Source: Lytechinus pictus (taxonomy: Eukaryota). From it: DNA of 64,000 bases. A program made the position numbers and the translations under genes. The notes below the pieces were generated by a model that had not been told where the DNA came from, searched no databases, and worked only from the letters and a program-made list of their open reading frames with translations. Shown here one piece after another: positions 1 to 64,000 of this stretch; the stretch's first letter is position 1; every line of letters starts with the position of its first letter. Where the stretch lies: NCBI RefSeq assembly GCF_037042905.1, contig NC_087245.1, positions 20,090,001-20,154,000 of the forward strand, written 5' to 3'.

Positions 1-57
1 AAAGAAAAAACGTACTGCCGTATTTTGGTTGCAAAAACGTACTGGTTGGCAGGTCTG
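1..57. mobile_element. Right end of a probable hAT-type MITE, truncated by the window edge
   Basis: Ends in GTTGGCAGGTCTG (reverse complement CAGACCTGCCAAC, a CAG-type terminus) with repeated AAAAACGTACTG subterminal motifs; the other end is not visible. Confidence 0.4.
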
Positions 58-1207
58 CCTGTGGTATATGCGCAAACTTTAACCTCATTCGAATACATGA
101 GTATCGACTAAAAAGGATCATGGAAATGAAAATTTACTTGCATAGTTTTCAACTCATGCCTCTGCCTGACGAAAATGACCATCTGAAAGCAAGAAACTTT
201 GGCATAAATATTCTTTATGCTGAGTGAAGGCCAAAAAATGAACGCTAAACAACCCAATTAACAACAAGAAGCTCTGGCAAATATCTTTTGAAGGCTCTGT
301 AAATATAGAGTCAACTTTTACACAATCATACCTTCTTAGAATTAATTACAACCACATGCTCAATATACTAACAAAGAGAGCCAACCACAATTACAAATTC
401 CTTCCATCACTTTGACAATTCCAATAACAGGAATCCATATTACGGTTCATAAGATATGAAATCAAGATCAGAATCTAGATGATTGACCAATCAACCTAAG
501 GGACCACCCCACCAAACATATTTTGACCAGCTTCATGGTATCAGATGCTTTCATACCCACAAATTACAAGAACTTATTCAGGCCTTACGGACTTTATAAT
601 TGATTTGTGCGTTTCACACCCACCTGAATTGGATAAAGTTTCAATGGTTATCAGCCAGCAGGAAGACTCATTCATTCTTATACAAAAAAATAGGCCCCCA
701 AAACAAATTCTTAACCTCATAATCATATCCACAGTTCTCGTAGTTTGCTTTCCCATTGCAAATATCCCTTTGACAGTAGGAAAATTCTTGCAAAAGTTCT
801 CATAATTTTTGAAAAAAATAATTACTTGAGCATATTTTTTGGGGGATATCATTGATTTGCTTGCAGGCTAAACAGCTGACATTTTCTGATCTGAGTAAAA
901 TTACCAATCGGAATATAACAGGTAATTTTTGTGACCAATTAGGTATGAAATTCCTTATTCATATCCAACTCACTGTATTTGTAGTAGGGATAAAAACTGA
1001 AAAATAAATAGCATAATGCAAGGTGCACATATCTGCAGTTGATGGTTTCCCCAATTACCTATTCCCCCCATAAAATACAGAAAAAATATATCTTACATCT
1101 TTATAGTACAAGGTTCATATAGTTAAAATATGGATTCTGTCAGTTACTTGCAATGCATCGTCATCTCGGCCCAGCATAAACATTTCTCACATCTGATGGC
1201 TACATGA

Positions 1208-1635
1208 GGCCGTTCTCATTATGCTTTCTCAAACTACTTTACTGGAAACCGATTCAGGAAACCAGTGTGGAAGATCACTTTGCTAGCGTTCCCACTTGAT
1301 CACACGAAAGAGGTTTTCAAAATCACTTCGCATAAAGCGATCTTGTTGCTATGGAAACACTCTCAGTGGGGTGGCACGTTTCGCGCAAAATTCAAAACCG
1401 CAGCGTAGGCATTCAACACCTATCGTGTGGAGTAGCGCGCTCAAAATGTGCGAAGATCGCTTCCTGAAGAACGGTTGTGTCCTCACGCTAAAACCAGTTT
1501 AACAAGGCAAAGCGATCTTGAAAACTACATCGCGAGGTGGTTTTCTGAACCGGTTTGGAAGATCGCTTCGACCGTTCTCACTACACATTAAACTAGTCTC
1601 CACTAAACTAGTTTAGGAAGGTAGTGAGAATAGTA
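1208..1635. mobile_element. Non-autonomous DNA transposon (MITE) with imperfect terminal inverted repeats
   Basis: Left CCGTTCTCATTATGCTTTCTCAAACTAC resembles the reverse complement of right CTAGTTTAGGAAGGTAGTGAGAATAG; internal AAGATCGCTT/AAGCGATCTT motifs occur in both orientations; CpG-rich relative to the flanks. Confidence 0.6.
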
Positions 1636-4444
1636 TCCATGATTAACATGGGCTGGTCAATGAGCAGTGTCAATGCAGTAACCTTGCCCCAGTGGACAGC
1701 TGACAGAAATCATATAACCTATAACATTCCTTGGTCAAGTATATTTATGCCAGTTCACTGCACTGTCAAAAATTTCAATATTCCAAAGGCAAATCCATAA
1801 TAATATCACTTCGCCATATCTCTAATACCCCTCTAGTACACCCCTAAGAGATTCTACGAACGTTAATTGCAAGTATATATCATTCCCTCAATAAAGCCAT
1901 CATTCATGGGCAGATCAATGAAGGTTCATTTGCGAAAGGAATCAACTCCATTTTCCAAGATAAAATTGTGATATCACGATATACTTTCAATGACTGATAA
2001 AGCAGGCTGCTCATCTGGTAGAACAGCGGCCCTTCAATTCAAGAACCCACATACCGGTAGATATAAAATAAAAACACAAAACGAAGGCACTGACTCTCTT
2101 TACTAAATCCCTCAGATGGGATGTAAAAATAAATCCTATGGTTGCATACCAGGGATCTCTCACTAATGAAACCCACTGATATACCACTAATAGCTATTAC
2201 TCCTCTTCAAAGCATCCGATTCTTCTCAAGAGTGAAATCATATTATACATTGACTTAGTGAAATATATGTTCTATAGTTTTCCCCATAGGAGATGCATCT
2301 TTTTTGCGAATGAATGCTCATTAAAAGCCCATTTTTTATTTCCTGTCTCTGGATTAATGTCTTTCTGGCATTCCATTTTTATGTAGGACTGCGAGACTCC
2401 AAGACTCTGTGGTAATGTTAGTGGACGTTTCTAATAAACCCCACTAATCATACTAATTCACTGGAAGTCTTCGGGCAAGGACTGTGCATACATCTTTGTG
2501 AAGTCTATTTGGCCTTCAAGGATATCTTCTCAAGCTCTAACAAAATTACAGATGAAATAGAGCTTGAGGGGGATGTGAAAAAAGTACAGGGAAAATCCAT
2601 TTCATAAACAAATGCTTGGATATATGAAATACTACTTTCAGATCAATTAATCCACCATGATGCCCTATCAATTATCCCGGACCTATATGCAATTAAGAAC
2701 GCAGTTAATCAGGGAGTTGTCATTGATTTATTGCAAATGACAAATGTACAGTGTAATTGTGTGCTTATAGCTCATCTTCGGTTTTAGTAGCACAATGATT
2801 ACGAATCTGAAAATGTCCACCTTGAATATTAGGATATGTGTTTACTGGATCATGTTAAGTTTTACTCATGATTTCAGGAGAATTTTCAATGTATTTCTGA
2901 AATGGGTGAATTAGAATGGTCACTTATAATCTGTCCTCAGGTAAATTGACCATTGGCTCTCTGATATGTGAACAATCCCATAGCCATTCAGTCACTGTGC
3001 AAGAGATCCTCCAATGGTTCTGGTTCACATGAATGCATCACTAGGAATAGCACTGTGCATCTTTGAGCACGTTGGCCAAAAAGAATATTTTCAAAGACTG
3101 TCTTGGCCCTTTTAACCCCAATTTGTCTATCATTCATCTTGATGAGGAAATACAATACAATACATTAGTGTTTTGTATACCGTTAGGTAAAGACTATAGC
3201 AAAACAAAATTTAAAAATTTATAAAACCTTACCAATTTCTTACCATTTATACAATATTGAGAAAATTTGAATAACTTTGAAAACTGTTGGATATTTTACA
3301 TAGGTCTTCATGTCTGAAATATCTTTAAATAAAAAAAATAACCAAAGCCAATCATGAAATAACCCATTAGGAAAATAGAAATCTGATAAAACAGGACAAT
3401 ATTTAGTCTCCCTAGTACAGTGTCAGAATTAAAAAGATATGTCCAATCTTTCGAAAAGTGAAATTGATTAAAAGTTTTACGATGTTTCAGTCGTAAAACA
3501 TCCTCCCAACATCCTAACCAGACATAGGAATACAAGAAATAGAAACCAAATTTGCCATGTTTAGGTCTTTTCTAATTTTCCTCACGGCTGTGATAGCTTG
3601 GCTTGTATACACACAGCGCACAATATTCAGCCGCCTTTTTAAACAGCTAGATCGCTTTCACAAGGGCCAGCGTGCAACGAGTTTGCTCAGCACTTGGCAG
3701 GGACAAGTCTTTGCACAAGATACAACTCCGAACCGGTCACGTTTCTCATACGCCTGCAGTATGTACTCAGCACACACTGAGCCAAAGCCCTGTAGAATAC
3801 ACAGAAGGGCTGCAGTGACTACACAGCAGCCAACGCCAAGTGCTACCGGTGGGACTGAGTAATGAATGTTGGATGGAGAAGGGGGGGGGGGGGATCTTAC
3901 AGTATTTTGCTGGAAGTATTTTGGAACCTATTATGACACTCTAACGCTACACCTTTTGAAGGGGCTTTCAAGAGGTGTGGGGGCAAGATGCTAGTGGATG
4001 ATGGAAGTGGCAACGGAAATTCCTTGGCTAAGCGTCTCTTACACATACCAATGAAGGAAACGTCCATTTTGTTGATGACCAATCTTCTTCAGTCCACCTT
4101 GCTTTTCGGGCCCTAGCAAACACTTGCATAGATCTCCAATTCTTAAATTACTCTACTAGAATGACAATTGACCACTTAGAGGAATAGAGCAACTAAAAAT
4201 GAATGAAAACCATCAAACTCATGTTAAAGAAGATCAGACATCGAGACTTGTTCTTGAAAGAAGAAAAATTTGTAGGGGCTATAGAATATTGTGATGTCAC
4301 AAAAATAGGTCTTGTAACTTGCAAAAGAGAATTTGTAGAGGATTCATTAACTACATATAGAACATTTTGACACCCATATATTAGAAATGGATTTGAATTC
4401 TTATCTTTTCAATGACATTTAGAAACTTACAGAAGTTTTAAAGA

Positions 4445-4656
4445 GCCATTGACTTGATTAGATGGCAAGATATTTTGCTAAGACTAGCTATCTTGCAAAG
4501 TCGACTAAATAGCCTTATGTCGACATGGCTAGATGTTATCCTGCCAAGTTGAATTAAATGAAAGTTGTATGTCAACTTTACAACACAAAGCTGTAATAAG
4601 GCTATTAAGTTGACTTGGAAATATAAAATATCTTGTTATCTTGTCAAGTCGATGGC
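4445..4656. mobile_element. Degenerate fold-back MITE
   Basis: GCCATTGACTTGATTAGATGGCAAGATATTTT (4445) pairs imperfectly with AAAATATCTTGTTATCTTGTCAAGTCGATGGC (ends 4656); internal AAGTCGAC/GTCGAC-like motifs recur. Confidence 0.55.
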
Positions 4657-5830
4657 ACTAGTTTTCAAGCTTCCAAGTCGACTATAGTGGTAAATTTATA
4701 AATAAAGGTGATATTATGGAGGGGAAGATGATGGTATAATGTTGTGAAGGTAACATGTTTTGTAGAAAAGGGGAAAAGTACTTAACATGAATTAGAGGAT
4801 GATTGCAGCAGGAGATCTATGAATCTTAAAAACTCATCTTTGCAAAGTAATATGATTATCTAAAATACTCAAATGAACTAAACGGCACATTTATTATCTA
4901 AAACCTCTTCTCATCCAATGTATTTGTTGTGCTGTTCAAATATTTATACCTTTATGGAATGACTTTATTCAGATGACAAAATTGATCTCGAGCTACGATG
5001 GCTCATTAAATACAGCCTTGACAACAATATGGCAATCAATTAAAGGGCAACATTCACAATCAAACAAAAAGACAGCATCAAATGGAATAAAAGAATGTTG
5101 TTGCTCAAAGTGCATTTTACCAAGTATGTGCATTCAATATCCGTTCTTCAACGGCCATGATCTCCCTACTTTTGATGAATGCTGAAAGCGTACAATAAAC
5201 CTGATCAATATTGATGCCCTGGTACTTGGGGTGTTAAAAAGAGAGATTAATACCTACAAAAGCAGAGATATGTATGCCTCACACACCTATGAGGAAAGAA
5301 AGTACATTCAACTCCCAGCAGAACCATTGGAATAATTAATGCCAACATGATGATACAATTCCATTTATTTCTTTGCAACTCTAATTTTGTGTTACCCTTT
5401 CACCATCTACTTCATTCCAATTTAAATTCTGCTGGCTGTGGAACGCACAAAGCATGTTTTGAATATTTAATCACCCACAGAATATGTGGTAATGGCACGC
5501 CAAAAAGAAAGTGGCTGGTCCCTCGCATTGCTCTGCACGTACCTGCACGTAATTCCCGCTGAAAGCAAATTGAATAGAGCTTTTTACTATCAATTCTGCA
5601 ATGGACAGTCTGGAATATAATGATTATTTTCTATTTTCACAAAGAAAAACTGCCAGGTTAAAACAACACTTGGCCAAAGAGATTTTATAGTGAGGAAAAA
5701 TATTGAACTAGGTACAACAAAACTTTTTACTCTGATATTTTAATGGAACTCTGAAGAGCTTAAAAAAGATTTCATATCATTTGTTTCAAATATCTATGAT
5801 CTCCAGCATCAATGAAGAGGGAATATTTAT

Positions 5831-6478
5831 ATAATATTGACTGGCCTTGAGGGGAACATCAAATATGTTGCCCGCAACTGAATCACATTGGCCTGAGCCT
5901 TTAGGCGAGGGCAATATGGGTCTTTTAAGGGCAACCTATTTGATGTTTCCCGAAAGAGCCAGTCAATATTATTATTACCTACAGCTGTATAATGTGTAAT
6001 TCAAGCTATAATTTGGAACAATTTATATGCCTGATTGCCTATCACTACTTCTGTCAGGTCATTCACGATCTTGGCGAATTAATCCTCGCTAAGCATTGTG
6101 ACGTAAATTGTTACTGAGCAGTCGCGCATTATGCATAGTGCGCACATACATTTAACGTGTAAAAATCTTGCGCTTGGGTTTGATCAGCTGGGAATGTGTA
6201 TGCACTGGCCGCGTCGCGTATTATCTACAATGCGTTGGTTCACAAACTGGTTCCAACCAGATTTCGCAAATACTGAAAGTAGCGATCATAATCGACTCCT
6301 TCTGCGCAAGTGTACTAGCAGAAATATGACCAATATTGCTCTCTGTTTTTGTACAGTATTCCTATAGGCAAAGGGGAGGGCAACATGGCAAATGTTTACC
6401 CCGTTGGCTTCGGATTGAAAGTAGCGAGCGAAATATGACATTTATCTATCTGCTAAAATGCCTTGTATAGGTAATAAT
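5831..6478. mobile_element. Non-autonomous element with a ~140-bp terminal palindrome (possibly Crypton-like)
   Basis: 5831-5972 is an imperfect palindrome (ATAATATTGACTGGC/GCCAGTCAATATTAT, AACATCAAAT/ATTTGATGTT, GTTGCCC/GGGCAAC). ATTATTACCTA (5971) is the inverse of TAGGTAATAAT (6468-6478). The interior is CpG-rich. The family assignment is from recollection only. Confidence 0.5.
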
Positions 6479-9011
6479 TCTAAATAAACCCACCCCACAG
6501 TAGGGAATATAAAAAAAGTAGCGAAGTACCAACTGAAAAAAAAAATTGACAGTGATAAAATAGAGATACTTTTACTGCTTCTACATGTAAATATAAATAA
6601 AATAGTAAAAGGGCGATAAAACAAAAGTACTTTAACAATAATAATAATATGGACCATTTATAAATGAAAAGTTAGGGGTAAAGCCCATTCCTCTCTCTCT
6701 CTCTCTCCTGGTAATAGACCCCTTTTCACATGTATGAAAGAAGTAGCCAGGTGTCCATATTCATATCAATTCAGTTATTAAATCCCCCTCCTCAGATTAC
6801 AATAGCAGGAGGGAAGGGACTTCAAAGCAATACATAGCACTAAGCAATAACATGGTTTGACAGTGCCCATGATCATCATTGACATGTGAATTACTGGTAG
6901 AGTGTAAACACTGCAACTGACTCCCCCCCCCCCCTCCCTCCCCCCCCCCCCCCCCTCCTCCTCCTCCTCCTTTCCCCATGCAGTACAACATCAGGTATGA
7001 CTTTTCTTCGAGTCTGACACTGAAATACAGTGTATTATGGTTTTATGGAGTAAATTTTACATCTATTTTATGACAGATATTATTGAATCTAATTTTGAAT
7101 TTAAGGTGTATACTTTCCTGAAAAAACCCTCTTTTTTCGTATTTAAACTACTGTTTCATATTCAAAGTTTTGTTTGTATAAAGGCTCGAATTATGACATA
7201 TTCCCATCATTTTTGCCGATTCTTCCTCTCACCTCCCCTCCAACAACATCCATTTTTTTTCTTTCTCTCTCATTACACAACAATAGAATTATTTGATAAC
7301 ACAATTTATTTAGTATTTTCTAGACAAAACAAGAGATGTTTATGAATTTTCAATGGATTATTTTGTACAGTCCCTAACTTTAATTAAAATGTCTCCCAGA
7401 TAGTATTAGTGTATGTTTTTCTTCAAGGCTATAAATACAGGGGGCATTTAACTATATATCATTGTCTACATGCAGGATGAAAAATAAATTGTTTCTCATC
7501 TTGTAAAGATGCAATACATTGCATGTCAAGTGTGTCAAAATGCTGCCCAAAAATGAGAAAAAGGTGGGGGTAAGAGATTAGGCAAAAATCAAGGAAAAAC
7601 AATATTTTCCTCAAGAAGTTTATATTTTTTCTCTTAAAGTCTGATTTTTTTGGGGGGGGGCATCTCAAATCCTTGAAAATAGACATGTTCTTAAGGTTTA
7701 GCACTTGTTTAGGCAATAAAATTTACAAAGAAAGCACAATGAAACTTCAAAAAATGGAAAGTATAGTCAAGTGGCCTAGCCCCCCCCCCCCCCCCCCCCC
7801 CCAAATGGCTGTTATGAAAAGAACACTAATGCATTCAACTTTATGCCTTGTTTGATATGACTGTCAAAATGCTCTTACCAAGAACAGGTTTCATTTTTAT
7901 TTCTTCTTTTCCATTTCCAGTTCATTAAAACCTGAACCTTTAAAACAAGGTTTGACACTATTGAGATAATACATGAAATACAATGTAATATTCAGCACCC
8001 CCTGCTACAGAATGAGGATAGGAAATAGTCAAACCAATTCATGCCATACAGGTGCGTCATGTTACATGTTTCCATCTCTCTTTTCTCTTGGGTTTCACAC
8101 TCATATGTGATTGTTATGCTCCAAACATGAGGACCTTTAAGTAATGGAGAACAGGCAGTATGCATATCTAAATTTGTCATACCCCATGCTTACTTAAGTA
8201 ATATAACGTTTGTCAAACAGAGTGACACGCATCTGAACCTTCTTTCTCCTCCTATGACATCACTGTCTAAAACAGAAACTTCTTTCTTCTCGTTTTATGC
8301 GCAGAACAAACAAAGAATAAAGCATATCCTCCACACTTCACACCCTTGTACTACATATTACCGCCATTGACAATTTTAGTCATTCTAAGACGTTTTATTC
8401 TTCAGACGATAAAAGACAAAGAGGGTTGAGCGTGAAAGTCCAAGGGAATGCAATAAGACAAGTGGCATTGCATGGTGCAAACTCGCAAAAACAAACTCTC
8501 TTGTTTGGCCAAAATGCTCTTATCAAAACATCCGGGCATGACTGCAAATAGGAATTGCTCCAACAGAAGCCTGAAACTAAATGAATTACCAAGCATGGTA
8601 AACAAAACAGATATATGCATGAAAAAAAAAATTATCCCTTCGAAAACAGAGAGGGAGAGCAAGAGAGAGAAACCCCATTCACGCTACAATACTTTTCCCC
8701 GGTACACACTAACTTGAGCTTTTGAAACTTGCCATATTTCCACTTCCTGAAGATAGAATAGCACTCCTGAATTTGGATAGCCTTCAAGCGAAGAACTTGA
8801 GTGTTACTAATTCAGATAATGAAATGTTCATGACTACTCAGAACATTTTCAATGTAATATGAACATGCTCTTCAATTTAGGCATGATACATTACCAGTTC
8901 TCATTGCAAGGTTTAGTTCGCACTAGACCGCACCATCTTGCACAAAGCATCCCAAGGAGAGTGACCAAGAATATACCAATGAGACATTAGATAGGCCTAT
9001 ACCAAAGTAGA

Positions 9012-9320
9012 TCCATACCACTTTCAGTGCAAAGATATCAGTGTTGTAGTGCCTTGATGCTCGGCCTTGGCCTTAAGGCGCCTTAAGGCCTACTTTTTCA
9101 AAGCCTTGGCCTTGGAGGTTTGAGCCTTGACTACAACACTGAAAGATATTGCACTCCGCCCACATATACCATGTCAATGAGAACATGATCAGGAAAACTG
9201 CAGGAAGGAAAACTGCAGGAAGGAAGAAAGCAAGTATTGGTAGTTCCATACCACTTTCAGTGGAGAGATATTGCACCTTAGTACCTTGTCAGTGAGAACA
9301 GGGTCAGGGAAACTGCAGGA
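9012..9320. repeat. Local tandem duplication of ~130 bp; the first copy is interrupted by the hAT MITE
   Basis: TCCATACCACTTTCAGTG..AGATATTGCAC..TGTCA.TGAGAACA...TCAGG.AAACTGCAGGA occurs at ~9012 and ~9245. Confidence 0.75.
9039..9141. mobile_element. 103-bp hAT-superfamily MITE
   Basis: 12-bp TIRs CAGTGTTGTAGT/ACTACAACACTG; perfect 8-bp TSD AAAGATAT at 9031-9038 and 9142-9149; internal GCCTT repeats. Confidence 0.85.
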
Positions 9321-11979
9321 CAGAGAAAAGCAGGTGTAGTGATCTTTTGTAAATAACCCATTTCCTTCAATGAGGTGAAACAAAAACATTCTTCAACACC
9401 TCCATATCTTATTATTTCCCATTCTCGTTGATTCACCTTCCATTTATGTCAAAATTGTTAAAAAGCCGAGAATGGATTCATGCAAGCAAATACTGCAATT
9501 TTGAAAACAACTCTTGGAACAATGAGATACATGTAGGCCTATATATTTCCACGTAGATCACTTGTTTTAATCATTTATGAAATATTGAATATGGGTATAT
9601 ATATAAAGTTCATGAATACACAAATAAAACAATTTTCTGTATGAAAGCAGAACACTAACTTTGGAAGACTTAATGAATAAAGATTAACTGTATACTACTA
9701 ATCATCCATCTACTTCACACACCTTCTACAAATCCATCACACAAAAACCGTTTCAATGATGACATTCATGAGCACATGAAACCGAGTCGTAATAACCACA
9801 ATGTTTGGTGCTTTACTGATGCCAACAGGCAGACAAGGGCTTAATGTCCTAGTTTGCTTTCATACCCTTGTTCCAGCAAGCGAGGGGGTCGACTTGGAAC
9901 GCTCGCTCGCTGACATTTTGGCGAAAGTCTCCATAGATCAATCCCGTTGAGCAATGACACGTGAACAAATGTTGAATGGCAACCATAGCCAATGTGATGC
10001 CTTCCATTTACAACCCCCGACACAGTCCCACTAACTGCTTTACCTGTCGGCTACATCTGCTGCCCATTCTTCGGCTAAGCATTCTGATTGTCAAATTGCA
10101 AATTTGACACACATACTTCTGCAGTGAATGCTTTGGTTAATAACAATGCTACCCATTGACAGTGACTAATTTCCTCACTGTAGATGTTATTCTGTCAATC
10201 AATGATTTTCATAAATGAATGCATGCCCCAGACATAAACTTTTATGAGATTTCACAAATTTGAAAAATATTTTTATTTGAACTCGTCTCTTTCCAATATG
10301 AAAGATACCATGAAAGTCAGGTGCATGTGTCTGACTGCTTCACAAAGTTCAATCAATTTACATGTAGAATAAGCCTCAGGTTAAAAAATCATATCACCTC
10401 GCAACCGTACATGCAAAAATGTTGATATTTACGATGACAGACAGCTTTGCAACATTGACTGTGAAAAGCTTGGTTTTCAAGGGAAAATATTTTAAATGTC
10501 AATTATTTCATGTCACTATCAGCAAATTTCTCATTTCCAACAATAATTTTGGACTTTCAGTAATATAATCTTCGTTTGAAATCATTGAAACAGTCAATCA
10601 AACATAATTTCCTTTCCATATTGTTTAATATCTATATGATTATGAGAATGAACCAGGCAACCGGGTTTATTCACCCCACTGAACAGTTCAAATCTTTGTT
10701 ACTATATAACACCACTATTAAAATAACAGCAATAACTTAGCAGATGATCATCATCGACTTGATATAAAAACCAATTTTTGGTCTGCATTGAGTGAAAGAT
10801 ATTTTAACCCATTCAAAATGTGACAATTGGCTTGACACTTGAACCTAGGGTTTGAAAGTGGTGCATGAACAAAGCGTTGCATTCTCGGCCTTGACTCTGC
10901 GAAGTAAATCAAGGCCTCTCCCTGAATGTCCACAGACACCAATTGCCCAGCGTTGATAGCTGTGTTTTCTTATTCCTGTAACATAATTGTGGTTGCGCCA
11001 TGGAGACGGGGCTGTGAGTGGGTCAATTAATAAAATATCATATTGATATTAAATTCATGAAAGCTGGTGTAACATGTGCTAAAAAGAAGAGGGAAAGAGT
11101 GACAAAGTTTGTTGTGGTAATGATAGTGACAGACATATATAGGATTAATGAGGATGACAAACTGTTAGCACTTTACTTCTCCTCTCTCTCTTGCCTCCAT
11201 CCTACCCTCCCTATCTCTCTTATTCTTCCTCTCATGCTCGTCCAGTCTCCCTATCCTTCTTTCCTTTCTTCTTTACTCGTCCTTTTTATGTTTGTCTCCC
11301 TATTTTAACGCATGAACCCAGGACCAATACAATTTACATTCATGCATCCTCATTTAAACGAATGTAATTTCCATCTAAATTGGGACACAAATAGATGCAT
11401 GGCACTTACAGGACTAGGTTTCCATTTTGAAATGATAGAATAATATTTCTTTTTATTACAGAGCAATGCCCATCTGTTCAATTGATAAAGACAGAAAGAT
11501 CCTCAGGCAAACAGAGAGAATTGAATTAACAAAATAGATTGAATCCATTTGAGCAGTAAAATGTAATATAGTGGGAAATGGCGGACATTGCCATGAAAGA
11601 GAATAGAAAGAGAGAGAGAGAGGGTTCCAAAATGTCTTTCGTGCACACATACAGTCCTGTGAAGCAGAATCCGAAGGTTCTTAGTAAACTGGTTTTCTTT
11701 GGTCCCACAAACTCTGAACACTGCATTGTACACAATTTGTGTAATCAATACAATCGGGGCATATTCCCTACCCCTGAGCGGAGCGCCACAATGGTAATAT
11801 GACCATGCCCTACTTGCCAGCCACCCCACTACAGTGTGAGCCCGATTTTCTGGGGCAAAATGGTCCATTTCGCGCGTTTCCATCTGTTTGACATCTCTAT
11901 TGTGCCACTCCATCTCTTCTGAGTTCTATAAATATATATCTCAGAGTTTTTCCAGGCGAGTGCTGAGGTCCACAGTTAC

Positions 11980-12057
11980 CCAAACCAGGCTTTATTGTGT
12001 CGTCCTGCTGGAGGCTTGGAGCAAAATTTCTGATCTGGTAGTCGCGTTCAGGATTTC
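11980..12057 (-). CDS. Probable internal exon 3 of the large minus-strand gene, (G)NPERDYQIRNFAPSLQQDDTIKPGL
   Basis: Acceptor ttttgtaatggctctacag|GAAATCC, donor TTGG|gtaact; 78 nt, phase 1 to phase 1. Only the phase-1 frame is open, matching the upstream exons. Confidence 0.45.
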
Positions 12058-12567
12058 CTGTAGAGCCATTACAAAACTAACAATGAATTTGAATATGAAA
12101 AGTACAACCTGGTCATAACACCATCATGATTGGTAGTCTACAGTTGCAGTCCTTTAAAGAACTCACAAGTCATCTCAAAATACCTATGAATATTTACCCC
12201 AAATTTACCAACAAAACACATATTCACAAAATGAATTATCCACAGAAACAGATACAATTGCAATTTATAAAGTTTGTGTAATACATGTACAATACTTCAT
12301 AGTATGACCATCTACCATTCATTTAATATTATTTGTGAACTGAGAGAGGCAAAGATTTACCAATGTCCATAGGACAAGTTATTGAATGTTATTGAAATTA
12401 GGCCCGGTTATTTCATAACTAATGTAGATAGCAAGATCTACATCACAGGAATAACTTCATATTGTTAAAATGATTTTCAAAATCCAATCCATTTGATTCT
12501 TTATCATTGAAATTGATTTTATTTCTCTACATTATATGCCTGAAACCCTTGATTTGCCAACCTTTAA

Positions 12568-13398
12568 AGGACAAGTCAACCCCAACAAAATGTTGATTTG
12601 AATAAAAAGAGAAAAAAATCCAGCGAACATAACACAGAAAATTTCATCAAAATCGGATGTAAAATAAGAAAGTTATGACATTTTTAAGTTTCGCTTCATT
12701 TCCCATAATAGTTATATGCACATCCCGGTCGGTATGCAAATGAGGGAACTGATGACATCACTCACTTTTCTTTTCTTTTGTATTCTATTATATGAAGTAT
12801 GAAATATTCTAATTTTCTCCTCATTGTCCTGTGAATCAAAGTTTTATTTCTCCCTGCACATGTGGAATTACCATTATTTCACATTATATGGTTCAGTCAA
12901 GTTGGTCCTTATTGTCAAATCTGTAAAAATTGAAATATTGTATAATTCAAATAATAAAAAACAAAAGAAAAAGTGAGTGAGGGACATTATCGATTCTCTC
13001 ATTTGCATGTGACTAAATTGTGCATATAACTATTTTGAGAAAAATAAGCGAAACTTTAAAATTGTATTTCAATGTTATTTGTTGTTCGCTCTTTATGTAC
13101 ATGTATGTATTATATTAATTTGTATTTGATTGTACCATGGTGGTGCCCCACTCACAAGTTTTTTTTTAATGAAAACTTCTAGGGGCTCCCAATCCCATGT
13201 TTTTACCTAATTTGTATATACCTGTATTTTTATGATTGATTGATTGATTGAAATAAATTTTGAATTGAATTGAATTGAATTGAATTGAATTGAAACTTTC
13301 TTATTTCATATCCGATTTTGTTGAAATTTTCATCATTATGCTTGTCTAATTTTTCTCTGTTGATTCAAATCAACATTTTTATGAGGTGGACTTGACCT
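12568..13398 (+). mobile_element. TTAA-flanked MITE family A (Kolobok/piggyBac-type target), with a nested LINE fragment
   Basis: TTAA|AGGACAAGTCAACC ... GGTGGACTTGACCT|TTAA; long imperfect TIRs; homologous to copies at 34231, 35550, 47811, 52987 and 62190. Confidence 0.85.
13063..13293 (+). mobile_element. 5'-truncated LINE-type 3' end with a (TTGAA)n tail, inserted in the MITE
   Basis: Absent from the 34231 copy at the homologous position; has a GGTGCCCC...GGGGCTCC stem-loop, AATAAA, then a (TTGAA)n tail as in CR1/L2-type 3' ends. Confidence 0.65.
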
Positions 13399-16257
13399 TT
13401 AAACTTAATTGCAGACACTGATGTATTCTCAAATGAGGTATACATATACGCATACATAAACATGTACATATGTAAATCAATTTTATTTGATATTTAGTTT
13501 CATCTTGTGTAAGTTGTGTTATTTTTCCTCAAATGTTCCTAAAGTTATATGTTTTGTATTGTTTTGTATTTTTGTTTGAACAGACTATTCGCATACCAAT
13601 GATATTCTAATAAATTCAATTCATGTAGAGTGTACTAATGCACAAAAAACAATAAACAAATGAATGAATACATTTTTTAAAATGAAGGAATCTTTTCTTT
13701 CTTCTCAAATAATCATCAACACATGTTTCCACTGAACCTGGACAACCATGGTCATTCACTTATCAAAATTCCCACTTTATTTTGAATTAGACAATTTCTA
13801 TGCCTTCTTCCACATTCAATTTTTTTCTTCAAATGTTTAGGTCAGACCTCTTTACATTCTCTGATAATGCAGCAGATCAAGCCTAAAAATTCCAAGAGAC
13901 TTTATAGAAAGACATGAACAGCGCCCATTAAAACTCTGTAAGACGTTATCAGCAGGTTTCCTTCTTCTATTTTCTACAGACATTAATGTAATTGGAGTTA
14001 CCATCCAACCATTAGTCTATCAGCAGGGGACAAAACAAAGAGATGTAAGAATAGCTCCTTTTAATCCCGTCCTTCAATAAAAGTCCAAAGCTCCTCCTGC
14101 CGTTTGACATGATTAATCAAATCAAAGAGCCTGAACTTCCCAAACCTGCACAACAATTGAGAAAAATCACACAAATGAAATTCATCCATTTAAGATCCAA
14201 ACCGCGAGGGGCAGTCATCAGTGCTTAATTATTGTGAAAATGGGGAGTAATTGAGGCCGGCTAGAGATTCATTGTGAAAGCCCCAGTTTACATGTTTCGC
14301 AGGGTGGACAAGTCTCCTCCATGGCTACAAGCCACGAGGAATAGAGACATCAAAGACATCTCAAGTTACCAATCAACTACTTAAATTGGGGGGAAAGAAT
14401 CATAGAAGGAAAAACTTTTAGGATTCTTCATTTTGAGCAAAGCCTTTAGAAAAAAAAATCATAGGTATAGCAACAACAAAATTATTGATGGTATTTCGTG
14501 AGTTTTGGGAATCATTATTCTTGTCATTGATGTAACAACAAAAATTTTTTTATTAAATAAGAACAAAAACTGAAGAAATAACAGTACAACTTGGCATATC
14601 AATGCAGTTATACCATCTTCCAGTTGGAAGGTTACAGGCTTATGAGAGCAAAGATCACTTACAAGAACATCATGGTTTAAAAACCAAGTAGGTGGAAACA
14701 CAGAAGATCATTGGTAAGGTCACCCATGACCAAGACCTTCGAAGAACATCAACTATCAGCTTAATTGAGAAATATACACACATTTCATCTAGTGAGGTAA
14801 AATTAATTCATCAGGCAAGAAAATATTTGAGGAAAATTACAGCTTGAAATGATAGACCCCAGAGTTCTAGAACGCTAAAGAAATAACACCTTGCATGATG
14901 AAGGCATTGAGTGTTTTACCACCATGGTACTTCAATTGCACCACAATATATTCTGACAACATTTTTGCAAAAACAACTCAAAATTTTCGCACTGATATCA
15001 ATTTAGTCCATTCAAATCCTTGACCAAACAACAGCTATGTGTATGCAGCAAAAAAGCAATATCTGCTTTGTCAAATAATTTCAGTGAGGCTGCAAAAATA
15101 CTGACCACGTGCTGGACTTGTGCACTGACCGATGTGGAACTGTATCCACTGGTCAAGCAGGCGACCACTCTATCCTTGCACCAGTGCTACCACAATCATA
15201 TGGGTTGGGTCAAGCTTATGAGGTCATTGTGCAATGTCGCCAGCGGGATGACCGCAACGCATGCACTGACCGATCCGCAAGTGCTTTTTCCTCTCGATTT
15301 GATATCAAAGCATGGTCATTGAGTGTGTACATGTATATAGTGAAGCCGGACAAGTGCTGATGGCTTTAATCTCTTTCAATTGTGTGGTAACTCTTTAAGA
15401 TTGACCAACACCAATTACGCTTGTTTAACAGAATAAAGAATAGTTACTTTTTGCATTACGTCCACCATTGTCACAAATTTTTCCCATTTTGCATTGTCAG
15501 GGATATCCCTCATATTTCATTTTTAACAACTGATCTCATTTTGTCATTTGGGTGGATTTTTTTTATGATGGACTTTTCATAGAAGAAGAACTCTAAATGC
15601 ATAATGAAATGTATTGTTATGAAACAGGTGATTTACTGATGAAGATTGGATACAAGAGCAAGTATATAATTGATGGGGTTTTACCAAGGCTAGGGGAAAA
15701 TATTATAGAGCTAGGTTGTATCTATTATTTACCAGGTCAAATTAGTCACTGAACTCATTGCTTTTCTAACCATTTGTTTGGCATAAAACCAATCAAGCAT
15801 TTTCCTTCTTCCTAAACTTAAGAAAAGAACATAAAATCAGCACCACCCTGTCATTACTTATCACAATTATGAACACCTTCTGACCACATTTGTTTCTGTT
15901 ACTTGTGTAGATATCCCTATATCAGTCCCATCTCTTATTTCCATGCATACTATTCATTAACCAACTTTTCTTGATGTATGTTGTCTAAAAATTGCAAGGA
16001 TTAAAGGTTAGTGAAGGGTAAGGTCACGTTATATCCCTACATTCCCACTAATAAACTGACAAATCAAATTCTATCGTTTTTCAATGGTCAGTATGCTTCA
16101 GGTAATATGCCACAAGTAACCTGTAATTACTTAACTGCAATATTTTAGTCTTGTCACGACGACTAACAACTTCCGATTGATCTACATAGCAGCTAAAAAA
16201 TTGAAATATAACATTAGTTGTTTAAAACAGTAGCTGACCACCTTGAAAATGCATATG

Positions 16258-16500
16258 TTATTGTGGTGCTGTGGATCTGACTTGTGTTTTAAACAGAAGG
16301 TTGTGGGTTCAAATCACAACCATGGCATTAAATTCCTTCAGCAAGAAATGGAGAATGGGTACCAAGCACGATTCATTCCTAGAATACACTTAGTGCTGGA
16401 AAGCTCGAGCTAAAGCAGTGGTAATGACAATAGCATGCAGGCCTCAGAATAGATTATCTCTAGACAGATAAGCGCAGTAAAAACACATCTTATCATAACT
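16258..16500 (+). mobile_element. Degenerate, internally deleted tRNA-derived SINE
   Basis: TTGTGG...GTGGAT...AAACAGAAGGTTGTGGGTTCAAATCACAACCATGGC...TTCCTTCAGCAAGAAAT aligns to the reverse complement of the SINE at 30757-31080. Confidence 0.7.
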
Positions 16501-19500
16501 ATCACTACGAATATAACAAGTAAATGCACTTTTTTCAATCACAAAGTTTTAAAGAGTACACGACTATACTACGTTAACTTGGCATTCCCAGTGTCAATAT
16601 GAACCAATTTGACCCAGAAAGTATAAAGAATGATCAGTCACCCTGCCATCTGGGGTGCAAAGGTCTTCTTTTTCCATATTTTCATTTCCTAACAAAGTTA
16701 TCTATCCAGGGAAGTACAATTCTCAGACCTGCTGTATTTATCAAAACACTCCTCTCTTTTTTTAGCTATCAAAACGAGGCTTTATCAAAACCATAATGAA
16801 ATTGTAGAGTCACAAATTCTATACATGTATAAACTGTGTTCTTATGTCACAATGGAAATATAACTTTTACACAGAAAATACCTAGAAAGTGGGATTCAAA
16901 TGAAATGGATATTATACTTGTAGGCATATATAAGACAAGATTAGTAGTAACATATAAAAACATAAAATGAGAAATAAAAAAAGGTTGAAAACATAGGTTT
17001 GGAACTTTATAAAGGATATTGGCAATCGGAAATGAGTTGTTTCAACCAAAGACAAGAGCAAGCAAAGGAGAATCTTTTTATAGAAGTACAGAGGGACCAC
17101 AACATAAACAAAATATGATAAATGGAGCAAACTCAATTTATCACCCATCAAGGGTTCAAGTGAATATATGTTGATAACATCTGTTTACTTTTATAGAAAA
17201 CAGACTTTGTTTAATAAAGAAAACATGTATGCTCTGATTAAACTAACCCCTGGACCATGAAAATAACATTTGAGCTGATATTGCAAAGTCATCAGGAAAT
17301 TAACAAGAAACAATGGACAAATGGTCCAATCACTGATGCGTGATATTGACAATGTGACAATGATAGATTCATCTTTTCATTATGACATGCTGTCAGGTAT
17401 GAATATGCAACATTTTCTGGCTTACATCCAAAATCAGTCTGGCTGTAAACATCAAAACAAATAAACTGACAGAATCTGGTTTTAGATGACAATAACACCA
17501 ACAAAAGTAATTCACAGCTTCTATTTTCTGTGGCACTTCAGTTCATTGCCACATTTCTCCGAGCACAGTGAAAACAGTGTTATTTTCTGGCACAAAATCA
17601 TGGTTGGGCAAAGCAAACTCAGCGACATATTGTGGTAATATTTATCAGTGTGAAGTGCTTTGTGACCCAATAAATGTCAGCATGAAGCAGGAGGGGTGGA
17701 GTAGATGATTGTTCTCCATCAAGTGACTGATCCATCATAGAGAATAGAGGTGGTCGGAAAGCAGTACAGTTTTAGGGTACAGTCTTTGTACAGAACATGT
17801 AGGTCCTTTCACACCCACCCATCACAGAAATACCTGGTATTTTCTGATCGGGAATTCTATTCAAATGAAAAAAATACCAGGGGACCTAGTTTGCCAGAGT
17901 GAAAGAATTGTGAGCAAAAGTAAGCACATGCAACTACACAGAGGTACTTTACAATTACACGGAGGTATTTTTCAAAATTATAGGAACATCAACATGGATT
18001 TCTCAAAGGTCAATAACTATGGAGTTTTGCAGTGTGAAAGGCTGAAAGCAAATCATAACTTTAGATACAATGGAAAGGGAGAGCAAGTCTTGTTGCTGAC
18101 TCAATAGACAGGAATGTTCTCTGTTTGTGGCAGTTGTAAATGCAGGAAATTATTATTGTTATATTTTTTAGGACTGAACAATTTCTAATAATTTAATGAT
18201 ATTTCTCTTTTCAGGTGAGGGTATGATAGCACCTTGTGATGGTGGTGTCTCTTGTTTCCTACGCCCACTATTAAAAGTTATGCCTCATTACTGCTTTACA
18301 ACGCCTTGTGTCCAGGAGTGATTTAGAGCAGAAGATCATACGTACTGTCATATATTGCCCCTGTTCCCACAAAGCGACAGTAACAAGGAAAATCATATTT
18401 ACAGAAATTAGTTCTTCAATATCTGTAATTTGGACGGTATTCACTAAAATTGTGATCCTTACGAAGTTCCAGCCCAAAATCAAATAAGTTACAGGACTGT
18501 AGTGGTATAGTCATCAAGAAGGTGACGAGAAAACAACAAAGATTTGGTCTCCATGTATTCTTACATTTGAATGAACTAACAAGTCTTGTCTTCTTCCATT
18601 TTGGGGGGGAACAACAGAGCAATAATTGAGTTGACAGGTTTGTCTTTATTAAAAACTTCTTAGTAATAAGGAATAAGGAATTCACAACTTTATTTTATGA
18701 GAGACCATATCTGATGGGCTCAAGAAACTGAAGCACCAACTGCGAACTGCAATTAATTATTACCAAGGTAAAAATGAATGACCTTAGTATATAAACATAT
18801 ATATATATATATATATATATATTGGTAATAATTTCCCAATGCTCCAAAGTGATACACCTGTACAAAAAGTGCATACTATAGGTCACTACAATGGGGCAAG
18901 GCATATCGCTTATTAACCTGTAAGGCAAGACATAGTTCAGATATATACCCACAGGTAAATCAATACTTGAACACAGGTAAGGTTTATTTTGCACTGTTAG
19001 AATGAAGAAGATTTTAAATAAGAATATCTTTAGCTCGAGAGGAAATTGAAGAAAGACCTATGATTCCGCCTAATTCCATTTATACCCATTTTCTTTAATA
19101 AGCCAAATGACCTTGATTATTAATATCAATTATATGGCCTTCATTGCCAATACCATAGCATCAAATCGCCTGCAGTATACTCTAATTACAATCTCAATGT
19201 GAATGTATGCTATTTCTAAATCAACTGAGTGCTTTGCACTTTATCCTCATAAAATCATTTCTCTGAAAAAAGGAAATTAGGCCCTTATGCAACTGATTGA
19301 AACTGGTTACAGTGTAAGGTTGAGTGGAAACTTCCAGTGCCAGAAGATATGAAATCCAAATGTAGAGTTTTTAAACAGTTGTAGTAACTATTATAGTAGG
19401 CATAGTAAATAGCCCTTCCCTTCACCTTCATGACATATCTACACTACAACTACAAAATCAATATTCCTGGTGTAAAATATGCATAACATTACAAGTAGTG

Positions 19501-20582
19501 CTGTAATATTTTGTTTCCAAAAAGAGTTATCATATAATGATGAGTGATTATTACCTTCAATGGTAAGTTTTTGGTTAACCTACACCAATATGAGGACACA
19601 TTTTCAAACTGTTATCACTTTGCATATTATGTGTAAATTAAACACCAAAGTGGTTAGAATCAAACTATATATGTTATCTTTGATGATGTGATTGAACAAT
19701 TTTTACAAAGGATTATCCATTTTATGATCAATTGTACCAGCATGTATGAAGTCTACTTTCTATTTTATCTTGAGGTATAACATAAAAATAGTGTGGAATT
19801 AAAATCAAGTTTGACAGTAAAACTATTTATGCTGGTTTCAGTGAAATTGTATGTGAAAATCCAAATTATCTTGAAAACAGTGATAAAATGAATGTGCAGT
19901 ATCTAAAATTAGTAATAGAATAAGATATCAATGAATATTTGACATTCATACATACATACAAGTGGTTAAGGAAGTATGTTAGTATGACATTTGTCATTCC
20001 AAGTGGGTGTACGAATGACATTGAACAATGCATGGCTAGGAGATTAGAAATGGAAAATTCTCGTTACTAACTCATGCATGGCATTGTGGTATGATCCTAA
20101 AGTGTATAAATCCCCAATGACCATGATCCTTAAAGGTACAAAACTAATTACAAAAGGCAAAATGCCATCAAACTGATAAAAAGTTGTCTCGTATAATATT
20201 GTCAAACTTTCATGAAAAGATCCATGATAGAAGTAATCTGATAATAAACTCATGATTATTTGTGAATTTTCGGTAAATTTCTAGTATTCTACAATAAAAA
20301 GAATAAAATAATCTTAAACGCTTCACAAAATCAATATGAAAATGAAGCCCAAGCTAGTGTGTGCAGTGTGGTACACAAGAAGCTTCATTATCCCCCTACT
20401 CCTCCTTTCTCATAGAATTTGACATCAGAAGGGGTATGAGACTGAAAAACTACACCTTCATGGCTCTGAAAAGCACCATGAAAGGTGAAACTCGGAAGAG
20501 GATTTCGCTTCCACCGGTGAAATGGAACGCATGTGAAAATGAGAATGTTTTGAAAGATGTGATTGATTTTGTTTCAATTTAC

Positions 20583-20657
20583 CTTTTTCTGCACCTTTCC
20601 AAGCCCTCTGTTGATATTCCTGGACACCATAGTAGCTGGCTTGATACTGATTTCCAC
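20583..20657 (-). CDS. Internal exon 2 of the large minus-strand gene, (G)GNQYQASYYGVQEYQQRAWKGAEK
   Basis: Strong acceptor gtttttgttgtatcttatag|GTGG, donor AAAAG|gtaaat; 75 nt, phase 1 to phase 1, open and in frame with exon 1. Confidence 0.7.
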
Positions 20658-21470
20658 CTATAAGATACAACAAAAACAATGGAAGCATTGCAAGTTTAAG
20701 GATTTGAAAGAAGATTTGACAGGAATTTTCGTCATGGAAAAAATATAATAACATTTAAGAAACGTATATATGGCTGGTCACCCAATGTACTGCATTTTTT
20801 GTGTACGGAATTAGATTTAATCCAAGAAGTTGCAATTGTCAACAGCTTGTTGGGGATTAAAGCAATGACTCAGTATTTTCATACACTGAATTGATATGGC
20901 CAACAGATAACATTTCTGCCCAAAATTATCTGAACCATTATAACTTCTGCATGTGGGCATTAGACTGGAAGAAACAGTGTGGATTTTTTTTTACTGAGCA
21001 TAAAACACTTCTTGCATCTTGAAAAGCAGCCTCTATGACCTTGTGGTAAGGAGTATGGCATTGAAGTGCAATCTTGAGAAAAGGAAGAAATCATAAAGCC
21101 AAAATATGAAGGAAATTCTCAGGAAATTGATTTTGAGTTTTTGGACTTGAAAACAGGAGGCCAAGGCTGTTGCTTGGTTTGCTTTATGTTCTTTGAGTGA
21201 CTTGGTGAATGCTCTAATACTAAGAGAAAATCAATTTTGATTTTAAATTCTTAAAAATTTAAAGAACACAATCCTTCTTGGAAAGTAGTATGCAACAGAA
21301 CAGAACACTTATTCTGATACATGCAAGATAAACATACATGTATTTCTCGCAAAACATATTTTTAGTCAAAAGTCAACTTCACAGAAAATTCCATTACATA
21401 AAAACTCTTTACTTTTGAAGAAATTCCTCTTTCATATCACTTTACTCTGGCAAATGATTAAAACCATTAA

Positions 21471-22053
21471 AGGAGAATGAAACCCTTGAAACCAGCTGAA
21501 TCCATATCAAAGAGAAAAATCAAAGAAACATATTGTTGAAAGTTTGAGGAAGATTGAATGAATAATAAGAAAGTTATGAGCATTTGAATATTGAGATCAC
21601 TAGTGCCATGTAGATCCTCCCATCGGCAATGCGACCAAGATCTGTGATATCACACACGTACAACTCCCTCATTACTTTAGTACTTATTTCACGTATATTC
21701 TCACTTTTATAGAGTCTATCACAAGGTGAGGTGTTCTCTTTATGAGATGACAAGTACAGAGGTTTCACAACATTATATCATTGACGAATCGTTTGTCATA
21801 TGATTAGAATGAGCAAAAAGATATGTTTTGGGGTATATTTTCAGTGTCCAAATGGGAGAGTTGTACGTGTGTGACATCACAGATCTTGGTCGCATTGCCG
21901 ATGGGAGGATCTCCATAGCATTAGTGATCTCGACATTCAAATGCTCATAACTCTTTTATTGCTAGTCCTATTTTACTCAAAGTTTTGTTGATCTTATTCT
22001 TTGATTTTTCTGCTTTCACAAAAGCTAACTTGCTCCAAGAGTTTCATTCTCCT
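21471..22053. mobile_element. TTAA-flanked MITE family B with ~200-bp inverted arms
   Basis: TTAA|AGGAGAATGAAAC ... GTTTCATTCTCCT|TTAA; near-perfect internal complement, e.g. GATCCTCCCATCGGCAATGCGACCAAGATCTGTGAT versus ATCACAGATCTTGGTCGCATTGCCGATGGGAGGATC. Confidence 0.88.
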
Positions 22054-25000
22054 TTAAGGAGTCCTATAATCCTCTCAAACCGGATTACAAGATAAATGGA
22101 GAAATGAAGAAGCAATCTAAATATTTATGACAAAACATGAAAGAATTGTACCACTTTTACCTGATAAAAGGGGGAAATGGTATATTTTTACATTTATCAA
22201 TCAATAAATGCAGTCATTTGGTTAATATGGTGAGAGAATATAGCCATCAGTCAAGATTAAGAGTAGCTGTTTCAAAATCTGGGTCCTCCCTGCCAGGCAA
22301 CCTCAAACTGCCATTTCGGGCGCTCCAGGCCTGGAGGGATCTCCTAGCCCTCATGGTTTGATGATTTCAACCACAATCGATATGTGGAGGTGAGGCAAAA
22401 TATTCAGATCAATCGTTTATTTATTTCAATGCATGCCACCAGTCATTTTAAGAGAGCTTGTTCCCACCTAAAAAAAATTGCCTTTTTTAATAGAATTCGT
22501 AGCACAAGCATCTTACAAGTGTACAACCCTTGCGCTAGATTTAGGAAGTGCTGCTGATGTGCAGGAGAATGTATTTGGGGCAGCAGGGACTGCGCATGGT
22601 GTGGCTAGTGGTTCCGCAGGTCCCCCAGTTTGTTCTAGGCAGTGGAAACAGAACTATGAGCGTCAAACTTACAGTGCATGGCCCCCAGCAGCCATCAGAA
22701 TCGATCAGAGTTGAAAAATGGAATGTCATCTAGCCTTGACATTCACATTCTGCACTTTACAATCATTGCCCCAAGAATGATCTCCCCCCCTCTCTCTCTC
22801 CCCCTATATTTTACCTACTCATTATCTGGAAATATTGCATCCAATTTGAATTATTTATCCCAAACTCTAATATCCATTGATACAAAAAATCAATATGACC
22901 TACATGTATATTATTCCGATAATAAAGAAATAATGCAAAATGTTGTCAATCAAAAGGTACATACATGTTTGACCAAATGAATGTTTTAATGGGGAACAAA
23001 AAAGTGTTTCAACCCAATTAAAATTATTGGCAATATGTGAGGCATATAAATCAATATCACGTTAATATTCTCGCTTTGTTTGCAAATGGTCTGTCAAAAC
23101 ATGCACCTACATGTATATCTTCATAATTTGTCCATACTTCACCATTCCATATTCAAATATTCACTTTCACTACCCCCCCCCCCCCTTCTCCATTATTTTT
23201 TATTTTTTTTGCTTCCAGCATATATACATGTATGTGAATTTAAACATTAAACTGAAACCCTCTTTACTCATTTCTTGGGAGATGAGATCTTCGTTTACCT
23301 CTTCAATCATTAAAAAGAATCTAGCTCACTTCTGTCTCTTGATACGGTTGTTTGAAATCAATCAAGTCAGTTTCTCATTTCTCCATCCCAATCCACGATT
23401 TATTTATCACTAATCCACTTGCATATAATGCACCGTATCCATCAAATCAATACTAAAATCAACTGTTTATTTAGTACTAACAGTCAATGCTACCATCCTA
23501 ATCATAATTTCAAAAATGATATTCTATCCCTAGATTTATGACAGGTATAAACCTGATTGAACTTTTTTTTCCTTTCAACTGCATGTTCCACTTTACTTAA
23601 TCTCTGCCCTCCATTTAATAATTTAAAAAGAAAATATGATCATTTTCATCAAAAATAAATATGTCTATAATGTAAAGGAAGATTGTGATACCTGATTATC
23701 GACATCAAAATTCTTTTCAAACACAGCATTGCTCTAAACAAAATCATATACATATTTAGACCAAACATTTTGATATTTCTGATTTTTTTTTTCAATTTGA
23801 TCATTCCATTATGAAAATATATGAACATGTATTGTGAATACAGCCCCTAAAACCAATAAGCTTTTTCCATTGTTTTTTTTCACAAGAATCGATATTTCAT
23901 ATGGTCTATGACAATGAAGCATAAGCAATAGTGGACAAAAGAATGGGAAAAGGGATTATTTCACCAATTTTCATAAAACAAGCTGCCATGAAATCTTGGA
24001 GTATCGTAACTCTATAGTCCACTTCTGACACTTCTTATTTCTTCATTGGTTATTAGTATGTTATAATGTCTGACAAACACCCTCTTGGTGGTTGCGCACC
24101 ACAAGAGAGCAAAATCCATCCTTACATTATTTGGAAATTACATCACAAATACAATTGAATAATTTCAAATATGGAGTTGAAACCTAGTGTTAAAATCTGG
24201 TGTTGGCATTGTGTCAACACCGTATTTGAAATCAGCCAGTGTGATCTGAAATATGATCAAGTTTTTATTATTTTGTGTATAATCAATCCTTGAAGTTGAA
24301 GGGCAAAATGATAAACAAAATAGGAGGTAACTTATACATGGTGCCATATTTTGATATTGAAAAAAAAAATTGGTGCCAGCGGCTTGCCTTGATGGACACC
24401 AATGATTGAGCTTTGATAGTGAATTGAAGTTAGTGAGAACAGGGTCAGAGTGAGAGAAAGAGTTGAGAGCCTGAGATTGAATTCATTACTCCATGGCACC
24501 CCATAATTCCACATAAATTGCAATCTGATGACAATATCTGCACATCTCAAAAATAAACACACAAGTCCATCATGAAGTGGATGCCTCTTCCTGTCTTAAA
24601 GGCCAACTCTCTATCATCTTCTTGCTTTTCAGATTCCAGCAACTAATATTGGCTAAAAAAAAGCAGTTTCCCCATTACTTTCAGATTCTTTAACACAACA
24701 TAGTGGCAAAATGTCACAGTTTTTAATGTTAGTGGATCAATTCAATACATCTGACATTTACAGCGCTACAATCTATCAATTGTAAAGTACATTTTAGCAT
24801 GTTAAGACAATACTGTATGCATTACTAAAAGCATAATTGGTTCCAAGCACATGATAGGTTATCACAAATAAGGAGGATAAGCTAAAAAAAAATCTGTGAC
24901 AAAACGTGAAATACATGTACTCATAAAAAGAAAGGAAACAATACATTTCTGAAGTATCAAAAATAAATTCATCAAACAGTATGAAGATTTGACTAGGTAG

Positions 25001-25364
25001 TAGTTTTGTGAGAATTCATCCATGGGTTCTCCCATACCAAATGGTGGACTTCAAGTTTAATAAAATATGCACATTCAAACTTTGATCGACCTGTAGATTC
25101 ATTATTCAAAAGTAAATACATACAAGTGATAAGCTATCAAAGCTAATATTTGTATAATATCCATGATGACAGGAAAGACTTGCCAAAGGCCAAAGTATGT
25201 CAGTCCAGGTATCGATCTTAATAAATTTTGACCGAAGGAATTATACAGGAAATCAATATGTAATAAAGAGAAACCATATGAGCAGAGATAAAAAAAAAAA
25301 TTCCCTGGGATGAGAGGCATATTTGTTTTTAAAAGGTGTTCTGACCATACAAAGGTAGTAGGCC

Positions 25365-25415
25365 TATCTATGATCACTTACACATATAACTTATATGTGT
25401 AAGTGATCATAGATA
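25365..25415. repeat. Perfect 51-bp palindrome (25-bp arms, 1-nt centre)
   Basis: TATCTATGATCACTTACACATATAA-C-TTATATGTGTAAGTGATCATAGATA, read directly from the sequence. Confidence 0.95.
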
Positions 25416-26950
25416 CTTGCCATTTGAGAACTTATATGATTGGAAATAACTATGTCCTGTATGTTCTACATGTACATTTCATATAACAGAATTATTGGCT
25501 GATAGGTACATTGAGTCTTTTCTATAGCCAAGATTGGATAGTAGTTATGTTTCATCCATACATGTAAGTCCACATACTCCACAGGTTGTCTGTAGTCTGA
25601 TGATCATTCGGGAATAACTTACCAATGATAAACACATTCTGACAACTATTATTGTGTGTGCCTATTCTGTAGATGTGAATACAATGTTAGGATTTGGATT
25701 TTTCAGTTTAAGAAGAGTCACAAGTTTGACATTGAGGCGACACTGCATTACCTTCACTTCAGAAAACGGGAAGAATTCTTTAATAGCTCGGCACCATAAC
25801 ATTGAAGGTGACATGCAGCTTTAAATGATTGAATTTCAATAATGTAAAATAATATTGAACCTGGATATCAAAAGCACGTTTCAAAAGCCAGGAGAGCAAA
25901 CATTAAAGACAGACATGAAAGGATCATATTTCCATGAAGTCTTTGAGCGAAGTCAATGATTCGAGAAAAAGGATGACAAGAGAACTGGGTCAAATGCTGG
26001 AATCGCCTTCCTAGGGCTTTTTAGAAAAGTACTGAAAATGTATGGAAGCGACACGATTAAAATTAATGATGCAAGCATGGGGAACGAGCATTTCATGAAG
26101 ATGTCATGAAACGAGTCAAAATGGAACTGACCATGACATGTGATATATGTGGCTTTAAATCTCTAGAGTGGGGTTAGCATATTGAAAGATTGGCTTGACT
26201 GCTCTTCTGTATTCATCACACAATCTGATACTGTTTAGCCTATATGTAATCTCTACAATCATATTAGAACATCAAAGACATTGGCCATGGATTAACTGCC
26301 AATGTTCCATGACTACAAGTCTGGTAATAACTATTTGGATATTACAGTTCAATGCCAATTGGATTTTTTTTTCACCATTCAAACGTATCTCACAGTGTGG
26401 GAGATATATTTAAATGGTGAAAAAATCCACTGGCATTGAGAGAATACTTTCCCTTAATTCAAATATGATAATAATCATGAGACAAATTTCAAATCAAAAC
26501 AGTCAGATAGTACAAAAAAACTCAGACAAAATTTTACGGTAAAATTTCCTTTCGTGACTTTCTAAAATGCAATCACTAAAATTGAAAGATATAATGCATA
26601 CACTATATTGAGAGTGGGTATTTAATATCTTCAACAGTAAAATTCAAATATACAAAGTTTTAGATAGGCTTTAATGAACTTATGACTTTAAGGGAAACAA
26701 TATCAAAATTTCACGAGATCTATATGCGCATGTAGTGATTTACTATCTCTTAGTTTGTAAAAGTGTAAACTAGTAGAATGTACTGAATAGATCCTTAAAA
26801 ATGCAATTTATCAAGATTTTCATCTGGAGAAAAAATCCATAAATAAAATTACTATATATACAAGAATTTTTTTTTTAGTGTTGAATTCTTCATCTTGGTA
26901 AGCTTTTGTAACAATTTTTGGTCAGATTAAATTTGGACCTGAATCACCTA

Positions 26951-27092
26951 AGGGGGTGTTTCTTGAAAATTTTTGACAGTGATTATTCACTGACCAATTC
27001 GTGCTCAGCCAATCAAATGCAAGGATTTTCAGTAGCTTATAATATCTGTCAGTGAAAAATCACTGACTAAAATCTTTGCGAAACGCTCCTCT
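26951..27092. mobile_element. Short (~140 bp) degenerate MITE
   Basis: Termini GGGGGTGTTTCTTGAAAAT and ATCTTTGCGAAACGCTCCT, with mirrored internal CAGTGA..TTCACTGAC / GTCAGTGAAAAATCACTGAC motifs. Confidence 0.55.
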
Positions 27093-30000
27093 GATGAATA
27101 TTGGATACCGGAATGCATTCACAGAAGCAACTGGGAAAAAAACCCACAATTTTTCTCGAGCATGTTTATCAACCGGTATAATGAAGTGTGGTACACTGCA
27201 CCCCCACGGAGTAATAAATGTACTGTGATCAATACGGGAGAGAGAGAAGCAATGCAATTATGCTGGGTCTACCTTGAAATAAAGATTGTGTCCAATCAAT
27301 AAACCAATTTCATTTCTTGTCAATATCATCTACCAGGAGAGGGAGAAGGGGGAGAGGGGGAATGAAGAGAAAGGTGGGTATAAATAGAGAGAGGCATGAC
27401 CACAGAGGCAAGTAGATGAGGAGTCAGAGGAAGAAGAACAAATATAAAGGAGATTGTAAAAATATACATAAAGGACTTATATATAGGGATGTAACAAATA
27501 GGAAAGGGAGATGAAGAGATAGAGGGGAGAAAGATGGTTAGAGGAAAATGGTGGGAAGACGTATCCAGGAAGAGAGAGAGAGAGAGAGCAGTATACTAAG
27601 AGTTTCAAGAAAGAGCAAAAAAAAATGATGTGCAATCTTGTTTTGCATACCAGCACACACCCCTTTTAATTGCTCTAGTGTCATCAAAATCATGTAAAAT
27701 GGAGAGGAAAACATCTACAGGGAGTAAAATGTGCCAATAATAAGTTACTTTTGCTTAAAATCTGAAAACACAATAATAGTGTAATGCCTGTTCAACAAGT
27801 AAACATCCTTCTAGAATTAATAAATTTCACATATATCTTCACTAAATAGTTCATGTACAATGTATATACTAGTGGTCTTTTTTTCCTCTCTATTTTTTAA
27901 AGTTTCAAATTAAACACAGCTTCATCATTCATTCTACTATGGACCATAGGGTCCATGATTCTATTAAACATGATGCGCTTTCAAACCAACCCAAACACAA
28001 AAACACCTGGTATTCTACCCAGAACAAGAATGGTTGTAATAACTTTGAAAGGAAAACAATCGATAGTGTAGGTTCTTTTCAAAATTACAAGAACCTATGC
28101 AGGGTTTTCCTTCATCACAGAGATTTTTGCAGTGTGAAAACAGTTCATAAAAGCTTTACTTGCAAGTCAAGAAGATTGTGCTTTATTTGTATAGAAATAC
28201 ATATTTTTGTGGGATCATATCTATGCCTACAACTGGCTCACACAGAAGTGAATACAGAAAATAGATTATTTACTATTCTGAACAAGATTTCGTAATTGTC
28301 AGGTATTTTTGTGATCGAGTGGGTATGAATGTACCTAGTAAGCAACCGTTTCCGCACATATCCTCACCACAAATAATCTGATTATGCAAAGGAAACATTG
28401 TTACTTTGCACCAAAAACTGTGAACGCATGTGATGCATATAACGGATGATAACAGAAATAGGTGAGAGAAATGACATAATCAAGTTTTCAAAACTTGAAT
28501 CATCTCGTTAGATTGATGCATTGTTATGAATCATGCCTGCCTTGTCCAGCATGGCAGGGCATTCAAAGACCTTGCCAATGGAGTTCCCATGCCAATAAGA
28601 TCCGCGGTACAGTTAATTGGTAGAAATAACCTGATTTGGACAAATTTTCAGCGATGTTTGTTGAGACTGGTTTATGTAGGTCTTTCTCTGCCAAACATAA
28701 TAGAGTGAGCTATTATGAACCTTTTCAAAGAGTGCATGTTACATGTACTTATTCTCTTCCAAGTTTTTCATGTGCCCCTTCATATTCACAATTAATCATC
28801 AATTTGCACTATTGCAAACTTCTACATATTCACTTTACCAGGTTTTTTTTCTTGTCATACGAGGCACATAAATGTTATTTTATTAATTTGTCACTATTAA
28901 ATCAGTGTTCTCTTCATGCTTTGTATTAAAATAAATCAAACAACCTTGACATTCCCAACTTTTAATGGGTTATTATAAATATCTTTTTTAAAAATATAAT
29001 AATTTGCTCTTTCTACAAATTTATTTTTTATAGATTCATTCCACTCCTGATTGCCTTCTAAATTACTGTATCCCTTTCTTACTCTCATCTTCTTTCCACT
29101 CTCTGTTTGCCTACATTAAGTACTTTGGGCCTACATCTCCTATTCTCTTCTACATACTTTCTTACTCCCTCTCTATTACCTTTTCTCCCTCTCATCCTCT
29201 TTTTCTCTCCATCTTCATCTTTCTCTTGTTCTCTCCATCTTCCCCTTCCCTCCATCTCCACCATATATGACTGCAGCACCACTCATCAACCACGTTGGGT
29301 TATCACGCCGAGGGGGGAAGAGTGCTCTTCAACACAGAATATTTACTGAGGCTGAAGAACAGCAGCCTCCAAGCTATGAATCGCTAAAATGGATGTCTTA
29401 CGATGTAGGTCGCCATCGGTTTTTTTGTGTCAAGCAGACAGGCATATATCCCCCATAGCTTCTCGAGTTAATTGTCCTCATAATTGTTGTGAATGTCTGC
29501 TGTAATTGACAACCAAAAGGCGTACTGAATTTTATTTTTCCCTTTCACTGAATACTGGGTGCTTGTTTATTATGTCATTTTATCCACAATATTAAAGAGA
29601 GGGAGAGACCTTCAAAAAAGAATCCCATCAAAATATATCTAAGACATAATGTAAAAAAAATCCCTGTTAGTCCCTCTTTAATGAATACTGGGTGATTGCT
29701 TTGTTCATGCTATTTTTAGCAACAATAAATAGGGAGAAAAAACAGCTACATGTACAAGAAAAGCATCTCCTAAAAATATACCTAGTACAGTATGTCTCTG
29801 ATTTATACATGTATCTCAGGAAAAAAACAGTCTGTAAACTGTTTCCCATATATGATTTTTTTTTTTAATACATTTATCAACATGTATTTAAGATAATTTT
29901 GTTTCTGAATTTTTTTTAATTCTCAGTATTTATTACATTTGGTGCACTACTTGTAGAAGAAGCAGGAAAAAATAAAAAGTACATGGAGGTTTATGACTAG

Positions 30001-30756
30001 ACATCCAATTGCTTTTATAAAGTTTATCATTATACATGTATTTCATTTCATTGGGGTTTTTTTAATGATCTTTCTTCTACCCTCATTTAAAAGTCAAGGT
30101 TCAGCAGTGAGAATTCCTTACGCAGGTAACATGCATTGTAAATAGAGCGTATATTGTGCTAAAAACCAGAGAGAACACAGAGGGGTGCTTCTAGTTCTAT
30201 CCTCTCCTTCTCCCGCGTCTTTTTTTACCATTGAGATGGTAGTTGGTTGGTCATGTGGAGGGAGATCTTTGACCCACATCTCTCACTCAACGCTCTCACA
30301 GGTCGGGACAATGGCTGTTTACTGGCCCTTGCTTAAACTGGTCAATAGTGGACGCATACCGCCAACTTGCACTTGCTTTTCCATGTACACGCAAGCGATC
30401 GAAAGAGAGCGCGCTGCCCTGTTTCATGTTGTTTCTCCACAGCTATGGATGTCGAGATTGGTGGCAGTTGAATTGAGTGCAAGGTCACTGCTGTAGTGAT
30501 ACTGACTCAATTGCAGTAGAACTTAATATAATCAAAATGTAGTACAATGGTCTTTACTAACACACAAAGGTATAATACTAAGGTATATACAGCAATTCAT
30601 AAAAGACTGTTTGCATCATCTTTAATATCTTTATGTCACAAAAATTATACCAAAACATCAACTGAGGTACGTGTACATTCATTTAAGGAATAACCACTGC
30701 CGATATATACATGTATATGCAGTAGGCCTATATATGAATTCAACACATAGGCCTAT

Positions 30757-31080
30757 ATAATAATAATGATATAGAGTATTTATAAAGCGCCAAATCCACA
30801 TTGATTATGTGCTCAAGGCGCTGAAATATACTTGGTATATTATTACCCCGGCTGTAGCTGAGCGGCCATATAGGCTATATGGCCGCTCAGCTACAGATGA
30901 TATAGGCGCTAAAGCATTCAAGGAATAAATCCTACCGGGTACCCATTCACCTCACCTGGGTCGAGTGCAGCACAATGTGGATAAATTTCTTGCCGAAGGA
31001 AATTACGCCATGGCTGGGATTCGAACCCACGACCCTCTGTTTCAAAGTCCGAAGACTAATCCACTGGGCCACAACGCTCC
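30757..31080 (-). mobile_element. Full-length tRNA-derived SINE
   Basis: The minus strand begins GGAGCGTTGTGGCCCAGTGG (A box 31061-31071), has B box GGTTCGAATCC (31017-31027), a non-tRNA body and an (ATT)n tail; close paralogue at 59560-59852. Confidence 0.9.
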
Positions 31081-32054
31081 ACAGTGTACAAAAGTGTACA
31101 AATATATATAAACTGCATGTGAAAGGCCTTCAAGTATGTATCTATTCTAAAGAAACAAAACATGCATTTGCTGAGATTATTCAGCAGCAATTGAGTCTAA
31201 TATCTTTGACCAAATATATAGGGCCCTATACCAAATATTATACAATGTATTCATTATACTCTCATTATAATACATTTCTCCAAACAAACAGATAATAAAA
31301 ACGTAAGATTATCTGAGAATAACCAGAAGGAAACTTTACTCTGGACCTAAAATTGTTGATGAAGAAACAAACAAAAAATGATGTATAAACTAAAATCATA
31401 TTATTATAATTTTTTAATTTTTTAAAGAATACTGGCACAGACAATTTTAAATTAAAGGCGAAAAATAGAAGATCAGGTCATGCAACAAGTCTAGTGAGGT
31501 AGTGTGGATGTGATTGATGGTTGTTCAATCAATAGCTGAAAAGATAGAGGCTAGATGAGTGAGAAGAATTTATATCTGGTATACATGTACATGCACCTGT
31601 CATTAGGCCTATTTTCGGCTCTTTGTTGCCCCCATCTTCTACAGTATTGCTCATATAATTTAAGTTCTGTATTTCTGTCAATTGGCTAGACAAATAATGG
31701 TTGTACATGTCCAACACATACACTAAAGTGTACAAAAAGAACTGGTCTTTGATTTTCTAAAATTCAAGTTCTTCTTTCGTCTCTGACATGTCCACATAAT
31801 AAGACTAAGCCATACATATATTTATGCCGAAAGATCTTTTTTTAAAACATAAATAAAGTAATTTCATCTTGTATATTACAACCTACAGTATCAATGATAA
31901 ATATGAAGCATAGATTCGCAGTGAAGACCCCAAACACTGGCTTATAAACACTGCAACAGGTTTGATTTATATTTTACAGCGATATACATGTACTGCTTTA
32001 TTTTCTTGAACTTTACTTTCTGAATTTCATTTGTCAACTTCTGCCACTCAAAAA

Positions 32055-32175
32055 AAGTAAATAAATGAATAAAGAAAGGAAAGAAAGAAAGAAAGAAAGA
32101 ATGAAAGAAAAAAAGAAAGACAGAAATAAAATATAAAAAAAATAAAAAAGAAAGAAAGAAAGAAAATAAATAAAT
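32055..32175. repeat. (AAAG)n/(AAAT)n purine-rich simple repeat
   Basis: Direct reading. Confidence 0.85.
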
Positions 32176-34230
32176 ATGGTTTCATGAAATTTTATGTCAT
32201 GGAAAACTGGAAAGTGTAGACTTTGTATATGATTTCAAGTACATGTATTATTTTTGTTTTCACATATTTCTATTGCATTGGCTGCTGACATTCAAATCCT
32301 CAAGGTCAAGACAAGACATCATTATAATCCCAATCAGACAAGGAGAATTATAAGGCATTTATTCTCTAATTGACTTGAAGTAATCATAGATTTACACACA
32401 GCTGTTCTGTCTCAAGATTTAGGACAAATTTGTAAAGACACTTGTGCTCTTGGAGGAAAGAAATTACCTAGATAGTAGAAAGATGTAATTCTTAAAATGT
32501 AGTAAACTATCAAAAAGTGTTTAGTTCATCACCCAACAAAAATCAACAGAAAATATACATTAAAACATACATAGAAAAAATGAAAAACATGAATATGGAA
32601 CCAGATCCTACCAATAACCATATTTATTTTTCATGAAAAAATATAATAAATTTATAAATGAAAAAAAAATCATGAAAGTATCCAGAGGTAAAGAGGTGTG
32701 TTGGAATAATCAACCATGTTTCTAAATGAACCATCATTCATGGAATTTGACATTTTTCCCCACAAAAACATTTTTATCGAACCAGTGCATTTTATGCTAC
32801 ATGTTTCAGTTTGCAATTGGTCAATGTTGCCATTCCAAGACCCTGAAATGTATACAATGTATGTAAAATTATTTTCAGGTGTGCCCACTGCAACCCTTAG
32901 CCCCTCAACCATTCCCTTGAATTACACAAGTTGCTCAAATTACTTGGACACATCTCTCCAGGAGTAAGTGTGTCCGTGGAATATTCCTGTCATCGAGCGA
33001 GGAGGCATGCATATGTACAGTGTACGTGTGAGCACCAAGTTTGCGGATTTTATTCTTAAACATTCATAGCAGCAGCTGCCACATTTGACACTGCGCATAT
33101 CAGGTCTCACTCTGGCATTCGCCTTGAAAGCAAAATACATGATCGAGCGGGGAGGCCACGGCTAAAACAACATGAATATTCATGTTGAAACTGTATCAGA
33201 AAAGTGGGTTAATGAGATCCAAAACTCACAAATTACCATGGCAACAGATCCATTAATCGCACCTATTTTGAACGAGATTGAAAGTAATACGGATAACCCA
33301 AATTCTGTGTTAATGTATTGATGACACATTCAAGGGTAAATTAGATCTGGCAACTTCCGGCTTCATGAGTTACAGCTTAACTACATGTGACTAACAAACA
33401 ATATATGAAATCATATATGTACGAACATATCCCTAGTCAATTTAACTACAAAACACATGTTAAGAACATCCAAATATAGTTAATGCTTATCAATCAAATG
33501 AATACATGAGAAATCTTTCCTAATATCCAGGAGGTACCTCGCCGATAAGCTTTCATTTATAGCCAGAGATGTCCACTGGTGAAAGAAAAAACAATTGGGT
33601 AGGCCCATGATTAGCAGAAAGGGAAAATGGATATTCAGATAAATCATAATTATGAGCCTGTCGAGTCAACGATTCTCTGTGCTCTTATTTTAAAATGAAA
33701 AACCGTTTCTTGAAGATGATTCTTGATATAAGAGAACATATTAAATCTTCCTTAATTAAATCTCAGGGATCCACCTGCACATTCAAAGTTGCAAAAACGA
33801 CAGAAATATTACAAAAAGTGATTCAATGAAAATGTTAGAAAAAAAAAATGTTCTCTAATATACCACTATTGGATAAGTTGGATTTGCTCAAATGCCAAAA
33901 AGTACAGACAGGCAAATTTTGTGGTCCTACAATCTATAACTGATTGTCTTTGTGACAAAATAAAGCTTGCCTGAAATATCATCAATAAATTTCTTTACCC
34001 ATATATAAAATAGATTTTTAGATACCTTTTCTGAAATTCAGGGATGCCATAACAAATATTCTTATTGAAGTTTTTGAATAACAAAAAATCAATGAAAAGC
34101 ATGCAATGTACAAGTACTATAGTATATTTATGCTACAAAACAACACATATTAATTTTGCTCAGTTTTAAGATTGAAATTTTAGTTCCATAGAAGGATAAT
34201 GGCAAAAGCGTGAGGACACAGACTTCTTAA

Positions 34231-34817
34231 AGGTTAAGTCCACCTCATTAAAATATTGATTTGAATCAAAAGAGAGAAATCAGACAAGCATAATGCTGAA
34301 AATTTCATCAAAATCGGATGTAAAATAAGAAAGTTATGACATTTTAAAGTTTTGCTTATTTTTCACAAATAGATATATGCACAAATTAGTCGCATGCAAA
34401 TGAGAGAATCGATGATGTCCCTCACTCACTATTTCTTTTGTTTTTTATTGTTTGAATTATACAATATTTCAAGTTTTACAGATTTGACAATAAGGACTGA
34501 CTTGACTGAACCATATAATGTTTAACAACGGTAATTCCACATGTTCAGTGAGAAATAAAACTGTTTCACAGGACAATGAGGAAAAAATTAGAATATTTCA
34601 TATTTCTTATAATAAAATACATTGAAAAAAGTGAGTGAGTGATGTCATCAGTTCCCTCATTTGCATACCGACCAGGATGCGCATATAACTATTATGTGAA
34701 ATTGAGCAAAACTTTAAAATATCATAACTTTCTTATTTTACATCCGATTTTGATGAAATTTTCAGTGTTATTATGCTCGTTGGATTTTTCTCTTTTTGTT
34801 GGGGTGGACTTGGTCCT
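34231..34817 (-). mobile_element. TTAA-flanked MITE family A, ~587 bp, inverted relative to the 12568 copy
   Basis: TTAA|AGGTTAAGTCCACC ... GGTGGACTTGGTCCT|TTAA; the body is the reverse complement of the 12568 copy without its LINE insert. Confidence 0.88.
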
Positions 34818-35549
34818 TTAATGCCAGAGATATCACAGTATTCAAAATGATTACAGATTAGCCCTTTTCTGTTCTTGTAAATTTTGAGTCTTGTTATGAA
34901 AATAATATGTTTATGTACAAGTCAGCCCCAATGACAATTTTTTAAAAAGAAATCATTCATTTTTCTATGAACTAATGATGCCTAACCTTCAAGCAATACA
35001 TGAAATTGGAATGTGAAGGTATGCCTGTGCATCTGAATTCAGTCCTATTGTGTGATGTAGCTCGTAGATTCTGCATGCAGTCAAGCAGGACGTAGTACAC
35101 AGACAAAACGACAGTCAGTCATGACAGTGGTCTAGATTTCCTGAGGGTCCTCCCTACTGTACTAATGGTCCAGGGAGGACAATGGAGGATATCAACATTT
35201 GCAAGGACAATAAAATATCATACCTCGGCACACATACTCGTGAAATAGAGCATGAATCATTGTAAAGAGTATTCTACGCAAACAACCATCACAACACAAA
35301 AACCTTGATATTAATGATTTTCCCAGTCTGTATTGTTCTAGATGGCTAGATATTGAAATGTAGTGTATTTCTCATTCCTTGTGATTTTCTATTTTCTGTA
35401 TTCAGCAACATTTTTTCAATGTAAAGAAAAATAAAAATGGTAAAGTTATATCAACTTCCTGTGTGTCCATAGGTGAACATAATATAACAATCTTTGACAA
35501 GCGTTTTTAAGAGGTGAATTGAGATCAGTATGACCCACATTAGCCAATA

Positions 35550-36140
35550 CCAGCCAAGTCCACCCCAGCAGCAATTTGACTTGAATAAATAGTGGAGAAA
35601 AATATGTGTAACACTGTAAATTTGATAAAAAACAGATTAACTTTTATAAGAACATTAAGTTTTGCTTAAGTTTACAAAACAACAGTGTAAACAATGTACA
35701 TGTACATAGCAGATGTGAGAATCATCATGCACTCACCACTTTAATTTTTAATGTATTTTATACAAAAAAAGGGAAATTTAATCATATTTTATGTATTATG
35801 TAAAATTTTTATAACAAAAATGTTAATCTATTTCTCAATTTTTGTAGGTTTAGATGGAACTGCCGATTCATGATTTATATTATGGGGACTCTTAGGGAGG
35901 AAATTGAAAATATTCAATATTTGATAAGACAAAAGAAATAGTACATGTGTAAGTGTGTGACATCATCGGCTCTTTTACTTCCATACTGCCTGGAATCCCT
36001 GGATTGTTTTGTGAAATGAAGCAAAACTTTAAAATATTATAAATATCATTTTATGAAGTTTTGCTGCATTTTACTTGTTTGATTTTTCCCCCTCTATTTC
36101 ATTCAAAACAACTTCTTGTTATGGTAGACTTTGGCCTGTA
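35550..36140 (+). mobile_element. Old, highly diverged relative of MITE family A
   Basis: CAAGTCCACCCCAGCAGCAATTTGACTTGAATAAA at the left; TTTTGTGAAATGAAGCAAAACTTTAAAAT and GGTAGACTTTGGCCT at the right. Confidence 0.55.
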
Positions 36141-39100
36141 TTCTTGAGTCATTTTTGTGTTATCAATGCACTTAATCATTTTTTTAAATTCAGTAATGAT
36201 ACCAATAGCGTAGTGCATTATTTATATCATCACATTTTTCAAGGGAAATTGTTTAAGATCCCCCCAAAAAAATAATGATAATATTTAATAATGATAACAA
36301 TAATAATGATAATAATTATAATTATAGTAATAATAATAATAAAATCATCATCATCATCAACATCATAATAATAATGAACAGCCATACTGTGCTTGACTTC
36401 TCTTTATTTCTTATTTTTCTTTGAAATCAAATCTCAACTGTCAAATAAAATTCGGATTTGTATGAAAATTTTAGAACAACTTTTACAACTGGATCAATCT
36501 GAACATATAAATTCCCGTACTAGAGATGCCTTTTGTTGTCACTGAAATAGGGCTCCAATACTGCACACTGAAGGGAACTCTATGATATGAGTAATAACAG
36601 TTCTCCATAGAAAAACACGATGAACCTTGATACAGGTTTATTGTACATACAGAGTGAGAAGGACGTTTAGGAAATAACAAAAAAAAATGCTGAAACAAAA
36701 CACTGAATATATCACAAAGGAAATGCATCAACCTTGGGATAGTGCACAATTTTACAGGAATAGAGATTTAACTCGATGAATCCAATATCTCGGCAGTATA
36801 AACTGAGTTGGTATTGAACACATATTTCTTTGTGATGACATGGAATATGGATGGAACTTTAAATTGCAAGGCAGGGAGACCAATTTTCATTTTCACCTTC
36901 AAAATATTGCAAGATTTCAGAATAAGTTAATTGATCTTATATTGTAAAGATTGTCACTATTCCATATAAATAATAACAAGGGAAATCAAAATCTAACTAA
37001 TGTTTTTTGTAAGCACCACAGTATTTGCAGTATGAACAGAAAAAAGATACAGAATTTACCTTTTCATCAAAATTGTTTTTCTTTCTTCTATTGCAATTAT
37101 AATTGGTGACATGAATTATTAAGAAACATGAGAAAGTATGTAATGTAGGCCTACATGAAGTGATTACAGTAATACCACCCATGACCCGGCCATTTCCTAC
37201 CATGCTATCTTGATTTGTAGTGCTTAAAGCATAATACTCTATCAAATTATTATTATTTATTATCATTATTTATGTACTGTGCTTTTCCAAAAATGGCCCA
37301 AAGCGCTTACAACAAAAAGAACACATTAAGTATAACATATATTCTATCAGAATATTGTCTCTCTCCACAATTTTGTTGTCAAATAAGAAGAATAGACAAA
37401 CAATTGCAATTACTGAAAATGAACAAAAATCCTCTGATCCCATGCCTAAAATTATCCCCAGGTGACTAATTTCAGATATTACAAATATCCCTGTATTACT
37501 AAGAATAGATGTTAACTTACTTTCAAAACTTCATATGAATAATGGATTCTAGCCTCAAGCTCAAATTATACATACATGTACATGTACTATTTCATTCAAG
37601 AATTGAGAAAATAGACTAAAATGCACTTAAGTAAATCTTCCCATGGATACTGGTTCAAAATATGACAAACAAGATATAAAAAAGTAAGAAAATAGTGAAA
37701 TATCACAACTAAGTTAATGTACATAACTTGCACATGTATGGATCAAATAACATTTCTCTATATAGTATTTTGCAACAACACATCCCAAAAGTTACTCCAT
37801 GAGATTATACATCTTTAATTGAGTTCATATTATCTAGTTCACTAACTTTGACACTATAAAATCAAATGTTGAAAACATACTTGAAAACATACAGGGTTTT
37901 CAAAGTCTGGAACATTGAAAAGTAAAATGTTATCAGACTCTACTCCTGTACAAATGTATTTCATATTTAATTAATCATCACTTTTCATCATTAATAATAC
38001 ATTCCATATTGCTTACATTACAATATGGTTCATAATTATTACAGATGCATTGCTTTGTTAACTTACAAAATTAATTCATGCAAATATAATTACAGGCCTT
38101 AAGTTTTGAATATTTTAAGGGTAAGGCCACTTTTCTATAGGGTACGTTTTTATATTACACAATTGGGAAAGGAAAATAGGGCAACAAAAGGTTCTGTGGC
38201 CAATGAGATGGGCATTAAGGAGAGTCAATAGAGCCTCCAATGACCTTAGATTAATTTAGGCTCAGAAATTGAATTTTATTTTGGACACCTGTTGCATTTT
38301 TCTTTTTGATTTATTAAAGGAATATGATTTTCAAATTATCAAACATTATATTTGATTTCAAGAATGAATAATGATGTCATGGCAAAATAATATGAATTCC
38401 ATAATTGAGTGACATTGCTGGTAAGTACATGTACCAATGTTTTGTCAAAGTAACAAAGTCAATTTAAGTAAAATGAACCCCCTAACATTGAAAAAAAAAA
38501 TGCACAAAACTATTAGTTTTGTGTTTGAAGTACAATATTTCAAATATATAGACCCTACATTTGATTTTTTTATAGCAAAATTAAAAAGAATTTGAAAGAA
38601 AAACTATGAACTGGTCCCTTGGTCATTGGTGGGGCTCTCAGCTTTCTCTTTCAAATTGTGCATGAATTGTGAAATATTTAGAAAAGTATCTATCCTTTCT
38701 GTTAAATCTTGCCCCAAACTCATTTAAAGGCGTATTAGCCAACATTATTTTCTGGAGGGTAACATCTCTGCAGTATCAGTCATGAAAGTTTCTTAATATG
38801 TAAACACATGACTGTATATTTGCTGAATATAGGCCTATATATATATATTACGATGTATGTTATTAAATTTATTTTCAATTTATCAGTATTTATATATCAC
38901 ATAAATATATATAGGCCTACAATAGGGTTACCAACCTCTCAAATGTTTTAAGACACTGTTCTTAGTTCTACCAATGCATGTATAATGGATATAACCTATG
39001 CCTGGCCATAATTTATAAATAAAGTGCTGCAGATAACATTTTACTTAGTCTTAGATAGTTCACCTTCTCATTGCCCGATTTAGCTGATGATATTCCACTA

Positions 39101-39168
39101 TGTCAATCAAAATATTATGTGGACACAATTGGCAGTGATTTATCGCACTATATTTACATCTGACATAC

Positions 39169-39373
39169 CTTTGTACCGTTGCTTGTTGGGTTTCATTCCT
39201 GAAGCAGTTAGTCCGGACGGCTTGGCCTCACCTGGGCTTCGTGTGGTGCTATTTATTCCCCCGAAATTCATGGCACTTTGCTGAGAATGAATTGGCTGAA
39301 CGTTGCTCGGTCCCATTGACCCAATTCCACTGGACGAGTACGAGTCTTCGTGTAAATTCTGCGACGTCGCCAT
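39169..39373 (-). CDS. First coding exon of a large-intron gene, MATSQNLHEDSYSSSGIGSMG...KPNKQRYK; product unidentified (disordered S/G/N/Q-rich N-terminus)
   Basis: ATG in strong context (gcaATGg) within a CpG-rich island; 68 open codons plus 1 nt, then donor AAAG|gtatgt; phase 1 matches exon 20583-20657. Confidence 0.75.
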
Positions 39374-40280
39374 TGCAGGCTTGGTCGGGGAAAAAATAAG
39401 GTTAAAAAAATTGTTGAAATGTCAGTTATGCACTATATACTGTAGGAGTTGGCACACAGTTGTCATCCGTGGTGAAACACAGATGCGATGGATTTTCTAC
39501 CGGGTATGTGTCGCGAGGTCTGGCCGTGACCCCCCTACGCACACCGCTAGTTACCGACCTGCGACAGGGACTCCACAAACAGTTTACTTTCGTTTCGTGT
39601 TGCAAATTATAAACTGATTCCGACAGAAATGTCCTTAGATTTAATGAAGAAAAGAATGTCCATGCATTCAGGTATCTTCCAGACGGCTGTAGCCCAATAA
39701 ACAAAGAAATCTATCTAAAGAAATGCGCCAAGGACAACTACTATGTAGGACGGCCACACGGCTTACCCCATAAACATACACGAATTTTATCACACATAAA
39801 CCGTACGTAAAGAACTTTTGCTGTATTTCGCGTTCAAGCCATCATGCTAGCATGCAGGCATAGAAGGTGATCCCGACAGTGAACGTGTCCGCTACTACAA
39901 CGAATACATTATCTCTTAGGTGACCTGAAAAATCACGACCATTTTGATATTTTATTTTGATTTGTTTGATCTGTAATTAATGTTATTTATGGCATGTATA
40001 CAGTGAAATTTTACTATTTTGTTATATTTCCTGACACGTTTTATCCTATTTTCACTATGCTACCAAAAATAAACTTCATTTTATAGCACATGTATTTATA
40101 AATCTCCCTAAATATTTAATCGACTCGTCCAATATCAGTGACGTCACGTAATTTGACATCGAATGCCGTAATCCGGTAGTTTTGAATGTTGTGTGTCCTT
40201 ACGGAGTTCACGTCGGGACACTGACCGGACTGAATGAATGGCTGGGGCTCGGAGAACCCTGCTGGACTTGGCCGGAGAAC
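39374..40280. promoter_or_regulatory. CpG-rich promoter/5' UTR region, possibly bidirectional
   Basis: CpG rises abruptly upstream of ATG 39373; IRF/ISRE-like ACTTTCGTTTC at 39586-39596; CCAAT at 40129; full CRE palindrome TGACGTCA at 40139-40146. Confidence 0.55.
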
Positions 40281-40319
40281 ATGGACTTCTCATTTACATA
40301 TAACGGGATGATCGGGACC
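40281..40319 (+). CDS. Tentative exon 1 of a small divergent gene, MDFSFTYNGMIGT
   Basis: Strong start context aacATGg; donor ACC|gttagt, phase 0. An alternative donor lies at 40432 (CA|gtatgt). Confidence 0.3.
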
Positions 40320-40486
40320 GTTAGTTTGACCGCAGTTCCGACTCCTGAGCCCTCGTGAGATAAGAAGACTGTTATATGCTCATGATATCTCTAGATGAGA
40401 TTCTTCTTCTCAATCCGATGAATCGCCATTCAGTATGTTTCCCCCACGATTATGTTGCATAACTCGATCAAGGTACACAATCAGCG

Positions 40487-40907
40487 TACTACTACTGCTG
40501 CTGCTACTACTACTACTACACCTACTTCTACTACTACTATTACTACTAATACCACTACTACTACTAATAATAATAATATTAATACCACTACTACTACTAC
40601 TACTACTTCTACTACTACTACTAATAATAATAATAAAGACAATACTGCTGCTGCTGCTGCTGCTATACTACTAATACAACTACTACTACTACTAATAATA
40701 GTAGTAGTAGTAGTAGCAGTAGTAGTAGTAGTATTAGTAGTGGTAGAAGTAAATCACCATAAGCATAATTATTATTATTATTATTACTATTATCATTATT
40801 TTTATTATATATTGTTATTATTATCATTATTATTAGTATTATCATTATTATTATCATTATTATCATCATCATTATTTATTATTATCATCATCATCATTAT
40901 TATTATT
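40487..40907. repeat. Compound trinucleotide microsatellite (ACT)n/(GCT)n/(AAT)n/(AGT)n/(ATT)n/(ATC)n
   Basis: Direct reading; it explains the poly-T/L/V/Y/I ORFs at 40435-41084. Confidence 0.95.
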
Positions 40908-40963
40908 GCCCTTGCTGATGTTGTTATGTGCATCATTAGCCTAATTGTTAGTTTTTTTTCCAG

Positions 40964-41080
40964 ACGTATCATACGGATAATATTTCCCCATATACTTTAT
41001 CTAATATATATGGACTTTATCTTGGTCGGTTTAATCACCTGCCTGCATTGTTTGGAATGCCTTGGGTCCGAATTCTTACA
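40964..41080 (+). CDS. Tentative exon 2 of the divergent gene, TYHTDNISPYTLSNIYGLYLGRFNHLPALFGMPWVRILT
   Basis: Branch point CTAAT (40941) and acceptor gttttttttccag; 117 nt; donor ACA|gtaaag; open in the phase-0 and phase-2 frames. Confidence 0.4.
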
Positions 41081-41304
41081 GTAAAGACACAAATTGACTC
41101 TTCTCCTCGATTTAAGTAAAGATCTATAATTAACAGAAGTGCTAATTACTAACATCCATTGTGCAAAAAAAATGCTACTGATAAACTGTGAAATCCCAAA
41201 GTTCATCGTTTTTATCATTGTCCTCATCATCTTCTTCACCATCAACATATAAACTCCGTAGCATTCCAGAATGTGAAATGATCTGAATTTATTTCCAAAC
41301 GCAG

Positions 41305-41392
41305 AAATGCTGGTACCCAACCAGCTGGGGTTATTGCGGGGGTTATTGTCCTCATGGTTATGGAACAGCACCAGAAGGGGGTGACGAAGAAA
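41305..41392 (+). CDS. Tentative exon 3 of the divergent gene, KCWYPTSWGYCGGYCPHGYGTAPEGGDEE
   Basis: Acceptor tttatttccaaacgcag, donor AAA|gtatga; a GC-rich block in AT-rich flanks; 88 nt, open in frame with the previous exon. Confidence 0.4.
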
Positions 41393-41938
41393 GTATGATA
41401 TTGTTTTTAATTTCTCCAACAAATACTTACAGATACTTTTATTTTCCAAACTGCGTCTACTTATTATTGCGACCTTTATTTTTTTATGTAAGTTTATGAA
41501 ATGAGTTTAGGGGATTGCCTGTCATACATTTTTTTTTGGGGGGGCAAGTCCCTTCGTTTTACTTTTAAATACAAAAATAAATTCTATTTTTTCTTTATGC
41601 ACTAAAAAAAGGGTTCTTATAGAGGATTATGTTTGCCTGTCCCGTATTTGGAAGCTTTGAAATTGCTCATGAAAGGTTCTAAATTACCTTAAACAGCCAA
41701 TTTGGAACCTTTGGGGGTTCTTTACACAACAATTTAAGATTCTTGAACACTTATAGAACTTTTATTGGAAACCCCTTTTCTCGATGGTTCCGAATATGGG
41801 ACAACTGGGTTCCAATTTGCACCCTTTTTCGAAGAGGGTTAACGAATTTCAAAATAAAAAAATAATTAATTTACCTTCTCTCAAATGTGTCAATGACCAC
41901 ATCTTCAAATCATATTTTATACTTTATACTTGAAATAG

Positions 41939-41978
41939 ATCAAGAGCCTCTGAAGGTAGTTCCATTCAATATACACAG
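41939..41978 (+). CDS. Tentative exon 4 of the divergent gene, NQEPLKVVPFNIHR
   Basis: Acceptor ttttatactttatacttgaaatag, donor CAG|gtatca; 40 nt, phase 1 to phase 2, open. Confidence 0.3.
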
Positions 41979-42066
41979 GTATCAGAATCAATCATGGAAG
42001 AGCATTTCAGTAGTATGTCATCGAAATATATCATTTTATATCTTAATATCCAAATGTATCAACCAG

Positions 42067-42157
42067 ACTAAGCTCAAGGTTGTTTCGGGCAACCCGGGAG
42101 GGGGGCCGGGGGAAATCCCTTTCCGCGCATCCTTACTTCAATAGAGAAGTGAATTAA
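42067..42157 (+). CDS. Tentative last coding exon of the divergent gene, LSSRLFRATREGGRGKSLSAHPYFNREVN*
   Basis: Weak acceptor tgtatcaaccag after an 88-nt intron; GC-rich block; the frame closes at TAA 42155-42157. Confidence 0.25.
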
Positions 42158-43324
42158 TACAAACGATCCCGCCATGATTTTAAATTATGAGACTGTTGTT
42201 TGCATAATAACTATGAATTATGAATTATATAAGCTTGGTACCAGGCAAATTATTAATGGTTAGGTCAATGCCATTTTGAAAACGCCCTTATATACACTGA
42301 TAATATACATGTAGACAGCTGTATACAGGGATTGATATTAGAAAAGTGATGGTTAAAGAATCAATGGGGCCAGGGGGGTAAGAGAGGATGTTGGGTCAAG
42401 ACTCCTTCCAAGGTAATAATGGATGGATGGATAAATGAATGAATGAATATACTTCAGATTTATTTGTTTTCTGCTGCATACCCCCGAGCGTATAGGGCCT
42501 ACAGTACATCTATGCGTTGTGTAGTGTGAATACGAAATTATTAGTTAACACAGTATACATCATAGACAAGTAGACACCAGTCATGCCAGTGGTAGTATCC
42601 TAGGGGACTAATCATAGCCCAACAAGCTGTCATCAATCTGGTGACGTAGACCAATATTGCTCTGCTAATCACCCCCCCCCCCCATGGCCCTGCAGGGAAG
42701 CGGAGATGCTGAGGGTGCTGAAGCATCCCCGAAAAATTTCCATTGGGGTGCTGTGTGTATTATTCTCCATTGGCAGCAACCCCAGGTATACTGGAAGATG
42801 TGGAAAATGAAAAATTTAACCAAAATGACTTTCGGCAATAAAACCCTTTTTTTATTTTCTTTTCTTTCTTTTTAAATTGTTATGCATTCTGTAGTGAAAA
42901 GCCCCCCACTTTTTTTTTTTTTTTTTTTTTTTTGGGGGGGGGCTTTTTAAATATCTCTGTACCAATTTATTTTCCCCCAGTCAAAAAATCGTTTCCAGGG
43001 CCCTGCCCCCCCCCCCTCCCTCCATTCCCTCTTCCCAATACAATCGATGAAAGGTTTATACACACAAACTACGTTAACATTTATGAGAAGGGGATGTTGA
43101 GCAGGCTCGAGCATTTTAAGATCAAAGAATGCCACCCCCCCCCCCCTTTCAGAGACTTTGTGAAATCATTTCAAACGCACTTCCTCTGTCTTTTTTTATT
43201 ATGGTAACACTGTAAGTTCATGATTCCATTGTAGACCTTCAAGTGGACATGAATTTTATACGTTGAAAAAGCAGCGGACATCTTTTGGGATTGTGTTCAA
43301 ATATAAAGATTATATAGAGTGAGA

Positions 43325-43480
43325 AATAGATAAAAGATAAATAAATAGGAGAAAAGAAGGGAAGAAAAAGAAAGAAAGAAAGAAGGGAAGAAAAAGACAG
43401 AAAGAAACTTAAGAAAGAAAGAAAGGAAAGAAAAGAAAGAAAGAAATATAACACAAAGAAAGAAAGAAATATACAGTATG
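43325..43480. repeat. (AAAG)n purine-rich simple repeat
   Basis: Direct reading; source of the F/L/S-rich ORF 43239-43631. Confidence 0.85.
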
Positions 43481-44936
43481 AAAGACAGGAAATAGGTCCT
43501 GGTGGCTTTCTTTCATTTTTAAACGTGGAAACTGGATGTTTATCCCAAAAGTCTGTTTTATCCAACAGTGACTTTAGTATTAGCGCCTCCAAGCGAATAA
43601 AATACAAGGAATTTGTTTTGTCAAGTAACAAAATGTTACTGAAACGCTGCCGCTCTCATGGTATACTTGCTATATCAATGTTTGATGGAAAATGCTTTTA
43701 AAAGTTTTATTTTTGAAATTTCCGTGGATGGGATAAGGCACCCATGTCCTCACTGCTGCGTGCAACCGTAATGTTTCTACAACCACTGTAATTTTATATC
43801 GGCTTTGCAACGCATTTAATTCAAAAGCTCAAACTCAAACTCCCATTAACTGATTAAAAAATGATGAGCCAATGAGAATGTTATACATACCTTTTAAAAA
43901 AAAGCTATTTGAAAATTAATTAATTCTCTGATTTTGTGTAGTTATATGACAAATACTCCTACTTGCACCCGTGTTTAAAGCCTTAACACTGCAAACAATC
44001 GCTATTTTGATGCATTTTGGTCAATGTCTCATTATTTCATTCTTTTTCTCAGAGCAGCGAAATTGTCTCTCCATATTAATCAAAATCGCGTTTGAATATG
44101 CCAAGACAAAATTAATTTGTCAAGTTATTATGACTGGTGAAACAATCATGTCAATTTCTTGTATTCAATTCATTTCCGTAAGGAAAATATGCTTTCTTTA
44201 TTAACAGATGGGGTGCGTTGTCTTTGTTCATTTTGAAAATTCGATGTCGTTGGGTTTCTCGCCACGCTCTTTCGATTTTCCCCCTCTTTTTCTTTTTTTT
44301 TAGGGGGGGGGGGGGCTTGCTTCATACAAGCAACCCTTTATAATTTTTTTATTAATCTTGCCAATGCCAGAGAGGGAGACAAAACTATCGCACCCCTACC
44401 CCCATGCATTCAAACCGCAGGGATATGATCCATCTTTTCCAAACACCCCCTCCCCCTTGCATGGTGACCTGGACTTTGAGTCTGAAATCACCTTGGGAAT
44501 AACCAAAAAGCAATTAGCTGACAGTATGAAGGGTCTACGTAATCACCCCCCATTACATCGAAAACACCTCGTTATCAGTTTACCCTTGACCCGCTCAGCC
44601 TTCTCTATCATGTCTATATGAAAATTAAAATACTTGGGTTTCTTAATTGAATTATCATGTGTTTTCTTGTAAATCTGCGAGAAGTAAATGAGAAAAAAAA
44701 GGTTTCAATTGAGAAATGTAATGAGATTCATCGTTCTGATTGCTCAAACGATCTACATTTCGTTAATTGGCCTAATCTAAAAATAAAGGGAACCTGTATC
44801 CATGATTAATTTTGAGAGAATATTAATATATAGCGCGAAAACCAACTGGACTTTTGAATGTATTTCTGTCTTAAAGTTCACCCTCTCTTTCCCTCTCACT
44901 CCCCCCACCCTCTTAAATGATATTCTTTTACCGAAT

Positions 44937-45290
44937 TCCATTTATTCAAATTCAATTCAAATTCAAATTCAAATTCATTTATTTCACTTCCATCAAACAA
45001 AAACAAATTGTATACCATATATAAAACATAAATATTTGTATCCGTTGCAAACAAAATTAATTATACATATGTAGTGAAAAAAAAACACTTAGACGATTTG
45101 GGCAACACATTGTAGGTTTTAAATATATATACTATTTTTCAATAGAAATTAAATTAAGATGGAAATGGAGGGACCCACTAAAAAGCAATGCTTGTACAAT
45201 GTGGGCCCCTCAAGAAATAGATAACACAACAAATAACAAAATAACAAAGTATGAATACAGATAATCAAATGAGAAAAGAATGAATAAATG
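44937..45290 (-). mobile_element. LINE-type 3' end with a (TTTGAA)n tail
   Basis: (TTCAAA)n array then TTTATT on the plus strand; stem-loop GAGGGACCCAC...GTGGGCCCCTC at ~45168-45211, similar in layout to the insert at 13063-13293. Confidence 0.55.
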
Positions 45291-45468
45291 AGAGGGAAAT
45301 ACTCACAAAATAAATACAAAGTAAAAAAAAAAAATTTAGGTTGTGTGTGTGTTTTTTTTTTGGGGGGGTGGGGTATTCTGTCTGTATTCTTTTTGCTTTC
45401 GTTTATGATATTTCTCTTTCACTCTCTCTCACGCTTTCTCTCTCCCCCTCTCTCTCTCTCTTGTTGTA

Positions 45469-45629
45469 CACAGTAAAATCAATGTTTAAATTTGTTATAC
45501 AACGCTATTTACTACATGAACCTTTTAAAACAGTGAAACAAGCGTTTAGAATATTTAACAACAAGGTTTAATTTCTTATATTTAATTCTCAATAGCTTAG
45601 TAGACATCGTATTAACAGCTTTTACTGTG
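45469..45629. mobile_element. Short element with CACAG termini (CACTA/CMC-like MITE)
   Basis: 10-bp TIR CACAGTAAAA/TTTTACTGTG with internal TTTAAA/TTAACA repeats; the TSD is not clean. Confidence 0.45.
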
Positions 45630-46566
45630 ATAGCATATTTTTGTTCCAAATTTTATTTAATTTAGTGTCGGAAAGGGCAGGGCTTGATAAATTGATTGGT
45701 CCTATCCTGACTGCAAACTAACGACATTTTTGTAATCCGTGGTAAAGTTGTGGTTTATATAGAATTTGTATTGGAACAAGACCAAGAAGTTTAACGAATT
45801 CAGCCCTTGCATGCAAAATTTGAACAAACATGTTGAATCCAAAACTATAGACAATATAGATTTACTCAAAACATCTTGTTTTAAAATATCTCACATCAGC
45901 ATTATTCAAATAGGTCCACATAGGTCGTGAAAATACAAATTAATTTAAAATGCAATTAATTATATTGTTGTTAGTATGTGTATAGGTTTCTTTCTACCTC
46001 CATGGTTCAATGGTTTCCCACAGCATACTGTGCGCCTCTGAAGATTCTATGGGCAAAGTGGTATCATAAATCGAATATTCTCTTTTGGTTATTACAGTGG
46101 GCAGTGAAGTTTCTATTGGAAAATGTTCATTTTATTGAGGAGTCTATGACGTGAATAAAATTATGTTTCCATTTGTATGATGCTATAATGCTACTACAAA
46201 CATCACTGATTTTGCTTGATATGCTCGCTCACTGATATTACAAAAAATGGTAACACACACATGCAAGATGACAAATCTGTATAATGTAAATTTTTTTCTA
46301 GATGTATTTTGGTGACAAATGGCAGTGGCGTACAGATGTGGAGGGGGGGGGGGGCTCTTATCCCCAGAATTTTTAAAACCAAGAAAAAAAGAGGAAGGGA
46401 AAGAAAAGGAAGAAGGGTGAAAAATTATACAATTTTCTAGATATTATGTCAAAAATCTGTCATAAAATTGGATTATCGTAATAGAAATGGCCTTTTTATT
46501 TACTCTTTCGCTTCACTAGCTCGCAACTTTTTATAACTTTCACGCAATAAGCCATATGTAGCCCCC

Positions 46567-46837
46567 TCAAATAGTATGTTTCAATATTACAGATTCGTAT
46601 CTATTATGGATCTCTATCAGTCATGTTTCATTTCTTGGAAGCTTTGTTCTTTAAAAGAAACCATGTAAAACATTGGCCGGCTGGCGAAATATCAGTCCAA
46701 TTACCCGGCCGTTTAATTTTGGATAAAAAAAAATTACCCAAAAGCATTCTTTTAAAGAACAAAGCTTCCAAGAAATTAAACATGTGATAGAGATCCATAA
46801 TAGATACGAATCTGTAATATTGAAACATACTATTTGA
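46567..46837. repeat. Near-perfect inverted duplication (93/91-bp arms, 87-bp spacer)
   Basis: 46567-46659 is the reverse complement of 46747-46837 except for one 2-nt indel and one substitution. Confidence 0.95.
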
Positions 46838-47810
46838 ATCGGATTAAGATCTCATTTAGATCAAATACTCCATTCAAGAGTTTTGTTTATATTTATGAAT
46901 TATTAGTATGAATTCAAGAGGACAGCGCAATGATTTTTTTTTCTTGAAATTTCTTCCCCCCCCCCAAAAAAAAAAGGTCATATTTTTCGAACTTGTTGGT
47001 TAACTTTATATTCTAATTTTGAAATTGTACGTGTGTATGTATGCAAAAGGGCGGCGTCAAGATTTTTCGATGGGGGGGGGGGGGGGCAACACGACCAAAA
47101 GAGTATGTCATTTTGTTTCAATTGCAAACAGGGGTTATGTAGAGTAACACGATCCATATCTGACTTCTTGATTAGGGCCTTGTCTTTATTCGTTCTTCCC
47201 TTCTTTTCTTTTTCATCATTTTCTCCTTTGTTATTTTTTTCACTACTTTGAACAAACATAGGGAGGCATTCGCCATCCTTAGTGACGCCACTGGTATTTA
47301 TGGTCGAGTATTTGAATACTAGCGTTCTTCCTAAAGTCATGCGCGCGCAGTGCAACGAGCTTGTAAAAGTTGGGATGAGATTAACATGCTTTGTTTGCGA
47401 TACTGTTACGGCACATTTTGGTAAATTGCACATTTGGCAATTTCTATTACTTGTGTGTATTTTGTTGGTAGCTTTGTCCTTTGAAAGACTATGAAAATTT
47501 TTAGCTAGCTTACAATCCACTAACCTGGTCGTTTAATTTTGGCCCTCTATACGACTGCCCATGAAGAAAATTACCCGAAACTTACGCGCGACTTACACGG
47601 CTTTTTCTAAGCACCTTTTGTAATCATGAACAGGATAGGTATCGAACTGAATTGTTGGGCGAGGTGCGAGCTCTTTTATTTTTATTTTTTTCACTTTCCG
47701 ACTTGAAAAACTTTACAGTTTAATCACATTTTTGCCAAGAAGAAGATATGCATTTCACTAAATCGAGCGCGAAAACCGAGCTGATTTCTGATAATTGTTT
47801 AAGCTGTTAA

Positions 47811-48165
47811 AGGACAAGTTCACCCCCCAAAAAAATGATGTGAATTAAAAGAACAAATCCAACAAGCAACACGCTGAAAATTCCATCAAAATCGGTTGTA
47901 AAATAATAAAGTTATGACAATTTTAAGTTTCACTTCATCTAAAAAAACAGTTATCCTGCTCGGAATGCAAATGAGGGGATTGATGACGTCACCCACTCAC
48001 TATTTTTTTTTTTTTTTTTTTTTTTTTATAGTTTATTACGTGAAAATTCAATACTGAATATTTTCATTTTCTCCTCGGTAACAAAGTTTTATTCCTCCCT
48101 GAACAGGTGGAATTACCAATTTTCTGGTTCAGTCAAGTGGGTCATTTTGTGAAATCTGTAAAATT
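47811..48165 (+). mobile_element. Truncated copy of MITE family A
   Basis: TTAA|AGGACAAGTTCACCCC...CATCAAAATCGG...GGTTCAGTCAAG; the right part is missing. Confidence 0.75.
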
Positions 48166-51100
48166 ATTCAAAGCGCGAAATAACATATTTGATATACTGT
48201 CCTGAAAATGAAGGTTTCTTTGAAAAAATGATTGTGGGAAATCCAAAAGAGGATACGTATCTTTTTGCGAGCGCGTAGCGCGAGCTGATTTTTTGTTTCA
48301 TGTTCAGCAATTTTGTTGTAATCAGGAACAAGATGCGTATATATCTAAACATAAAAAAAGCTAATCCCAAGCAGAACTGTTTTCATTTGTGCATATTGAC
48401 TTGAAAACGGGACATTTCAAGCTTTATGAAATCCTCATGAGCAGAATTTAATAGCCCCACCCCTTTTCCCTCCTCCACCGCTGATTAAAAGCTCCTCTCT
48501 ACCAGTTACGCTATACCAAGGTGTCCTCCAATCATCCACGGGTCCCTCTAAAAATATTGTGTAAGGACCACTCCTACAATTCAACTCTTTTCTGAAAAGC
48601 AAAAAAAAAAATTATGCCTAAAACAATGAACGAGTGAAAATCATCAAACGCAACCTAAAAGTTGAAAACGCCCCATAACTAACAGGCGGCGCGCCTTGAT
48701 TCGAGGTATTTAAGGCAAGTATCCAAAGTAGGACAAAATGGGTGATAAGGAAAAAAAAAACCCACAAAAAACACGAAATGATTGATAAAGAAAGATCCTT
48801 TATGAAATAATAAACAATGTTGTTAGAGGTTAATATGAAATCATCGCCACAAAGTGTCAAACTCTTCGCTCGTAAGAATTCACTTACTTGTCAAAGGGGG
48901 CGCCCCACCCACCACAGCATTAGTGTTCCTGTCATTGAGATATATATATATATATATAGTATACATCTTTATGGTTCCTGTATACAGGAACAATACACAG
49001 CATGCAATGTAAACTCAATTGGGACAAACCATGCACTGTTTCCGTAAATAACATTGGTGGGTTAACACGTTATTAAACAACGGTTATTTCATGCATGTGG
49101 TAATATTCTACTTATTGTTTCTTTGTTTTGGTTATTACACATTATCATGGGTCATCAAGACCAATCAGTTTCCCTGCAATATACCATTATTTAAATATCT
49201 TGGAATACACATGATAGCGGCCGAGACAAACTTGACATTTATATCGATCATCTTAAACTACTTTTTGTATCCATAAATGTTAGACATATTTGTCACTATG
49301 CTTTCATAACTACAACACCTTTTGATTTCTACAGCAATTGATGCTCCATGTCTGAACATTGATAAAAGGTGTCTTACATAATTTTTTTTTTAATCATTAA
49401 AATTTTAACCAGGCCCTAGGCTACAGACAATACAATCAATAGACTTAGTGTAACGGGATATTAATACAAGTCGGTCCATTGTAGGCCTGGCGGCACCGCC
49501 GTGGTAGGGCTAAGGCCCCCGCAAAAGATATTACATTTTTCTGATAACCGAACGTATGACAAACACACTACGACCATACTCTGGTCATTGTATTTACATA
49601 GCCCGCTTTACATTCTGTGCTTGTGGGTGGGGAAATACCTTTATTTTATAACCAAATCGAACAAAATACTTTACTTGAGTGTGTTTCATAAATTTATGAC
49701 TAACTTTGGAAATGACTAGATCATAATGTAAGCCCCTTCTCTTCTAATATTTAGCAAAAAATATTAATTTAGCGTTCCATATTCCAAACTCGTTTTATAA
49801 TGGGAAAATAATATAAAAGAGTAGCTTTCTGAAGTTGCCATTATATATAGGTGCAGGGCAGTCGTGTTGAAAAGAAAAGAAGAAAACATAAAATAAAAAA
49901 CATATAAATAAATAAATAACGTTTGCTATTTGGTTACAAGGTATTTTTATTAAGCAAATATACTTGAATCATATTGAAATAGCATCATAATAATGATAAT
50001 TTCCTCATTGCATCAGTTTCCGCACCATTTCTCGGTAATGTCATTATCTTAAAGAATTAAGGCCCTTTAAACGCTTAATGCATTGTGTTAGATTTAAAAT
50101 GCCTTCTATTTTTTTAAACGTTTTTGTTGATTTAGATCACATCCTCCAGATGTTTCTCAAGGGGCGGCGCAACAAAGGATTGGGGGCCCCTATAATTTTG
50201 AAAGTAATGAATATCAAGAAGAATACGAATAAGGGGCAAATAATGAGGAAAATTAAAGAAAAGAAAAAAGAACATTGAAAAGAGACGGTAATAATTTGAT
50301 CTTTCTATCACGCTGTAGGCCTATAATTTCATGAGCCAAAAGGTCTCTAGGCCCACAGTTAAAACGAACAAAGGGTAATTTTGATATTAAAAAAAATGTT
50401 CTCATTTAATATCCCTTTTTGCCGCCCTAAATGGATTTTTCGTCCCTTTATGTTCCATTTTTATTATTCATTATTCGCAGTGTACTTTTACTGCCGCATG
50501 CAAAAGTGCCGTGGTTTACACAGTACTTTGTCCTTGTAAATGTACAACAACTCTGTAATTTCGCCATTAACACCATAACCTATTATCATATACCCGACAG
50601 ATAACCAATATAGTTCCCTGCTTGAGCATGTTGAAGGAGGGGAACTATATCGATGCGACTTCCTCCATGTTTGATGTATAAAAACACAGAAGTGATGGAC
50701 AAGCTGCAGTTAAAGAAATATGAATAAATATCGTACATTAACGATTGTAACGTGATCTTTTTATAACATGAAACAAAACACACCAGCTTTGCATTCTGGG
50801 ATAGGGTCGGTTCTCCCCCAAAACATAATGCCCTGTAACTCCAAAATAATATTCTATATTTCATGACGTGTCTATTAGAGTAAAGTTTAAAGCCTACTGA
50901 AAACGTGCCTTTCTGTTTGTCAACACCGCCATACTTATATATTTTTAGTATCGATCGACGCCAAGGATGATTAAGTATTAACGATCGTCTGCATGCAGAA
51001 CCATGAAATGTACAACAATTTCATAATTTATTTTACTTTCTTTGGCGCCATTTATTTACATTAAAGTAGACGTACTATTTGAGTTAATATTTGAAAAGTA

Positions 51101-52986
51101 AAAAAATATTCCTAGTTCTAGATTTGCTTGACCCAATCTATAAAATGAATATGTAGTACTATTATCATCCACATAATTATCGTTCCCGTCGAAATCCCTA
51201 TTTTAATCAACATCATCGTCGTCATCATCATCATCAACATCATAATTGTCCTCCTCGTCATCAGCAGCAGCACCATCATCATCCTCCTCCTCAGGGATAC
51301 TTTGAAAAAGTTGAGAAAAAGAAGGGTCAAATGAAGGACGGTTGTTTCATATCTAATGCTGATAAAGATCTAATATTCATGTAACGTTTGCCTTCATTCT
51401 TTGTGGCTTATTAACATTTTATGCATAACATATGCCCTAGGGAATAATGTTAAGAATGATATCTTCTTCGTCAGACAGAAACATTAGATCTCAAATGATA
51501 CTTCTCAGTGTGTCACAGAGAGCGTTGGATATTGCAAAGAAGCGAGGGGCTGTATTACATTCCTACATGCTGCTCTCTGATCACGTGATATACCGTGAAG
51601 ACCAGCGTGGCGCCACCTTTGGCCACGAGCATGTCCCCACTGAGCACTAACAACAATGAATTTATATAGTGCAGTCATTCTAGTAACTTTCTCGGTTATT
51701 CCATTAAATTTGAACGTCCGTGTGTATTATGTTGGGAATGAATGTTGAAATATTCTAAAGTTATGCAAGATAGACCGCTCTCTTACCACGCTTTAAAATG
51801 TAGATTCCCGTGCAACTGCAGAAGCAAGCGAGTTAAAATCTCTTCGGAATTCGTGTGTTCACATTAACAGATCCATTAAACAGAAACAAAGCTTGACTTA
51901 GGGTAGACATTAATATTTAAGAAAAACCAATATTAACTTATCATTAGCTGTGTGCACTGTGGCGTTTGTAAATCTTTAAAAAATATTTTGATTGAATAAT
52001 CACAGGCCTTAAACCATTTCCGGTATCAAACTTTCGCTTCCACCATTTGGAGTTCTTAAAACAGAAGATATTGATAACCCAGTGAATGCTTCATATGCCA
52101 CTCCCCCCCCCCCCCCCACACACACACTCGAAAAGCAATAATCATGCGATGGTTTTGTGACCAGATAAAAATGTAGGTCATTCGTGACGTAATAATCGCA
52201 TCTCCACGATGCAGAAATGAATTTTGCCGAACATCGGGTCAATAACCGGTAACCCGCGAATCTTCAGGACAAACTTACACCTCACCTCGTCGCTGGATGA
52301 CGATAATGTTCGGTCCTACTAAAGTTTGATAATGTAAAGATATCCAGTGGCGCTGTGGCCTTTCGTGACGGTAATGAGAAGGGGGCAGTGCCAAAGGGGT
52401 GTCGGCGTTAGTATGATGTGCTTTCGCTTAATCACGAGACTACATAGGGGCTGTGAGAGGTGCATGGTCATGAAGTCCAGCATTTGAAATTAGGTTTATT
52501 GCCTTTGGTAGAGCAGTTCATATTCTATCCCTTTCCTTCAATTTTCTGTCTTTACTTTCTTATAATGTGCAGGGGCCGTTGCTTCAGTAGGTTGTTGCCC
52601 ACAGGCTTCATTTACATAATATTCTCTCTGAGGATATCGTGTGGGGATGAAAGAGAATTGAAATGACCTATGAGATATTTAGACATTCTCTCCACAAATA
52701 CTGAAATTGGTAATAATTTATTATTTCAATTTACATTGTTAGTCGTGTTCGGGCCTGTCACTTGAATGTTTTAGTGGGAGTGTGCAAACATACGCAGGCT
52801 GGCAAGCCGTTTACTGTTCTGATATCAAGTATTCAATCAACATCATGATGATATTTCATAATAAATTTGATTTTGTGTTGCACTTGTTAAAAATGCAATT
52901 CTTAATATCAAGCAATGTGACGGATGACCACAATGACAGTACGTTAACATAAGCTGGTTAAAATACCCAGTGTGACAACCCTTTAA

Positions 52987-53690
52987 AGGACATACAAGTC
53001 CAACTCAGAAAAACGTTGAATTGAATGTGAATAGAAAAAAAAAACTATATATAGCATAACGCATAAAACTTCAACAGTTACGGATGTCAATTAAAAAAAT
53101 TATGAACTTTTACAGTATCGCTTTGAAATGCAGTTATATGCACATCCTGGTCGGTATGCAAATGTGGGGACCGATGTCATCCACTTAAAATCCTTTTGTA
53201 TGTTACTACTATAAATTAATAAATAATAATGATAATTGGATTTATATAGCATTTTTCAAGAGGATACAAAAGCGCTGTTGATGGCATAAGACAAGTTAAG
53301 GTTTATGGTTATATAAGTGTGTTTTGAGATGTTTGTTATCATAATTATGACATGAGATAATTTTCCTTATCCTGATGTGATACAAGTTTTGAATCCCTCT
53401 TGAGTATGTATAGTATTACCATATATGCAACCTCTTATCACCATGAAGATGCCTCCTTATTGTTCAATCTGCATAAATCGAAATATTTCATATGTCATAT
53501 AAAATACAAATTAAAAAATGAGTGACATCAATGGTTCTATCTTATGCATACCGTTGTATTATGCAAATAATTGTTTTGTGAAAAAGAAGAGAAACTTTAC
53601 AATATCATAATTTTGTTAATTTAAATCCGACTTCGATGATATTTTCAGCATTCCGCTTGTTCCATTCCCTCTCCCCCCATTTTCAAATAT
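52987..53690 (+). mobile_element. Diverged copy of MITE family A with a ~130-bp retroposon-tail insertion (~53215-53345)
   Basis: TTAAAGGACATACAAGTCCAAC start; CAGTTATATGCACATCCTGGTCGGTATGCAAATG core shared with the copy at ~12710. Confidence 0.65.
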
Positions 53691-53912
53691 ACTTGTCATA
53701 CATATTCAATATAATCGATAATACAGACAAATCAATGAAATTTCGTAACAAATGTGTGTTAGGGTAGATTTGACCTGTATATAGGTAAGGAAATAAGACC
53801 TGCAAACAGTACAACGTTGGTGTTAAATATGGGCGATTTTGATGATCGGCACTAACTGCTTGACTCATTATCATAGCTTTTCCTCATTGAATTATCTGAC
53901 ATGCAACAACAG

Positions 53913-53990
53913 AAAAGGTCCTCGCTATTCGGACACACACACAAAACAGGTCCTCGCTATTTCGACGCATACAAAAAGGTCCTCGCTATT
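53913..53990. repeat. Minisatellite, three copies of AGGTCCTCGCTATT at ~30-bp period
   Basis: Copies start at 53916, 53948 and 53977; the intervening sequences are related (GACACACACACAAAA / GACGCATACAAAA). Confidence 0.85.
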
Positions 53991-56399
53991 TTCAAATTAC
54001 GCTAATTCCTTAAGATCTTTACGGGATTATACGAGTTTGAAGTCGAAAATAGTGAGTTAATTCAATTGCCATGGATAACGACAGATTCCAAGAGGGTCAA
54101 AATTATGCTTAAAAGAATCATTGGGTCACCACTCCAACTCATATGCACCCCTTGACGTCAATTTGGCGACCTTGATATTGGTATTGCTATATCTTGGAGG
54201 CATACATATCAAGATGCAGCCTTGAACCACGCGGATAAAAACGGCGTCCATCATCTTACCCCCAAGTTTATTCTTCTCAAGAAAGGACAAAAATCAATTC
54301 CGACCATAGGGGGTGATCTGCGACCCTCTGGCCCTGGAGTGGAATATTGTACATCCTTCGCAACCCTTTGGAGGATGCAAGACGAGAGAGGAGTGGAGGA
54401 ACTTGAATGGCAGGAGATTCGAAGGATTAACTAGCTATGGGGTAGTGTGGTGTAGGGGGTCACCGGATATCGGTATCACGAAGATGGAGGGAAGGTGCCA
54501 ATGATGAGGAAACAGAGGAAGAGGCCAAAGTAATGTAGGGCTGAATTAGATGCGAAGAAAACAATACAACTGGCACTGACGATGAAAGTGGAAAGAATAT
54601 GTTGGAAGGAGGGGTATGGTAATATACGGCAGTGAATACAGTAATTAACAAAACGAATCAGGATATTGGTGTAAAAACTTTAAATACGTCAAAAACATGA
54701 TGACTGGGATCGTTACTACATGATTAGATCTTTTAATGGGCTCATTCTAATTCTTGTCCACTTCTTTGTTCCAGAATGGGCTTACATCGATTTCCCAAGT
54801 TCTTGGTCAAAATGACTATTTACTTCTGATCGCGCGCCCGCATGGTACGTTTGTCGTCTTTAGAGGAATTAATTTTCTGTTGTTTTGTTAAAGATTTATT
54901 TTCTTATCAAGGATGGAGACCAACGTTTCCCCCCCCCCTTGCAATCAGAACGGGTTGACCTTGATCCTTGGGGGAAATGAGCACTCACGAGTATTACTGC
55001 TTCTCAACATGCCATTGATTTTGGGTTCATCGTTGTTGGGGGAAAGTGACATCCATCTCTTCTCTCTAACTTCCCTTTTCCCCTCTCATCGTTTCTTCCT
55101 TTAAGCTCTCTCCCCCCTTCCCTTTCACTGACATGCCCCCTATCCTTCTTCTTTAACTTCTCAAAGTTGTACCTCTTCAGGTTTACGTCAGTGCTTATGT
55201 TTATATCCCCGTTAATTTTATTTATTAGAACATTAAAATATATATACAGTGAATGTAGATCTCTTGATCGAAAGGAGCGAAAGAAATTATGAGAAATTAT
55301 AATGAGGTGTAAGCATGTGAAATTGTGAATTGTCGATCATCCCTTATCATGTGAACGACATCAGACATCACGCTTATGAATGATAAAAGGTTTCAATTCT
55401 TAATGATATTGGAGAGATGAGCGTAGTAACACAGAAATGTAACACGCACAGTGGTTGGTCCATTATTTACAATATGAGAGCCGAAAACAAATCTAGATGA
55501 GGATGTTCCTCAGTGTCATGGCCCTGGATTGGAAAGCGGGGTGCTGAAAGTGTCGTTGGTATGCAATAATGTAGAGATTGTACCGAGATAAACATTATTT
55601 GGGAGTGGAAACTTATGAACCCATAATTGTTTGCTTGTCAAGTTTTATTTAAAAAAAAACAAGCATCCCCTCTTAGAAAACCGCTCCCAGACAGACAAAA
55701 AAGAGTTTGTTCATCAATTGACCCAGGCGGGTCAATTCAACATATAATATAGAAAAAGTCTAAGAAAATTGTAATCTGCACCCCTCTATTTTCAAATATG
55801 CTATTTGCGCCCCTCTTTTTCGAATCCTGAATTGGCCACTGCAACCAAAGGACAAAAAGGAACACTCGATATTATAGGATGGACCTAAAAGCCTTTCTAA
55901 ATTTTTGGTAAAGGGAAATGTGATACACGTTAAAATATTATCCTTTAAATTCTATTAAGTGTTATAGCCTTCCCTTCATCTCTCTTGGTTCGTTGATTCT
56001 CAATGAAAATGCGAATTTAACAGTTGAGTTTACTTTATTTTGCATTGCACAAGTGCTATATAATTAAATTTACTATTTTATACTATCTGACAATGAATCT
56101 AAACTTTGAAAAATTGATACTCATCAGATTTACCAAAACTTAATAACATTCTTAATTTAAAGCACAAGGATGTCCTATGAGGAGAGGACTATTGATTTAC
56201 CCCCTCCAAAACCCCTGGTAGATTACTTCCCCCAACAGGCCACATGAATATCGGTTTAAAGTGACAGTATTTTTGTTTAATACTGTATATATTTTACAAA
56301 AGAAAGAATCATTAAAAGCATTAGACATCGACGAAACAACTTGTGTGATATAACAAATAAGAGAGCCAAATCGGATTTCATGCTAATGCAGAGTATAGA

Positions 56400-56525
56400 C
56401 GGAGAAGTAGAGGGAGAGGTAGAAGAAGAAGAAGAAGAAAAAGAAGAAGATAAAGAAAAAGAAGAAGACGACGACGAAGAAGAAAAAGAAAGAGAAGAAA
56501 AATGGAGAAAACGCAGGAGAAAGGT
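56400..56525. repeat. (GAA)n/(GAC)n purine-rich simple repeat
   Basis: Direct reading; source of the poly-E/S/F ORFs at 56277-56650. Confidence 0.9.
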
Positions 56526-59500
56526 GGAAAATATAAGGGCAAATAATAAAACAAGATTGTGAAGTCGTTGGAATAAAGAAAAAAAAACCAGAGGAGGAGA
56601 ACAAAACAATTAAAATAGAAATGAGTATGAAAATATGACGTAGAACACAAAATGAAGAAAATAAGCTAAATAAGAAACCAGGAAGGAAACGGGGATAAAG
56701 GCAGCAATGTAAAACAAAAAATAGTTTGTGGATGGATGATCGTACTTAGAAAGGAAAATTAATTACAGTGGATAATACATAATGTTAATTACCAGACAGC
56801 TGAATAAAGATAGATAATTGCTCCTTGTCAATCAGCTTGAATCGAGTAACGTGAAGACTGATATTGTCACCGGAATGTACAGATAAGATTTATAATATTT
56901 ATCAATATAATCTCTAGATGAGAGAAGGTTAATGAACAGATGAGATGGACATGATATTCACGTGGACATCGTTGGGGCCCCATGAAGGTTCAAAGTTTAT
57001 TCTTTGTCACATAATGTGTTTTATTTTTCACTGTCACTTTTATCAAGGAGTTTTAAGGGTTCCGTGACATTTGCTCTCTGGATGGAGAACCATCCAACCC
57101 ATGCCCTTTAAACCACTTTGATGCCGCAGTGATGAAATATGTCAGGCATAATTTACGTTTCATTAGATTTTTCTTGCAGATTGTAGACAAAATATCGCTA
57201 CCTAACTACAGACTTACTGGCCAGATACAAAAGGAAATATGATTTTCAGTTTTTGTAATGATAATTACTTTTCGCTGCCTCTGGTCAGATTTTATGAGCA
57301 AACACGTTGTAAACTTTAACGGGGGAAAGCAAAAATAAATGCTGCAATATTTATTGAAACATGATTTTAAAATTTCTCGACTGGCCGCAAGTGGCCGCAA
57401 CTGTGACACGTTATATCAAAGATATATATATTCCCTGAAACTAATCTTATTTGTTGTAATGTGGAAATGTATGGAAATTTGTCAAATGTTGATTTAAAAA
57501 TTATGCGTATTTGTCCATGTTTAAAGCTGACAACGATGGACACCAAACAATACCCCTAATTTCTAGTACCCAGAATTTATTATATTTAGCATAATTTTGA
57601 AAGCGAATTCCCATTGTTTATCCATTATTCAGGGAGTTCGTCAAATTGAAGAAGTTTCACTAAGGTATCTCATTTACTAGTACTAGTCCATAGCTGTGCT
57701 GTGGAACATTTGATTAAAAAAACAACAAGGTGAACACAAAGAGAAACGCATGTTCCACTTTTCGAAAATGAGTTATTTGAAACCTTTAGTTATGTACAAC
57801 ATATGTGCAGTTTTACGCTATTCCCTGCATACCTGACATGGTAGCAACATATTTACAACAAATGAGAGCAAAATATATATGAAATATGTAGATAAGTTAA
57901 TTGCATCAGATGAATACCCTGTTTGAGCACGTCACATTTTGGTGTCCTCAAATTGACTATTTTTCCCATAAAAAGCCTTGTAAAATGAAAATGACTTTGT
58001 TTTTTATCCTAGTTTTTCTGTACTATCTCTACATCATGGGATAAGGATATCTTTAAATATACCAACAAATTTGACCTTATAATATTTGAAATATGACATG
58101 TTCAAAACTCTGTTGGAAAATCTCTCCACTATCATAAAAATATTCATATGAAATATGAAATATCTTACATTTACAACTGCCTCTATGTTCTTTCTCAATT
58201 TTAAGTGAACATCCACTTCATAACACCTTTTAGTACAAATACTGTGTATACTAGTATCTCCATGTTGCATGTATCATATTCATAAACACTTATCTAAAAC
58301 TGAAGTAATATATTCACTAATTTTCTTACCATACTCTCATACTCTCTCCCTCTATCTCTCTCTCTTTCCCTCACCCTTTCCAAACGTTTCCTTCTCCCAA
58401 TGCCCCCTACCCCTAAAAAAATATGAAAGGATTAAAAGGAAATAATGGTTAATGGTTACAATAGGAGATCAATAATTTGAATGTGGAACTTGTGGATAAT
58501 GATAAAAATGACATGAAATATTTGATAATGGCTATGAAGATTAGACTTTGAGTACAATTTTGTAGTAAATGGTCATAATTAAGAATTATGTTTGAAGTAC
58601 CATTTCATTTTACTCAAATCAGAACACTTTCACACAATTGGATAAAAAATGAGAATAGAACTTTATAAATGAATTATCTGTAAATTACAAAGTGCAATGA
58701 AAGTTTCTTCTCATCATTCAAATAACTCAAGTAATATAATATTTGAATTTCCCGAATAATACAGGTCAATTTAATGAAAAGACATTTTTCATTTAAAAAA
58801 ATAAGTCTTAGAATTAAGGTGTTGGCTCTCTGCAGTGTTAGCTGGAATGAAGATCAATGTTCATCTTGATTTTCATTCATAACTTTCAGACTTAGATTCA
58901 TTTTATAAAAATGGATCAGAATTGCCGAAAATATCTGAGAAGTTAGCAATTTTTTTTGCAGGTACATACTATCAAAGTGCCAACCACATGAACTTTAAGA
59001 ATGAATGGGATTTCCTGTTTATGCAACATATATGCAAATCATTGTGCACATAGAAAAATGCCGCGGTGAGTGCCCCAGCATAGCATTGAAATATATGGAT
59101 CATGTGTGTGATCATTTGAATAGTTTTAATGAAAATTCACCCAATATCATATCAAGATTATGTTATTCAGAATCATCGTCAATTCCACTATCGCACAATG
59201 ATATTTACACTGATAGACGCTTAATTTGAAACTAAACATTTTTTGGAAATACCTTTAAAAAAATATATATTTGCATACCGCCATGTAAAAGGAAAAGATA
59301 CAATAAGTTTATGGCTGCTTGGCCAGATATTACTTGGTCAAGTTCTAGACTGTAAGACAATGGCTAAACCCACTTGGTTTATTATCAAAACATTCTAAAT
59401 TTGTTCAATCATCATTAGGGCTAATTATGAAGTTATTTCATAATAAAAAGGTCTGAATAAGAAAATAATTTTTCTCAAAACTTGCCCTGCTTGAATTACT

Positions 59501-59559
59501 TGGAACGAAAAAGGGCAATAGTCAGGCCTGGAAATGGCTTGTATGATTTCTTTTATCAT

Positions 59560-59852
59560 TAATAATAATCATAAAAATAGTTCTTGTATGGCGCACAACA
59601 CATTATGAATAACGTCTCTATCTTCCAAAGAACTTGGATATTATTACCTTGGCTGTAGCTCAAGCAACCTTCCAGTGCTCAGTGCATTTAAAAGAATAAA
59701 TTCCTGCCAGGCACCCATTCACCTCACCTGGGTTGAGTGCAGCACAAAGTGGATAAATTTCTTGCGGAAGGAAACTACGCCATGGCTGGGATTTGAACCC
59801 ACGACCCTCCATTTCAAAGTCCGGAGACTAATCCACTGGGCCACAACGCTCC
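59560..59852 (-). mobile_element. tRNA-derived SINE, same family as 30757-31080
   Basis: Near-identical 5' half (CTAATCCACTGGGCCACAACGCTCC; CCCATTCACCTCACCTGGGT); B box variant GGTTCAAATCC; (ATT)n tail. Confidence 0.88.
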
Positions 59853-59967
59853 GCTGACTATTAGCCAAGGTTGGATTGCGTGTGTTCTTGCTCAAAGCCA
59901 GCAAAAGGGAAAAGGCAAATTTTATGCTTCATTTCACATAAATAAACATTTCGCTTTTGCTCTGGTC

Positions 59968-60148
59968 CAGGGGTGTGAGTGGTCACAAATAAAAAGATCT
60001 GAAAAAAGCTGAAGAGTGTTGAAAAAGTCTGAAATAGAAAGAGCTCCCATACTTTTTGTACAAAGGCCAAAAATAAGCTGAAATTAAGCTGAAAATCAAA
60101 ACAAAAAAAATCTGAAATCAGATAAAAATCTGAACTCTCACACCCTTG
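59968..60148. mobile_element. 181-bp hAT-superfamily MITE
   Basis: TIR CAGGGGTGTGAG/CTCACACCCTTG (1 mismatch); 8-bp TSD CTCTGGTC/CTCTGGCC; many AA(G/T)CTGAA subterminal motifs. Confidence 0.8.
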
Positions 60149-60922
60149 CTCTGGCCTTATGTTTTCAACAATACCAGTCATAAGAGTTTGAACAAAATCA
60201 AAGACAGCTTCCAATTTTCAATGATTCACTATGTGAACAAAATTTAAAAAAAAATCTGTCAAGAATCATATCAAAGAGGTCTACCAGTATCTAAATATTT
60301 ACAAATAATTGGACTAACACAGTTAAATGGCACTACTTCAACATCCAAATAAAAATCATATGAATAATAATACTTTTGCAGTTATTTCATCATCCTCGGC
60401 AATGTGTTGTGAAACGGTTGATACTTCTGGGTACATGGAGCTAGACAAACATCTAATCATCTGGTTTTCTTTGCATTATTTACAAGATGAAATTCCTCTT
60501 AGGTTGAAAAAAAATTAGCTTGTATATCTGATTGAAAGATATATTTGACAGATTGTTTATCGACTTGAAGATAATTAATCCTCACTCACACACAATTAGT
60601 AAAGATAGAGATTCACAAAACATCTCATGTACAAGATGGATCACTGACCAAAAATGTAAATCAAGTGAAGACACTCAGCATTCGAAGCAAACTTCTTAAG
60701 ATCTTCCTGACTACATTCCTCCAAAAATTAACAGAAAATATATTGCAGGAATAATAAATCAATTTTGCACCTCGCAGACTTGATATTTGTGAAATTCATC
60801 AAATATGTTTTGCAGTCATGATGATGTATAACATCTAGGATGCTTGGTGTCTGAAAAATCTCACTGTTTGTCCAGCAACTGCCATTCTTAAAGGAGACAC
60901 TCTTAAAGATAAGACAAACTCC

Positions 60923-61082
60923 TCATTTTCTGATGTTCGCATATCTTACATGTTCTTGATCTGAAATCTCCTCATTGAACGTCTTCATTCTGTTCTTGCT
61001 CTTCAAGATCTCATACCGATTTTTGTCCACACTCACTTTGGCCATGGCAAATGATGAAACACCTATCACAACGATGCCAGCC
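60923..61082 (-). CDS. Exon 2 (last coding exon) of a 65-aa single-pass membrane micro-protein, DUF4748-like
   Basis: Acceptor gtttactttccacag|GGCTGGC; encodes (W)AGIVVIGVSSFAMAKVSVDKNRYEILKSKNRMKTFNEEISDQEHVRYANIRK*; phase 2 matches exon 1. Confidence 0.85.
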
Positions 61083-62189
61083 CTGTGGAAAGTAAACCAC
61101 GAGTTAGACATAGAATTACTCAAGAGGCCAAGTACCATTGCGCACACTTGCAATTTCTCATGCACCAATTTGTCCAGGGAAATTGAGTAACAGTATTTTG
61201 CATTCCATATGAGCAAAATTAATACAAATATCAGGAGAGTTTTTCATTAAAAGAAATAGTATGAATTAATTAAACTGTAAGACAATTAATATGACCATTC
61301 ATTAAACCATCAAAGCTACATATAAATAATATAAAGTACTGATAAGATGAAAAGCTTTTCACTACATACATAACTAATGAGAGAGGACAAGTTACAACAC
61401 TACATGTACATCATTAAACCTGTTCAATAGTCATTAACACTAATACATCACAAAGGCCAGGCAAGAATGAAAACATTTTCTGGGGATAAGAAAAAAAAAG
61501 AAAAAAAAAATATATATTATATCTACCACCTCCGGAACTAAATCAGATCAGCAGAACAACAAAGTTTTGACCATAACCGAGGCAAAACATGTTTACTACC
61601 AGTCTACCACTGCATAAGCCATGTCCACGATTTTAACTTTGACACTGACCAAGCTTTTGCCCTCAGGCCTATATACATGTAAGTACGTTGTGTGATTACC
61701 TCTACGAAATTATTGTCTTCATTCTTAAAACTTTACCCCATTCAGCACTCAATTTCACTTATGGTGGAGTGACCTTAATTCATGTATTATTCTGCGAACA
61801 GTCTTAAAGATAAAATCTGCATTTGTGAAAATATTGGCAAAACATTGGCTTCTGCAGTCGCAAGTATCGCTGTGGCCACCGGCCACGTATTCTGGCGATT
61901 GCAATGTTTTCGAATCAGCGGTGAATTAATAACGTGCGAAGATAATAAGTATGGGCTTTAAATCATTGATTTTGATACTGATCAAAGCATAGACATGGAG
62001 TGAAATAGAGTGAAACACGAGAGTACATCTCACAGATTCATGGTTAAGGACTATTTTTGCATCAATTTAATCGAGCAGACCACCAAAAAATCCCACCTTT
62101 GTGAATCAATGTGTCAATATCTATGGATTTGTGTAGTGTTAGCAGTACCAAAGTGTAGTGGAACATACACGAACCATTACCTGGCTTAA

Positions 62190-62427
62190 AGGTCAAGTCC
62201 ATTTCATACAATAAAATACAAAAGAAATAGTGAGTGGATGACGTCATAGTCTCCTCATTTGCATACCAGCCTGGATGTGCATATAACTGTTTTGGGAAAT
62301 TAAGCAAACATTAAATACCATAACTTTTTTTATTTTATATGGGATTTTGATGAAATTTTCAGTGTTATGCTTGTTCGATTTTTCTCTTTTTATTCAAATC
62401 AACTTTTTGTTGGGGTGGACTTGTCCT
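62190..62427 (-). mobile_element. Internally deleted MITE family A copy with both ends and TTAA flanks
   Basis: TTAA|AGGTCAAGTCCA joined directly to the distal ~225 bp of the 34231-type body, ending GGACTTGTCCT|TTAA. Confidence 0.85.
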
Positions 62428-63804
62428 TTAAGTATCCATATAATATTCACTTAATGTTATGTTTTGCCCTCATTGGTAGATCTCTACTCGTATAGTGACT
62501 GATTGTATTACTGACCGGCCTTGTATTTGTATCACCACACGCCCGCATTTACGCCTCAGAAAATAAGACAATACCTTTAAAACTTTGCAACATTATTCCA
62601 AAGGGAAATTGAATAGAAAAAAAGTGCAAAATTAAAAACCCCAAAACACACTTTCAAAGTCTTTATTTTCTAAAAATAACAAAATATGGTCAAACTTTTC
62701 CCCACAGAAAACACACGCTCAGTAATACAACACCATTTTCAAGTGACAAAAATATTTCAAAATGCGATGAGGGATGTGATTGGAAGCTGACAGCGTAAAA
62801 AAGAAACTTATTATTATAACAATTATTTATAATCACTATTAAATTTTAGTATTTGTTAAATAATAATTTTTATGTATACATTGTTCTTCAAAACGGCACT
62901 TTGTAACATCGCTAATAGTAGCTACATCATAACGAAGCGGTTCAAGGGTCAGATCTATTGTATTTGCTTTGTTGACAAACGGATCGAGGGATCTACACAA
63001 GATCGGTCTGGTAAGAAACCTTCAATTTTTCGCCTTTTCATTAACCAATTTTGGAAACCGTCATACGCATTAGGCGTATGAAGGTGTAAAAGTAAATAAA
63101 ATCACCATTTACGTGATTTTTATCTTGAAAAGATGGATTTCCTAGGGAAATCCATCTTTGTTTTGGTGAGTCTCTTATACATATATGGCAGGCGGTTCAA
63201 GGCTCCATGATGATCGTATATGTCAAAATATTGAAAAAAACATCATCATGGAGTCCTCAAGCCAGGCTAGTTCTTGGCTCCACTCACCAAATACAGAGAC
63301 CGAAGTTCTAGCTCAATCTGTACAGGGACTCAATGGCCATACTATAGTTTATGTCACTCATTCAATGAACAAGGTTTATGTATTAAATTTGGATAAAACA
63401 GGGAAGTGAAGTTGCACCACAGCCAAAGTAAGTCACTGTTTTTTCCCATTATAAGTTTATTTTTCCCCGTTTTGGTACATTTCAGGCCAAAAAGGAATTT
63501 AATAATCTTTATTTTGGTACTTTTGCCTTTTGGTAGTTCTTTTTATGAAATAAAGACAAAATCAAAAATCGATGAGCCCCGTCAGGGGGATTTTGCATTC
63601 TTAACCCCCTAATGATGGCTGCACGATAGCGAGCCTTACGTGTACGCAGGAGAAAATAAAACAAAAAATGTTAAAAAGCTCCTCGAAACAGACGGCTGCC
63701 AGCTGTCTAGGACACTTCACCACCATTACCGCACAGGAATCAACATGTGGGACTACAGTCTACAAATATCGCTCATCATCATGATTTTCAACCGTACAAC
63801 TCAC

Positions 63805-63842
63805 CAACTAAGCATAATTTTTGCCGATTTACCAAGAGCCAT
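63805..63842 (-). CDS. Exon 1 of the 65-aa DUF4748-like micro-protein, MALGKSAKIMLS(W)
   Basis: attATGg start context; 38 nt; consensus donor TG|gtgagt; joins exon 2 to rebuild a TGG Trp codon and a 198-nt ORF. Confidence 0.85.
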
Positions 63843-64000
63843 AATTCATTACTTGCTTGAAAATAATTTCACAATAGAAATGCGATTAAACGGCGATGAG
63901 TCTTTGTGAGTTTGACTCTTTCTCCAACAGTCAACACTGATTCAGGCAGCGACACTCCACTTTCATAACCGGTACTTTTACGGTATACCTACTTTTACCC

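Follow-up and report, generated by a model that had tools for sequence, protein, structure and literature searches.

A two-exon Lytechinus pictus gene for a 65-residue DUF4748 protein and its possible likeness to respiratory-chain assembly factors

PET117, SMIM20, UQCC3, CBP4, COX6C and CEBPZOS are mitochondrial single-pass inner-membrane proteins, and most of them are complex III or IV factors. The published description of Coi1 (YDR381C-A), a 114-residue protein of Saccharomyces cerevisiae, presents it as an assembly factor of the complex III-IV supercomplex, without which complexes III and IV do not assemble properly, and places it in the inner membrane with one transmembrane (TM) helix at residues 11-30, no presequence and its C-terminus in the intermembrane space (PMC5620370). 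Coi1 function requires a conserved basic C-terminal region at about residues 85-102 (PMC5620370). According to that description higher eukaryotes have no Coi1 homologue, a statement repeated in two reviews (PMC5877523, PMC8790184), and no paper on a metazoan Coi1 orthologue was found in the literature searched.

The gene described here lies in a 64,000-nt stretch of Lytechinus pictus DNA (hereafter the window) and encodes a new member of DUF4748 (PF15932), a eukaryotic family that is itself already catalogued and is uncharacterised. No paper naming DUF4748 or PF15932 was found in the main texts searched, and no tie between yeast Min9 and PF15932 was found. Based on our analysis, it is almost certain that the gene is real and belongs to DUF4748.

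Gene structure and transcripts

The coding sequence lies on the minus strand in two exons, 63842-63805 (38 nt) and 61082-60923 (160 nt), which join in frame to encode a 65-residue peptide. The 2722-nt intron between them (61083-63804) is of the GT-AG type and of phase 2, splitting the Trp13 codon, with a GTGAGT donor and an acceptor made up of a pyrimidine tract and CAG. Unspliced, exon 1 meets a stop directly behind residue 13, whereas the frame of exon 2 stays open for 54 codons reaching into the intron. The 65-residue ORF is the longest of the spliced transcript. A sequence-only reading of the window had proposed this gene, and its coordinates, splice sites and peptide proved exact, the 38 + 160 nt giving a product identical to its 65 residues. 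It also held that the ORF track mis-assembles the locus, and a plain ORF caller does list a wrong 97-residue, TTG-started ORF at 60923-61216 that extends into the intron. The model is a sound correction to annotation: the gene is short, an intron splits it, and ORF calling goes wrong on it.

RNA evidence came from four runs (X1, X17, X21 and X24, of 24 listed) aligned to 59880-64000. X24 is raw RNA with species label B; X1 (guessed to be RNA), X17 (kind unrecorded) and X21 (stranded RNA) bear label A. The features of the gene are as follows.

63843..63964, minus strand: 5' UTR of at least 122 nt; contigs reach 63960 (X1) and 63964 (X17), and the true start site is not fixed
63829..63849, minus strand: candidate uORF of 6 codons from an out-of-frame upstream ATG, the sole ATG of the 122-nt leader, overlapping the main start
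63805..63842, minus strand: coding exon 1, which holds residues 1-12 plus two of the three Trp13 bases; its ATG is flanked by A at -3 and by G at +4
63818-63805, minus strand: predicted TM helix, exon-1 part, residues 9-13
61083..63804, minus strand: intron, GT-AG, phase 2, containing dispersed repeats such as 62201-62432; junction in 3/4 runs
60923..61082, minus strand: coding exon 2, which holds the third Trp13 base, residues 14-65 and the TGA; RNA depth in X24, X1 and X17
61040..61082, minus strand: predicted TM helix, exon-2 part; helix residues 9-27, the best Kyte-Doolittle 19-mer
60971..61075, minus strand: DUF4748 (PF15932) match, spanning 16-50 in the full protein and 12-47 of the 52 profile positions
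60116..60922, minus strand: 3' UTR, about 807 nt or longer; the contigs end at a repeat, which leaves its far end unfixed

The upstream ATG stands 7 nt before the start codon and out of frame with it, and the candidate uORF at 63829-63849 could damp translation of the main ORF.

The junction 61081/63804, which skips 2722 nt and has CT..AC ends, is present in three of the four runs, so that the splice proposed from the letters alone is borne out by RNA; the fourth run, X21, is without exon-2 depth. In X24 the junction is crossed by 21 raw RNA reads from 18 starts, and X1 and X17 hold one junction contig each, of 1123 and 1126 nt, covering 63960/63964-63804 and 61081-60116/60121. A rival reading, in which the gene is the unspliced 97-residue ORF, or else the transcript has no coding role or stems from a decaying pseudogene, is very improbable and largely refuted. 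The ORF caller does list that ORF, and the exon-2 frame does run open into the intron. Against this, the bin 61122-61259, adjoining the acceptor, has zero depth in all four runs, and the intronic extension of exon 2 is therefore unused. Moreover, among the 60,193 stop-free 13-mers in the six frames of the window, the exon-1 peptide ranks first in likeness to the N-termini of relatives, scoring 33.25 against 21.0 for the runner-up and -15.75 for the intronic alternative preceding exon 2. A tblastn search with residues 1-13 of one such relative (P0006) matched 63842-63804 at E 0.96.

A non-coding or decaying transcript is also at odds with the pattern of substitution. Among the 40 listed rows, of 423, in the table of differences from the window, five for X24, which derives from another species, fall in the coding sequence; four are synonymous and the fifth is V17I, and further coding changes may lie in the other rows. 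The synonymous excess among the differences in these rows has a rough binomial P of 0.007-0.034. The database protein P0002 keeps the frame at 84% identity. Both expression and conservation of the frame hold up. At the sequence level, the differences show purifying selection on the 65-residue frame. The idea of a bicistronic transcript with a second ORF was dropped, as none of the other ORFs looks conserved: six ATG ORFs of at least 21 codons end outside the coding sequence (22-35 residues), the 35-residue one having 3/3 listed differences non-synonymous and the 34-residue one a single, synonymous difference.

X21 has no depth over exon 2 or the 3' UTR (60156-61121) and a depth of 0.3 over the exon-1 bin, while the intron repeats are covered. 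The 8.7 million records sampled make up about 6% of this run, and the alignment may drop reads without notice. X1 and X17 bear the same label A and hold the transcript; the blank may be due to tissue restriction or to a library effect.

The window is AT-rich (29-40% GC per 2 kb) and eukaryote-like, and no paralogue of the DUF4748 gene was found within its 64 kb. Just past the mapped 3' UTR lies an interspersed repeat (59600-59860, minus strand) with 91.5% identity over 165 nt to 30917-31080, whose head, by eye, looks tRNA-derived and SINE-like; read depth at 59880-60155 is at repeat level, and Rfam gave no match on 54000-64000. The intronic repeat at 62201-62432 has very high read depth in all four runs and eight further matches in the window. 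Some of its copies form opposite-facing pairs (12564-12796/12946-13402, 34226-34456/34602-34800 and 52983-53205/53485-53666), an arrangement like that of a non-autonomous DNA transposon with long terminal inverted repeats. On the plus strand, 56281-56562 is a stop-free, Glu/Lys-rich frame over an AGA-type repeat, with no Pfam family at cut-off; it could be either an exon or simple-repeat sequence. None of the neighbouring ORFs reached a Pfam cut-off among the 30 of 139 stop-to-stop ORFs scanned.

Membership in DUF4748

The queries in the family searches were exon 2 alone (P0001, 52 residues) or database proteins. P0001 matches DUF4748 with 29.5 bits (E 6.5e-07; gathering cut-off 27), its sole Pfam match, and all six members of alignment A4 match the family too, so that the DUF4748 label, first suggested by a residue pattern, now stands on a profile score. 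Among 1.84 billion representatives, phmmer returned five hits, four of which pass the DUF4748 cut-off. The fifth, P0005, is internally repeated and has no DUF4748 match; it was set aside as a chance hit together with its cluster P0007-P0014. Profile searches added P0015-P0017, which likewise carry a DUF4748 match. One relative, P0002, has 84% identity to exon 2; in the comparison over residues 14-46 it is identical at 26 of 30 positions, and the others (P0003, P0004, P0006, P0015 and P0017) at 17-19 of 33. Twelve positions are invariant in seven sequences: G20, S23, F24, K28, V31, D32, R35, E37, I38, S41, K42 and R44.

The exon-1 peptide shares 6-7 of its 13 residues with the N-termini of each of four relatives (P0003, P0004, P0006 and P0015), whose profile matches start at positions 2-4 (for P0015, by alignment). 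The N-terminal part of the DUF4748 profile (positions 1-11) thus appears to be present, indirectly, through the likeness of exon 1 to these relatives. Like its relatives, the window protein has the 12 invariant residues and the N-terminal pattern S-K-x-x-K-x-x-x-S-W, and its length is that of the short animal-type members (62-75 residues). Its C-terminal tail (47-65) alone differs, as it does among all relatives.

Gene structure varies within the family. P0004 is encoded as one unbroken ORF at 935-1162 (plus strand) of the metagenome contig L001, whereas the window gene has an intron in its Trp13 codon. P0017 appears to be a read-through of genomic sequence: its position 13 is Arg and follows a stretch rich in pyrimidine codons, as in the window gene. 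Judging from the protein only, another animal may have its intron at this position too. L001 was the single metagenome contig carrying a relative among 144 candidates, and none of 24 pattern matches on viral contigs was confirmed. Two hits among 6988 longer candidates were rejected as fusion proteins, both looking like upstream read-throughs of the short domain. No fungal DUF4748 member surfaced in the protein-database searches for relatives.

In the language-model Atlas, where 0.9 is the trust line and scores below it are leads only, two DUF4748 clusters of 56-63-residue proteins, commonest in arthropods, rank first, at 0.90/0.88 for P0001 and 0.95/0.93 for P0006. With P0006, an unnamed cluster of 59-residue proteins, commonest in Streptophyta, takes rank 3 at 0.88; as a lead only, it is possibly a plant branch of DUF4748.

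Protein layout and proposed role

The protein carries two basic residues at 1-9, no charge at 10-27, and seven K/R and two D/E at 28-46. The best 19-residue Kyte-Doolittle window is 9-27, with a mean of 1.99. A structure model of the exon-2 part is one continuous helix (pLDDT 69.8, pTM 0.31), with pLDDT of 74-81 over the first 30 residues and 53-64 thereafter. The basic N-terminus, hydrophobic helix and charged helical tail of the sequence-only reading are recovered in these features. The 12 invariant positions cluster on one face of the helix at about 209 degrees (R 0.42, p 0.04), a marginal value drawn from seven non-independent sequences, and the clustering suggests a docking surface extending from the membrane into the soluble side.

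Structure comparison found no solved relative by PDB sequence search, Foldseek or VIA-align. Foldseek with the exon-2 model gave no matches, and the five matches of profile A2 in the PDB sequence search (E 0.36-4.5) are all at chance level. VIA-align scored highest (Z 5.9) on long helices of a generic kind; a chain of yeast III2IV came seventh (Z 5.7, 0% identity), level with unrelated rows, and was not counted as evidence.

In the explanation that we favour, the gene is a housekeeping-type nuclear one. Its spliced mRNA, 1.1 kb or more in length, has a single substantial ORF, which encodes the 65-residue DUF4748 protein. The predicted layout is a short basic N-terminus, a TM helix at 9-27, a basic helix at 28-46 and a variable tail. 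The protein would insert into the mitochondrial inner membrane without a cleavable presequence, a location that we regard as probable. There, a stripe of G20, F24, K28, V31, R35, I38 and K42 on one helix face would dock on a partner, the likeliest being a subunit of respiratory complex III or IV or an intermediate in their assembly, and the protein would function like PET117, UQCC3/Cbp4, SMIM20 or yeast Coi1, as a small single-pass chaperone or stabiliser. By analogy with these proteins, our tentative best guess is that it may serve complex III/IV as an accessory protein or in assembly. If the family is indeed a respiratory-chain assembly factor, a function would be gained for a whole DUF.

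The named Atlas families that follow DUF4748 are PET117, SMIM20/MITRAC7, UQCC3, CBP4, COX6C and CEBPZOS, at 0.83-0.87, and like every neighbour outside DUF4748 they fall below the trust line. They lend weak support to the mitochondrial location, which the sequence-only reading had thought plausible. Among the best ten family hits, two alone share a family, and the neighbour scores may reflect a generic shape of TM plus basic helix. An N-terminal TM with basic flanks is the layout of many outer- and inner-membrane microproteins, and on this ground the protein may be mitochondrial with a role outside complex III/IV, as an outer-membrane anchor, a partner of MICOS or import, or an accessory of ATP synthase or complex I. 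This is rather unlikely, and the Atlas neighbours lean, weakly, towards complex III/IV factors instead.

A location outside the mitochondrion also has to be weighed. Near the N-terminus, 18 uncharged residues in a row can act as a signal anchor, and those present here would suit an ER or secretory protein that regulates a membrane enzyme or transporter or forms a small subunit of it. The absence of the transcript from X21, hard to square with a respiratory factor that is used everywhere, could reflect tissue-restricted use of such a protein. However, the named Atlas neighbours include no ER or secretory family, and we infer that the strongly basic helix after the TM, together with the Gly/Ser-rich, moderately hydrophobic TM itself, is more typical of mitochondria. 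A signal-anchored ER or secretory protein is unlikely, although it deserves some weight.

Comparison with respiratory microproteins and Coi1

The single-pass respiratory-chain microproteins nearest to the window protein by language-model features are PET117 (PF15786), SMIM20/MITRAC7 (PF15061), UQCC3 (PF15141), Cbp4 (PF07960) and COX6C (PF02937), which it resembles in size and in having a single TM and a charged helix. With P0001 and the six A4 members as queries, no HMM match to PET117, SMIM20, UQCC3, Cbp4 or COX6C was found up to E 10, and none of the true DUF4748 members hit a mitochondrial Pfam family as well, which speaks against such a role. Accordingly, these five are candidates for how the protein works, and not families to which it belongs.

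The TM and flank of Coi1 may resemble DUF4748. Like Coi1, the window protein has a single N-terminal TM (9-27, after 8 residues, against 11-30 in Coi1) and no presequence, a generic feature, and its C-terminal part is charged. In contrast to Coi1, it ends at residue 65 and is without the required basic region beyond 85; because those basic residues are absent, it is not classed as a Coi1, and it may work like one. Going by this putative resemblance, DUF4748 could conceivably, if improbably, be an unrecognised wider family of Coi1, of which invertebrates and some other animals keep a shortened complex III/IV or supercomplex assembly factor. Should an animal counterpart of Coi1 exist in this form, the statement that Coi1 is confined to fungi would be corrected, and the window gene would be an echinoderm-type member of the Coi1 family, reduced to the TM and the first basic helix.
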